A stretch of 60,827 nucleotides of DNA, filler included, from Basidioascus undulatus (Eukaryota): the NCBI GenBank assembly GCA_000826855.1. It is 7 parts of 7 records of this genome, joined end to end, with 100 filler letters (N's around TTAATTAATTAA, not from the genome) between each part and the next. Parts side by side here need not be neighbours in the genome. Positions count along the whole stretch, not along the records: positions 11,513 to 37,886 come from JTLS01000190.1; 6 more parts are not named here. One strand, written 5' to 3'. The notes under the pieces were generated by a model, which saw only the letters and a list, made by a program, of their open reading frames with translations, had not been told where the DNA came from and did not search any database. The number at the start of each line of letters is the position of its first letter. The first letter of the stretch is position 1. Below are positions 1 to 60,827 of this stretch, one piece after another. The translations under genes were made by a program, and so were the position numbers.

Positions 1-1686
1 ACCCCCACACCACCGACCCCGCCGCCCGCACCCGCGCCCGCCGTCGTCGAAGGCTCGGACGAGGACGAGGAGGACGCGCTCCCCCCGCCGACCAAACGCG
101 CGTGCAGATCGGACCCGTCCGAGAGCCAGGCTGTCAGTCGGAAACGCCGCGTGCCGGGCTCTGAGGACGAGGACGACGAGCCGCCAGCGGACGAGTCGGC
201 GAAGGATGGCGCTGCGGCGGGCCCGCCGTCGGATGTCGAGATGGCTCACCTGTCGCCGAAGAAGAAGACCAAGTCGGTCCTCAAGATAACGCTTCCTAAC
301 CCCAAGCGCAAGCAGCCGGAGAAGGCGCCCGCTCCGCAGGACGAGGAGGAGGGACCCGAGCCGGAAGGGCTCATGCTTCCCGTGCGTTCCTCTTCTGCTT
401 TCACGTTTGTTGGGTGGCGGGTGCTGATGGGGGCATTCCGATACAGCCTGAGCCGGCGGTGCGTGCAAGTCGCTCCCGCTCAGCATCGATCAAGTCCTCC
501 TCGCTCTTGCCCGAGAAGTCGTCCACGCCCAAGGCCCGGAGCTCGTTCTCTCCTTCCAAGGTGCTTTCTCTTCCATGCTCCTCCGCACGATGCAAGCAGA
601 GCTGACGGAACCGGCGCTGTTGTACGACAGCCTTCCGCAACGACCAGCGGCCGCGCCACGCGCTCGCGCTCACGCTCGCTCAGCCAGGGGGATGTGTTCG
701 CTGCGCCTGTGCCCGAGGGGGAGCCTGAGGCGGACGACGAGGATGAGGAGGACGAGCAGCCGGTGAAGAAGGGCAAGGCGAAGGCGAAGGGGAAGGCGAA
801 AGGCGGGAAGAAGAATCCGGTCGTCGAATCCGTGGACGAGGTGGATGAGGAGCCGCCCCTGCCCTCGCCGTCCAAGGGCAAGGGCAAGGGCAAGGGCAAG
901 GCGCGGGCGACGCCTGAGGAGGAGGCCCCCGAGCCGGAGGGCGAGAAAGAGGAGGAGGAAAGGGAGGCCGGAAGGGTCAAGGTGCGTTACCTCGCGTCAC
1001 CTCCTCGTCGTCGCCTCTCCCGAGCTACTCTCTGACTGACTATTTGCGGTGCGCCTGACAGGAGAACCTCGAGCCGAGCCGCGCATCCGAATCGCAATCG
1101 TCCGGACCAAGCAAATCCACCACGCGCCCTCCGTCCGTCAAGCTCAACGCGCACACGCCGTTCTCGCGCTCCGGCACGCCCTCGCGAGGTGCGTCTTCCC
1201 TCTTTCATCTCTCCCAGCCTCCCTCCCCACCTTCTCTCCCACCTCCCGCCTAACCCAACTCATCTCCCCCCTCCTCTGCATACCCCCGACTGCCGACCAC
1301 GACAGATCGCTCCGCCCCCCTCGCCTCCATCCTAACGAAGCACGGCAACGGCGTGCGCCGCCCGGGCCTAAGCAAGGCGCAGCGCATCCCGCCGCTGCTC
1401 AAGATCCGTGGGGACGTCGTCGGCCAGCGCAAGGTCATCAAGGAGAAGCCGAGGAAGAAGAAGAACGACTCGGACGACCAGCTCAGGTGCGTCCGCCTTT
1501 TCGCAGGCAGTTTCGATTCGTTGGAGGACAGGGCAACGCAGCTGATTCGGGTGAACAATAGCGAGGGGGAGCTGAAGGCGAAGTACGCGAAGAAACCGAA
1601 GTACGTCTACGAACCTATTTGCCGGGGCGAACGAGGCATCGCTGATCGTTCACTTCAGGTTCGAATACGACAACGGCTACGTGTGA
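1..1686 (+). CDS. 3' part of a multi-exon, low-complexity acidic/Lys-rich (probably nuclear) protein; 5' truncated
   Basis: GTGCGT..AG introns join the frames into ...ENLEPSRASESQ...DRSAPLASILTKHGNGVRRPGLSKAQRIPPLLKIRG...KPKFEYDNGYV, stop TGA at 1684-1686. Confidence 0.6.
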
Positions 1687-1984
1687 AGGCTTTCCTCGTG
1701 CTCCTTCGTCGTTTTGCTCTTCCGGTTACGGCTTGCGACACGATGTATCCAGCCTTCGTTCGATAGTTCGATGAACCGATCTTTCTTGCGCCATGTTCTC
1801 GGGACAAACAAGAACTGGAAGTGTCTCGCCATTCAGTGGGGAATACTACTCGCCACGTCGTTCATATTGCTGGGGACTCCTTCACTCTGTTATGCATATA
1901 CATGTCAGCACGATTTGAATGTGGGCCTGGGAGGCAGACGCGGTGTAAACGTCAAGACGCTTATCAGCACGCCCATTGTACACT

Positions 1985-4000
1985 TCAATCGCCCCATGCG
2001 GGAGAAGAAGCAAACTGGTCTGAGAGGACATGGTACAGTGCAGGCGAAGTAGGGAAAGGGGGGCTAGTGTGATAAGCAGCATCAGGCGGCTTCAAATTCT
2101 TGTCGCTCGAAAAACTCAGGTTCATTGGTTCCAAGCTGATCTCGTCTTCGGCTTTCGCCCTAAGAGAACCGTTGCCGTGCTGTATCGCGTGAGTATGGGA
2201 GATGGTCAGTTGACACGAAATGGTGCGGGCACTCACAAGTTGTTCATTTGAAGAGCTTCAGCGCCTGAAAGACATATAGTAAGCATCCTTGTAAGGTGAA
2301 GACTCGTGGCACAGTAGTCACCGCCCGGCCGCCGTCGAGGCGACAGAGATTCAGTGGCACCGTATACGGGGTGGGACGTATTTCCAGGAGAGTTGAACTT
2401 AGAATGAGCTGGAGAATCGTAAGATTGAAGGATACCGGAAGAGACGAACAGCGCATGCTTACAAATGGCTGGCGGGCTCGTCGGAAATCTTCGATGCATT
2501 ATTGCTCGGGTAACTGCAGTCGTGCTAGGAACAGCCGGACACATCAGTCTAGACCGACTTCGTCTCTTGAGAAATTTGTAGTACTCACCCGATGGCGAAG
2601 GCGGGAACGCCTGCTATATATTGCATGATGTTAGGGAAGCCGGCGGTATTGAAGGCAATCTGCACCCGAAGACAATATTTCAGTACGCATACTCTAGACC
2701 TTCTTCTGACTTGAACCCGAACGAACAGCCTACCTGAAAGCTGTAGACGAACACAAGAGTTGTTGAAGAGTGCTCTGATGTCCAGCAATGCGATACAAAA
2801 GCCAAAGTTTAGTCATGCTCAAGACAAGGGTCTGTATTCAGAATCGATCACCATAGTCTATTAGCCTCAGAAAATGACACAGGCTGACGAGGCTGTCGTA
2901 GCAGAGCTGTGGAAGCGCGGACGACTTGTTTAGTTAGCTGCACCTCCCCGACATGGGATCGAATTTGCCTCACTGATTAAGGGGTAGAATCCGTTTCAAT
3001 ATTGTTAGAATAATAACCAACGTGTGTCATGAGGCTTACTATAGATCTTGGAAAACCTGCAGGCCATGGAAAAGGAATGAGACCGGGCATGTCCGTACCC
3101 TCTCGCCCATGTAGATGAACGCACCATCCGTCATCAGGCCGCTCTACCGCACAGCCTACATTCTCAACATACTATGTCTTAACCGTCCAATAGTCTGCCG
3201 GAGCACGCCATAAGCGCTTCGTCTTTGATGTTTGCGAGGTAAAGAGGGGGTGCGCACTCTTGATCCACATTGCCTTAAGTGCTCCTTCGGTAAGTCATGA
3301 TGCAAAGCAAGGTAATCATTGTAGTTCAAACACACAAATTGTGCGGCAGAAAAGCAGGCGAAGACTGCGTAAATGTAGAGGTTGGCTCCCCACTGAGCGA
3401 CGCAGCTGACCACCGTTTTGGTTGGGGCATCAGTGGATGCAGGAGTTTGTTATCAGGACAGGCCAACAGCACTCACCGAATTGCCAGTACGCCGCTGATG
3501 CAAGTACTGCTGATAGAGGAGAGATCTGATGGCAACAATCTTAGCCGGGGAAGCAGTGGAGAAATAACAATGGCAGCAGGTTTGCTCCCGAACAACGAGA
3601 GAAGCAGAGGGCGGCATTTAACATTCGTTGTGAGTTGTGTCATCATGTTCTTGTAAAAACTGCATGGAGGGAACGTAGGGTGAGCAGGCAATAGAAACCT
3701 GGCTCATGGATACTCCCTAGATACTCCCTACCAGCAGATTCTGGCAAGAAAAACTGCGGGCGCGCGTATCCGTCAGCACCTGCGTTTCGCGCACAGCAGA
3801 ACTAACGACTGCACTCACACACATCCATCGCCACTTGAAAGGTCGCTTCCCCTGTATCACGCTGAAGTCGAACGGAAAGGTAACAAAAGCTGCTGACGGC
3901 TTAGCGAAGGGAGTGAGACTCACTCTCCCACACGAGAAGGCCCGTGAATACACACTGTCGCAAGGTGTTAGCACCATCAACAAGGTCTGTTCGTGAGCCG
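1985..4000 (-). CDS. Multi-exon polytopic membrane protein, basidiomycete DUF6533-like/GPCR-like 7TM type; boundaries approximate
   Basis: Minus-strand donors (GTGAGT near 3475, 2587 and 2236) flank hydrophobic exons: CISGVLAIR, CVAQWGANLYIYAVFACFSAAQFVCL, LCYDSL/TLVLSMTKLWLLYR..STLQQLL and NIMQYIAGVPAFAIG. Confidence 0.4.
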
Positions 4001-5202
4001 TGTCCCAACTGTATAGCCTTCATTGCCTCGGCACTAACTTGTGAGATACGCGTGTACAGGCGAACGACGTGAATCTACGCACCCGCAATAGTCTCGGTGC
4101 GGGTTGGATCGTTCCACCATTCACTGTGACCATAATGCCGCGGGAGGGGGAACCGTCTCAGAATATAAAAAATCTTCAAGGTCAGGAGAGAGAGCAAAAG
4201 AGAGTCCTTAACAAGCTGAAGATAGCGAGGCTCTTCCGACTCAGGCCGCATGAAAGTGCGGGAATCTGTGAGGAATTAGATCAACTGATGCCGAGTGATT
4301 CCCATCTTTACGCAATCTGGAACCGTTACGAACAGATGGGCTTGGACCGAAAGATATTCAGCGGATTCGCATCTGACCATAGCAGACTCGTGTGAGCACG
4401 AATGCATCGGAATGACCTGTAGCCACTACGAAAACGTTCATGATTCTTGCATATTTTATTCGAAATTGGGGCCATCGACTCACCTGATAAAGGGGTTTAC
4501 ATATGGCGGGTGGAAGGCGGCGGACACGGTGCGCACTGTATGCCGCTTCCTGGCGCTGCTGAAAGAAATGCGGAGGTGCATCGTGTATTGCGCAAACTCC
4601 GAGAAGTTCTCCGCAACCACTTCTCCTTTCTTCGACCTTAAACGTGTGCGTGTGAACGCGGCTGCGCAGGGCAGACCATTCATTTCGTGGGTGGGAATTG
4701 CAGAGTGAATTTTCTCCAGCAGCGCTCTCAGACGGCGGTTCTTTTGTGCTGACCTGCCCGCTGCAGGTGAAAAACACTCCACTTCCCTGGACCACCTCGC
4801 GCCTGGCGGAGAGTCCCTAACCGACACGTCTATTCTGCCCGTCAAGCACCACCCGAAGGATACTTGCCTTTTGGCATGACCCGGAGCGGGCGGACTGCAA
4901 TTCAACAGGCGCAGGCTGCACTAGCACAGTCCATGTATTTACTTTCACGCAACAGATTCAATGATCCCCAGCCTGTAACAGGCTATACCGCCCCTTCCAT
5001 GGCCCAGAAAAAAAGAAAGGGGCGAGATCGGAGCGGCGCGAGGTGAGGATACATTCCGACCTGAGTCTTGCGGACACTCAACCATGTGGCGGAGCAGGAA
5101 GCAAAGCTGTCCACCTGATGACCGGCAGAAATGTATCATCAAGTGTCGAGCGACTGTTGCTGTCTGCGGGGCTGGGCTCTTTTCAAAGCCCTTTCAATAA
5201 TA

Positions 5203-5657
5203 TCACGTCCCGCCCAGCACATCCACGCACCCCAAGCTGAGCGTCCCACCCCTCGCCAAGCGCTCCTTCTGCGCCTGTACGCGCTCATCGCTCTCTTTCT
5301 GCTCGAGGGGCGCGAGCGTCGTCCCCCCGTGCAAAAGCTCAGGTGCTTTGGCCTTCTTCTTAACCTTCACACGCCCATCCTCCCTGCTCGACGCGCCGTC
5401 CTCCGGCGCCGTCTGACGCAGCATCGCCATGGCTGCGAAGCGGGGCGTGCCGGGCGCGCGCGAGATGTGGGGGCGCTTGTCGGGGCGGGAGGAGGGGTGC
5501 GAAGAGGACGAGGTCGTGCTTCGGCTAGCGTCGGCGGTGGAGCGCTTGTCGGCGGACGGACCAGATGGGGTGGAGGTGGTGAAGCGCGCGCGTTTGTCGG
5601 GAAGGGGTGGGGCTGCGTCGTCTGGCTCGCGCGAGACGGAGCGCTTGCGTGTGGAGG
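5203..5657 (-). CDS. 3' end of a hypothetical protein, truncated by the contig edge
   Basis: Open frame STRKRSVSREPDDAAPPLPDKRARF...KERLARGGTLSLGCVDVLGGT* with coding-like GC3 bias. Confidence 0.4.
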
Positions 5658-5757
5658 NNNNNNNNNNNNNNNNNNNNNNNNNNNNNNNNNNNNNNNNNNN
5701 NTTAATTAATTAANNNNNNNNNNNNNNNNNNNNNNNNNNNNNNNNNNNNNNNNNNNN
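5658..5757. other. Artificial contig spacer (N44-TTAATTAATTAA-N44)
   Basis: 100-nt N-run with a six-frame stop cassette, identical at six places. Confidence 0.99.
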
Positions 5758-5879
5758 CCGCTGCGGGCAAGTGCCTCGTTGCACATGCACACTTTCTCAT
5801 CTCCACTTTCTTTCCTCCTCCACCACCACCACCGCCTCCCGCCGCGGCATCCTCTTCTCATATCGACATCTCCGCCCCG

Positions 5880-7197
5880 ATGCCCCTCACTGAGACCCCC
5901 GCGCTTAAGGCGAACGCGGATCTCCGAAAGCGGCGGAGCAGTTTGGGGAGGCGAGGGAAGCGCAGCGGGAGCTGGAGGCGCGAGGGGGGCGTGCCTGGTG
6001 CGTTCTCAACTTCTTCCCATCTCTTCTTACTCCGACAACTAACATGCTCGGCCGTCTTCCACTCAGTTGCGCCCCATCCCGACGTAAACTCCTACGAGTT
6101 CTGCCGACACATTGACGAAGAGCTTCCCGACCCGCTCCGCTACCGCACGCTCTTCGAATGGTGTCGCGGACGAGCATGCGTTCCCACCCGTCCACCCTCC
6201 AAATCAAAGTCCAAATCAAAATCAAAATCAAAACCCGACAACGGTCACGACGCGGACGAAGACGACCCGGAGACGATCGCCGCTGCGCTCGCGAACTCGG
6301 ACGTCGTCAAGGCGGCGGAGGCGATCGTGGAGGAGTGGGCGCGCCGGATCGCTATGGACGGCGTGCCTTGGCACGGGGGGGAGGAGGCGGATGAGCGGTC
6401 CGTCCACCGCAAGCCGAATCCCGAGAACGAGAAGTACGAGCGGTTGATAAAGAACGCGGAGGAGACGGTCGAGCGGTGCGTTCCTTTCCCCCACAATGAC
6501 GCATCCGCTTTCTCCACCTTGCATAGCTGGCCGGAAGCTGATTAAGTCGGGCTTGAAATTGCAGGTTACGAGCGGAAGACGCGCGATGGACGTCCCTCAA
6601 GACGGAAGCGGCCGCTGCGCAGGCCGCCTCGCTCGCAGCGCTCGAGAACCCGCCCACGGCTGCGCCAGCCCTCGACCCGTCTGAGCTGCCCGAGGCGCTG
6701 CGGGAGGCGGGCGCGAAGGTGTGCGCATGGGAGGAGGAGGACCTGGACGAGAACGAGCGGCGATGGGACGGCGAGGTGGGCGAGGTGCAGAGCATGGTGC
6801 GTCTGTTCTCCCTGCTTCTTTTTTCTTTCTTCCTTTGGTGCAGGTGCAAGCAGCTGACGTGATATGGTTAAACGTGATGTGGAATCATTGGAACAAATAG
6901 ATCGATGCCCTGCACCAAACCTCGCACCAGTCCACGCAGTTCGCGTCTCTCGCCGACTCCTACACGCGCGCGTCCATGGCGCACTTTGCGGCCCTCCTGC
7001 GCGCGCGCGCCCGCACGGGCACGACGACCCCGACGTCGGCCTCGCAGGCCGAGTCGGCGCGCGCGGCGGGGCTGGACGTGGGTGCCCTGCGCGCTGCGAC
7101 GGGCGCGGAGAGCGCGCGGGAGGAGGACGCGTGGGGCGTTCTGAGGGCGCTTGCTTCGGGCCCCGGATCGGAGGAGGAGCCGAGAGGGAGCGGTTGA
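5880..7197 (+). CDS. DSN1: Kinetochore Mis12-complex subunit Dsn1/Mis13 (N-terminus possibly truncated)
   Basis: ETPALKANADLRKRRSSLGRRGKRSGS (Aurora B site region), then PHPDVNSYEFCRHIDEELPDPLRYRTLFEWC and KPNPENEK coiled coil; several GTGCGT introns. Confidence 0.8.
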
Positions 7198-7702
7198 TTC
7201 GGGATGGAGTTCTTTGTTCATTTCTTTGGGTTAGGTGGCGGGTTTGTTTTCCACGTTTCTGTTTGATTGGGGTTCCGTAAAAGGGTTGTTGTTGTGAGAG
7301 TAATGATTACTGCTTTCGAGGGCTTTGCTTGGAGCGTGCATCGGATATTGTATGCTACCGTGCTACCATGGTTTCGTGGTCTCGTAACTTGCTTTCGATA
7401 GTTCGGACTTTTGAATATCAAGATCTCGAGCGAGTACTGCGAAACTAGCGCGGCCGCATCATGGACGGATTGTGACGCAGCGCGCGACAACGAAGCCTCA
7501 GTTTGTGACTCATCAGCGTACTTAATGCACAGGGCTTGAAAGCGTCGATGTGGACCTGTTTTGATGGCTGCCCACTGCATTACTGAACAACCAAATCCCA
7601 AGATTACAAGACATCAATCCTAGCCCCTCTTCTTCCTCTTTTCTATGTTGTCTAACCGCTAGATCTACATGATGTCCGGTGTCCGTCCACACAACCCCAA
7701 CT

Positions 7703-10640
7703 CTAAGAATTGTCCGCGCAGCTGAATGGAGACCCGACTTGACCAGCATTGAATCTGGACAGAGGGCGACACAGCGGTGAGGCTCTGTCCGACACGACAC
7801 GAGAAAGAGAAGCGCAACGCACTGGTCGCGGATCGAGATGGCCGCTGCGTACGCGCCGGCACCTGCCATGCCCCAGCGTCCGCTGTGTGAGCGGAAAGAA
7901 CGAATTGGCCCAGAAAAAGGAAGCAAGGAAGCACGCACCCATGATCAGCCCTCCGATGAGGACCATCGCGACGTTGAGGCAGTAGAGGAGCTTGTAGGAG
8001 AGGTTAGTCGGCCCGCCGCGCGCAAGCTTAGGGTGGTTGTCGAAGAGCCACATTACCTACGCGTGTGGGTCTGTCTGTAAGTTGCGCTGTGGGGTAGCTG
8101 GGAGGGCTTAGAGAAGGTAACGTACGCCCAACAAGCCTATGCAGAATACGGAGGCGAAGATCGCGCCGATTAGGCCGAGCAGGCTTCATGCGGACCGAGA
8201 TCAGCTTCAGCGCTGAGCAGCCATCTGTCAGCAGGTAGGAAAGAGCACCTTCCGAAGAACGGCACGGCGCATGCGACAATGAATGAAAGGATCGCGCAGC
8301 CGATCACGCTTGTGCTGAGACGGGGTACACATACACGTCAGCCAGGGCGAGTAAGTGAGGCGCAAGGGGGAGGAGGAAACCGGCGCACAGCCAGGCGATC
8401 CAGTGGATGGGCGTGTTGCTCTGCAGGTGCCGCGTGTTGCGCATGGTGCGCACGAAGATGTACTTGGCGGCGACCTGTTGCCGTGCAGGTGGTGGCGGAT
8501 AGCTGGCGTGAGCGTGGTACAGACGGGGGTGGAAGAGGGGAGATGGGGCAGACGTACGTGCGTGACGATCACAGCCGTCGCAAGCAGACCGGGGATCGCA
8601 ATGCCGTATGCGATCTGCATTTGAGCAAAACGTTAGCAGGTCAGAGTTGAATGCATCAGTTCTCCGGGCGCGGCGCACCTTTTTGATTAACTCGCCCGCC
8701 GACCCGAGCGCGGGCGACGCGACGTACTGCCCGCAGTAGCTGTGTCCGCCACACATCTCTCTTCAAGTCAATTCACCTCCCAAGAGCCCAAGGTTCCAAG
8801 GCATTAGTAGGAAGTAAAGGGACCCGGGAGCACACGCACTAGTACACAACGATCCCCACGGCGATGTAAAAGATCGTGACAAAGCTCTGGCAGAATAGCA
8901 TCGACTTTGTGAACTCTTCCGGGTTGCGCATCTCGGCGATGACTGGAGCAGATATGTCAGTCTCACTCATACTTTCGAGAACGGAAGCCGACGTGTATGT
9001 CGATTGGTAGACTTACTGGAGAAGAACGCCTGGGTGTGTGCGACAGCTCGGCAGTCAGAGGAATATGGTTCAGTGCGGCTACGTGCATTGAGATCGTACA
9101 GGCTAAGCGAAAAGCGGTATATCAGCGGTCAAGGCGCAGTAAAGGAGAAAAATTCAGCAGCGCACAGTGCCAGCGTAAGCGAACAGCCTGCGGGACAGCC
9201 ACGCAACCCAATAGTCAGTCGCAGCCCCACTTTCGCAATAATCCCAGGCGAAAGGGTTCATACAAATTCACGATAGCCAGGAATGCTTCAGCAAACGACG
9301 GGCTGTTGAAAGCGCCTACAGTATAGCATTGCCCATCAGGGACGGTGACGCGTGGAATTGCGGGTGTGAATGGCAACGCACGGACTTCCTTGTCGAACGG
9401 CCCTGTGGCGGGCGCCGCTGCCGGCCGGTCGGTCACGCCCACTGCGATAGTGACGATAAGGACGGCGATGCTGTGTGATGTGTGGCTCTTTCAGCGGGGT
9501 GTGATGGAGGCTGAGGAGGAGGGGAGGGGACAGACACGATAGCTGGGACGCCGACCCATCCTGTGCGACGGAAAGCGGGTTCAGAGAATAGCGCGATGAT
9601 GAGGGAGAGGGGCGGAGGGAGGGGGGAGGATGACGCACCCAGCCAGGAGATGCGCTCGAACGTCCGGAAGCTCGCGATGAGGATGCTTGCGATCGCGGCG
9701 ACGGCGACGAAACTTTGGAGGAAGGTATCATGATGAGTGGGGAGGAAGCTTGAAAGAATAGTGAGTGAAACACTGACACGATCGTGCACGTCCCGTGCTC
9801 AGAAATGACGTTCAGCGCGATGGACAGCGAGAGCATCGCCGAGCCGGCGACGAAGACCTGCAGTAGGTATGCGTTAGCACTTCGCTGTCCCATTCATGCG
9901 TATGTGAAAGAGCGCGACCATGTAGACGTAGTAGCTGCGGGCGCGAAGGTGTATTAAGTAGAGGACGGACGGACGGATGGGAGGCAGAGGAAGACGCACA
10001 AGAACCCCAAAAACTCCCTGCCCAGCGGGCCGGCGAGGACGAACCCCACGTCGGCGACGTTGTGCACGGAGCGGTGCCGCATCCGAAACTGGTGCAGGAC
10101 GTGGTTGCCATCTGGGTGAAGAGGTGTGAAGAGTGAGCTACGTGAGAGATGTGGTGATGGAAGAGGGAAGAGGGGGAGGGAGGCGGGCGCACAGGTCGTG
10201 AGACATGCGAGAACGAGGAGGATAATTATGCCTGGGACTGCGCCGAGGGAGTGCAGCGCTGAGGGGATGGAGAGGATTCCGAGCCCGAACTGAGGGAGTG
10301 TAGTTCGTCATTTAGTCACACTGCCAAGTCAGAGCTGCGCACCTGCGTCTTCGTACACAGAACCGCTGCCGCGCCATTCCACTCCTTTTTAAGCCCCTCC
10401 TCTCACCACGCATCCGAATGATCCAAGCTCACCGGCGTGCACCCAGCTCATCGTCCGATACTCGGGCATGCCCTCCTGCGGCGTGGCCTGGAAGACCTCG
10501 TCCGCCTCGGCGGGCGCATCGAGGAGGTCGGTCCGCTTTCCCAGGCCCGCGCCCTCCTCGTATGGCGGCGGGGCGGCCGCGGGCTTCGAGCCAAGCTTGA
10601 AACCCTTCTCTGAGTCGGTCGTGGAGGACGCGGCGGTCAT
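7703..10640 (-). CDS. Neutral amino acid permease (Aa_trans/Mtr family), many short exons
   Basis: YRTMSWVHAG, KTQFGLGILSIPSALHSLGAVPG, FVAGSAMLSLSIALNVISEHGTCT, QIAYGIAIPGL and C-terminal FSCADNS* typical of fungal Mtr-like permeases. Confidence 0.9.
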
Positions 10641-10949
10641 GGTGGTCGTGGAAAGGGAGACGGAGTCCGAGTGATCGGACAGGGAGCGTGGGTATTAGGG
10701 CCGCTCGCCTCTAGCTTCGTCCGTCCGCCCAGGTGGGTATATGTCGAGTCAGAAGAATAAGAAGAACCAAGATTCTGTTCCGCCAAGCCAAAAGCGAGAA
10801 TGTGGTTCGAAGTCATCCATCCCCGCATCAGTGAGCCATTTTTTTTGGACAAGCAGGGATGGCACAGGGACCACCGCTTTGGGCCCGGTCCGCTGGTAGC
10901 CTACGCGTCGCCAACGCGACCCCTTGCCTTCCGACCATCGACAACTGCC

Positions 10950-11412
10950 ATGGCCACTGCGCTCCTCCCCACCCGCGCAGAGATTGCGTCCTATCCGGTC
11001 CTATTCACTTGGGCGGAGCTGAAGGACATTATCCGTGCGTGGTGCCCGCGGCCTTCCCCACCCGCGGTCGTGCTGACTGGTGTGGACACAGGACGCGGGT
11101 AAGTGGGCGTGGGCTGTCTGTGGGGAATGGAAAAGAGATGCTCAGACGACAGAGGGCGGATGAAGGGATTTGGGAGCACTCAAGCGCCATCCGGACTTTG
11201 AGAAGCGCTATCAGGAATGGAGGAAGGAGGCGATCGCCGAGCATGGGTCGATGGGTGCGTCCACAATCACCTCACCTCCTTCCACCCCTTCATAGCAAAC
11301 ATGAGTAGCTGAACGGGCCCGCTCCTCAGAGGCGTACATTGTCAAGCACCGTCTAGGGTGGGACCTGTCTTCGCCCTGCGCGCTCCCTACGCTCCCCACC
11401 TCCTCCTCCTCC
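10950..11412 (+). CDS. DUF3605 (Gig1/YPL067C-like) protein, 5' part
   Basis: MATALLPTRAEIASYPVLFTWAELKDII..EGDLGALKRHPDFEKRYQEW...YIVKHRLGW; truncated at the contig edge. Confidence 0.65.
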
Positions 11413-11512
11413 NNNNNNNNNNNNNNNNNNNNNNNNNNNNNNNNNNNNNNNNNNNNTTAATTAATTAANNNNNNNNNNNNNNNNNNNNNNNNNNNNNNNN
11501 NNNNNNNNNNNN
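11413..11512. other. Artificial contig spacer
   Basis: N44-TTAATTAATTAA-N44. Confidence 0.99.
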
Positions 11513-12290
11513 CAGGAAGTGCTGATTTGGCGGAGGGGAGGGAAGGAGGATGCATGCTTGGATAGCCATATGCTGGATGGGAATACTGTGAGGGAGTGAC
11601 TGAGATCAAAGTCTGCGTACGCGCCCTGCTTCGCTTTAGCTGGGTTGGCGGGGAAGACCCTCTCCCCCGAAAGTACGGCCTTTGTCTCCTGGTGGTGGTA
11701 AGGCACTGCGCGTGCTCGCGCGACGAAATTACACTAGCCCGGTATGTAGGTAGGGAACAGCCACGCACGCCGTTCATGCCTTCGCCTTACAGCCCTTCGC
11801 AGTTTCGCTCTGCAGCTCGGTCGGGTTTCTTTCCTTTACCCCAACCCAACTCAGCCCGGTGCGTGCTCAGCACCCAACAGACACACCATTCGGCAAGGGC
11901 GCAGGCGCATGCGTCCCGTCCGTCATTCAACGTCTTCGCCCGCATACTTGCCGCACTCTTCCGACGGGCGGGGGTATGTTGTCTGCCGTATCGCACCTGG
12001 CTCCTCAGCCTCAAGTCTTCAGTCCTTGGAAGATCTGCTTCGCGAAGCACGGGTGAAGCAAGGGCTGGCCCTGCCTGTATGGTCCGAGGAGGACGCCAGA
12101 TGTCTGGAACAGGAGAAAGAAGAGGTCGTAGCAAGCAGCAGACCGTGGTCGGCAGGCAGGATGTGCTCGAGGTTCAGGTCACGTCCTGACCATGCTGCAC
12201 GAGTAACAAACTTGGTGAAGAAAGTAAATGCTATGCAATGCAAGCCAATCCGTTCCGATACCGTCCACCTCAACTCCACCCCCTCAGCCC

Positions 12291-14729
12291 CTACTCTTCA
12301 TCCACGTCCCTCCAAACGCCCCTACACATCTCATGCGCGCTCCCCACCCTCCAGTCATCTCCCTCCCACTCTTCCATCCCCGCCCGCTCCTTCCTTCCCT
12401 CATCCTCGCTCTCACTCTCGCTCCCACTCCCGCTGTCCTCCGCGCGCTCCTTCCCCTTGCCCAACCGGACATTCCCCGGCTTCGGCGGCGCCTCGCAGTA
12501 CGCCTTGGTGTCGAACACGGGCGGGCGGTCCGAGAGGTCCGTCGAGCCCGCGAGGAGCGCGCGGACTTCGTCGGGCTCGGGGCAGGCGCGGAGATGTGGG
12601 AACAGCGGGGGGAAGGAGGGCGGGAGGGTGGAGGCGAAGGGGAGGGGCGGCGGCTCGGAAGAGGATGCGGAGTGGAAGACGAGGAGCTCGATATGCTTGG
12701 GCTTTTGGCGCGTGGTGGAGGACGTGGAGGAGGAGGAGGCAGAGGAGCGGGACGCAGCGCGCAGGTAGGCCTTGTCCTTCTTTGCCTTCGCCGCGCGACC
12801 GCTCGCAGCAGCGGACGAAGACGCCGACGACCCCCTCGCTGTAGTGTTGGCCCCCTCCTTCTCCTTCACCCTCTCCTCCATCTCCCGCTTGCTCCCCGCC
12901 CTCTCCCACTTTTTCCAAGCCTCCTCCAGCGCGCCCACGACACGCTCACAGCCCTCCCTCCACCCGCGCTCAAACTCCTCCGCCCACTCGCGGCGCCTGC
13001 GCGCTCTCACGCGGTCCTCCACGCCGAGCGACAGCGCGCGCAGCGCCGGCGGGGAGGGGAGGACGAGGTACTGGACTGGGGCGTTGGCGAGGTGCGCGCG
13101 CGCGGCGGGGGACAGGCCCGAGGAGGCGGAGGTCGACGACTGGCCAGGCGCGTCGTCCCGGATCGAGAAGGACGCTTGGAACCCGCGCCGGCCTTGACGA
13201 CGCCGCGCGGACGGCAGGGCGGGCAGCGGAAGCTCCTCGGCGGGAGGCAGGATCGGTCCGCCCGGGTGAGTGGTGTGTACTGCGGGCGGCGGGGCAGCCA
13301 GCGCACGCTGCTCCGCGACCCACTCGTTCACAGCCGTCTCCGCCGCCTTGGCTCTTACGAGCCCCGCGGTGGCGCACATCCGCCCAAGGAGGCGTGCGCC
13401 GGCGCGTCCACGGTCGCGCGCGACGGTCCCGTACCCCTCCAGGCCGAAGAGGTTCGTGTGGTCCAGTACAAGGTGGGTGAGGCGCGGGTGCCGCCGCAGA
13501 AGCGGGGCGAGGTTCGCATCCTGCCCTTGCACGCGGACGAAGGAGGTCGAGATGTCGAGGGTTTCCAGGTTGGGGAGCGCGTTGGGGACGGAGAGGGGCG
13601 TGGCGACGTCGCGGAAGGGGACGCGCAGGCGGAGGTGCTTGACGTGCGAGGCCAGGGGGGAAGTCGCGAAAAGGGAGAGGCAGTGGGTGAGGTTGAAAAA
13701 GACCTGGAGTGGCGGTTCGGGATCAGGTTCAGCTGTACCGTCCGATGGAGGAGAGATGGAGTAAAACAGGGACGCACAATCGGATTTGCGAAAGTCTTGG
13801 GCAGCGCGCTCGACATCCGGTTGCTCATCCACGGCATGGGCCCGCCGGCGCCCGAGTACGTGGACAGGTGGGTCGAGTGGTCGAGCAGCTCCTCAGCGTC
13901 TTCCTCCTCGCCAGCCTTCATCTCGAACGCAGGTGCGACGCCGTCCTCGTCGCTCTGCAGCTGCAGCGGCGGGACGTCCTGGATGATGCTGATCCGGTCC
14001 AAAGCCGAATTGGACAGCCAGGTCGTCGCGAGGCGCTCGAGCGCAGAGTCGAAATACGCCCCTGCGGAGGAAGGGAGTCAGCCGGGGAAGACGATGTACG
14101 CAGCCTGGGTGTCAAATGAGCAACAGGTTGAAACTTACCTTTGAGGAACTGATAGTATGACCGACGCTTGAGATAGGGGTAGAAGCGGAGGGAGAGCGTG
14201 TGCAGAGAGAGGAGCGGGCGGTGGAATGCGTCGAAGAGGTGCTCCGGCGCGAAGGTCGGGCCGACGTTAAGGAGGAGGAAGCGAATGTGAGGGATGTGGG
14301 GGAGGAGGCTGCGCAGTCACGCGTCTGTCAATCTGATCAAAGCGCAAGGTGAGTGAGGGATACGCACTTGATCACAAAGCTGGGATCGCCACTCCAGCTC
14401 GCAGCGCGAAAGCTCTCCACCACGCCCTCTCCGCCAACCCAATCAGCCCATTCGCGCTCCGCCTCGCCCACCGTGCCGGCCTTCGCGCGAACAAGTCGCA
14501 TGAGGAGCGCCTTGGCCTGCGCCGGCTGCCGGAGATGGAGGTGCGAGACCAGGTGGCGCGGGGAGATGGGCGCGCCCGGCGGAAGGGCGAGAATGAGCGC
14601 GTAGGTCGTCCGCTGCAGATTGGGGTCTGGTACGAAGGAAAGGATCTGGGACCATATTTCTGAGGGGAGGAGCGTGTATGCTGCTGGTGGGCCCGGCGCG
14701 GGTGAGGGGGCGGCCGGGTGGGCAGCCAT
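12291..14729 (-). CDS. F-box-like protein with degenerate LRR-like repeats and a low-complexity C-terminus
   Basis: N-terminal LLPSEIWSQILSFV F-box-like motif; LPNLETLDIS and LTHLVLDHTNL LRR-like strands; long terminal exon ending at 12291. Confidence 0.65.
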
Positions 14730-16085
14730 GGTCGTGAGGTCGAGGGTGAGGGTGAGCGCGGCGAGCTCGAAGGCGTCTTGGAGCGAGAAGCCGAGCCGAT
14801 CGGCAGGGTGGAGGCCCTATGCTCGACTTGAACTCGCCTTCAGTTGTCGCCAAACAGGTCATGGAAACGCGCTTTGAAATTACCGAGTTCTCCTAATAGC
14901 GCACCCAAGTTGAATAGGGTTTCGCAGATGTGTCAAAATATGGCCTCACATTGGCAAATTACTCGTCGTCGTGATCCGAGTCGGCTGCATCGCCAACGCG
15001 TAACCGGTAGCCGCTCTGAGGTCTTCTCCATTCCCTACAGTAGTTGCCATGCTTGATTGAGGAACATAAGACTCTCCAATTCTGATAAGTAACAAAGTGT
15101 AAGTTAACAAAGTGGGGAAGCGTTGAAGGAAGAGACCCCTCAACCAACCTCAATCAACGCCTTCATCCTTGCGGACTGTGCATGCGCCGGCGGTTCGGCG
15201 GTCCCAAGGCAACGCCACGCTGGGCTTGCCTGCTTCGGTGATTGTCATCTTATTTGCTTTTTGAATTCAACGTTTCCTGCATTGCTGAGATGCAGAAAGG
15301 AACGGAGCGCAACCACCCGAAGTATCTCGTCACGCAGCTTTTTCATAACCCCCATTATCACATTGAGCTGGGGAGTATGCGGAAATTTCTGGGCCGGAGG
15401 GCACAAGGGCACCCAATGACAAAGTTAAAAACAGACGCAATGAGCCTCGCAAAGGGGGAAGGAGAGTGCACTGACATCGGAACGTCGTGAGCACGAGCTA
15501 TGCAAAGTTGGGCCATCCTCAGCCACGAAAGAGAGTAAGATGAGAAGATAATTTTACAGGTGCACGGCGTAATACAGTGCCAGCCATCCAAGGGAGCGAT
15601 GAGATCTGTGTGATAGGAAAGAAGACGAGAGAACACTGAAAAGTGAAAACCCAAAAATGGCGGCTAAGCCCCAGAATCTACTACGCCTCAGTTCTCCCCA
15701 CCTTCATATCGCTTTACATTCTCCCACTTCGTTGCAGTAACTCGTCGGAGTAGGCTTACTCGACTGGGGCTCGGTGGATGCGGGGGGTGTCGCGGCGTCG
15801 ATCCTTCGTACTCAGCATCACACTCAGCATCAAATTACTGCAACCGTGCTTATTGCGGCCCGACTGCGCTTGCATGTACTGACGAAGCACCAAAATTAAG
15901 TGTAGCATATGTTACTAATGGGAAGAATAGGCTATTGTCTAAAATTTTCTAATCAGTTCACGCCATGTAGATCAAGCGAGCATGCAGGATCGATAAGGAT
16001 AATCAACCGTCTCCGTCGTGCCTGCACGCAGCCGTGTGGGACCTTTCAAAAACACGATTCACGTTCGGGCAGAGGAAGAGGTCAC

Positions 16086-17018
16086 TCACCCCTCATGCAC
16101 ATTCTCCAGCCACCAGCGGCCCACCGCTGCCTTGAACTCCGCGTCCAGTCCCAGGTACTGGCAGTTGAGCGTGACGCCCCTCCAGTCCGCCAGGCCCTGC
16201 GAGAGCCTCAGAGGCAGAACTCCCGGACCAAAGTAGAGTGCCTCGAGCAGGACGGCGAAGGATCCTGGGTCGGGAAGTGGTAGGTAGATGGTCGGCAAGG
16301 CCGCTACGCCGTCCGCCGGTGGCGCGACGCGGCGTGGTGGGGGTACCGCCGGTGCGGGACAGTGGGGAGGAGAGGAGGAAGGTGAGGAAGGCGATGAGGG
16401 ATCGTTGCTGGGTAAAGTGCGTAATCTAGTGAAGAGTCGGTGGAAGAGAGTCGATTGGAAAGTGAGATAGTCCTTGTGTAGTGAGAAGGACTGGAGCCGG
16501 GTGGTGGTCGAGGGTGGTGTGTCGGACTGAGCGTCCCAGGGGACGACTGAAAAGAAAGCAAAGGGGCTGTCAGAATACTCTCATCCAAGTTCTATGTTCC
16601 CGATACCACAAGGACGGGGTCCGTGGATCCCGAGGGGGACAGGATGCTCGTCTTGCTAAAGAGGCACCTCGGCGAGGAAGCAAGCCACGGTAAGGCTGCA
16701 CCCACCTATTCGACAGTCACTCGTACCCTGTCGACCCCAAAAGTAGCGTCCAAGGGATCGGAGGCGGTCCACCACATACTTTAGCGGCGGTCCCGCCGCC
16801 TGGCTGCCGCGACTGGCGCTGCGCGACGGTTCACAGCCTGCCACGGGCGGACGAAGCGTGGGAGCTCGCAATCCGTCCAGCAGCTCTATGGGCGTCTCCG
16901 GGGGCGTGAGAGACAAGTTTGGTGTCGGAGACGCATGCTTAAGCCGTTTGGAACTGCTACTGGAGTCGGGGACGTGGTCCTGCTCGGGGAACAGGGCTGT
17001 TGGTGATCGTCGGGGCAT
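16086..17018 (-). CDS. clp1: Clampless1 (Clp1)-like protein, diverged paralogue A
   Basis: PLKYVVDRLRSLGRYFWGRQGTSDCRI|VVPW, FSLHKDYLTFQSTLF, IYLPLPDPGSFAVLLEALYFG, WRGVTLNCQYLGL..VGRWW. These are the conserved blocks of basidiomycete Clp1. Confidence 0.75.
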
Positions 17019-18455
17019 CGCTGCTGTCTGGGAAGTTGCACGTGGTGCTGGCTTTGCTGTGAGGAGCCGAGTGTCGGTAATTGGGGGTATGCGGAGCCGG
17101 GGAAGCAATGGGAGGAAGAGAATCGCCTCCAGCACAGGAGACGGGTATGCAGTGGTAAAGAGGGCGGAGTGTGGAGGTCTAGCCACTCGTCCGGTCTCCA
17201 GTGTCTCTCCCGTAGGAGCGACTTTGGCGAGAAGGATATTAGAGCTTGTGGGGCGCTGAAGTCGAGGAACAAGCATGTTGACACTGCAATCACGGATGCA
17301 AACCCTGAGAACTTCTTGGTGGATAGTGACGAAGTTGGACCACATTCGGCCATGCTTCGAATCGTTGGACGGGCAACCCGACGTCCCTGAGCAAGGGTAT
17401 TTTATCTCCCGTCTGGGGACGACGTTGAGCACATGAATTCGGGAGTCCTTCCCTTTGCCTTTAAAAGGCCACGCCACGCCATGTCGGTGTATCGCCATTC
17501 TTCGTCCTCCAGCCAATTCAAACTGGCTTACTGCGACAAGAACTGGTGAATTTGCTCAGGCTCTAGACTCGTATCCACCGAGAAACTTGTTCTCTTGAGC
17601 AGACGGCGTGCGTACGAGGCGTGCATGAGGCACCGCGGACTTTCATGGGATACGATACCTCGCTATAGAGATGGTTGTAATTTTTCTTTCTTTTGGATCT
17701 GTTGAATCTTCCATTAATACAAGAGGATTACGCCAGCCTGGCGAGCCTTCCGCAAAATGTGCGAGCTGAGGGCTACCATGTTCGAAACCCCTCTGATTCG
17801 GGTGTAAAGGTGTATACTTACCCCTTGAAGACACACTAGCACACCTTCTCGTGGAGTTCAGCGTCGCCTTCCTAGAGGAAAGTGGCAGATGTACACGGCG
17901 ACTGACGATGCCCGTACTCACATCTTCAAAGTCGAAGCAGTATAGGGGTCAAGTGACTCCGAAAGAAGAATCTTCTAAGGGCTTCTCGGTATGGTGTACA
18001 TTCATATGAGAATGACCCGCAGTACTCATATCAAGAGGTGTGATGCTGTCTCCAAAGACATCCGACAGTCCGGGCTTCTGAGGCGTTCACGGAGGCGTTC
18101 ACAGCTTCGGAAATAAGGTACCTGTTCCCACCTGATGTGAAGGGGGGTTACGGGCGGCCATCGCTTGGATGTACACGACCGAGGCTCGCTGTGCGATTAA
18201 TTTATCGCTGAACTCGAGCAGGATTGGGAGCAAGGAGGCCTGGACCGCGTCTACTGTAACAGACGCATGCTTGTCCGAAATGTTCAGCCTGATTATCAAC
18301 AAGGCCTCGCTTTGAACCATTCTACACGCTCAAAAAGTACGAAATGGCAGTGCGCGGACAGAAATATAAAGAGTAAAACACGTGGCAAACAACACTGAAA
18401 AGGCGAAGAAGAACCGTCCGTTTCCGAGAATAATGAATGGTAAATGATGCAAGCG

Positions 18456-19822
18456 TTATAGAGCCTTAAAACCCGCTGTCAGCTCGTCCTCCTCTTCTCG
18501 CACCGCGCTCGTCGGCGTTAATTTTGACGAGCCGAGCGTGAGCGGCGTGCCCTTTGGACTGCTTGGGGCAGAAGGAGGGATGCGAGTCGTCCGCCGCGGG
18601 GGAGGCTTGTCGGCACCGACACCGCGCACGGACTTGTTGGATGCGCCTCCAGCCGAAGAGGACACGAACCCGCGCGTGGAGACCCAGCGTCGCCACCACC
18701 GGCCGAGCACGCGCTTGACTGAGTCGGGAAGGCCGAGGTACTCGGTGTTGCGCACGACACCGTCCCAGGAGATGTGCCCCGCGGCTAGCCGCCGCTCGAG
18801 GATTTCGGGCTTGCCGAAGTCTGCACGACGGAGAGCCACATGTTTAGTCTTGCTCAAGAATTGGGTGTAAGTGGAAGATATACGTACACAGAAACTCGAC
18901 GATGTGTGCAAATGAAAAAGGATCCGGCAGCGGAAGGTAGATCGAAGGCTTGCCGGATGTGCTGGGGAGAAGCCGGGGCGGGTCGAGGCGAGAGGAGAAT
19001 GCGGTGGGTGGGGCGGAGAGGAGATCGATGGCGTTAGAGTTCTGAAAGAGGTTGCGCAGGAGAGTGGATTGGGTAACGAGGTAATCGCGGTGGAGCGCGA
19101 ACGTGAGGCGCCGGTCGCCCGGCATCGGTTCTGAGCCGCGCCGCTGATCGAGCGAAGAGACGACGCTGGTCTGCTCGAGATTGAAACCTCGCGCTGAAGG
19201 CGTCGGCGGCCAGTGGCAAGGCGGCTCGGCGGAAGCCAGACGCGTGAGGGGAGATGGAGACGGTGAACGGCGGCCAGCTGCGCCGGTACCGCCAGCTGAG
19301 CCTCGTCGAGCGAGCGTAGTCGACATGGAGTTCATGGGTACGACTGATAGAAGCACGACAGGGAACGTGAGCACGCTCTATCCCATATCCCCACTGCGCG
19401 ACCTGAACAGAGCACAACTCACTGATTTGACAATCGCCCGTCTCGGGCTTCGTCCAAAAAAGATGAGCGAGCGCATGTAGCCGATCGACGACGTAGTCCA
19501 TCGGGACACCGTCGAGGGAGACTGTCCCCGGGATCGACTGTTTTGGACCCTTTGCATTGCCCGACTCTAGAGGGGGCGACAGCGAGGTGGTGGGGCCGGG
19601 CGCAAGGTACGCCGCGCTCGGGAAGGTCGAAGAGAAGGCAGTGCGTGAAGGCGTTGGTGGGTAAGGGGAGAACTTGAGGGGTGCGGGGGCTTGTCGAGTG
19701 CGACGCGTAGGGAGCGGCGATTGAGATGAGGCGCGTATGGTGGTGGGCGACGGCGGGTCGGAGTCGTCAGGAGGGAGTGATGAGAACGAGAGCGGCGAGG
19801 GCCGGTGGGTAGCCATGACCAT
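18456..19822 (-). CDS. clp1: Clampless1 (Clp1) homologue, paralogue B (closer to canonical)
   Basis: VPMDYVVDRLHALAHLFWTKPETGDCQI|IVP, FALHRDYLVTQSTLLRNLF, IYLPLPDPFSFAHIVEFL, FGKPEILERRL..ISWDGVVRNTEYLGLP..LGRWW. Confidence 0.85.
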
Positions 19823-20309
19823 GCTAAGCGATGGGGGTAATGCCGCAGAGATTTTCGAGCAAGAGAACGCGTGTGATGGGCGCGGGAGCCAAGAGAAGAC
19901 GCTGCTTGCGCGAATAGGGGGGAGAACAAGGACCAAAGATCGTATTTTGCAGCGATGCGATGCACATGACGCAGCGGCACCGCAACAGCGGCACCGCAAC
20001 AGCGGATGTATGTGCTCCCGCTTGTGTGCTCCGGTTCGAACCCGACTGGGATAACCGAGTTTGGCCAACTCTGGCACGCAAACTCTGTGACAGATCAAAA
20101 GGAGTGAGCGAGCGACTTGTGCAAGCGCTGCGGGGTGAAAGCGATAAGGGAGAGAACAAAGGAACGCGAGGCTCGGGCGTTGGGCGAGGAGGACAAAAGA
20201 ACAGCCGCGCTGAAACTGAAACAGCTGGCACATCCCGCGTCCCTGAACAATGTCCGCAGGCGACCCTCTCGCGCGTCTCAGTAAGGCCCGGTCTTTTGAA
20301 AGGTTGGTC

Positions 20310-20975
20310 CAAGTTCAAGGTGGACAGCGAGAGTGAGTATGAGATGGTGGTATTCCAGGTGCCAGCATTCCTATGGGAAGGCAGCCAGCAGACGAAGAAG
20401 CTGGTGATCAATAATATAAGTGCGTCGGTTTTTGTTTTATGTGCAGAAGATGGTGCTAAACACACCATGACAGACAACATGAACTCATGCAGTATGCTGC
20501 TGTGTAGTGCACAAGGGCAGCACCTATCCCCTCCAATATCTTGTCATCTGTCCACTATGCCATCCCTGCACCAAGAGTAAGCACAAGGCACAGAAACAGG
20601 CAAAATTGTGTATCATGACATGCTGGCTCACTCAGCTCAATGAGGCAGGTGTCAAACCCATCCTTTATGCACGGTGACAAGGAATTTGCAGAGATCAGTG
20701 CTATCCAGGTGGTCTTCCTGCAGGCCAAGGGGCAGCTCTGGTATGTATGATTGTTTTCAAGCATGCGCAGGCAAACTGAATGACCCCCCACCTCTGGTTA
20801 GCTATTGGCATGTCAAGAAAGCTGTCATGTGCATGCTCACCATAGCTGTGCTTGCCAGCCTGACATACCACCTTGACAATGTCCAAGCCCTTGTTCCCAA
20901 AGTCAATGAAGAGTTCCTGCCCACCAACTACTGACTGCCTACCAGCCATCAGCACCCACAATCAGCATCTCCAAT
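20310..20975 (+). mobile_element. Degenerate Mutator-like (MULE) transposase relic
   Basis: WLTQLNEAGVKP/(frameshift)SFMHGDKEFAEISAIQVVFLQAKGQL|CYWHVKKAV, with an intron at 20741-20801, matches the MULE D-K-x-x-A-E-I...Q-L-C-x-W-H signature. Stops and frameshifts are present and only about 2 CpG occur in about 540 bp. Confidence 0.7.
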
Positions 20976-21501
20976 GCCGGATGCGACGGTCTCCGACACA
21001 CAGCCACTGACCAGTTGCGCACTCAATGCTGGCATGGCTGAGCAGCTTCTCACAGACAAGCATGATGACAAGTGTGTAGACAAGTGCAACACTGACGAGC
21101 ATGCAGACAGGCGCAGCCATGACAACGCAGACAGGCATGACCACAAGCACCCAGCCGGGAGGCGCAGCGGGCGCAAACGAGAGCCTACGGGGAGACGGTG
21201 GTCCTGGAAGCGGGGTTCAAAGGCCTATATTTTTTGCGTCGGAAGTCAGACAGAAAATATCGGTTGGGATGACAAGACGCAGCGCTCTACCGAATCGCCT
21301 GCCGACCTTCATAGAAGAATCGACGAGACGAATGGAGATCTGCTGCTCACCGGACGGGCGCACATCCAAAGTGCTCCGCATATACAAAGGTAGAATAATG
21401 CGTATGCGCCAATCTCGAAGCTACAGAAATCTTCCATGTGTCACAGAAACCTCTATGTGATCCTCCTCGCAGCCCAACTCCGACCCGCTCTCCAAGCTGT
21501 C

Positions 21502-22928
21502 CTATGCGCGCGCTGCGCGCTCAGAAGCAATGAATTCGCGCATATACTTCGCGAGGGTCTCCGCTTGGGGAACGGAGATGCCGTTGTAGAGGGAAGCGCG
21601 GATGCCTGTGAGAAGACACAACGAAAATAGACATCAGCTGTGTTGCTAGGGAATGCGTAAGGAAAAAGGAGACGGACCGCCGACAGAGCTATGTGGGGGA
21701 GCAAAAACGGTTAGGAAAAGGAAGACCAGGGAGAGCGGGTTCTGAAAGAGCGCACCGGTGGCCCTTGAGCGCCTTGAGTCCCCGCGTCTCGGCGCCCTCC
21801 AAGAAGCGCTTCTCCGCGCCGTCGCCCTTGATGATCCAGACGACGTTCATCCTGCTCCTCGCGTCCTTCTGCACCTTGCCCTCGAACACGCCCTCGCGCT
21901 CGCCCTCCTCCACCGCCTCGTACACGATCCTGCTCTTCTCCTTCGCGGCGCGCTCTGCCTCCGCCACGCCGCCGCGGCGCTCCAGCTCCTCAAACACGAG
22001 CCCGCTGACGTAGATGGCAAACATCGGTGGGGTGTTGTACATGCTCTCGTTGTCCGCGTGGCGCTTGTAGTCCGCCATGTGCGGGACGACGGGGATCCCG
22101 CCGAGCGCGAACGCGTCGTCCGTCGAGACGAGCAGGTCCTTCCGCGCGATGACGAGCGTGAGGCCCGCGATGCCGGCGTTCTTCTGCGCGCCGGCGACGA
22201 TGAGCGCGTGGCGCGAGACGTCGATCGGGCGCGAAAGGACGTTCGAGGACACGTCCGCGACGAGGTTCTTGGAGTTTGCGGGGAGCGCGGCGTACGGGAA
22301 GGACGGCTTGAACTCGACGCCGTTGACGGTCTCGTTGTCGCAGTAGTACACGAATGCGGCGTCGTCCGTGAGCTTCCACTCGCTCGTAGGCGGGATCGCG
22401 CCGAACGTCTTGCCGTCTGCGCTGGCGGCGCGCGCGTCCACGGCGACGTTCACCTTGGCGATCGAGCCAGCCGTCAGGCGCTTCGCCTCCGATGCGGCCT
22501 TGGCGGACCAGGAGCCGGTGACGACGTAGTCGAGCGTGGCGGACTGGGCGGTCGGGTTCGCGAGGCGCCAGGCGGAGAGGACATTCAGCAAGACGGCGGA
22601 GAACTGGCCCATGCCGCCGCCCTGCATGAGGAGGACCTCGTGCGTGTCCGGGATGGACAGCAGCCGGCGGTAGGCATCGACAACCTTTGAAGCGGAACGA
22701 AAAGGATCAGCATGAACATGGGAGACGGCAATGGCGGAGTTCGAGTTGGGGCAGAGACGCACGTTCTTGGTGAGCTGAATGAACGCAGGGGAACGGTGCG
22801 AGAGTTCAGCGAGGCCGATACCTGTGTTGTTGTAGTTGAGCAGGCCCGCAGCAGCGGTTTCCAGCACGGAGGTGGGCAGGGTGGAGGGGCCCGCGGCGAA
22901 GTTGATCACGTCCTGGCGGTCGGGCATC
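21502..22928 (-). CDS. SER1: Phosphoserine aminotransferase
   Basis: VINFAAGPS, ELSHRS, QGGGMGQF, VTGSWS, CDNETVNGVEF, GAQKNAG (PLP lysine), YNTPP, GHRSVGGIRASLYN. Includes an 11-nt micro-exon at 21678-21688. Confidence 0.97.
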
Positions 22929-24218
22929 GTGGAGGGGAGACGGCGGGGAAAATGTAGGGGCTGTTGATAGAGGAAGGGAAAAGGTGAGAATTGAGGGGCC
23001 ATGATAGAGTATGAGGTATGATGTTGTGGGATTGTTGAGCAAATGGGAGATAGGAATCGGAAGTTGAGCGAGGAGAGATGGGAGGGCAGAGCGTTGCCCC
23101 CACTCGCAATTTATGCTGCACGATCGACTCGTACGACTTCTCTCCGAGGCGCTCATATCCACAGATGAATCGGGTACGCACGTGAAAGGGACGAAAAGGA
23201 AAAGAGCGTGTATCCGGGAGACGGTTACAGAGGAACGCCCGCAGGAGGAGGAAGGCTGTGAAGCGAGAAGACCGCCGCCAGGATCGAGTCAGTCCTCCTC
23301 GCTGGCCACCGCATTGCCCAAGAATGGCGTGATTGCCTAGAGGAGTTGTGCGCATGCAATCAAAATAATGACTCACCGCAGAAGATCTGATCGCAAGCGT
23401 ACGAATCGGAAGGAGTTCCAAGAGGAGGAAGGCCAAGCGGCGCTGACTCCCACGGTCTTCTCGCGATGGCGGAATCCCCAGATTCTGGCCGGGTTCGTCC
23501 GCGGGCGGATATCGGCGTCCGCCGTCCGGGCCTCCATCCGGAGTGATCTCCTGGCTTGCACCCGACCCTCATCCTCGCATTCCGCTCACTCTTTCTGCAC
23601 TGACAATCGTTCATCTCCTCATATTTTCTCATTCGAAAGTCCATCGTTCACTCTAGAGCAGGTCGCTCTCCGTTTCGATCGAGTCTATTCGTTCGTTCCG
23701 TACTCCCCGGGGCCCGAAGCTAGTCGCGAGGTGGGTCAGCACTCGCTGTCGTAGGCAAGGGGTACAGGGGAGAGCCAGGAGGAAGAGAAGGCGGGAGATT
23801 GTAAGGTGGACACCTGCGCCCAGGAGCAACCGGTTGCAGTGGCAGGGTGGCTTCCTGGTCCTCGGCAGACACCCACGCCGGGGCGAGAGCTGGTGGACGC
23901 AGACCTTGCTGCGGTTGCGCGGCTTTTCCACGCAGAGCGCGCCATGCTGGACAGCAGAGCGATGTTATCCCGGACATACCTACACCGTATAATTCAGCGG
24001 TTCGGGACCTCCCATGGCGAGAAGTAGTTGGCTCGTGGTGATGAGGCTCTCCAGAGTGATCGCGTTGTTCACGCACCGCAGTCATGCCCTGGCCCACCAC
24101 GACTTGTCGGAAGGACGCTTTCTGACCAATGAATACTTCGCTGAACAGCAGCGGATCACCTCGCAGCTATCCCTACCGCTTTGCCCCTCTCCATCACCGG
24201 CCGCCCCTCCGCGACACC

Positions 24219-26206
24219 ATGATCTCCGCTGTCTTCTGCTTCAACCAAAAGGGCGAGGTCCTCATCTCGCGATTATTCCGCCCAGACGTGAAGTGCGTTA
24301 CCTCCTCTTGCCCCTCTCCCGGCGTCCACCACGTATTGACCCATTCCCCTTCTCCTTCAGGCGCTCCATCTCCGACGTCTTCCGCATCCAAGTCGTCTCG
24401 AACCCCGACGTCCGCTCGCCAATCATCACCCTCGGCTCGACGTCCTTCTTCCACGTGCGGCATAACAACATCTACGTCGTGGCTGTAACGAAGTCCGTCT
24501 TCCCACCCCATCCTCGCTTCCGCTTGGTGGCCTGGAGCACTGACAGCGCGCAAACGCAGGTGCAATGCCTCCGCTGCGCTCGTCTTCGAGTTCATCTACC
24601 GCGTGATCACCATCGGCCGCGCGTACTTTGGGAAGTTCGACGAGGAGGCGGTCAAAAACAACTTTGCGCTCATCTATGAGCTGCTGGATGGTGCGTTTCG
24701 AAGCCCCGCGCACGCGTCAGACCTCATTCCCAGGATGCAGGAAGGCTAAACTGGGGGACTCCTGTGAAAACAGAGATCCTCGACTTCGGGTACCCTCAAA
24801 ACTCCGAGATCGACGCACTTAAGATGTACATCACGACCGAGGGTGTGCGATCCGAAGCGTCGATGGTGCGTCCCGCAACATTTTCTCAGGTTATGTCCAA
24901 GTGACCTGGAAGGCCGACGCCTCCAACGCGACAGTTGGAAGACTCGAGCAAGATCACGATCCAAGCGACGGGCGCGACGTCGTGGCGGCGGAGCGACGTC
25001 AAGTACCGCAAGAACGAGGCGTTCGTGGATGTCATCGAGAGTGTCAACCTGCTCATGTCCGCGAAGGGTGCGTCTGGTTGTCTTCGATGAGCATAAGCAA
25101 GAGTTAATGTGGGTCTGACTTGATGGATGGACCGGGACACGCAGGCAACGTCCTCCGTGCCGACGTCGACGGGCAGATCCTCATGCGTGCATACCTGTCC
25201 GGCACGCCCGAGTGCAAGTTTGGGCTTAACGACAAGCTTGTGTTGGAGAAAAGGTGCGTACAGCCCACATCAGACTCGCAGCGGCATGCGGACGTATGGT
25301 TTCTCGGCGTACACGCAACTGATGCTGAGTGCGTTCATGTCTTAGCAGCGACCGCTCAAGATCGGTTGATGACGCGGTCGAGCTCGACGACTGCCAGTTC
25401 CACCAATGTGTACGGCTCGGCAAGTTCGACTCGGATCGGACGATCAGCTTCATTCCTCCCGATGGCGAGTTCGAGCTGATGCGGTCCGTGCCTCTTTCCT
25501 CGACCCTCTTTCAATTCCACTCCCGTCCTCCCTCACCCCTCATTCCATGAGTCCGCACTCACCCAACTTGTTCTTGCTGTTGCGGTGGCATTAGGTACCG
25601 CTCCACGACGAACGTGAACCTCCCGTTCCGGGTCCAGCCGATCGTCAACGAAGTCGGCAAGTCGCGCGTGGAGTACACCGTCCACGTCAAGGCCAACTTT
25701 GACCCCAAGCTAAACGCCAACTCTGTCGTACTCCGCATCCCGACGCCGCTCAACACGACCGGCGTTAAGTGCACCGTCACAATGGGCAAGGCGAAATACG
25801 TGCCGGCGGAGAACGAGATCGTTTGGAAGTGCGTGTTTTTTCTCCCGCTCTTTCTGCTGGTTTACCTCTGGATACTGACGGCGAGGAATGGGAACGCTGC
25901 AGGATCCCGAGAATGCAGGGCATGGCCGAAGCAACGCTGCAAGCGGACGCGGACCTGACGGCGACGACGCACCGCCAAGCATGGTCCCGCCCGCCGATCA
26001 ATGTCGACTTCCAGGTCCTCATGTTCACTGCGTCGGGGCTGCTCGTGCGCTTCCTCAAGGTCTTTGAGAAGAGCAACTACCAGGTGCGTTGCGCGAGCGC
26101 TCTGCTTCCGGAGGACAGTCGTGTTAATGAAGGCGGGCGGGAGCAGAGCGTCAAGTGGGTACGGTACTTGACAAAGTCCACGGGGAGCTATCAGATTCGG
26201 TTCTAG
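24219..26206 (+). CDS. APM4: AP-2 adaptor complex medium (mu2) subunit
   Basis: [92 protein letters not shown]. Confidence 0.96.
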
Positions 26207-26467
26207 TGATCACTTGGGATCTGGTGCGTTCTTCACTGTGCAGCACCTCTTTCTTGTCGCAGCCGAGCTTACTCTTTCCGCAACGTGTTTGTCCTACGCA
26301 GCGGCTTGGTTACTTTTCATTCTCAGCATGCTGATTGTATTGCCGTCAATGCATTGATACCCTCTTTCGCTTTGCGGCGGCATGACAGCGGCGTAATGGT
26401 GGTAATGGTGGCCGCTCGCCGCAGCTAGCTTGCAGCCGCTGGAAAGGCTGCCTGCATTTTCTTGGAG

Positions 26468-26544
26468 AGATTCCGGTGCGATCTTCAGGTTGATTGTTAA
26501 ACGTACAGATTTCAGTGTAAATTCAGGTTAATTGTTACACGTAC
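26468..26544 (+). repeat. Imperfect tandem duplication of 39/38-bp units
   Basis: AGATTCCGGTGCGATCTTCAGGTTGATTGTTAAACGTAC followed by AGATTTCAGTGTAAATTCAGGTTAATTGTTACACGTAC. Confidence 0.75.
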
Positions 26545-26646
26545 TGGGGGATCCTTGGAGTCTGAATGTCGACAGCTCTACAGAAATCTTCAAAGACGGA
26601 CGACTCAAAGCCGAGCGGAAGAGAAGGGCAGCACACGGAAGATTAG

Positions 26647-27445
26647 AAAACTTGTGCATTGGTGACCCAACCACTTCAAATTGCTGCAACTATGGACGGG
26701 CTGTCAACTAGGATGTGATGGATTGAGTTGAAGGAAGATGCTTGCTCAGCGGAGTCTTCTACTTGTGCACACCGCAAGCAGACTGATGATTTGAGGGGCA
26801 TTATTCCTGAGCTTAGGTTGCATGTTTCATCTTATCGTCGACCTCTTATATTAACCAGAACGAACGCAATAGCACAGAAGAGCGAGGACAGGAAGATGCA
26901 TTGTGGTAACTGCGGGACCGGAGACAATGATTTATGGCCCGAGCGTCATGCAACATGGTAGGACCATCCAATCTTAACTGTACAGACAAAATCGACCAAA
27001 AAATAAATTAAATGTATCACGTGCTTGCGCTGGTAGGCCAAGGCATCGACGGCTGGTTCTTGTTTGCAGCGGCTTGCGTAGTTACTTGAGATCTCTTCTC
27101 GCTTCTGCGGCAGCGTTATAGTCATTACAAAGTTGATCCGTTAGGACTGGTGTATATTTGAGCAACCCTAAGATTCTGCATTACTGCACTCGAGGAATCA
27201 TCCCAGACAGGCAGGCAACGACCAATGCCTTTTACGTTCAAGCGACAACGCCTAGAATCGCAAGCAGGCAACACTTGGGCAGAAGTGACCCATTGCACTC
27301 CTAGTCACCACAATCATGCATGGGCTATCAACCAGGATTGCTGGTTCTGAAATGAGCTGAAAGAAGACGCTGCCTTTGCCCGAGACGGACTGACACTTTG
27401 TACACCTCGCCTGCAAGCTGGAGGTCTGAGGGGCATTATTGCTGT
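26647..27445 (+). repeat. Diverged direct repeat pair (~26647-26810 and ~27270-27445), decayed coding-like
   Basis: Colinear blocks GTGACCCA, GGGCT(G/A)TCAAC(T/C)AGGAT, TGAG(T/C)TGAA(G/A)GAAGA(T/C)GCT and TGAGGGGCATTATT. Both copies read ELKEDA...LRGII with nearby stops. Confidence 0.65.
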
Positions 27446-27688
27446 GATTTAATGATATGATATAGTTCTTGTTCATTTGCACATTCCGGGCGAGCGCAGT
27501 GAGATTCAGTGAGAAGGGGCACGGAGAGGAAGACGCTGTGCAATTCAACCGTGCAACGCACAGCGGAAATGTGCAGATGTTGTCTAACGGTCTGAGCATC
27601 TGCCATCGTGTAATAGTCGTGTACTATGTTTCCAGATTAGTGCTACAGTCAAAACAGTGAAAGCAGCCCCCAAATGAGATTAACAAGC

Positions 27689-27693
27689 AAAAA
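27689..27693 (-). terminator. RNA polymerase III terminator (T5) of the permuted tRNA gene
   Basis: TTTTT on the minus strand, 5 nt after position 37 of the downstream 5' half. Confidence 0.75.
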
Positions 27694-27698
27694 GGTAG

Positions 27699-27782
27699 TA
27701 CGAGTGGCGCGCTCTACCACTGAGCTAAACGGGCATTATTCCTATATGCCCATTGGCCGGATTGAACGACCGACCTCACCAT
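27699..27782 (-). tRNA. Circularly permuted tRNA-Thr(CGU): 3' half (nt 38-73) at 27782-27747, 12-nt spacer at 27746-27735, 5' half (nt 1-37) at 27734-27699
   Basis: Minus strand reads ATGGTGAGGTCGGTCGTTCAATCCGGCCAATGGGCA-tataggaataat-GCCCGTTTAGCTCAGTGGTAGAGCGCGCCACTCGTA. Reordered it forms a complete 72-nt cloverleaf: acceptor GCCCGTT/AATGGGC, D GCTC/GAGC, anticodon CGCCA/TGGTG with loop CT-CGT-AA, T GGTCG/CGGCC. Confidence 0.9.
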
Positions 27783-28509
27783 TTCAATACCATTAGGGCA
27801 TCAAATCACTACGATTTATGTAGGCTAGAATCAAATTGTTCCAATATCCAATAACCGACTCTGCTTAAAGCACCTGGCCGGCTATAGAAGGTACCATGAG
27901 TGGAGGGTTCAGAGATTATGTGGCAGTTTGATTCGAAACAGCCGTAGCGCAAAGGAAGAAGGTGTGGGTGCTTGGGCGTAGGCTGCAAGCTGCACCGCAG
28001 GAGCCTCGCTGGGCTGTCCAGATGCCTGACAAGCAGGTAGCGAACAACTCTATCAAGGGAGAAAGGAGAAGGGGACAAATGTGGGTAAAATCGTGGTAGA
28101 TACACCAGCCCTGAAACCAGAACAGTGGCTGACACAACTGACAGCGGGAGTAGGTGAAGTAGCAGTGCATAAAATGTGGAACAAAATTCGGGAATGGACT
28201 GCATGAAATGAGGCAGCTTGTCAGAGATTAGACTGCATGGCATGGGTAGAAGAAGAAAAAAAGAGAAGAAGAGGTCGTGAGGTTGAGAGAAGGCAGCCTT
28301 GGTGGATGGAACCACGCAGAGAGGATAGCAAGTGGAGTACACTGATTGTGCACACCACTGAGGGGGGGGCGAAAACATGAGGAGAAATATTCATAGGACT
28401 GAAAGCTTAGATTGAGACGGCACAGCAATGCTCAGTAATCCAGGAAGATGATTGGGGTCTTTGCGCAGATAGGTGAAACCGAAAGGCGTCTGCACCAGCT
28501 TTTACTGAC

Positions 28510-29550
28510 TCAGTTATCTTCTTCAAGCCCGATACGACCCGGATCCCACTGCGTGGTCTCACAAAAGCCATCTCAGACATCTCGCCGACGCGACCGTCTT
28601 CCTCATCTGCACCGTATTCAAACAGCGCCTCGTCGAGCACGGCGCGGACCCGGACGTCGCGACATTGGCCACGGATGCTCTTCGGGCAGCTCGAAATTCC
28701 GTGAGGACCGTGATGCTCGCGCCCGCGTACACCGCCAGCATCACGTTCTCGGGATACGCGACCCGCGTCGATCTCAGCTTTGCCTGCTTATTCCAGCTCA
28801 AGCTCGCCACCGTCTACCCCGACAAGGCTGACGTATACGGCATCCTGAAGGACGTGGATCAGATCGCCAACATTCTCTTGCACTGCGCGGGCTCGCAGAC
28901 ATTTTCGGCGACGTTGAGGTGCGCTCAGTTCCATATTACCTTCTCCCACTTCACACGCGGTCGCACTTTCCAAACGCCCTTATCATTGACAGACTCGCGC
29001 GCGACCACTCCCTCAAGCGCATTTCCAGCACGGTCGGTTCGACTAGCCGCACGAATGTCCCGGCGCCGATGCTGGTGCCCCACCTACTCTCGCTCCACGC
29101 ACACGATGCGGGAAACGCGCTGCTCCCCGGCGAGATTGGCTTCGACTGGCCTCCGCTTCTGCAGGCCGTTCCTGACTGGTTCGAGCTTATGACCCTTGGA
29201 TGGGCAGGGGCTCGTGTCTGCCGGATGCGGAGGTGTTCCAGCAGGTCAGCCGCTCCGCTCCGTTGTGCGACGTTTCGGTATCCATGTAGCATTTGCGTGT
29301 CATGAACCCTGGGCTGCGTTTGCCTCCGACTGAAGTTCGAGCGCGGCCTACAAGAAGCTATGTCTGTACTTGTAAGCAGTGAAGAGCAAGGGATACCCTC
29401 GCAGCGTAGTCGTAACGACAAGGGATGCTTGTGGAGCTGGTTCTGGAGAATGGCTGTGTGCAAAATGGTAACGTGAGTGCCCCCGAACCGTAGCTGGCCC
29501 ATCGAGGAGCGAAAATTGCATACTGAGATGGATATCCCTATCGTTTGAGC
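28510..29550 (+). CDS. Hypothetical spliced protein or relic
   Basis: Coding-like frame YLLQARYDPDP...LATVYPDKADVYGILKDVDQIANILL, a GTGCGC..AG intron at ~28919-28991, then LARDHSLKRISST...; no family recognised. Confidence 0.3.
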
Positions 29551-30064
29551 GAAGCTAAGGCACCAGCTATCCGGGTGAGAGCAAGTTTAGCAACAACTTC
29601 TTATTTTCGAAATAAGCTGTGTCCGTCTCACATGGTGAGTGCAAGGGACTTCGCCGAGTATGACACTGGGAAAGGAGCCAGCACCGCGAACGATGGTAGG
29701 CTCCAAAGCCCACCGACACTAGAAGGAAAAAGCTCGGTTATGGCAAAACCTTTCAGATGGTTTCGGACAGACAAGACCGACGCACTTGGCAGAGTCCCAC
29801 TGCCAACAGATCCGAGGGTCTGTGAGCTTTCTCGACGGCGACGGAAGGCAGTCTTCGGCTTACTTGAATCATTGTCGCTAAGCCGGTTCAAGTAGCACCA
29901 AGATCCAGGCTGTGTAGTTCTGTGGTACGTATCTTCCCACATGGTACCACCATCGCTGAGTTAAGCTCAGCTACCGAAATGGGACAGCGTCGAGCTCATG
30001 ATACGCACTTCGAGAAGATCTTGACACTGAAGCCAAACACGACTCCTGTAATTGTCACTGCAGT

Positions 30065-31131
30065 TCAGTTTTGGTGATAAAGAGACAATGCGGGAAACCT
30101 ACCAACGAAGCTGCCCAACAGCGCGAAAGGTAATACGGAGACCGTACTCTGCTTCGGGCTCTGGCCTGGCTGTGGCAGGCCTGCACTGCGTGCGGGTTTG
30201 ATGTATAAGAAGACCATCAGTGCTTCAGCGGGGAGGTCTAAGATGTTAGTCTGATACATTAATACTCGCAGTATATTGGGAAGTAGTGTATGATGTCAGC
30301 GACGATGCTGGAAAGGATGAGTTCGTGAGCTGCTCTCTGGCAATGCCGCTCTCTCCACCTCAAACTCACAGCCCCTGCAAGAATGTCCCAGTCTATCCCG
30401 CCAGAGAGGTACGATCCCTGGTTCCAGAGGGATTGTCGGCACCTGTATATACGCCTGGGAAACCACGAAGATGGCAAGCCCCAGCAGGCCCAGGATGAGC
30501 GGCACGAGTACACGAGTTCTGTGCGGGAATCCATGGTTAGGCTCACTACAAAATACGTATCGGAACTGACATTACTCACGAATCCCATGGATATACGCTG
30601 TCTCCCCACGCGAGCGCTATGCAGAGTGAGCTAGTCGCAGCAATTGCGAGGCCGTTGCCGCTGTACGTGTGTTCACGAAGATGCTCAGCGGTCAAACGAC
30701 AATGGGATAGGGATTTGAGGTCATACAGATAGAGAAATAAGACTTCACTTAAATCCAGTCCATAGCCCCCAGGATTAGTGTCCCACTTGACCTTTGAATA
30801 AGTATGGTACGGACGTGGTCAAGCGCACCCAGAAATGTCGACACGCATAGAGCTGGGAAGCAGAGCCAGAACCGAAATCTGTCGGCTCGTTCCGGTCGCC
30901 TTCGATCTCGGTGGGCGACTCCGAGCGGGTGACATCGAAAAGTCGCGTCGAGGCGTGGGCAGGGCTGTCGTCGGCTTCCTTGTAAGATGAAGAAACAGTA
31001 TCAAGCTTTTGGATGAGGGACGCAGGCGAAATGGGGGCATCAGATTCGTAGGGGAGTGGTATGTGGTGGAAAGACTGCGACGCTGGCGTCGTGCGGATCG
31101 GGTCGGCCGAGATGTTGTCGACGTGGGACAT
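30065..31131 (-). pseudogene. Probable truncated or degenerate DHA2-type MFS transporter
   Basis: Fragments GNGLAIAATSSLCIALAWGDSVYPWDS, VLVPLILGLLGLAIFVV and GQSPKQSTVSVLPFALLG resemble 14-TM MFS segments, but the N-terminal TM bundle is missing and the frames are discontinuous. Confidence 0.45.
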
Positions 31132-31536
31132 GGTGTTGATTTGTGTGTATTTTAGCTTGTAGAGTGAGAGGTATGTGGCGAACATCCAACCAATAAATGC
31201 GACAAGCATCGTGTTGCGGCATGCGGCGCACGCTGCGTGCTCGGGCACGCGCTTTTCAGTCAGGGCGGCCACCCCCGGCAGTTCCATTGTACAGCATGCA
31301 TCAAGGAGAAATAACACAAACAAATAAGCGACTTTAAGTTGGGTCGCCGATGTCCGTCCACCATGTTCAGCGGCACCTCATGATGTCGCTGCGCAAGGGA
31401 AACACAGTGGACGATTCCGACATGCGATAGTTCTAGGATCCTCCCCATGACACCACCAACTCTTGTGAAATACATTCGCTCTAGTAAACAACCTATGGTC
31501 AAATCGGCACAGTCATGCGATAGTCGAGCAACTCAC

Positions 31537-32852
31537 CTAACTCATCTTGCTCTTTGTCTCCCGTCTAAACCAGTTCATCCCATACTCGAAGCAGCCCAGG
31601 TAGATCCCTGCACCTGCCGCCGACAACAGCGTCCGAAGAAGACCGCCTCGGAAGAGGCCTTTGACGCCTTCGGACCGCAGAACCTCCTTCGTCACGCCCA
31701 GTATGCCGGCGTCGGCCGGGAAGCGACCGAGCATAACGTGCGTTTTCACGACGTCGACGGGACTGAAGAGCGAAGAATCATATTCAACGATTGGATGATT
31801 TGCACGGAGAGAAACTACTGGGAACTAATGAACTAATGACTCACGTGGTAGCTATGGAGGCGATGGACCCAGCGATACTGCCTGCGAGAGAAGACGCAGC
31901 GGGTGACTGCAGGCCCCATCGGTGTTCGAACTTGACTCGGAGATTCTCGTAGATCGGGAATTGAATCGCAGTAAACGGAAGGTCTGGAATAGAAATATTC
32001 AGTCCAACACGTTCTCCCCACACGCAAGATAGAAAAGAAGAAACAGCTCACTTCTCCCAACGGTGGCCAGATACGCGCTTCCGAATCCCTTCAACCCGCT
32101 CTGCCGCAAGCTCTTCAAGACCTCCATCGTGTTCCCTCCTCCGCCGCCAGCCGGAGAGATCTTGCCCTTCGCGACCGCGCGCCCGCCCTGGACTTGCGCG
32201 CGCTGCTTGACAATCTCGATCGGCGTCTTGATCACGCACGAGACCATCTCGGCGAGTGAGCATGCTGTGAGGTGCGCAAGCGCCGGAGGGAGAGCCGTGT
32301 GCTGCGCGAGGAGACGCTTGGACTGCTCGTAGGTCACGAAGAAGACGGCAGCTTTATTGTGGGGAAGGGTTGGCGGTCAATATCGGGGCTACTGAAGGGG
32401 TAAGATGGGAAAACGGAATAGTACCTGATGGGAGAGTGCCGGCGATGATACTGCAAACGATTTCTCAGACAGTGTAGTTCCAAATACAGGAAACTACGTA
32501 CCTTCCGACTCCGGAGTAAAGACCTCTGAGGTGAACCTTCCCAGGACGCCCGCGAGCGGCTTGGATCCTGCGGGGCGATCAGTCCAACCGCTGACCTTCC
32601 CCGCTGGGGGCTGCGGCGCTCACCGAGTTTTGAGCGTGTCCAGCGGATCTGTCGGGCATGTTCAGGTCCAGGCTCCTCGAGGCCACCTCAACCGTAAGAA
32701 GCAAAGAAACTTGCAGGTCAGCAAGTCAACTGTGAAAGCGGCCAATGCGCCCGCCTGCAGTCGGACACGGCTCAGCGGGTGCGCTTTCAGCATGGTCCAA
32801 GAGACTCAGAACAACGCACAATGGCGATCTGGTAGTTTGTGTTGTCCGGCAT
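31537..32852 (-). CDS. Mitochondrial carrier, S-adenosylmethionine carrier (Pet8/Sam5)-like, copy 1
   Basis: MPDNTNYQIAIAGALAAFTVDLLTYPLDTLKTRIQ, GLYSGVGS..GTLPSAAVFFVTYE, PIEIVKQRAQ, RDLPFTAIQFPIYE, PVDVVKTHVML. Confidence 0.85.
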
Positions 32853-33260
32853 GTTCAACGTTTCAGCAGGCGATGAGAGCCGTACCAAGAACGACCATAG
32901 CTCTCTGCATCGCTTGACGAGAGAAGGCTGTGGGTGAGGTCACCCTTCTTCACGTGATGAACTCTCGAAGTAAGGAATGAGTGAAAAATGTATCTGAATT
33001 TAGTTATGTAGGGGGAATTTGTTCTCTGAGAATGCCGATGCATTTTGCCTCGTCCAGGGGGGGCGAAGAGCTGGAGGAAATCGGCGCAGGAACTGTCTCT
33101 TGCGGCTTTGCGAGACGGCCACGCAACAACTCCAGCTTTAGACGGATTACTTGGTTCTATGTATGGTCATAAGAGCGTCCGTTCAGTCGATCTGAAGGCC
33201 ATCGATATCACCCTCGTTGCCCAGCGCAACAACCGCACAGACCAGTTCAAAGCGCACCTA

Positions 33261-34521
33261 TCATTCCCCGACGACGTCCTCGTCCATCCTCCGCCCCTGC
33301 AACCACCGCTTCCCCCACTCGAAGCTGCCCAAGTAGATCCCGCTCCCGAGCGCCGTCCACGCGGCGCGGAGCCCCCCGCCCTTGAACAGCCCGCGCACGC
33401 CCTCCGCGCGCAGGATGTCCTGCGCGACCTGCACGAGGCTGCGGTCCGTGTGCGCGCGGCCGAGCATAACTCGGGTTTTCACGACGTCGATTGGTCTGAG
33501 GGAAGGGGAGTTCGTATGAGCGTTGGGAAGAAGGGTGGATGGGCGAAGGAGAAGTAGGAGAGGAGAGACGCACGTAGTTATCCACGCGGCGGTCGACCCC
33601 GCCACGGCCGCGCCGAACGCCGACGCGGACGGCACAGTAAGGCTCCAGCGCTCCCTGAACCGCTGCCTCAGATACTCATACAGCGGAAACTGAATAGCCG
33701 TAAACGGGAGATCTGCCCTTCAACGCACTGAATCAGCTCTTCCTTCCTCCATCTTCTGCTTTCACACACGCGCGACGTACTCCTCCCCACAAGCGCCAAA
33801 TACCCCTTCCCCAGCCCCTTCAGCCCCGTCTCCCGCAGTATGCTCTTCGCGATCGCGAGCGAGCGCGCCTCGGCGCCCTCCGCCACCTGCGCGCGCTGCT
33901 TGATCACCTCCGCCGGAGCAATGATCCCGCACGAGACCATCTCTGCGAGGGAGGAGGAGGCGAGGTGCAGGACTGGCATGGGAACGCTTGCGTGCTGGGA
34001 GATGAGGGACTTGGCGCCTTCGTAGGTGGTGAAGAAGAGGGCGGCTGTGGAAGAAGGAGTTTAAGCGGGGGAAGGGTTGGGCGGAGGAAGGGAGGACGGA
34101 CCGGAGGGGAGGGTCGCTGCCACTACGCTGCCTACGCCGTTGTATAGCCCTTTCAAGGCGAGCTTTTGAGGCTCGCCACGGGCAGCTTGTATTCTTCGAC
34201 GAGCCGAGTTCGATGATGAGCATCTGAGCGAACCGATGGGGAATGGGCTCACCTGGTCTTCAACGTGTCCAGCGGGTCTGCACGGACCGTTCAGATCGTC
34301 TCCCTCTCAATCCCCAGAACTTCTTTATCATGCTCACATATAAGCATGTCTACCTGCCCGCGCACCTCACCAACATAAGCACGTCTGACGACACGTTGGA
34401 GCTTGGACGTACCGTGAACGCCGCTATGGCGCCCGCCTGCTTCCATGCGACAGTCAGCATGTTTCTGTCGATTCTATGTACTCGCTATGCTTGCCCCGGC
34501 AATTTCTGTAGATGTACTCAT
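33261..34521 (-). CDS. Mitochondrial carrier, S-adenosylmethionine carrier (Pet8/Sam5)-like, copy 2
   Basis: MSTSTEIAGAGAIAAFTVDMLIYPLDTLKTRIQ, GLYNGVGS..LPSAALFFTTYE, PAEVIKQRAQ, DLPFTAIQFPLYE, PIDVVKTRVML, GSGIYLGSFE. Confidence 0.88.
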
Positions 34522-34922
34522 CCTTGATGTGTGCGGAGCGTGGTGAAGATGGTAAAGAGGGCAAGCGGCTTCTCAGGACTCCGAGCGACGTCATGTTCGT
34601 CTTCTTTCTACAGCGGCCAGGCTGCTCAGCTTGGATCAGTGTGCCCCTCCAAATCCCGGTCAACAAACTGGTGAAAGAAAACGTGTGCAAGAACTTGCGT
34701 TGTAGACTTTTGTGTTCAACCAGTTCAGCCCGGCAGGCCCACAAATAGGTGTACCGATACTATCGTAGTTGGTATCCTCGGGCATCGGGGACAGTTGCAG
34801 CTCTCATGCCCGAGCCACCCTCTCCGCATGCTGTAAGCTCGATAAAGCACGTCCTCCAAAGACCCCTACCACAACCTTCGCAACGCACACCCAAGCCCCC
34901 CTCCGCCCCCTTCTCCCCAGTC

Positions 34923-35630
34923 ATGGCGCTCCCCCTCCTTCGCCGTCGCCCCTACACCATCCTCTCCACCGGCGCACTGCTCAGCGGGCTCATCTACGTG
35001 CGCTCCCAGCTCCTCGCCCTCGAACGAGCCTACCCGTCCCCCTCACCCTCCCCGTCCGACCCGCTCCTGCGTCCCGCGCAACCATCCCAAACAGTCCCCT
35101 ATGCAGACATCTTCTTCGCGCACGTGCCGGCGCGCTGGCTCTCCAGCGCGGGTGAGCCGCACGCGGCATGGGCGCGCGCGTTCTTACGCGGGCGGACGCT
35201 CGCGCTTGAGGGGCGCATGCTGGGCGGGGGAGACGCGGGAGAGGCGGAGGTGGATCGGGAAGCCGCGCAGCTCGTAGGCGGAGCGATGACCGTCCTATCC
35301 CCGCCTGCGCGGGGACGGCCGCTCGTAGCGGCGTGGGAGATGTCTTCCGCAGCGGTGGAGTTCTTTGAAGGGCTCTCGAGGTGGGGGTACCCGTTCAGGC
35401 TCATGAGTGGGGGGAGGCATACGTGGTCTGTGGTGCGAGAGGGTAAGGGAGAGGGGGAGGAGGAGGAGATGGTGTTGGTTGGGTTTGGTGCGGCACACGA
35501 CTATGAGCGGGAAGGTGACGACGGGAAAGTCATTCCCCGGTGGACGATCCGCGTGCATCGGGCGTATGCGAGGTGGTTGTTGAGGGAGGGGGTAGAGGAG
35601 CTGGAGCGGCGCGCGAGAGGGGAGGAGTAG
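34923..35630 (+). CDS. Single-exon fungal hypothetical protein (~235 aa) with an N-terminal hydrophobic segment
   Basis: MALPLLRRRPYTILSTGALLSGLIYV...GYPFRLMSGGRHTWSV...IPRWTIRVHRAYARWLL; strong codon bias. Confidence 0.65.
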   Translation: MALPLLRRRPYTILSTGALLSGLIYVRSQLLALERAYPSPSPSPSDPLLRPAQPSQTVPYADIFFAHVPARWLSSAGEPHAAWARAFLRGRTLALEGRMLGGGDAGEAEVDREAAQLVGGAMTVLSPPARGRPLVAAWEMSSAAVEFFEGLSRWGYPFRLMSGGRHTWSVVREGKGEGEEEEMVLVGFGAAHDYEREGDDGKVIPRWTIRVHRAYARWLLREGVEELERRARGEE

Positions 35631-35907
35631 AAGAGGGGACACGGCATATGAGATGCGATGAAGTGATCCAGTTCGAAATTAGTTCGAGTGTGTGAGTAAG
35701 TGATCGAACGGGCGGCTTCGAGCGAGGACCGCCCAACTTGTGCCAAATCCGCAACCTCCTGTGATCCCCTCGCAGCCAGAACGATGCGTCTCGCCGGCGC
35801 CATCCGCACAGCAGCCAAGTCGACTCAACAAGATCGTACACACCCTCTATAAGTACAGCTGCCGCCCAGCACCACCTTCGCCCCTCAACCCTAGCGTCGA
35901 CACGCCG

Positions 35908-36796
35908 CTACCGGTTCGCCTTCACTGTCGCGTCCAGAAAGCTGTGCCCGCACGCAGTGCAGACTGCGCTCCCCCCCGTGGTCCACTAAGCCAGTCGCTC
36001 CCACCGCTGCTGCCTGAGTGAGGGAAGTACGCACCGAAGAACAAAGTCATGCGCGTCGTCGTACGCTTGGACTGGTCTTGGAAGAAGACGCATCTGTTGG
36101 GTCGGGCGTGGAGGGTTGAGTAGGCGCCTTGGAGGGAGGCGGGGAGAACAGGAATGAGAGACAGACTCTTCGTTCTTGCATTTCGGACAAGGAAGGTTGG
36201 AGCGCGGCTGAGATATGGGAGGGGAAGATGAGAGGGTGCCAGGGGGACTGGGGTGGGAAGACGGCGGACGAGGGTGGGGTCTTTGCCGAGGTCCTGCGTA
36301 ACTCCGGCTTCTTCCCTGCGAGCAGAAGAGGCAGGAGGTCAGTCAGTGACTCTGATAGGCATTCGGCGGATGGCACAGCGGTGGGTATGAAAAATGTTGT
36401 GATCCATGATAGTCGAGCAGGTGGCGCTCGCAGCCTTCCAACCCAGCTCATGCCTTCCCAGCTCCCCCGCCCTGCCCATCACGGCCAGCCTATCACCCGC
36501 ATATACCCCCGCTTCCTAGATACCGCCCCACTCCTCAGACTCACTTTGACTCCCGCATCAGATCATTGCGGTATACAAGCGCCTCCCTCGCGTCCTCCTC
36601 GTAGGGACAGTTGCGGCACGCGAACCTGAGCTCGCGGCGCTCGCGATCCTCCTGCTCTCCACCATCAAACAAACAAGACACCCGCACAGACACGCATCAG
36701 CTCAGGCTGCACTGCTGAGAGTGGCACGGGCAGCTAGAGACGTGCGCGAGCGTAGAGGAGGTTTGAGCATTCGGAGCAGAACCGGAGGGACGACAT
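35908..36796 (-). CDS. RPB9: RNA polymerase II subunit Rpb9
   Basis: Spliced: MSSLRFCSECSNLLYAR|EDRERRELRFACRNCPYEE...|AGVTQDLGKDPTL|PRSNLPCPKCKNEE|CVFFQDQSKRTTTRMTLFF|VCTACGHSF; two zinc ribbons. The ORF track misses it because the exons are short. Confidence 0.93.
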
Positions 36797-37179
36797 CAGA
36801 AGCGGCGGGTGAGGGTATGGGGTTTGATAGGAGATGCTATGCGGCTGTTAGAGATGGGAGTACGCTGAGAGAAAGAGTGACTAATATAAAGAAGGAAGTC
36901 GGTGGCGGGGGCTGAGAAGGTGGAAGGCGGAGCAAGGCACAAGCAGGGTAAGGGGCTTGCGGAAATTGTAGAATTCCAAGTAGCATCGGCATCTCCGATG
37001 GGGCGGGCACACAGCGCGAACGCGGTCATCGCGCCGCATTTCGACGCGTGGCCAACGCGTCCCAACTTCGCTCCCACCATCATCCTCCCTTCGCCCCCCT
37101 CTCCCCAAGCTTTCCGTTTCTTGAACCCCCAAACCACATCGCCGTGTGTGCTTTGAGATAAAGGGCCCGGGTGGAATAC

Positions 37180-37886
37180 ATGACCAGGTGCGTCCGACCG
37201 GTCCCGCACCGCCTCCTCCAGGCTTCTTTGACCGCTCCCCCTCCCCCGCAGAGCGTCCCAACGTCGCGAGAACGAAGAGTTCGAACGGGCGCTCGCCCTC
37301 TCCGCCTTTGAGTCTTCCGCATCGGCGTCCGCCCACCGATCCGCGGCCGCGACCTCCTCGGGCTCAGCGTCAGCCTCAGCGGCCTCCTTCCTCCCCTCCG
37401 CGGCCGTCCGCCTCTCCGTCCCCTCGCCCAGCGGCGTGCCCAACAGCGTGAGCGACACCAGCGCGGAGTCGGCTGGGGCGTGCAACGCCTACCGCACGCA
37501 GCACGGCGTGGAGGTCGTCCAGGACAGCCAGGACGGCGATCGGTTCGGTCTGACTGGTGAGTCGGCGGGCGGGTCGTGGCGTGAGGTCGGGACAGGTTCA
37601 TAGGTGACGAGAACGCGGAGGGCTGACGTCCCAGTTGCAGACGAACGGCCCAGCAAACGACCTTTCAACTTTGCGCTTGTAGTGAAGTGTACGCCTGTTC
37701 ATTCCCTCTCGGCACTTGCTCGATCCGACTGCCATCGTCTCGAAGCCACCCCGCCCGCACAGCACTCTTCCTCCAGCGCACCCCAGCGCTTCATTCCCAT
37801 GCCAGCCGGTCAGTCCTGCCCTATGCCACACCTTGTGGCCCCTCCTTTATGACGCTTGCCCATCGCTGCAGACCCTCCCGCCCCCG
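37180..37886 (+). CDS. UIM-containing protein, 5' part
   Basis: MT|RASQRRENEEFERALALSAFES contains a ubiquitin-interacting motif consensus (EEE-x-x-x-A-L-x-L-S); runs toward the contig end. Confidence 0.5.
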
Positions 37887-37986
37887 NNNNNNNNNNNNNN
37901 NNNNNNNNNNNNNNNNNNNNNNNNNNNNNNTTAATTAATTAANNNNNNNNNNNNNNNNNNNNNNNNNNNNNNNNNNNNNNNNNNNN
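37887..37986. other. Artificial contig spacer
   Basis: N44-TTAATTAATTAA-N44. Confidence 0.99.
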
Positions 37987-39409
37987 CCGGCGGTGAACTC
38001 GAACAGCTTGTCGCCGACCTTCTCACGAACGATCGCCTTGTGCTCGGTGATGCAGACGTGCTTGTCGAGCGCATCGGCCAGCTCCTCCGCCGGTGCGTCT
38101 GTGTCGGGCCGAACAAGCGAGTCGCGCAGAAGAAGCGTAGCGCCCTTCTTGTAGTTCCGGATGTTCCTAAAGCGCGCAGCCGTAAGCCGGCAAGACAAGA
38201 ACCCAGATGTAGAACGGGAGACGCACTCTTTCACTTTCGCGCGCTCAGGACCGAGGGCGTCATTGAGAGTCTTGGTCGCGATAGGGCATTCCTGAGCAGC
38301 CGTCCTCAGTGAGCATTCTTCCAAAGCTCCACGAAACCACGCGCAGAACGCACCTCAATGTCCATCACGGTCCGCCTGCCCTTCTGGTCAAACCCGATCC
38401 GAACCTCCCAGTCCGCCTTCGCGTTCTTCGGCGGCGCCTGGAAGTGCGGCGTGATCTTCGTGCGGTAGTTGTACTGCTTGGGGGACGCGATGGTGGGCTG
38501 CGGGGAGTGATGGAGCCTCAGCCGCAGTGCGCGCGAACAGCGGACAGCGGAACGGAGACGGACAAGGACGGGCGGGACGAGCTCAGAGGGGAGGTGGGAG
38601 AAGTTGGTATACGCCTTCTCGACGACGCGCTGCTTGAGAAGCAGCTGGTTCTCGTACGGGACCATCTACGCGGGAAGAAAAATGACTTTGTCAGTTTCCA
38701 CTGCCTCGTGAAAGCTGGAAAAATGCACGCGCTGCGCACCTGGTACTGGCAACCGCTGCACTGCCCGAAGTACTTGCAGCCCACAAGCTTGTCGTCACGG
38801 CCGCTCTCGCACGCATCGATCACGCGCACGAAGTCCGCGTAGGAATGGAGATGCGCGTTCCTGTAGACGCGGGCGAGGACTCGTTCGCCAGGAAGGCAGA
38901 ACGGGACGGCCACGACCCAGTCTCCCGAATCCACGACCGCCAGCCCGTCGCCTGACCCCTCCCTCGATAAGCTACTCTCGCAAAGATGTCTTCTCGGAGA
39001 TTGAGATGTGCGCACCGTGCGAGCTGATCTCCTTGATCTCAAGTTCCACCTCCGTCCCCACCGCGAAGCGCTGAGCTCGCGACGTGCCTGCCTCCTCCGC
39101 GGCGGACACAACATCCTCGCCCAGGAGCGTGACAATGTCGAAATAGATGGCTTCCTCCGCCCCACCGGGCGTGGGAGGCTTGACCTTGACCTTCTTGTTC
39201 TTCTTCCTCGGCTCGCGCTTCTTGGGCTGCTGCTGCATGGGCTGCGACTCGCCGTCGGTGGCAGTTGGTGCTCCGGCACCATCAGCGGGTGCGGCTGGCG
39301 CGGTCGCGGTCGCGGGGGACTCGATGTCGAGCTTAACGCGTTTGGTGGGTGGGGCGTCGGCGGATGGCGAAGGGGCGCGAGGCGCCTCGGCGGAGGGGGC
39401 GGAGGACAT
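37987..39409 (-). CDS. TRM2: tRNA (uracil-54-C5)-methyltransferase Trm2, 5' part
   Basis: TRAM domain (ELEIKEISSHGDGLAV..VAVPFCLPGERVLARV), CKYFGQCSGCQYQ, YNYRTKITPHF, DIEECPIAT, KKGATLLLRDS. Confidence 0.9.
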
Positions 39410-39899
39410 GCTGAAGGCCCGGAAGAGGTGAACGCTCTGCCGGGGAACGTTGAAAAGGAGGGTTGGGCGAAGGAGTGTGCGCCGTAGAACAGGTAGGATC
39501 GCCAGGATGATGGGCTTAGAAATGCAAAGAACTGTGAGCACAGGGAAGGAGAGAAGACGCGGCAACTGGGCGGGAGACATCTGAAAGTTGGGGATCACGT
39601 GCAATTCCGTGGGCATCCGACGGTGGAGGGTCGGTGAATGTCGCGAAACGATTGGCCTGAACGCACGACCTGCGTCTCGGACAGGATAAGTCTGGGTGGA
39701 GAAAATATGGGAAATCTTCAAGAAAGATACAAAAAAATAGATAATCAGAAGTGTAAGAGTCGCTCTCAGACTCGTATTCTTGGCGCTGCAAGCTGAGTGC
39801 CCTGCCGGACGCAACGACCACAGCGCGTGTTGGAACACAGTCTTTACCAATCGCGTTGCCTAAGGAATTCCATAGAAATGTTGAAGAAGTGCATAAAAG

Positions 39900-41620
39900 C
39901 CGCACAAGTATAGCATGCACAGCAATACACACTTCAGCGCAGCTCCGCCTCGCAGTCCTCTCGCCAAAAAAAGATTGCCATGCATTTCAACCTTTACAAG
40001 AGATGTTTCAATCACCGAAGAAACAGACTCTTCCGAGTCCGCCGTTGTGGAGGACTCTTCGTCATCTGCGGCAACAGATTCGTCAAGACTCCTGCGAGGC
40101 GGTAGAAACCGAGGAAGGAGCTCACCATTGACCGTAGTACTCCTGCAATGACGGCGCGTACAGCCCCCGCGAATCCACAAATCGAATCTTGGAGTTCTGT
40201 CCTGCTTCTCAAGCACTCTGACGGCCCGTCAAGGCAGTGCGTGAGTGCAAGACCGACCAGCGAGATCCGCCATCGACGCATCAGCCCATTTCAACACCGT
40301 TCCGTCCTTGCTTCCCTAGTACAGCGAGGCCATGTTGATGAGATCCAGCTGAGGGAATCCACTGTCGTCGAAGGCGCGCCAAAAGCGGTCGGTCGGCTTC
40401 TTCCCGTAGCCGCGCGGGTGGATGAGCAGGAGCTGGCGGAGGGTGGGATGCGCGGTCGAGAGCGTGCACGGGTCCAGCAAGGTGTGGTAGGAGAGGATCC
40501 AGAAGAGGAGGAGGTCTATGGGCCAGAATTAAGTAGGCTGCGAGAACGAGAAATGGAATCAGTAAGGGTCTGTTGAGCGAAGTACGCACTCGGGCGAAGC
40601 TGGAGGAAATCCGGCCAGTCGGGAGGGTATAGCTGGCCCTTGTCGGCATCCCAGCGGGGCGTGCGGACGGTGGGCCTGAATAGCTTGTCTTCTTGTCGCT
40701 GAAGGAACCAGCCAAGCGACCGATAAGCGCTGTACGCCGGCTCGACAGTAGCGAAGCGCAGCTTCGGGAGCGCGAGTTGCTCGAGCGCGTACGCGACGTT
40801 CGCAGCGAGTGGGCTGTACCTCAGCTACTTGAGCTCCGGGAGCGAGGAATTGTCGATCGCGGGGTATGACTGCGAGGACGGCACATACGGCTGGGGCTGC
40901 TCTTGTTCGCCTTCGAACTCGGTGTAGAACTCGAGCGTGCGAGGCCGGACAGAAGGCCGAGCGCGTCGAAGTCGGGCCCGCTGGCGGGGCCACGAGGCGG
41001 AGTTGTTCGATTACGCGCAGACGCGAGCCCGGGCCTTCAGCGAGCGCGCGGAGGATGGCCCCGGGAACGTCGTACAGCGGACGCGGGAGAGGTTGGGGCA
41101 GCGCTGGAGGAACGAGGGAAGCGTGCGGATGAGGTCGGGCAGTTCTTGGGATTTGTGAGCGCGTTCGAGGAGGGAGAGGTCGATCGAGTGGAGAGAGGAC
41201 CAATGCGAGTGGTGGTCGATGGACGAGATGAGGTCGTCCAAGCCGGGAGCGGCTGGACGACGAGGCATGGGTCGGAGAAGAAAGGTTTCATGGCGAGTTC
41301 CTGAGCGCCGCCCACTCGAAGTCGTCAGCCGGCGCTCTCTGATCCTAAGTAAAGACCCGAGAAACGCGACAGACCTTGAACCGCTTGCAAGTGAGAAGCA
41401 GCGCGAGCCGGTCCTTGTTCACAGGATGACCGTCCCAATGAGAGAAGCTCAGGTATCCGCCTCTGGGCCATTTGCGGACCATCGCATACGCAAGGATCTC
41501 GTCCAGATCTCAGGCGGGAAGAGATCGAGGCCTCGAGTGCGGCCGGCGATAGACTGCGGGGCCAGACGACTCGAGTGAGCAGCGAGCCGCGGGCCAGCAA
41601 GTCCTCCGATGGGCCGGCTG
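39900..41620 (-). pseudogene. F-box protein gene disrupted by frameshifts (pseudogene or assembly errors)
   Basis: LDLFPPEIW/DEILAYAM...LALLLTCKRFK requires a frameshift near 41503. ELAMKPFFSDPCL and LDDLISSID..FLQRCPNLSRV are again in different frames. The distal boundary is approximate. Confidence 0.45.
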
Positions 41621-41884
41621 ACCTGGTTTATGGTGGACAGTACGGGTGGTGTGAGAACAAGGATACTGGCGACGACGACGAGGTCAACAAGTGGGACGAA
41701 AGGTGATGAAAGCAAGTGACAAGACGCGTCCGGTTCCCGAGGACCCTAACTTACGCGAATTGAGGCTTGATAAGATAAAACAAACGTCGGTTTCATCGAT
41801 GCCAACACGCTGCATGCTTCTGACAACGCCAAAGCACAGTCCGAAGCAACAGTCCATGTGCGCTCTAGACTCTATGTAATCCAT

Positions 41885-43633
41885 CTAAGCGTCCGTCCTC
41901 TCCCTTCCGTCCTCCCGCTCTTCTCCCCCAACCTCTTCAACAACGTCCTTCTGCTCCCTCTTCCCCTCCAGCTCATACTCCTTAACCGGCAACGCGCTGG
42001 CGCCCGCCCCTCACTTATCAATATCTCACCTCCCCCAATTCCCACCTTCCACAACAACAAACGCACCTGAGGAACATAACCACCGCAAAGACCATATTGA
42101 CTTTCCCCCGCGCCCTGTCAGTCCCGCACCGCACAAGAGGGAAAGAGAAGAGAAGGCACGTACCGAGGAACACGGCATGGAACGACTTCTCGTACGCCTG
42201 CACGGCCGCGCGCTGGGTCTCGCGCGGGAGGGAGGGGAGGATGTCCGCCTGCTCGCGGATGCGGCGGATGAGGTCTTCGGAGCCGGGGCCGGTGATGCGC
42301 TTGTGGAGGTCTGGAGGAAGCGGATGGGCGAGATGAGATGGGAGGGGAGGAGAGGGGGAAGGGAGGGACGCGTACTGTTTGTGAGCAGGCTTTGGAGGAT
42401 CGACGAGCTGACGGCGACGCCGAGGACCTATGAGGAGTGCGCGGCTCAGTAAATGAAATCGTGCGAGTGCAAGTGATGCGCACCTGGCCCAGCGTCCTGA
42501 AAGCGTACGACCCGCCAATAGCGACCGCTACCCTCCTTGCATCTCAGCCCCTCCGCCCTTGCAAGCTCCCGCAGCGCTTCCCCCACTCACCCATCTGGTC
42601 AGACTTCACACTCGACACGAGCGCGACTGTCCCATCCCCCTGCATCAGCACATTTTTTACTCTGAATGGCTGGCAATCGGACCCAGACGCACTCAAAAAC
42701 GTCGTGAGAACCCCGCCCGACCCGAACGAGCTGACCGTCATCGTCACGACGAACAGCCACTCGGATGTGCACTCGCTCCATGTGGCAGCCAAGATCTGGG
42801 CGACGACTATCCCGTCCCATCCCCGCCCGTCACAATCAGCTGTGCTTACTCTTCGTCCGCCTAAGAGGAGACGTACGAGGGAAGAGCGCGATAACAACAT
42901 TAAGGCGGTAGAAGCGCTGCCCCCCGCCACGCGCGCTTCAGCTTCTCCTGCCGGAAAAAGAAAGGGGAAGGTGGAGGAGGAAGACGGCCTACCCCAGTCC
43001 GACGCATCACCCAGCCCGTGTAGACCGAGCCGGCCGCCCCGCCCAGAGAGGAGGGGAGGAGGAGCGCGCCTGTGTGACCGGAGGAGGCGAGCTTGACGGT
43101 GCGGAGGAAGAGGGGGGCTTGGTAGAGCTGTCCATCCCATCCACGCACAGTCGCATCAGCATCCCCCTCTCCTTTCCCCATCCCGAGAAACGCACCCGCG
43201 CGAAATCGAACTGCCTCCTCCCCCAATCAGCCGAAGTCCGAAGACGAAACGAATTCAAGCGGGGAGGGGAAGGGAGAGAGGGAAAGAGGGACGCACGACG
43301 CTCATCGTGAAATTGGAAACAAAGCTCAAACTCGGGTTCCGCTCGCCCAGCAAGCTGATAGGAAACGCCGGCTCGCGCGCGACTTTGACCTCGACGAGGA
43401 CGAACGTCGCTGCGAGCGCGCCGGAGGCCGCGAGGAGGCCGTACACACGCGGGTGCGAGAAGGGGAGGTCAGAGGAGGTTTTGAGGGTGAGGCCGAGGAG
43501 GAGGGCGGAGATCTGCAGGTGTGTGAGGGTGGGTTCAGGGTCGGGAGAGGGGGGGAAGAAGGTAAGAAGGGGGGGAAGAGGAGGAGGCGAAGAGGAGGAA
43601 GAGGAGGCGGAGGAAGAGGAAGAGGAGATGAGG
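41885..43633 (-). CDS. DHA2/Vba-like MFS transporter, 3' part
   Basis: FVLVEVKVAREPAFPISLL, TGALLLPSSLGGAAGSVYTGWVMRRTG, AIGGSYAFRTLGQ, SSILQSLL..LHKRITGPGSEDLIRRIRE..AYEKSFHAVF. Confidence 0.85.
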
Positions 43634-43733
43634 NNNNNNNNNNNNNNNNNNNNNNNNNNNNNNNNNNNNNNNNNNNNTTAATTAATTAANNNNNNNNNNN
43701 NNNNNNNNNNNNNNNNNNNNNNNNNNNNNNNNN
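43634..43733. other. Artificial contig spacer
   Basis: N44-TTAATTAATTAA-N44. Confidence 0.99.
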
Positions 43734-44256
43734 TCCGCCGCACCCGCTCCGCCGACGCCACCCCCACCGCCACGCCCTCTACCCCGCTCTTTCACCGCTC
43801 CGCCGCACCCGCTCCGCCTCCCCCGCCAGGCCCGTCGAGCCCGCGCCCCCCGTCGAGGCTTCGCACTGCGCCGCAGCGGCAGACTCTGCGCACGCGCCTG
43901 TCGTCGCGCTTGAGGAGAACGCGTTCGACAGCTTCGTGAGTCCGCATCACTCGATCTCGATCGCTCAAAAGCTCATAACTGACGTGATGCTCGGAGGTGA
44001 ACAGGAGCCCTGCCCGCACCTCGAGATTCAGTATTCTGCAACGATTGACGACTTCGGTCTCTGCATGGTACGGCCTGCGGAGGAGCAGGTCCCGTTCGAG
44101 TCTGCGGTCGAAGAGCTGGAGAAGGAGGTGCGTTTTTCATCCACACTCTAGTTGTTGGAAGAATCGTGGCTGATCTATCTGGTGGACGATCAGATGTACC
44201 GCACCTCCCCGGCACACCTCGGCTCGCTCCTGGCCTCGGTGAAGGACATGCGGTGA
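43734..44256 (+). CDS. 3' end of a hypothetical spliced protein
   Basis: ...VALEENAFDSF|EPCPHLEIQYSATIDDFGLCMVRPAEEQVPFESAVEELEKE|MYRTSPAHLGSLLASVKDMR* across canonical introns. Confidence 0.5.
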
Positions 44257-45328
44257 CGGATCTGGGTCTTGCGAGACGCCAACGACTCCATCCGGAGCGA
44301 CCTCACGCCCAGTGCACGCCTCGCACTCGCCCTACCGCCTTGGCCGAGGACGCGATGTTCTTCCACGGCCTTCCGACCCCCCCTCCGTCGCCGACCTTCA
44401 AGACTGTGACGTTAGACCTCCCCCTCCTCCCACCTCGTTACCCTCGCTCCACAAGCTCCTCTGTTTCCCTACGCGCCCCCCATCTCCGACTTCGCCGCCC
44501 GCATCGCGCTCTACAAGTCCGTCCACGAAGCTGCGCCTTTCGTGAACCAGCCGTTCTCTCTCATTGTTTCTTCTCCGCTGTACTTTGCTGAAAAGTAGCT
44601 GGCTGTACTATTCTAACTTGCCTTCCAATTCTCGCCGCTTCTTTAACTGCTCCTTGCCCCTCGCTTCCCCTCCCCTTCGTTCTTTTTGGAACTGTGCTTT
44701 CCCGGCTGTACTTTGGTAACGGAACTGTTGTACTACTTTTTTGGCTGAATCACTTCTTGCAATTTGATGTTTTATGCCCCTCTCGTAGTAGAGGCATCAG
44801 AAATGAAAGGCTAGGAAGGTCCCCGGCCGGTGGACTGTAGAATAGAGAGTCTAGAGAGTCAGCGTTCTACAATCGCTCTGTGCCCTTCTCCTTCCCTGTA
44901 ACAGATGAACGAAGTACGCGCTTCGCCTGAGCGCCATTTGTTAGAGGAGTTTGGGAAGCTCAAGTACTTGAAAGAAGGCGCGTCACGCTTGTCAGGACGG
45001 GTGTCTTTAATCGCCAAAGACAAAAAAACGAACGACGGCATCCAGCTCGACAAACGAACGACGACATCCAGACGCGTTTTTCTGTTCCGTACCTACTCCA
45101 TTGGGGAGGGTCGAACCCGTCGACAATTTTTGCCCAGTGTCCATTGCTCTCCCTATTCGCACTCCACCAGCCACAGCGCCACTCACCCTCTCGTGCACAA
45201 TCGTCTGCAATGAATAGCGCCTAGTGCCATGGCATCAAGTACCTCAAGGCATTCCCTTCTTCAACCCAAATCTATGCGTGCCCCTCAAGCTTTAACCCAC
45301 GCACCCCCGCGCCACGCCTCCTAGGTAA

Positions 45329-46956
45329 TCAAGCATGGTAGTCCCCCTTCGGCCCACCCCGCCGCTCCCACACCGCCTCAATGTCCATATCCGCCCGCCC
45401 ATCCGTCCTATACACAATCTCCGGCTCCCCGCCCTCCTTCTCCGGATCATAGAAGACGATGTTGTTCGTCAGTCCGAGGGTGAGGTGGATCGCCCCGGGG
45501 CCGGGCTGGTACTTCCGTAACTCCAGTTCCTCCTCCCCCTTACCCACACCCGCCTTGATGAGCGCAAGAATATTGTCCTTGACGATCTCGGTCTGCACGA
45601 TGGCCGGGCGCGCGGCTTTGGGCCCGCCCGAGTCGGCGACGTCCCCGACTGCGAAGATGTGCGGCAGGGAGGGGTCGGAGACTTGGAGGGTTGGCTCGAC
45701 GCGAACAAAGTTGTTTGAGGAGTTGATCAGGGCGGGCGGGAGGAAGGCGGTGTTAGGCATCTGGCCGGTTGCGACGATCTGAGGTCGTCCAAAGAACAGA
45801 ACGTGAGAAGGAGTCCGCTAGTGAGGAGGAAGAACAAGGGAAGGAAGGAACGCACCACCAAGTCCCCCTTCAGCGTCTTCCCATTCTCCAACTCCACCGT
45901 CACCTCTCCCCCATCTGTGGGCCAGCCCTCGCTCGGCACCTTTGCGCGGCTCCCGAGCTCGAGGTGGACTCCCAGCTTGGAGAGGTAGGGGACGACGACG
46001 TCGTGGATGCGCGGGTCGAAGCGCGGGAGGAGGTTCGCGCGCGAGTGCACGAGCGTCACGGACTTGGAGGGGTAGAGGTCGGCGATGTCGGTGGCCATCT
46101 CTGTGGGGGTGAAATCCGGTTAGTACGTGGGTGGGCTGGGGTGCGGAAGGGAGAGGAAGAGGGGAAAGAACGGACGTACGGACGCCGACGGCCCCGCCGC
46201 CGAGGATGATGATCCTCTGTGCGTCCTTGACCTTCTCTTGGTCTTCCCACCCCGCATTCTCTTGTCAGCCTCTCCTCTCTGCTGCACGCAGCACCGACAT
46301 GCACGTTGCCTAAAGTACTCCACCCCCTCGACCTTCCCCTCCGTATGGAGCGTCCCCGGCGGGGGGAGGACCGTCCCCGTCGCAAGAACGAGGTACTCGA
46401 ACGGCACCTCCGTGCTTCCGTCCGGGAGCGGGCGGTCGAGGATGAGCGCGTGCGGCTGGGCGGCGGTCGCGCGCGCGCGGACCACTTCGCCCGCGGCGGG
46501 AGGGGAGGAGGCGAAGAGGCCTGAGTACTGCGATGGAGAGCCCGGGGTGAGGGTGTGGAAGAGAAAAGGGAGGGGGGCAGGAGATGAGGTACGGGAATGA
46601 ACGCTTTGTGCTCGTGCCCTGGGAGGACGGCGAAGCGCGGGAAGGCAAAGACGTGCTGGAAGTGCGAGTTCTTCTCTCTGCATTTGCGGGGCCAACGTCA
46701 GACGGCGTAAGCCTAGTTCAAGGAAGCAGGGAGGGCGAGGGGGAGGGAGACGCACACGAGCACGACCTTGTGCGACTCGGGCAGGTCGGCAGCGAGGATC
46801 TTTGCGAGGTTGTAGCCGACGTACGACCCGCCGAGGACGACGACGTTCTGGTCCGCCCAACCTCCCCCTAGCCTCAGCCCCGCACGCTCCCTCCCTCTCC
46901 TTTCCCATCAGCCACAGCCAACGCACCTTGCTACGCGCACCAGAAGCAGCAGACAT
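45329..46956 (-). CDS. AIF/AMID (FSP1-like) FAD/NAD(P)H oxidoreductase
   Basis: NVVVLGGSYVG, FEYLVLATGT, IIILGGGAVG, VTLVHSR, ATGQMPNT, IFAVGDVAD (Pyr_redox_2 motifs). Confidence 0.88.
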
Positions 46957-47870
46957 GTTCCTCCAGTTGAGATGGGCGACGATAGACGAAGTGCGGCGGG
47001 CAGCGAGCGCGGCTAGGAGCATGAGCAGGAGGGACGCGTAGAGGATGACGGAACGTCGCGGGGAGGAGGGAAAGCGCATGCGTCTGAGGGGAAAAAGAGC
47101 ATGGGGGGGAGGGCGCTCTTCTTATTATGTTACGTGAGGAAGAGGATCGGCAGACACAAGGGGCGTCAAGCGCGGATGACCGGGAGGATGAGAAGAGATG
47201 GCAGGGCAGCACGCGAGCGTGCTGACGGCGAAGACACGCTACACGATGTCTTATCTGATACGGATCACCGAGATGTCCGGGCCCGAGCTTCGACCGAGTA
47301 CATAGTTGCTAGAACGGCGAAGGTCGACAACGTGAAGATGAATTGGTAACGGTGCATATGCGCATTCAAGCGGAAAAACAAGGGAAACACCGGCAGGAAA
47401 CGCGACGGCATATGGAAATGGCGAGGTTGAACGTTGCGAGCGGAGACTCGACTTCGGCCGGACAGCCTGCAGAGTGGTCCGCAGGACCAACGGCAGAATT
47501 GGAGACAAGCCGACAGGTTCAAGCCCAAACGTTGAATAGTTTTCAACATTGCGTTTGTGCATCATGCTAGAGTGAAAACAGCGAGAGCGCGGCAAAAGAA
47601 GAAGGCAGAACATATAGCAATCGCGAACTGGGTAAGGAAGCAGAAGCGACGCCCCACACATACAACGAACAAAGCAACTCGAACCGCAAAAGGCCAAGTC
47701 AAGAAGAAGATATTTGAACAAGATAACCAGAACGCCACCTCCGCCCGACCGCCGCATACCGCTCCGTCCCGCGCACCCTGCCCCGCCTGCCCTGTGCGCC
47801 CCTACGGGCAGACAACACGGCGACAGCGAACCACGGCTGGGCTGGGGCGGCGCGCCAGTCCGCGTCGAGC

Positions 47871-48576
47871 TCAGGCACCGTGGACTTTGATCGTCGACTT
47901 GGGCATGCCCTGCGCGCGACAAGCGTCAGTGAACCTGGGATGGAGGGGAAAGATGGAGGGGCGGGGGAAGGGTATGGGGGGAAGGAGGATGGGGGATGGG
48001 GGATAGGGAGAGGAGATAAGGGCTGACCTCCGCAACGAGGAACTCGTGGATCTTGAGGCGCTGGTCGCCCTGGAGCTGGATGACCTGGCCGAGCTCCTCG
48101 TCGTCATGAAGCGTGCCATTGCATGCGAACTCCTGTCACCCCCACCCCCGCCCAGACGTAAGCATGCCTTCCCTTCCCTTCCCCTTCCCCTTCACCACTC
48201 GCACCTTCTTGAACGCCTTCAGAATCTTCTTCTGGTCATACTCTGTCCGCCACAGCCCCCAACCCAGGATCAGCATCTCCCTCGCACGTTCCCGGAAGAC
48301 GAGATACGGCAGGAGACAGGACACGGGACGCACCCTTGGGCAGCCCCTGCAGCGTAGTGAGCGTCTTGCGGCCGTTACGCTGCTGGACGCGGATGTGGAT
48401 GTAGCTCTGCTGGCTCCCGACAGCCTTCTTAGACGACTCCGTGCCAAAGTCGTCGTCGACGGCGAACGGGTCTGTTTCCTCACCCTCCCCTATCAGCACC
48501 GGCACCCAGTACCCCACCCTGCTAGCCGAGTGGCGAACGCACCGTTCTTGGAGAAGTTCTGGATCTGCGCGCTCAT
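47871..48576 (-). CDS. SUI1: Translation initiation factor eIF1
   Basis: MSAQIQNFSKN|DPFA...YIHIRVQQRNGRKTLTTLQGLP..KKILKAFKK|EFACNGT..VIQLQGDQR..IKVHGA*. Confidence 0.97.
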
Positions 48577-48947
48577 ACGAGCTGGGAAACGGGCTGGGTG
48601 GGTTTGGGTGGGGTTCGAAGAGAGTGGCGAGGGGTCTGTGTGGATCGGCCCAGTCGGAGAGAGTCAGTGGCCGATTCTTAGACGCGAGTGAGATTCAGCC
48701 GCGGTGGCGAGGAAGACGGACAGGTTAGTAGCTTTCGCTAGGAGAGATATGCGGCGTGATGCGAGGAGGAGGATGAGGTTTGTGTGGAGAGAGAGGACGC
48801 ACGCCCGAGCTCTCAATGAAGAGTTCTGCTTACATAATAGCCCCGAAAGTTGAATTCGAGATTTGGTCGGCGATATGGCGGCCTCGAACTTCCTGGCCAC
48901 ACCTTCACCGCTCACATTCACATCAACACATACCCATCTTACCGAAC

Positions 48948-49371
48948 ATGGCGCCCACTCGACCGGACAAGGGAAAGGGCAAGGCGCGCGACGAGGGGAA
49001 GGGCAAGGGCAAGGCTCCTGGCGGAGCAGGTGCGGAGGATGGCAAGAAGGAGAAGGGCAAGGGATTCAGGATCGCTGCAAGGGCGGGGAAGGGGAGCTAC
49101 ACTGGCAAAGGTGCGTCTCATTCCCCAGTACCTCACGTTGTCCGGTAGAAGGCGACACTGCAGCCGGGTGTGGGTTGGACTGACACCCCCACGCCCCACA
49201 GCCGACAAGATCAAAGCCTCCCTCATCCACAAAGCCAAAGTCAAGAAGTCGTACGCTGCGCTCCTGAAGCGCGAAGGACTCGCCGAAGGCCCCAACGCGC
49301 ACCCGCTCTCCCGCCCGCGCCCATCCACCTCCTTTAAAGAACGCCGCTCCCGCTCCCCCTCTGTCCTTTTC
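48948..49371 (+). CDS. FYV7: rRNA-processing protein Fyv7/TAP26-like, 5' part
   Basis: YTGK|ADKIKASLIHKAKVKKSYAALLKREG. Confidence 0.6.
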
Positions 49372-49471
49372 NNNNNNNNNNNNNNNNNNNNNNNNNNNNN
49401 NNNNNNNNNNNNNNNTTAATTAATTAANNNNNNNNNNNNNNNNNNNNNNNNNNNNNNNNNNNNNNNNNNNN
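49372..49471. other. Artificial contig spacer
   Basis: N44-TTAATTAATTAA-N44. Confidence 0.99.
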
Positions 49472-49705
49472 GCCCCGGCGCGGGGCCGGGTCGTCCGTGT
49501 CCCATTTCCGGGACGCCGGGTCGCGCGCGATGCGCGGCGCGGGGTTGAACTCGGCTGGACGGGCCCACTTGCTCATTCCCTCGCGGGCGATGGGGAGCGG
49601 GGTGGGCGACGGGGCGGACGCTGAGGAGGAGGGGCGGGAGAGGACATGCTGCTGCTGCGCCTTCTGCCGCAGGGAGACGCGCCAGCGGTGGGTGCGCCTG
49701 AGCAT
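49472..49705 (-). CDS. 5' end of a probable mitochondrial protein
   Basis: MLRRTHRWRVSLRQKAQQQHVLSRPSSS is an Arg-rich, acid-free presequence-like N-terminus; truncated. Confidence 0.4.
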
Positions 49706-50520
49706 GCTGGAATAAAGATGGAGACGGGGAAGGGAAAAATGTGGTGAAAGGTCGAAAGCAAGAGCGAGGAGAGAAGACGGTGATTGAGCTCGAAAAGTGG
49801 GAGCGCGGTGAATCGGCAATTAATTTCGTGCCCCTGGCCGGACCTTGCCGAAGGCAGCTGGCGATCGCAGCCTGCGACAAGCAGCACCGAGGCCGCTGGG
49901 GTACGTTGTTGTAATTTTCTAGGATTCATGTTCTGCAGCATAAGGTGGGCATTTGATCGGTATGTGACCACCGCCAGATTCGTGAATGAAGCCCAATTGA
50001 GTTCCGAAGGGGCCGCGCCGGGCCCAAGCGCAAGCACAGTTCCTCCGGTTCCCTCGCAAGCGTCGAGTCCCAAAGTACAAGTGGGCACGCCAACGCTCTA
50101 TGCGCAACGATGCATATATTCTGCAACCGGCTCGCGGGGCCGCACAGAGAAGCGGAGAAGGAAGGGGGAGCGTCATAGACGGTCGGTGTGTGGGTAGGTT
50201 GGGTCGGGAGGGGAAGAGCTTAGTGGGGTGATGCTGGAATTACAAGTAATCAAGTGCGCGCGCGGGCAGGTGAGCTGGCAGCGGAGGATGAAGGAGAAGC
50301 GGAAGGAGAAGCAGGAGAAGGCGAAAGATAACCGAGAGAGACCGAAGGAAGGAAAAGAGAACGGAACGAAACAAAGGTGAACGAGCGGCGAGCGAATGAG
50401 GTGGGTGGGTTGATGCAGATGGAAGGGAGCAGAAAGCTGGGGGTATCTAGCGGAGCACGGAGCACGAAAGGGAAGAAAGAGAATGGTCGGAGAAGGAGGA
50501 GGGGGAGGGGAGCGAGGCGA

Positions 50521-51097
50521 CTACATGATCGCGCAGCAGCCCCCGCCTTGGGGCGCGTAGGGGTCGTCCCGCTTGTCGACTGGACCCCAGACGGACGGGA
50601 CCTTCGGGGGAAGAGTGCGTTTAGACTTACACGAGGGAGATGCGAAGATTGGAAGTGGTGAAGGAAGGGAGAGGGAGAGGGGAGAGAGGGAGGCGTACGA
50701 GGTGGTCCTTGGTCGTTTTGCAGTAGCGGATCAGGCTGGAGAAGGCGGGGTGCAGGCGGGGTCAGCTCATCTAGTGCCCAGTGCCGATCAATCGCGTTCG
50801 CACGCGAGTGAGATGTAAAGCGAGATGAGGCAGGCCTGGAATGAGGCAGCGTCCTGCGTCCTGCCGCAAGCGTACTAGGCCCAGCTATCCCCATGCCCAT
50901 CCCACCCATCCGCACCCGCCCCCGCGCCCCAATCGCCAGTAACACAGGAGGCAGAACGAAGGACAAACGCACCTCTGGCTCGCCTCGCTGAGCTTGATCC
51001 TCGGCCGAGCAAGGTCCTCCTTCAGCCGTTGGTTGTGCTCCGTGAGCCGGCGGAGCTTGAGCTCCGACATGCTCTGCTTGTGTGGCCGGCCGCTCAT
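50521..51097 (-). CDS. STE18: Heterotrimeric G-protein gamma subunit (Ste18-type)
   Basis: [80 protein letters not shown], ending in a CCaaX prenylation motif. Confidence 0.95.
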
Positions 51098-52118
51098 CTT
51101 GCGCTCGTGCTCGTTCGTGGGGGTCGAAGATAGAATAGGGACGAGGACGAGGGATCTGTTTGCGCGATGGGGAGAGAGATGGGGAGAGAGAGTCAGGCAC
51201 GGTCGTTGGACCTGGGCAGGGCGCGACGCACGGGGGAGGGTGCGGCGGGGGAAGGGGCTTGCGGGTGGTGTGCAGTGGAGTGGGGTTGGGTGGGTGTGGA
51301 TGGGTAGGAGGACGGGTGAGGCTGCGAGCGAGGATGGGCGGCGGGAGGAGGAAGGGCGTGAGCAAGAGCAAGGGAGCGAGGGCGAGAAGGAGCGAGCGAT
51401 GCGCGACAGGGCGAGGGCGCGAAGGGGACTGTGCGGCCCTGATTTTCGATTCGGGCCGGGGGCACCCTCGTTCTATTACACTCAGTACTAGTACCGCACA
51501 CTTGAAGCTGAAGACTGCGTGCAAGACTTCGAATTTTCACTCTACTGCTTTCCTTTTACCTGCATGCGAGCAAATATTTGGGGCGAGTGAGCGACAGACA
51601 CACACAGCTGCAGGCGAGCGAAGTGTCGGGGCCTGTCCTGTCACGCCCCTTTCTGACTGCCGCCTCGGCCGCCTGGCCAAGGTCTTGCGGTTGCGAGGTC
51701 CCTTCGGCACACAAACACAACCTTTCAACTCTCACTTGACTTCCATGAACTCCAACACCCTTTCACCCAGTCACGAGGGAGTGTGCTTGCAAACCAGATA
51801 CTTATCGAAGAGTCGTCAGACCATGCGTCTTGCTCACACCAGCCTGGCGAGGCTTCAAATCTCATTTCACTATCTGATTGCAGTTTTGCAAGACCACCCT
51901 GCGACCCTAGCTACAACTTGTCCTATTTGTGCTCTCATTCAATAAATGCGAGCCAGCCTGGACTCCTTCCAAAGCGTGCGATACTCCGCACACGGCAAGG
52001 GGGCAGACCCGCCTTGCAACTCAGGCAGCCACCGAGCAACGAACGGCCATCCTCAAACGTCCGAAACTGCACAGTCATCCGATAAGTAGTGCATGCGACC
52101 TCATCCGCCCCGTGCCCG

Positions 52119-53456
52119 CTACGCCTCTATCAGCGCGCACGCGACCGACCCAAGCTGTTTCCGGACATCCTGGAAGTCCACATCGTGCGCTGTCCCCTCC
52201 GCCTCCGCTTAGCTTCTCCCTCTGTCTCTCTCGACACAACAGCCAAATCAGCGCCAACGCAAGTAAAACTCACAGTCCTCCACCTCCCCCCACCGCAAGA
52301 TCTGGCTCGCCACCTCAACCTGGCTCGCCTGCGCGGCGGCCTCGACGTCCAGCTTGCGCTCGACGAGCGCGAGGCCGATGATGAAGGACTTGGTGTACAT
52401 CACTGCGCGCTCGAAGGCTGTTCACTAGGGGCATTAGCTCGTCGAGCAAAAGACAGAAAGGGGTGGGGGAGGGAAGGGGGAGGGAAGAAGGCAAGAGGGA
52501 GAAGGCACGCACCGGCCAGCTTGATCGGATCAAACTGCGCGATGACCTGCGCGAGCTTCTCGCGCGTCTCGCCCGGCTGCGAGTTGAGCAGCACGGAGCG
52601 GAAGATCTCGATCTTGACGCCGTACGTCTCCTCGACCCACGCGATCAGCGGCGTCCAGTGCGCCTCCTGCAGGGTGGCGAGCTGGTGCGGCTCGTCTTCG
52701 TAGAAGCTGGGGTTGTGGTTGCGCGTTCAGACCATCGTCGGGTGGGAGGGAAGGAGGGAGGAGGGTGAGGGAAACGAGGAGACACACTAGACCGTATCGG
52801 TATTCAGGTACTTGAGGAGCTCGAGTCGGACCTGCTCGTGCAAGAGCGGGTCGGACAGCGCATCAATGGCGCGAGCAGCGATGCTCGTCTGCTCCCTCCG
52901 CACCTCATCAGAAACTCTTCCCGCGTGTCTCAGAGAGAGAAGGGGGAAGCGCACCAAAGGCAAAGCATGCGGCTTGATCAGCTTCTCCTGGTTCTCCCAC
53001 TCGTTCGCGATGAGCAGCGCAAGTGGCGCCTTTTCCCCCGGGATCGTCAGCAGCGCCCCGCCCGGCGTGCGCAGGTTGCGCTTGTCCAGCGTGATCGTGT
53101 GGTTTCCTTGCGGTTTCAACCCACGGATGAGCATTCGTCGTTGGGAGGAGAGAGGTGAAAGGAAGATGCACCAGACTCGTCCTGCTTGATCCCCACCGTC
53201 TTCCAGAATCGTCGCAGCGTCCTCTCCGCCTCTGTCCGCAAACCAACCGACGTCAGATGTGGGATGCAGACCTACAAGACGCTCAGGTAAACGTACGGTT
53301 CGTCTGGCTCTTCCGGAGCAGGTCCTGCTCAGCGTGCTCAGCCGCCGCCGCCTGCGCGATGGTAGCGTTGCCGCGGGCGAGCGCGGGTGCGGCAAGGCGG
53401 GGGGCGGACGTAGATGCGCGTGCGAGAGCGCGAGTGACTGGTCGGAGTGCGTACAT
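52119..53456 (-). CDS. ATP12: F1-ATPase assembly factor Atp12
   Basis: RRFWKTV, TLDKRNLRTPGG, LIANEWENQ..IKPHALPLTSIAARAID, YLNTDT, TKSFIIGLAL, EVASQILRWGEVEDSHDVD. Confidence 0.93.
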
Positions 53457-53812
53457 CGTATAAAAGCAGAGTGACAGATGGTGGTCAAGGCGAAGCGAGA
53501 AGACCGGTAACGCGCGAGGTGAGAAGTCCCGTTCCGCGCCCAACCGCGGAATACCGGGAAAGTGTGCCAATGACGCCAGGTTCAGGTTCAAGACCCGGCG
53601 TCTTCTCTTTTCCCGATTTGATCCCATCTCTTGCCGCTCAGATCCTGGACCATTCACGTCCGACGCAACAGACCCACACGCCCAACTTCCCCCATTGGTC
53701 CCATCGCTCCCAAGAAACCATCGTACCTCGCCGTGTAGGCCTTCTGCCAACACCGAGCCGCCCACCTCCAACCTCGTCTTCTTTTCCCGTCCTCCCCCTC
53801 AACTTCCAAACC

Positions 53813-54172
53813 ATGTCTTCCGCCCCGACCCGATCCGAGCGCCAGGCCTGCTGGGAAACGCGCGACGATTTCTTTGCTTGCCTCGACCGGTTCCACATCC
53901 TCGACGGGACGAAGCCCGAGGCACGCAAGTCGTGCGCGCCGGAGCTCAAGGAGTTTGAGCGCGCGTGTCCGGCAAGCTGGGTGAGTGAGTCTGGGGCTCA
54001 GGTGGTCTTGGAGAGCAGAGTATGGATTGCTTACAGATGTGAGGACGGGACTGTGCCGGGATAGGTGGAATACTTCATGAAGCGGCGCGTGCAGGAGGAG
54101 ACGCAGAAGGCGCAGTTGCGGCTGATGGAGGAGAAGCAGCGCGAGCAGGCGGCGGGGACTGGAAGGGCATGA
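53813..54172 (+). CDS. COA6: Cytochrome c oxidase assembly factor Coa6 (Cox6B-like)
   Basis: APTRSERQACWETRDDFFACLD...CAPELKEFERACPASW|VEYFMKRR, with a CX9C-Xn-CX10C pattern. Confidence 0.9.
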
Positions 54173-54617
54173 GCATCACATACATTGCTGTGTGGACCGC
54201 GGAACAAGACTTTTGCTCTGAAAGACTCCCGGAAAGGGTGTAGTGAGGATGCCTGATCTTAGCGTCTCGAGGGCGCGTTGCATCGCAACAAGTCCCTTTG
54301 CAACTCGAGACTTGCGGTGCCTTGCCGAGTGTAAACTGTATATATCGGTGCACGTATAATTCAGCTGACAAACATTTCTAACGTGCAAATAATCGTGGTC
54401 GTTGGTGCAGCGTCATTGCGAAACGAGAAGATTGGACTCGCACTCGAGCTCGCCGGCATGCCGCCGGTGCCGAGCTGGGCGAACCGAGGAGCATCCGCGG
54501 CGGCAAAGTTGCGAGCGGACGGGTTCTGAATTCGCAGCTTCGACTGTGTCTTCTTCGCTCACCATCTGCCTCTGGCAGTCCGCCTCTTTCCCTTTAAACT
54601 CCTCCACACACACACAA

Positions 54618-54760
54618 ATGGCCGCATCGTCCACACTAGAACTGTACTGGGACCTGGCGAGCCCCGCGACGGACGTGCGCCTCGCCGCGGCCGACAAGCT
54701 CGTCTCCACCCTCGACTCGTTCCAGGCGGCCTTTGCGCCCTCGAGCCCCGAGGAGGGGGA

Positions 54761-54792
<32 letters not shown>

Positions 54793-55109
54793 TGGGGTCA
54801 GGGGAGGAGCAGGAGGAGCAAAACGCCCAGCAGGCACGCAGGGAGGCAAAGAAGATCGAGCGGTGGATAGAGCACAGGTACGCCCCGGACGTCGCGTATG
54901 CGCTCAAGCGCTTGCTGCGCGGGTTGGCCTCGCCCAGAGAGTCGAGCAGGCTTGGGTTTGCGGTTACCTTGACTCAGGTGCGTTTCAGGTCCTCAACCGA
55001 CTGCGAGTACAGTCTGATGTTGAGATGGACATTCATCAACCACAGCTCCTCTCGTCCCTCCCCCTCCTCACGCCCGCCCACTTCCTCCCCCTCCTCCTCT
55101 TCCCCTGCA
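54618..55109 (+). CDS. POL5: Pol5/MYBBP1A (DNA polymerase phi family), 5' part
   Basis: LELYWDLAS..VRLAAA..L and DVAYALKRLLRGLASPRESSRLGFAVTLTQLL. Confidence 0.88.
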
Positions 55110-55209
55110 NNNNNNNNNNNNNNNNNNNNNNNNNNNNNNNNNNNNNNNNNNNNTTAATTAATTAANNNNNNNNNNNNNNNNNNNNNNNNNNNNNNNNNNN
55201 NNNNNNNNN
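55110..55209. other. Artificial contig spacer
   Basis: N44-TTAATTAATTAA-N44. Confidence 0.99.
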
Positions 55210-56150
55210 TCTACTTTAATCGCTGTGGAGTAAGGCATAAAGACCGGGAAAGCAGGCCGATGAGAGCACGCACCCCAGTCCCAGATGCCAGCGGACGTCT
55301 TCATCTTGATGGCAAACCTACGAGCTCAGTTCAAATTCAGAGGCATGCAAAGACACAGATATCTCAGCGCAACTCACCCGCGGGGGTCACGAGCAGTGTC
55401 GGCAGAGCCAGCCTCACCAGCGACAGTGGAGAAGCGCTGCGTATCGGGCTCGGGCAATCAACCTCCTCCATCAACTAGGGGTAAATCAGGCATTCACTAA
55501 CCATGGTGAGAGGGACCTTGGTGCCGACGCCCTCAGAGAAAGGGACTGCCATGGTGATCTGAGAGAGCAGGGCGGTGAGGATCACAGTGCGGCGTGAGGC
55601 TCACACAGCACGTACGTCGCTGATGTCTTGGGTGACCTCGAAGTAGCCATGTGCGCCCGAACCTTTCGCGTGCACAACCTATACAGGAACCATCTTAGTC
55701 ACCGCTGCTGCCATCGATTGGTCGGGGGCGTACTCACACGCTCAGGAATCCGTTCGCGGTCAAAGTGCGAGATGAGGTCAATCAAGTGGAAGTCCTGGAA
55801 AGCACAATTGCCTGCCCTCAGCTGATCTATTGGTTACTGAGGTTTAACAACCGGCCCACCTGAAGAAGGAGCGGTCCATTCGAGTGCGCCCGCTGGTAGT
55901 TGAATGGACTACACAGGGGCAGTGGATCAGCAACACATCCTTCAATCAATCCTGCCTCATGATGGGACGAGGAATCCCTCCTCAGGCCACCCGGATGTAA
56001 TGAAGCACAGCTCCAACCCTCGGTCCAGCATTCTCACCTAGATACAGCGTGGCCCGCCCCGTCCGTGTAAGGCGGCAGCTCGCCGTTGTTCTCGGCGCGG
56101 CTGCCAAGTGCCAGGCTCGCCGTGAAAGCGAGCAGCAAAACAGCACGCAT
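55210..56150 (-). CDS. Heme catalase with an N-terminal signal peptide, 5' part
   Basis: MRAVLLLAFTASLALGSRA...|[51 protein letters not shown]...RFSTVAGEAGSADTARDPRG|FAIKMKTSAGIWDW. Confidence 0.9.
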
Positions 56151-59100
56151 AGTAGAGGCGATGATAGAAGGTGAAGGTATGAGAGGAGAGATTCAGAAGG
56201 TGCGGATGAGAAAGACAAGTCTTGGGAAGCTGGTTTTATGCGGGCTACGCGAGTCGTTCGTCTAGAAAGCAGTGAGCAATTGCAACAGAACAGTACAGAC
56301 TATGTAGCGCACATGGAGCGCGCTCATGTGGCTAATGGGTCTCCCGAATGATCGCTCGGCAGAAGGTTTCCGAGAACTCATCCGGGAGGTCTGATTCGTC
56401 GAGGCTGGGAACTTAGTAAGAGGACTGTAGAGATTGAGGTACAGCCGTGCTCACCGATGGACAACTCTGCATAATCACGGTCGATGGCACGAACATATTC
56501 GAGAAGGGACGGTTGTTAAGCGGAAGTTCCGTGACAGCGCTAATGCATAGCAAGGCTGGGCAGCAGAACAATGTTGCGCTGGGCGTCCGAGCGGTCACGT
56601 GTAAGAAGGCGTGCAAACAGAGCATCTGCCGCTCAGACTTCATCGTCTTCATCGTTCAATGCTGTTACTTTGATGTCTCAAACGGACAAGGACTAGCCAG
56701 ACGGTTATGTGTAGCAGACATGGAGACGCGCTTCATATCGACTTGGGATGGTAACCGTGCTTGGCAATGCGGCGCAGTCTATTGACCCGGCCGTGCAGCG
56801 GCAGCTCCACCACGAAGGATCGGCAGCAGGTGTTCTCGATCAATCGCTGCATCTTCCCGTTGATAGGGCGGAGAGGCGGAGAGGTGACGCGACCTGAAGA
56901 TGGGGACCATGGCAAAACTTTTTGGCTGAAACGAGATCCGTCTAATCGGTGAGAGGACGGAAGCAACTGCAAGCGGGCCGGCGGTTATCAGATCAAAGTG
57001 CAACATAGCAACATGCAACATCGCAACAGCAAGCTTGACAATGTCACGGCCGCAAAGGCACATCAGCATTCCGTGGCCGAGAGAAACGGTGGAAGCGGAA
57101 GTGCCGAGTTCCACATAACGAGCGCGCACTACTAGATAAGTGCACAGGTCGGCGCATCTGGCAGTGCACTGGTTCTTGTCATTGAAGCGTGGCCACGTAG
57201 GCCTTCAAATGGAGATTATAGTCATAAGCGTATCACAAAGTTTTCATGCTATACGTCTGCCGTGCAGACTGGGCATTCCCAGCTTTTGGTGAGAAGGAGT
57301 TGATAAAGCTCCCCAATCATGGGCGTCCCTTCACGAATAAAGCCGAACCCTTTGATGTTGAAGCTCCACCAAGTACCCTATTCGAAAATTCTAAGAATAA
57401 AAGCAAGCCGAGGTCCAGGCTTTCCAGCGAAGTGTGTCCATCAACAGGCTGTTGCTTTCATTAGTCTGCAGAGCGACGATCCTTTCCCGCACACAGCACA
57501 CGCTTCCGGCTGCATGTTTAAGGTTCGCAATTAACCTTCAATAGCGCTGTATGAAATCTGCGAACATTTATAAACTTTCCCGTTCATATACACAAAAGTT
57601 GTGACAACACACGGCAAGGAGGCGCGAAGTGTGCCTACCTTCATGTAAGCGTTTGCGGTTCTCGACAAGAAGGCGGAAGACCGACCGTCTTGCCCTTTTT
57701 GTCGTGCATTTGGTGCATTTATGTCGAAAAATTGAGACAAAAGTCTTCCTATCCGTCTTCATGCTGGGAAGGGTTTTTATGGACGGAATGGATGCGGGAG
57801 TGTGGGCCTGGATTGTCTGTCATTGTCCCACGCGGTGCTTGTGCAACTGAAAATCAGGCACACCGCACGGGCATGCGTCTTCTTGCTTCCAGCACCGCCT
57901 GCGTGGGAAATCGCCCACGGTACCATTTCTTGTATAAAGCTGGAAATGGGCTCTTGCTCGTCCCCTCCCTTCTTTCTCGTTAAACTACACCGTCCCTCGG
58001 ACGGGCAATTCCATCACCATGTCCTTCGCTCACCAGACGGACACTATCATCACCTTACACCCTGCATCCACCCCTCTCGAGATATTCCGGAGATTACTGC
58101 TCCGCCAACCGGTATCATCTGGCTCGCGCTCAACATTTTCCTCAGCTCCGTAGTGCTGCGTTGGCGTCTGCACGGCTGAAGTCAGTGAAGGACGTTTTCA
58201 AACACCACCCTCTCCCTCGAGGGCAAACAAGAACTCTGGGAAGGTTCGCTCCAATCCTCCCAGCCCATTGATCTGCTTCTGTGCTACCATCAGTAACTGA
58301 CCCGAATATGGTAGGGTTGCTGGCGAGAGCCGTCTGCCGTCTGGCTCTCTGGACCTCACAAGCTGCCGTGCTGGCCATCCTCTTCGTTGTGTATGCGACT
58401 GATGGTCAAACGTTCACTGGCCTCTTGCAGAGCGTCGTGAAAGAGATGTGAGTCTATAGCTTTAAGACAGCTGAATAGACGTCACCTCCTCACCGTGCCT
58501 GCCCTTGCGTTCAGAATTTCGCTGCCCTGTACCCTCCTCATCAATCGGTACGATCGTGTTCTGAGCAGACCTGCCTGATGAGCTGACCGACGTATCCGAG
58601 CAGTTATATCGCTTCCTCTTCAACGCTGCCTTTCTTCTCCCCCTGGTCGAAAGCCCGACAACTCCTCACGTCGTCTGAGAAAGCTGCTCCTCTCATCATT
58701 TTCAACGAGCCTTTCGTCGTTTCATCGCTGGCTCTCCTCTATCCATCGACACTTCATGTCTCCATCGTCAAACCGCTCCTCGTTCACCTCCCTTACGGAC
58801 TTTTCGTTTGGCGCCTCACCACTCTATCTCTAATATCTCTCGTCAACGCGTTGGAGGTCATGGCCGCACGATCTAGCGTACAAGGCATCGTCAGCGAGAG
58901 CCGGTCCGAGAAGGCGGCGACGCCGGTGTTTGCTACGGGACTTGTAGCTCTTGACACCATCAAGCGGTATGCGCCTTGTGAGGCAGTTCCGCTTCATTCC
59001 AGTTGACTTCTTTCTCCGGAGGCGTTGGCGCGTTGCTGCGTGGATGGGTGCTCCCAACTGTTGTCTTGTTCAATATCGCTTTCAGGGCGTAACTCGACTA

Positions 59101-59432
59101 TGTCTATCCCTCGCCGCCGTGCTTGGTCATTGCCTCCCAGTCCCATCATCGTTTCGCGCTACCATAGATTACGCCTCTTGCATCCTTGGCCACTGCAACT
59201 GCTTCTTGCCTGCTCATCTACTCGGTCTCTCATCATGACACGCTGCCGAACCTGCGCCAGGGACTGAAGTAGCGTGTTCGCTCCAGGCAAATACAGTTCG
59301 TTACAGCATGCGGTGGTATAAAGAAAGTGACGAATAAAAGCAAGTTGAAATTGTTCAAAAGTGCGCGTGAACTACGAAAAGATGCGACTGAATACTGATA
59401 GGTGAACGAAAACGAATGTCCAGGGTCAGAAA

Positions 59433-60827
59433 CTACGTAGGCTTCCCGAATGCAGCCCGGGCCGCATCAAAGCTGAAGCGACCGGGCGACTGCGGCGTGC
59501 CGTTAGAGTCGAAACGCGCGGACGCGCGCTTGGCAGCGGTGCTCGTTGTGATGGTCGAAGGCGGCGGCGGGTGACCCCACGACTGCCGCACGGAAGCTGC
59601 CCGTGCAGCATCCCGGTCGAGGTTGCCCGACAGTGTCGGTGCCCGCTGCACGCGAGACTTGAGGACGTCGATGTCGCGTTGCAAGCTGATCGACGGCACG
59701 GACTTTATCAGCACAGCGCTTGAAAATACCGTTCAGCACGGGACGCCGTACCGAAGATTGTCCTCCTTGTGCATGGCCAGCTCGCGCTCGTATCTGCGAC
59801 GCTCGAGTTGAAGCGTCGACTCCGAAGTGCGCTGTCGGACAGGTCAAATGTGAGTGTCCCAACGTTAGGCAAGACCACAATCAGCAGAGCGCACCAGCTG
59901 CTCCATCTCGGACCGCATGGCGCCGATCTTGGCGTTGTAGTGCGCGAGGTCCTCCTCAAGCCGAGCGGTCGCGCGAGCTTGCTCTTGCAACCGAGTCTCG
60001 TACTCGCCGCGCGTACGCTCGACAGCGCGGAGCGCGGACTCCTTCTCCTTCGTCAGTTGCGCGAGCTGCTCCTTGACGCGCGAATCCGGAGTCTTGGACG
60101 GCGGTCGAGGCGAGTTGGTCGAGTACGACTTCGTTTCCAGATCGGTAATGCGGATTTGAAGATCCTTGACCTGCTTGTTGAGCGCAACCTGATTGCCACG
60201 GCTATGGTCAGCCTTACTCACGAGATGAGACAGAGCAATACGCACGTTGAGCTGGTCGAGCTCGGTGGCTTCTCTTCGCACGGTGGTGAGCTCGCTTTGT
60301 GCCTCGATCGCGTACGCGTCAGCCTTGCGCTGGCGCTCCATGGCGAGCGTGAGCTGATCGGTGCGCTCTTGAAGCGCGGCGCGAAGGTCTGCCATCGACT
60401 TGCTAAGCCCGGGGCCACACATGCGTCTCAGAATGCTATTGAAAGGCGTACTCTGCTTCTCTTGGTCGAGGGCTTGAAGAACGCGGTCCGACGACAGCTT
60501 GCCTTGGCTGACCGTCAGGTTCTCCTTGCCGATGTCCTCGAGCCTGCGGTCGAGCGCGGCCTTGGACGCCTTGAGGGCGTCGCGCTCGGACTGTGTCTCG
60601 TCGAGAGTCGCGCGAAGGCCGCGCACTTCGGAGAGCAGCTTGACGACGCGGTCTTGGCCGTCGTTCTGAGCCGCCATGGCCGCATCGTACGCGCTCGTGA
60701 GGTCGCGGATCTTGAAGTCGAGACGCTCGCGCTCCTTTTGCCAAGCCGAAGAGCCGTGGCCCTCGTTGTCGAACTGCAGCTGGAGCTCGTCACGTTCGCC
60801 ACGGTAACGGCGGGCCTCCTCGCGGTA
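59433..60827 (-). CDS. MYO1: Type II myosin heavy chain, C-terminal coiled-coil tail
   Basis: Long heptad coiled coil (LLSEVRGLRATLDE, LNKQVKDLQIRITDLETKSY) ending in a non-helical tailpiece, resembling basidiomycete myosin II tails. The motor domain lies outside the window. Confidence 0.7.

Follow-up and report, generated by a model that had tools for sequence, protein, structure and literature searches.

We have identified, within a window of 60,827 nucleotides (the whole stretch of DNA that was analysed), a locus that is probably a working type II (37/38) circularly permuted nuclear gene for tRNA-Thr(CGU) and one of a small permuted family. Judged from sequence, we give this reading a probability of roughly 0.7. 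The tRNA's 3' half stands in front of its 5' half, and the two halves, once exchanged, make a complete cloverleaf whose anticodon loop is restored exactly across the junction. Evidence from the flanking DNA in two sequencing runs, from paralogous loci in the same genome and from the predicted fold of the precursor is laid out below, together with the alternatives that have to be weighed against it.

Anatomy of the permuted locus

The initial annotation had read the order of the locus on the minus strand as 3' half, 12-nt spacer, 5' half, CTACC and TTTTT, and this order is exact in the sequence. Both halves and the spacer were located by sequence reading and by ARAGORN. The 3' half (nt 38-73, positions 27747..27782, minus strand) contains the 3' strand of the anticodon stem, the variable loop AGGTC, the T arm, the 3' strand of the acceptor stem and the discriminator A73. 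It is followed by the spacer TATAGGAATAAT (27735..27746, minus strand), which closes the acceptor stem and which, read from 27746 to 27735, contains neither a T-run nor CCA. The gene does not encode CCA: the letters after A73 are TAT. The 5' half (nt 1-37, 27699..27734, minus strand) contains the 5' strand of the acceptor stem, the D arm, the 5' strand of the anticodon stem and the residues C32, U33, C34, G35, U36 and A37.

Short sequences border the two halves. Upstream of nt 38 is the leader GGTATTGAA (27783..27791, minus strand), as delimited by the precursor folds. Downstream of nt 37 is the trailer CTACC (27694..27698, minus strand), which according to the sequence and the folds pairs with the leader and is predicted to be removed at the 37/38 junction. 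In the folds, GGTA of the leader (27791-27788) can base-pair with TACC of the trailer, and the G at leader position -3 (27785) can pair with C32, so that A-2, A-1 and A38 form a 3-nt bulge at the 3' cut site.

Sequence reading further shows a T5 run (27689..27693, minus strand) that begins 5 nt past nt 37 and is a candidate RNA polymerase III terminator. By budding-yeast standards, T5 is a short terminator. With CATAAAT upstream, T5 downstream and no terminator in the spacer, the locus reads as one putative transcription unit. The TATA-like CATAAAT (27814..27820, minus strand) sits 32-38 nt upstream of nt 38 and is a candidate upstream Pol III promoter element, a function assigned by analogy with algal permuted tRNA genes (PMC3978253, cited here and below from excerpts). 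A permuted gene has its B box upstream of its A box, an arrangement thought to be unsuitable for TFIIIC (PMC3978253). Transcription would thus have to rely on an upstream element, for which CATAAAT is the candidate; the inverted boxes, like the shortness of T5, count against the preferred reading. The locus lies in an intergenic stretch of lower G+C content (0.48).

A split tRNA that is joined by trans-splicing, as in Nanoarchaeota and Crenarchaeota, was considered and rejected: the two halves share a strand, and the 12 nt that separate them contain no terminator.

The exchanged halves form a complete tRNA-Thr

ARAGORN calls no tRNA in the native window, and across its 60.8 kb every Rfam family stays below its gathering score. 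When the halves were reordered by script, ARAGORN returned a 72-nt tRNA-Thr(cgt), and the native 84 nt also gave tRNA-Thr(cgt) when ARAGORN was run in circular mode. All stem positions of the reordered tRNA are paired, and the acceptor stem, the anticodon stem and the T stem have one G-U pair apiece. The conserved positions are complete, namely U8, A14, G15 with C48, G18G19, U33, T54-T55-C56, A58 and A73, and the anticodon loop restored over the junction is C-U-C-G-U-A-A. The claims that swapping the halves gives a flawless cloverleaf, that the break lies at 37/38 (the 5' half ends at nt 37 and the 3' half starts at nt 38) and that standard scanners would miss the gene are all upheld by these results. 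So is the claim that no second copy of either half lies nearby: none was found in the whole window, where the closest other matches differ at 14 and 15 of 36 positions. A plain ARAGORN scan with introns allowed returned one implausible His call, with a 408-nt intron, at 13908-14403.

The specificity of the call was assessed by a tile-duplication scan, in which ARAGORN was applied, with introns allowed, to ~2022 tiles of the window (180 nt long, at steps of 30 nt), each of them duplicated. Four junction-spanning calls were obtained in the window, all from overlapping tiles at the tRNA-Thr locus; one was Thr(cgt) and three were Ser(tga) with another intron placement. Chance origin of the permuted cloverleaf is in practice excluded. 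The combination of duplication and introns makes ARAGORN unspecific beside ordinary tRNA genes, as it made junction calls at 48 of the 103 metagenome loci whose acceptor strands are not complementary. Since the window lacks a credible ordinary tRNA, the scan is informative here.

A tRNA-like body of this kind could also belong to a non-coding RNA, a Y-RNA-like or YrlA-like mimic with a capped acceptor that is never made into a decoding tRNA. YrlA (RF02553) is the best Rfam match to the locus at a relaxed threshold (27691-27794), a match that reflects nothing but the shared order T arm, capped acceptor, D arm; moreover, metagenome loci with 6-nt-capped acceptor modules of a similar kind exist. 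The match to YrlA, however, scores 19.4 bits against a gathering score of 69 (E 0.17), and membership of that family was rejected. We consider a mimic very unlikely, given that the ends of the unit hold exactly the two pieces of a 7-nt anticodon loop of tRNA-Thr, divided at 37/38, together with a full 5-bp anticodon stem and A73, and that the paralogs described below likewise end at nt 37.

A search of metagenome contigs with a T-loop...D-arm pattern gave at least 120 matches, and among the 120 listed none belongs to this fungal Thr family. In 17 of those listed, the acceptor strands are complementary at 6/7 or more positions; inspection by eye showed permuted tRNAs of algal type, tRNA-like modules with a cap, or one bacterial tRNA in tandem copies. 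A family-specific pattern gave 0 matches in prokaryote genome contigs and 0 in viral contigs, which is expected for such collections.

The halves and their flanks in two sequencing runs

Two DNA runs of ~35 Mb each, X1 (2014) and X2 (2025), were compared with the window as contigs; X1 may be the source of the window. Each of them contains 0.97 of the words sampled from 26700-28700. The left flank is covered up to 27723, with 0 differences, by a single-copy contig of 16,191 nt in X1 and of 16,486 nt in X2. The right flank is likewise covered from 27753 onwards, again with 0 differences, by a single-copy contig of 10,075 nt in X1 and of 18,061 nt in X2. In both runs, unique non-tRNA DNA directly adjoins nt 37 and nt 38, and the contigs show that the DNA beyond these two nucleotides is single-copy for more than 10 kb. 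A third run from soil, X3, covers 27882-28209 and a short repeat-like piece near 28624-28661, both outside the tRNA.

Over the tRNA itself, the bin 27705-27771 has a depth of 287 in X1 and of 1203 in X2, compared with single-copy depths of ~16-18 and 40-46, respectively. Because the halves occur repeatedly in the genome, the single-copy contigs end within them. Within the locus's own spacer (27736-27746), depth comes solely from contigs of paralogs, two in X1 and one in X2. As rare variants are lost from contigs and repeats interrupt them, the missing spacer-spanning contig is no evidence against the join.

The initial annotation had named, as something that reads could reveal, a misassembly or a collapsed tandem array of ordinary intron-containing tRNA-Thr genes. 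Such an array is excluded by the contigs of X1 and X2, since unique flanks abut nt 37 and nt 38 in both runs; the spacer of the locus itself is seen in the window only. A single ordinary intron-containing gene was also rejected: the order of the halves is reversed, neither half has a partner in the window and the flanks are single-copy.

We have further considered an assembly artefact of another type, in which the window joins two genomic places via the repeated halves and its own join of 3' half, spacer and 5' half is unreal. The raised depth over the halves and the ends of the single-copy contigs at 27723 and 27753, in X1 as in X2, would agree with such a chimera. It is nevertheless highly improbable in view of two observations: each flank independently abuts a half that is broken at 37/38, in two runs, and the full permuted unit is found at other loci, inside or at the end of long contigs. 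Even a chimeric join would therefore link two genuine permuted genes and leave the biological conclusion unchanged.

A small family of permuted paralogs

That the gene is a singleton, as the initial annotation implied, is not borne out. The contigs of X1 and X2 show at least three paralogous permuted loci of the same genome. These loci share the order 3' half-spacer-5' half, and their spacers, of 10 or 12 nt, differ in sequence. Alignments to the paralogs end at the anticodon, which is not readable in them.

The first of these loci is on a contig of ~10.86 kb that is present in X1 and X2 at single-copy depth and aligns over 27699/27701-27783, with a spacer of 10 nt whose sequence has diverged. 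Two of its acceptor pairs are changed on both sides and are still paired: 4-69 is T-A instead of C-G, and 5-68 is C-G instead of G-T. At the second locus, the 5' half is internal to contigs of 12,390 nt (X1) and 28,968 nt (X2). In the loose end past nt 1, the T loop, the 3' strand of the acceptor stem and A73 precede a different 12-nt spacer; pair 6-67 is changed from T-A to C-G. The third locus is represented by an 88-nt unitig, at ~3x single-copy depth in X1, with a different 12-nt spacer. Here pair 6-67 is compensated, and pair 5-68 is changed to C-A, which does not pair. In X2, the high-depth 3' half has G at position 68. By a hand count on the contig difference table, pairing is kept in 4/5 of the acceptor pairs that are changed on both sides.

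The 88-nt unitig agrees with a 151-nt soil metagenome contig (X4) at all listed differences. The flanking DNA of X4 is ~97% identical, with 5 differences in the 151-nt contig, and the X4 soil population is to be taken as a close relative and not as evidence of deep conservation.

Further features of the locus recur at its paralogs. The loose ends past nt 37 at the other loci run through a short trailer into T9, T5 or T8 within ~20 nt, and no 3' half follows. G at position -3 is readable in the other visible leaders, in one case from the letters of a loose end and in the others via alignment to 27785. A joint leading directly from a 5' half to a 3' half is not reported in the contigs of X1 and X2; as contigs show presence and not absence, this would be weak evidence against conventional copies of this Thr sequence family. 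Taken together, the permuted Thr gene is apparently one member of a small multi-copy family of permuted genes. That it functions as a gene is supported indirectly, by paralogs with divergent spacers, by acceptor changes that are mostly compensated and by T-runs after nt 37.

A repeated family could also consist of relics. The locus might be a rearranged or a duplicated-then-deleted tRNA-Thr, or part of a dispersed pseudogene family, with conventional Thr genes doing the work. The C-A mismatch at 5-68 in one multi-copy paralog points in this direction, and so does the splice-site structure discussed below, in which a strict BHB cannot form. A relic would nonetheless have to be reconciled with a perfect cloverleaf with complete conserved nucleotides, with acceptor pairs that still pair in four of the five doubly changed cases among paralogs whose spacers are completely diverged, and with terminator T-runs that are kept after short trailers at several loci. 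In addition, the flanks contain no vestige of the missing outer halves, such as an origin by tandem duplication could have left, within 120 nt on each side, where 537 and 1962 of 2000 shuffles score at least equally. We regard a non-functional relic as unlikely.

Precursor fold and proposed processing

The predicted fold of the precursor gives a full tRNA body. For the 107 nt from 27796 to 27690, the minimum free energy (MFE) structure, at -34.9 kcal/mol, has the T arm, the acceptor stem capped by the spacer, the D arm and the anticodon stem, together with a leader-trailer helix. This helix has 8 bp and one bulged leader nucleotide, and is stacked under the anticodon stem. The z-score of the MFE fold is modest (-2.1), with 5/200 shuffles folding as well.

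A strict archaeal hBHBh' motif at the junction was rejected by hand and from the folds, in which nt 33-35 are unpaired with leader positions -4 to -6. In the MFE fold, a cut after A37 falls within a helix. An alternative fold has the C32:G-3 pair, the 3-nt bulge A-2 A-1 A38 and the helix GGUA:UACC; its energy is -30.0 kcal/mol versus -34.9, that is 4.9 kcal/mol worse. The A-I pair was reportedly defined by Baldi et al. in 1992 as nt 32 with intron position -3. For the eukaryal splicing endonuclease, excerpts of PMC4090602 describe a ruler from the tRNA body plus the A-I pair, a strict BHB being unnecessary.

From the arrangement of the DNA and the predicted fold, we infer the following pathway at the RNA level. 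Pol III would start downstream of the TATA-like element and stop in T5, giving an RNA of ~100 nt in the order leader, 3' half, 12-nt spacer, 5' half and trailer. This RNA is predicted to fold into a full tRNA body, in which the spacer caps the acceptor stem and the pairing of leader and trailer lengthens the anticodon stem. The Sen complex could then measure from the tRNA body, aided by C32:G(-3), and cut after A37 and before A38. Fungal tRNA ligase would join A37 to A38, so that the loop C-U-C-G-U-A-A is formed in a circular RNA. RNase P and tRNase Z would remove the spacer, and CCA would then be added. The reverse order is equally possible: end processing could come first and give a nicked intermediate of two pieces.

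The host and its demand for tRNA-Thr(CGU)

The protein-coding content of the window bears out the initial assignment of the host to basidiomycetes. A 437-aa ORF (21692-23002, minus strand) is a class-V aminotransferase according to Pfam. Among the best 120 of its 7760 matches, the top five have 57-60% identity, the only named one being from Wallemia ichthyophaga (60%), and the named matches at or below ~50% identity are almost all from Basidiomycota. An exon of an adaptor-complex mu-subunit lies at 25551-25958, while a 638-aa ORF at 12228-14144 has no homologues and no Pfam match. From the aminotransferase matches, the lineage appears to be nearer to Wallemia than to the classes that form mushrooms.

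That ACG codons are common in this genome, as proposed earlier, agrees with the two ORFs counted. In these, ACG is the commonest Thr codon, at 16/33 (10/20 and 6/13). A high demand for the Thr(CGU) isoacceptor would fit a multi-copy family.

A further step would be to suppose that, in this early-diverging basidiomycete from the Wallemia side, the permuted form is the only one in which tRNA-Thr(CGU) genes, and perhaps the whole Thr family, exist. We put this forward tentatively, as a possibility that we doubt more than we favour. If it were true, the most-used Thr codon would be decoded via a transcript that is cut, circularised and re-opened. It would also mean an independent origin of obligatory permuted tRNA genes in opisthokonts, with processing by Sen and Trl1 that does without a BHB motif.

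Significance of a permuted family in a fungus

If the fungal family is what it appears to be, it extends permuted tRNA genes to opisthokonts, and a permuted substrate that lacks a strict BHB would be within reach of a ruler-type endonuclease. Standard annotation would then miss part of the tRNA genes of at least some fungi, where isoacceptors that are apparently missing may be hidden in this way. As fungi are culturable and often genetically tractable, it could become possible to test in which order splicing, circularisation and end processing take place. The reason why permuted genes persist could likewise become testable in fungi.

Comparison with known permuted tRNA genes

Thirty-four permuted tRNA genes are tabulated in Table 1 of PMC3978253: 11 from Cyanidioschyzon merolae, 19 from four Mamiellophyceae, 2 from the Bigelowiella nucleomorph and 2 from Thermofilum pendens. 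According to the excerpts of that source, known permuted genes have a TATA-like element upstream, a T-stretch downstream, an intervening sequence of 1-74 nt and mostly the 37/38 junction. The 12-nt spacer described here is within that range, and in its sequence the locus shows the defining features of a type II permuted gene except for a clear BHB. In excerpts of PMC3978253 and of a 2026 review on photosynthetic eukaryotes (PMC13578239), which cites such genes from these algal, nucleomorph and archaeal lineages too, the reported hosts so far are a single red alga, a few green algae of the prasinophyte type, a nucleomorph of green-algal origin and a single crenarchaeon. Both sources discuss permuted genes there as peculiar to algal and archaeal lineages that are rich in BHB motifs. 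In excerpts of the tRNAscan-SE 2.0 paper (PMC8450103), permuted tRNAs are mentioned for archaea only. A search of the openly accessible full-text literature, to which subscription-only articles do not belong, found in the portions of text consulted no report of a nuclear permuted tRNA gene in a fungus, in line with the earlier statement that none had been described.

Among these genes, those of C. merolae are close in form to the present locus. Its Thr(CGT) and Thr(AGT) genes are both type II with the 37/38 junction, and have intervening sequences of 31 and 24 nt (PMC3978253 Table 1; Soma et al. 2007, from excerpts). The fungal locus resembles the type II genes of C. merolae in having the 3' half first, the 37/38 junction, no intron, no CCA, a TATA-like element upstream and a T-stretch downstream, and in encoding the same isoacceptor. 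It differs in its fungal (opisthokont) host, in its shorter spacer (12 versus 31 and 24 nt), in a relaxed eukaryote-type junction with no clear BHB and in being known here from DNA.

The permuted genes of Mamiellophyceae (Ostreococcus, Micromonas) and of the Bigelowiella natans nucleomorph are similar in that, in the excerpted sources, they are nuclear Pol III genes and almost all of type II (Maruyama et al. 2010; PMC3978253). Their intervening sequences are 5-64 nt long, and several are exactly 12 nt (PMC3978253 Table 1). They are, however, genes for Ser, Leu, Cys, iMet, Arg and Asn in green algae, whereas the present locus belongs to an apparent multi-copy family of a single isotype.

The iMet and Tyr genes of T. 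pendens share circular permutation with the fungal locus, and it is the tRNA splicing machinery that resolves theirs (Chan, Cozen and Lowe 2011, via excerpts of PMC3978253). In contrast to the fungal locus, their junction is 59/60, CCA is encoded, introns are present and the endonuclease is archaeal and BHB-dependent (PMC3978253). YrlA (RF02553) has the same linear order of T arm, capped acceptor stem and D arm, but it is bacterial or phage-borne and has no decoding anticodon loop, whereas the termini of the fungal unit rebuild a complete Thr anticodon arm. The mechanism proposed here is of a known kind. What is apparently new is the host lineage, the multi-copy family of a single isotype and the absence of a strict BHB.

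Genomic setting of the permuted tRNA-Thr gene

The permuted tRNA-Thr(CGU) gene lies near a phosphoserine-aminotransferase-like gene (21692-23002, minus strand), whose product is 60% identical to a Wallemia protein, and a gene for an adaptor-complex mu subunit (24000-26200, plus strand) that is split by short introns. Since these neighbouring genes are ordinary housekeeping genes, the permuted locus is nuclear.

In the contigs of two DNA runs of the same genome, X1 (2014) and X2 (2025), the segment 27683-27724 is matched by short unitigs with only two differences. It comprises the final 26 nt of the 5' half and a further 16 nt made up of the trailer, the terminator and DNA beyond it. The depths of these unitigs are 32.8 and 56.7 in X1 and 249 in X2, or 2-5 times the single-copy depth. 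The terminator region is therefore also common to several near-identical copies, which points to a recent duplication of the permuted unit as a whole.

Elsewhere in the window, a 638-aa ATG open reading frame (12228-14144, plus strand) overlaps long open reading frames at 12291-13832 (minus strand) and 11909-12844 (plus strand). A homologue was found in 0 of 8000 scored candidates, and no Pfam family matched; this region probably represents GC-rich DNA that either does not code for protein or is rich in introns, and not a single gene. When introns are allowed, ARAGORN calls a tRNA-His(gtg) at 13908-14403 (minus strand), interrupted by an intron of 408 nt; its default run on the window lacks this call, which is most likely spurious.

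Permuted and capped tRNA-like units in metagenomes

Among the listed metagenome matches to the T-loop to D-arm pattern, four loci on marine or freshwater contigs (L019, L114, L089 and L103) have the order 3' half, spacer, 5' half, with acceptor strands complementary at 7/7 positions. ARAGORN called tRNA-Cys(gca) for L019 and L114 when the piece was doubled, and placed an ordinary tRNA-Ala(tgc) at most about 140 nt from the pattern match in L019, L089 and L103. These units look like Cys(GCA) genes of the permuted type already described in Mamiellophyceae.

A further set (L028/L058, L052, L060/L077/L087, L074 and L073), some of them on contigs of 188-476 kb, has a T arm first, then an acceptor stem whose end is closed by a loop of 3-6 nt, and last a D arm. 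No credible anticodon arm was called in this set, and these capped modules resemble YrlA-type tRNA mimics.

Follow-up and report, generated by a model that had tools for sequence, protein, structure and literature searches.

The 60,827-nucleotide stretch of Basidioascus undulatus DNA that was analysed here (the window) carries a circularly permuted gene for tRNA-Thr(CGU), in which the tRNA's 3′ half precedes its 5′ half and the junction falls between nucleotides 37 and 38. Further permuted versions are present among contigs from the same organism, and from their sequences these loci probably form a working gene family in this basidiomycete. On balance, we lean towards the reading that the window locus is one member of a multi-copy permuted tRNA-Thr(CGU) family whose transcripts would be spliced at 37/38 by the ordinary tRNA splicing endonuclease, guided by a ruler-like reading of the tRNA body and by a pair between C32 and the G at position -3 of the leader. 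A bolder form of this proposal is that every tRNA-Thr(CGU) gene of the genome is permuted (about 6-12 loci, with no conventional copy) and that ordinary SEN, using the tRNA body and C32:G-3 with neither a bulge-helix-bulge (BHB) nor an intron helix, would together with a Trl1-type ligase yield a working tRNA. We put this form forward tentatively, as a real possibility that we stop short of calling probable.

Layout of the permuted gene

The initial annotation of this DNA described a permuted tRNA gene interrupted at 37/38 and gave letters for its leader and trailer and positions for GGTA, TACC and G27785. All of these proved correct when the DNA was re-read, and the circular permutation with its junction between A37 (27699) and A38 (27782) is borne out (Table 1). 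Both halves lie on one strand, the 3′ half first, with a 12-nt spacer between them; in the available text of a 2014 review, the intervening sequences of known permuted tRNA genes measure 1-74 bp (PMC3978253). A TATA-like element lies upstream and a T-stretch downstream, and the 68 nt upstream of the gene, which hold the ATAAAT, have a GC content of 34% while that of the window is about 58%. We also considered a split tRNA with separately transcribed halves and rejected it, since the gap between the halves is 12 nt and contains no T-run. Compared with archaeal split tRNAs, such a spacer is too short to accommodate both a terminator and another promoter.

Table 1. Features of the permuted tRNA-Thr(CGU) gene, numbered along the window
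Feature	Position	Strand	Remarks
TATA-like ATAAAT	27819-27814	minus	32-37 nt 5′ of A38; putative Pol III promoter element
Leader GGTATTGAA	27791-27783	minus	3′ part of the 'open intron'
Leader letters GGTA	27791-27788	minus	
Leader letter G-3	27785	minus	
Leader letters A-2, A-1	27784-27783	minus	
3′ half of tRNA-Thr(CGU), A38 to discriminator A73, 36 nt	27782-27747	minus	B-box-like GTTCAATCC inside
Intervening spacer TATAGGAATAAT, 12 nt	27746-27735	minus	closes the acceptor stem
5′ half, G1 to A37, 36 nt	27734-27699	minus	A-box-like TAGCTCAGTGG inside
C32	27704	minus	in the 5′ half; -6 from the 5′ junction
Anticodon CGT	27702-27700	minus	in the 5′ half
Trailer CTACC	27698-27694	minus	5′ part of the 'open intron'; its last four letters, TACC, complement leader GGTA
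T5 run	27693-27689	minus	Pol III terminator-like

When the halves were joined by coordinate, the resulting 72 nt were called by ARAGORN as tRNA-Thr(cgt) with a clean cloverleaf. All four stems of the joined tRNA are intact (a 7-bp acceptor stem and the D arm, anticodon arm and T arm), and the variable loop has 5 nt. The universal residues U8, A14, G18, G19, A21, U33, G53, T54, T55, C56, A58 and C61 are present and G15 stands opposite C48; within the acceptor stem, the window copy forms C4:G69, G5-U68 and U6:A67. On the unrearranged window DNA, neither ARAGORN nor Rfam called a tRNA (0 called). With lax filters, an Rfam search of 171 nt gave YrlA as its top match (19.4 bits) and scored tRNA at 11.6 bits. 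A YrlA or Y RNA-like tRNA mimic (RF02553) was rejected, as its gathering threshold is 69 bits; the resemblance arises because the order of T-arm, acceptor and D-arm is common to both, and goes no further. An ARAGORN scan of the doubled window recovered only the 27699-27782 gene, with no further permuted or intron-bearing tRNA in the window; a poor match at 46281 in the same scan was discarded as a false positive.

The surrounding DNA is nuclear and eukaryotic, with split genes for an adaptor medium subunit, MIS13, ATP12, COX6B, SUI1 and a mitochondrial carrier. It also holds an intact phosphoserine aminotransferase (SerC) ORF, whose best named match is that of Wallemia ichthyophaga (60% identity), followed by matches of about 49% across Basidiomycota, which indicates a basidiomycete only distantly related to the named matches. 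ACG is the commonest Thr codon in this neighbouring ORF (10 of 20), and such heavy use makes several copies of tRNA-Thr(CGU) plausible.

Further permuted copies in the same genome

Contigs from two DNA runs of the same organism (X1 and X2) were aligned to positions 25700-29700. Paralogs were counted among the contig records listed, at a likeness of at least 80% and with contigs taken as collapsed repeats; mismatches near contig ends are masked, so the anticodons and the -1 and -2 letters of short repeat contigs are uncertain. The summed depth of X1 rises from 16.3 in the flanks to 92.7-132.2 over the gene (5.7-8.1-fold), and that of X2 from 46 to 388.8-540.4 (8.5-11.7-fold). The depth over the gene corresponds to several to about a dozen copy-equivalents, or about 6-12 copies.

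At least three further permuted versions, among the contigs listed, each span the order of 3′ half followed by 5′ half within a single contig. A 10.8-kb contig, present in both X1 and X2, covers 27699-27783 and carries C4>U with G69>A and G5>C with U68>G, double changes that preserve pairs 4:69 and 5:68. The spacer of this copy has 10 nt, with substitutions and indels. The second long contig (12.4 kb, extended to 29.0 kb in X2) covers 27698-27735 and carries U6>C; its upstream loose end contains the T-loop, the 3′ strand of the acceptor with G67, A73 and an unrelated 12-nt spacer, so that A67>G offsets the change and pair 6:67 is kept. All three altered acceptor pairs across these two long-contig copies are compensated (3/3). 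An 88-nt repeat contig of X1 (depth 45.6, about 2.8 copies) covers 27699-27785 and has a different 12-nt spacer again. Taken over the window and the three paralogs, the readable spacers (n = 4) are 10-12 nt long and unrelated in sequence. A mature sequence that is conserved or compensated, combined with freely varying spacers, marks these copies as a gene family under selection. A direct joint of A37 to A38, as in a conventional Thr(CGU) gene, was found in none of the contig records listed at a likeness of at least 80%.

Neither DNA run yielded a contig identical to the window over 27724-27752, and both contig sets break at 27723 and 27753; the placement of leader and trailer at one locus therefore depends on the assembly of the window. 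A third run, X3, is cDNA-like, as it shows a 74-nt GT..AG skip in a neighbouring gene; its cover over the permuted gene consists of one 263-nt contig only. Scans of metagenomes for relatives gave 0 loci with the pattern of 3′ end, spacer and 5′ start, and likewise 0 loci with the pattern of a 5′ half and a nearby T-run.

Flanking sequences at the 37/38 junction

The A-I pair of eukaryal tRNA introns joins a pyrimidine (position -6 relative to the 5′ site) to a purine (position -3 relative to the 3′ site) (PMC8479045). The available parts of two papers describe it as the sole conserved intron feature for eukaryal TSEN, which otherwise reads the tRNA body by a ruler, and as necessary for 3′ cleavage (PMC10485636, PMC8479045). 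The window copy contains the letters that this pair requires, C32 and G-3, and its interruption lies exactly between nucleotides 37 and 38, as in a canonical SEN/TSEN intron.

For the paralogs, leader and trailer flanks were read from separate contigs among those listed. Downstream of the 5′ half, the readable flanks were the window's, three single-contig loose ends, a two-contig consensus and one near-window copy, and in every one of them (among the records listed) a run of at least four T's begins no more than 12 nt past A37. The window reads CTACC followed by T5. Another contig has CTACC, then different letters, with T4 and then T8; one copy reads TC and then T5; the two-contig consensus, with an agreement of 0.7, reads C+GGTGG+T9; and a further copy stays close to the window's flank through 27682. 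In some copies the trailers thus diverge from +1 or +2 onward, so TACC is no universal partner and GGTA/TACC is not the same sequence in all copies.

The letter at -3 could be read in five leader contexts. It is G in the window, in the 10.8-kb copy (whose leader ends in GCGCA, with C at -2), and in two short contigs aligned through 27785, namely the 88-nt contig of X1 and a 40-nt contig of X2 with a depth of 302 (about 6.6 copies). The 263-nt contig of the cDNA-like run X3 has an identical 3′ half and an A at -3. G at -3 is therefore found in 4/5 contexts (3/4 beyond the window), and the sequence past -3/-4 is not common to them. As far as the sequences go, the 3′ site looks constrained and the 5′ site free to vary, which is the pattern expected of eukaryote-style recognition by ruler and A-I pair.

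Predicted folding of leader and trailer

The initial annotation had also argued that a strict archaeal BHB does not form at this junction, and our analysis agrees. The register fixed by the cut sites (32:-3, 33:-4, 34:-5, 35:-6) gives only 1/4 central pairs, as C32:G-3 pairs and U33/U-4, C34/U-5 and G35/A-6 do not; the strict archaeal motif (hBHBh′, 3-4-3, with two 3-nt bulges and a 4-bp helix) was accordingly rejected for the window junction.

Folding of the predicted transcript, a check that the annotation had suggested, predicted one of its two proposed interactions and disfavoured the other. At minimum energy the precursor folds into the permuted cloverleaf (-34.9 kcal/mol, z = -2.25), and in free-RNA folding of a transcript that begins at 27791 the helix between GGUA of the leader and UACC of the trailer has an ensemble probability of about 0.75. 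In contrast, C32:G-3, which was supposed to form with an AAA bulge at the 3′ splice site, has a probability of 0.003, as G-3 pairs with C34 instead (0.72). The favoured register consists of A-2:U33, G-3:C34 and U-4:G35, with A-1 and A38 facing C32, and its 3-nt bulge, U36-A37-C+1, is canonical at the 5′ site only. The register proposed earlier, with A-2, A-1 and A38 in the 3-nt bulge, is canonical at the 3′ site only, and forcing C32:G-3 with this bulge costs +3.1 kcal/mol relative to the shifted register. The base identities needed for the pair are thus in place, but the predicted ensemble disfavours it.

The GGTA/TACC complementarity is an exact Watson-Crick match, yet in addition to the differing trailers of other copies its frequency lies within chance. 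When the 5-nt trailer was set against random genomic leaders (40000 trials), a Watson-Crick helix of at least 4 bp arose in 4.5% of cases for a 9-nt leader, in 8.8% for 15 nt and in 12.6% for 20 nt. G is found at -3 by chance in 28% of cases and jointly with the helix in 1.2%, the latter for a 9-nt leader length picked post hoc. Of 2000 random flank pairs, 36% equalled the folding-energy gain of the real flanks, -4.3 kcal/mol. If ATAAAT acts as a Pol III TATA element with the spacing of fission yeast, about 30 nt upstream of the start, transcription would start near 27790-27786, inside or just past GGTA, and the GGTA/TACC helix may lie at or beyond the start of the transcript. On the window copy alone, the GGUA:UACC helix and the A-I structure are weakly supported.

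Origin of the permutation

In a hand alignment, the 30 loose letters upstream of A38 in the 10.8-kb copy match the stretch of the 5′ half between G1 and about A31 with a local score of 10 (+1/-1/-2/-0.5); among 20000 random genomic 31-mers, about 0.8% reach this value. A leader of this kind, which resembles a decayed 5′ half abutting A38, points to a tandem duplication whose outer halves then decayed. It offers no evidence for the origin suggested initially, a permutation within an ancestral 37/38 intron. In the flanks of the window copy, local alignment revealed no significant remnants of lost outer halves (shuffle p 0.55-0.95; random genomic p 0.29-0.99). If two intron-less Thr(CGU) genes stood in tandem, G35 of the upstream gene would land exactly at -3 and could pair with C32, so that an A-I-like pair would come for free.

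A possible processing route

In the route that we propose, RNA polymerase III would produce a single short transcript made of a leader of about 6-10 nt, the 3′ half, the 12-nt spacer, the 5′ half, the 5-nt trailer and a U-run. The B box stands upstream of the A box, an order ill-suited to fungal TFIIIC, and transcription would consequently depend on the putative TATA-like element. The halves would fold together into a cloverleaf with the spacer capping the acceptor stem, while leader and trailer would protrude from the anticodon loop at the canonical 37/38 intron site, as an intron open at its far end. SEN2/34/15/54, Trl1 and Tpt1 are expected in fungi. The ordinary heterotetrameric endonuclease would dock on the mature body and cut after A37 by distance, the cut before A38 would be aided by pairing of C32 with the leader G-3, and a Trl1-type tRNA ligase would join A37 to A38. 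In the window copy the GGUA:UACC helix may stabilise the open intron and is probably not required. RNase P and RNase Z would take out the spacer, either after joining (through a circular intermediate) or before it (from a two-piece form), and CCA would then be added. In budding yeast, nuclear end trimming precedes cytoplasmic splicing, and a yeast-like order with trimming first would lead to two paired pieces and not to a circle. A circular intermediate has been shown in algae, and the location of the enzymes should set the order of steps (PMC3978253). The same 2014 review, in its available text, already puts forward, for green algae, the view that the ordinary eukaryal endonuclease is suited to type II permuted genes with their relaxed motifs at 37/38, so the mechanism put forward in the initial annotation is not new in kind.

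Alternative explanations

The fold of the window copy suggests another way in which the junction could be recognised. Leader and trailer might form a relaxed, HBh′-like BHB that itself serves as the recognition element, as at Cyanidioschyzon junctions, in which case the helix would be essential and would co-vary among the copies; we consider this unlikely. We give the same low credence to its detailed architecture, namely 3 bp formed by U33:A-2, C34:G-3 and G35:U-4, a bulge U36-A37-C+1 containing the 5′ cut, and the 4-bp GGUA:UACC helix. This structure is both the minimum-energy and the centroid fold (pair probabilities 0.57-0.75), its 5′ site has the exact geometry of a BHB bulge, with two unpaired bases and then the cut, CTACC is apparently common to several copies, and hBH, HBh′ and 'no H' forms occur at real permuted junctions in the available text of PMC3978253. 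However, the 3′ site is off by one, with a single unpaired base before the cut and C32 opposite, and the central helix has 3 bp instead of 4. The outer helix is also within chance (4-13%), the TC+T5 and C+GGTGG+T9 trailers of other copies depart from it, the C at -2 in the one copy with a readable leader (10.8 kb) breaks U33:A-2, and the TATA-like spacing would put the start at about 27790-27786. Recognition by ruler and C32:G-3, the reading that we prefer, would accommodate the variable trailers.

Two further explanations would remove the meaning of the leader-trailer pairing altogether. The locus could be a dead relic that makes no tRNA, left by a tandem pair of tRNA-Thr genes whose outer halves are gone. 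The standard model for the origin of permuted genes is indeed a tandem duplication in which the outer halves are later lost (PMC3978253), and the one paralog leader that resembles a decayed 5′ half agrees with it; but both halves are flawless, truncation falls exactly at 37/38 with a terminator 5 nt on, the same order of parts recurs in several copies, whose stem changes are compensatory and whose spacers vary freely, no conventional copy was found among the records listed, and ACG is a heavily used codon. We regard a relic as very improbable. A chimera of the assembly, in which the window's leader and trailer come from different permuted copies joined through common tRNA sequence, seems to us if anything slightly less probable still; the pairing would then be an artefact and the permuted genes would still be real. 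The shared breaks of the two independent contig sets, the stretch of 27724-27752 without a window-identical piece and the repeated nature of the gene (about 6-12 copies) are what such a chimera would leave. Against it, the acceptor stem of the window pairs correctly over the gap (C4:G69, G5-U68, U6:A67), where mixing of differing copies would often break the stem. Simplification of repeats in the assembly graph suffices to explain the gap, and 98% of sampled window words are present in the runs.

Comparison with known permuted, split and intron-bearing tRNAs

The closest layouts are the type II genes of green algae (Ostreococcus, Micromonas) and of the Bigelowiella nucleomorph, which likewise have the 3′ half first, a short intervening sequence and a 37/38 junction (Maruyama et al. 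2010, summarised in PMC3978253). The intervening sequences of the Ostreococcus lucimarinus genes listed there measure 12-26 bp, compared with 12 here (PMC3978253). BHB motifs at green-algal type II junctions are relaxed, as in the window copy, where, however, the central 4-bp helix is nearly absent (1/4 pairs). The present case further differs from the green-algal and nucleomorph ones in its fungal host, its Thr(CGU) identity and its multiple copies, and in being known from sequence alone. Cyanidioschyzon merolae has a permuted type II tRNA-Thr(CGU), with the same identity and the same 37/38 junction (Soma et al. 2007, tabulated in PMC3978253), and also a TATA-like element upstream and a T-stretch downstream. 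The route proposed there, through a circular intermediate, RNase P, RNase Z and CCA addition, is the one proposed here. Its intervening sequence is 31 bp long, compared with 12 here; its junctions are described as BHB motifs, its endonuclease handles many positions, and it is without recognisable TFIIIC A/B-box binders. An independent origin of the fungal and the Cyanidioschyzon merolae permuted Thr(CGU) genes is very likely.

With a canonical SEN/TSEN 37/38 intron, the window copy shares the position, the pyrimidine at 32, the purine at -3, a possible 3-nt bulge (A-2, A-1, A38) and a variable 5′ flank. Here, however, the 'intron' consists of two free transcript ends in place of a continuous loop, the A-I pair is thermodynamically disfavoured, and cutting would free two end pieces while ligation would close a circle. 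In the permuted and the split tRNAs of archaea (Thermofilum pendens, Nanoarchaeum equitans) the halves base-pair and are then cut and joined by splicing enzymes, as is proposed here too. These archaeal cases use a BHB at 59/60 or separate transcripts, whereas the fungal copy is without a strict BHB.

Implications

The usual association of permuted tRNA genes is with unusual splicing enzymes that read a BHB and with Pol III transcription driven by a TATA element. A full-text search of the published literature returned no permuted tRNA gene in any fungus. The available text of a 2014 review counts 34 such genes in six algae and one archaeon (PMC3978253), and that of a 2026 review still confines them, among eukaryotes, to unicellular algae; together, the two place known permuted tRNA genes only in a handful of unicellular algae, a single nucleomorph and some archaea. 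The novelty of the present finding thus lies in the unexpected lineage, a fungus, the kind of gene itself being already known from algae. If the bolder form of our proposal holds, it would give fungi, and opisthokonts as a whole, their first permuted tRNA gene family, along with a natural proof that the eukaryal enzyme can splice an 'open' intron. A multi-copy and apparently exclusive fungal family would mean that standard opisthokont machinery is enough for the permuted layout to arise and be maintained, and that standard tRNA finders would silently miss the whole tRNA set of one codon in such genomes, as the 0 calls obtained here illustrate. The copies, with their differing leaders and trailers, would then offer a ready mutational series of natural substrates on a question of long standing, the minimal intron needs of the eukaryal endonuclease.

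Repeat nature of the tRNA region and continuity of its locus

Contigs from two DNA runs of the same organism (X1 and X2) were aligned to window positions 25700-29700. Across the segment that carries the permuted tRNA-Thr(CGU) gene, summed contig depth was 5.7-8.1 times that of the flanks in X1 and 8.5-11.7 times in X2; this region is a repeat. The back-to-front tRNA layout was found on at least three further contigs aligning to the tRNA region, each with a different spacer. Long DNA contigs end at 27723 and resume at 27753, and neither X1 nor X2 contains a window-identical piece across the intervening stretch, so the continuity of the tRNA locus is unconfirmed. The gap likely arises from repeat simplification in the contig graph.

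Coordinates of features in the window
Feature	Position	Strand	Remarks
Phosphoserine aminotransferase ORF, intron-less	21689-23002	minus	60% identical to Wallemia protein
Site of the skip in an X3 contig	25828-25903		74 nt, GT..AG ends
Repeat region	27576-27843		Raised contig depth
YrlA match	27691-27794	minus	Rfam
Stretch without identical contig	27724-27752		Acceptor 5' strand, spacer and acceptor 3' strand; DNA contig alignment
TGGTA, leader	27792-27788		
TGGTA, D-loop	27719-27715		
G18-G22, GGTAG	27718-27714		
Trailer, CTACC	27698-27694		

Elsewhere in the window, ACG is the commonest Thr codon of the phosphoserine aminotransferase ORF (10 of 20). A 'permuted tRNA-Arg(gcg)' called at 46281-46410 in a doubled-window ARAGORN scan was rejected as a false positive, since its stems contain mismatches and its variable arm is too large.

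Contigs of run X3

A third run, X3, is labeled 'DNA?'. One of its contigs skips a spliced intron within an adaptor-complex medium-subunit gene and, despite the label, this indicates that X3 is RNA-derived. Another X3 contig (263 nt, at a low depth of 3.8) matches the window at 27747-27782 and ends exactly at A73. Its 3' half is identical to that of the window. The 227 nt ahead of this half are unrelated and have A as the third base before A38. Possible sources of this contig are read-through transcription of another copy, carried-over DNA and chimera formation.

Alternative pairing and possible traces of origin

The tRNA region gave a weak Rfam match to YrlA (19.4 bits, compared to a threshold of 69). 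In that match the leader TGGTA pairs with TACTA, spanning the 5' cut site, a second register to which the predicted folding ensemble of the precursor gives a probability of about 0.24.

The trailer is a perfect 5-bp complement of tRNA G18-G22, because TGGTA is present twice, the leader copy repeating that of the D-loop. In a paralog on a 10.8-kb contig of X1 and X2 (matching window 27699-27783), the 30 letters 5' of A38 resemble, by hand alignment, a decayed 5' half from G1 to about A31; the alignment scores 10, and about 0.8% of random 31-mers score at least as high. Such a decayed half would be the vestige of a tandem duplication. The leader TGGTA motif may have been left over from an earlier 5' half.
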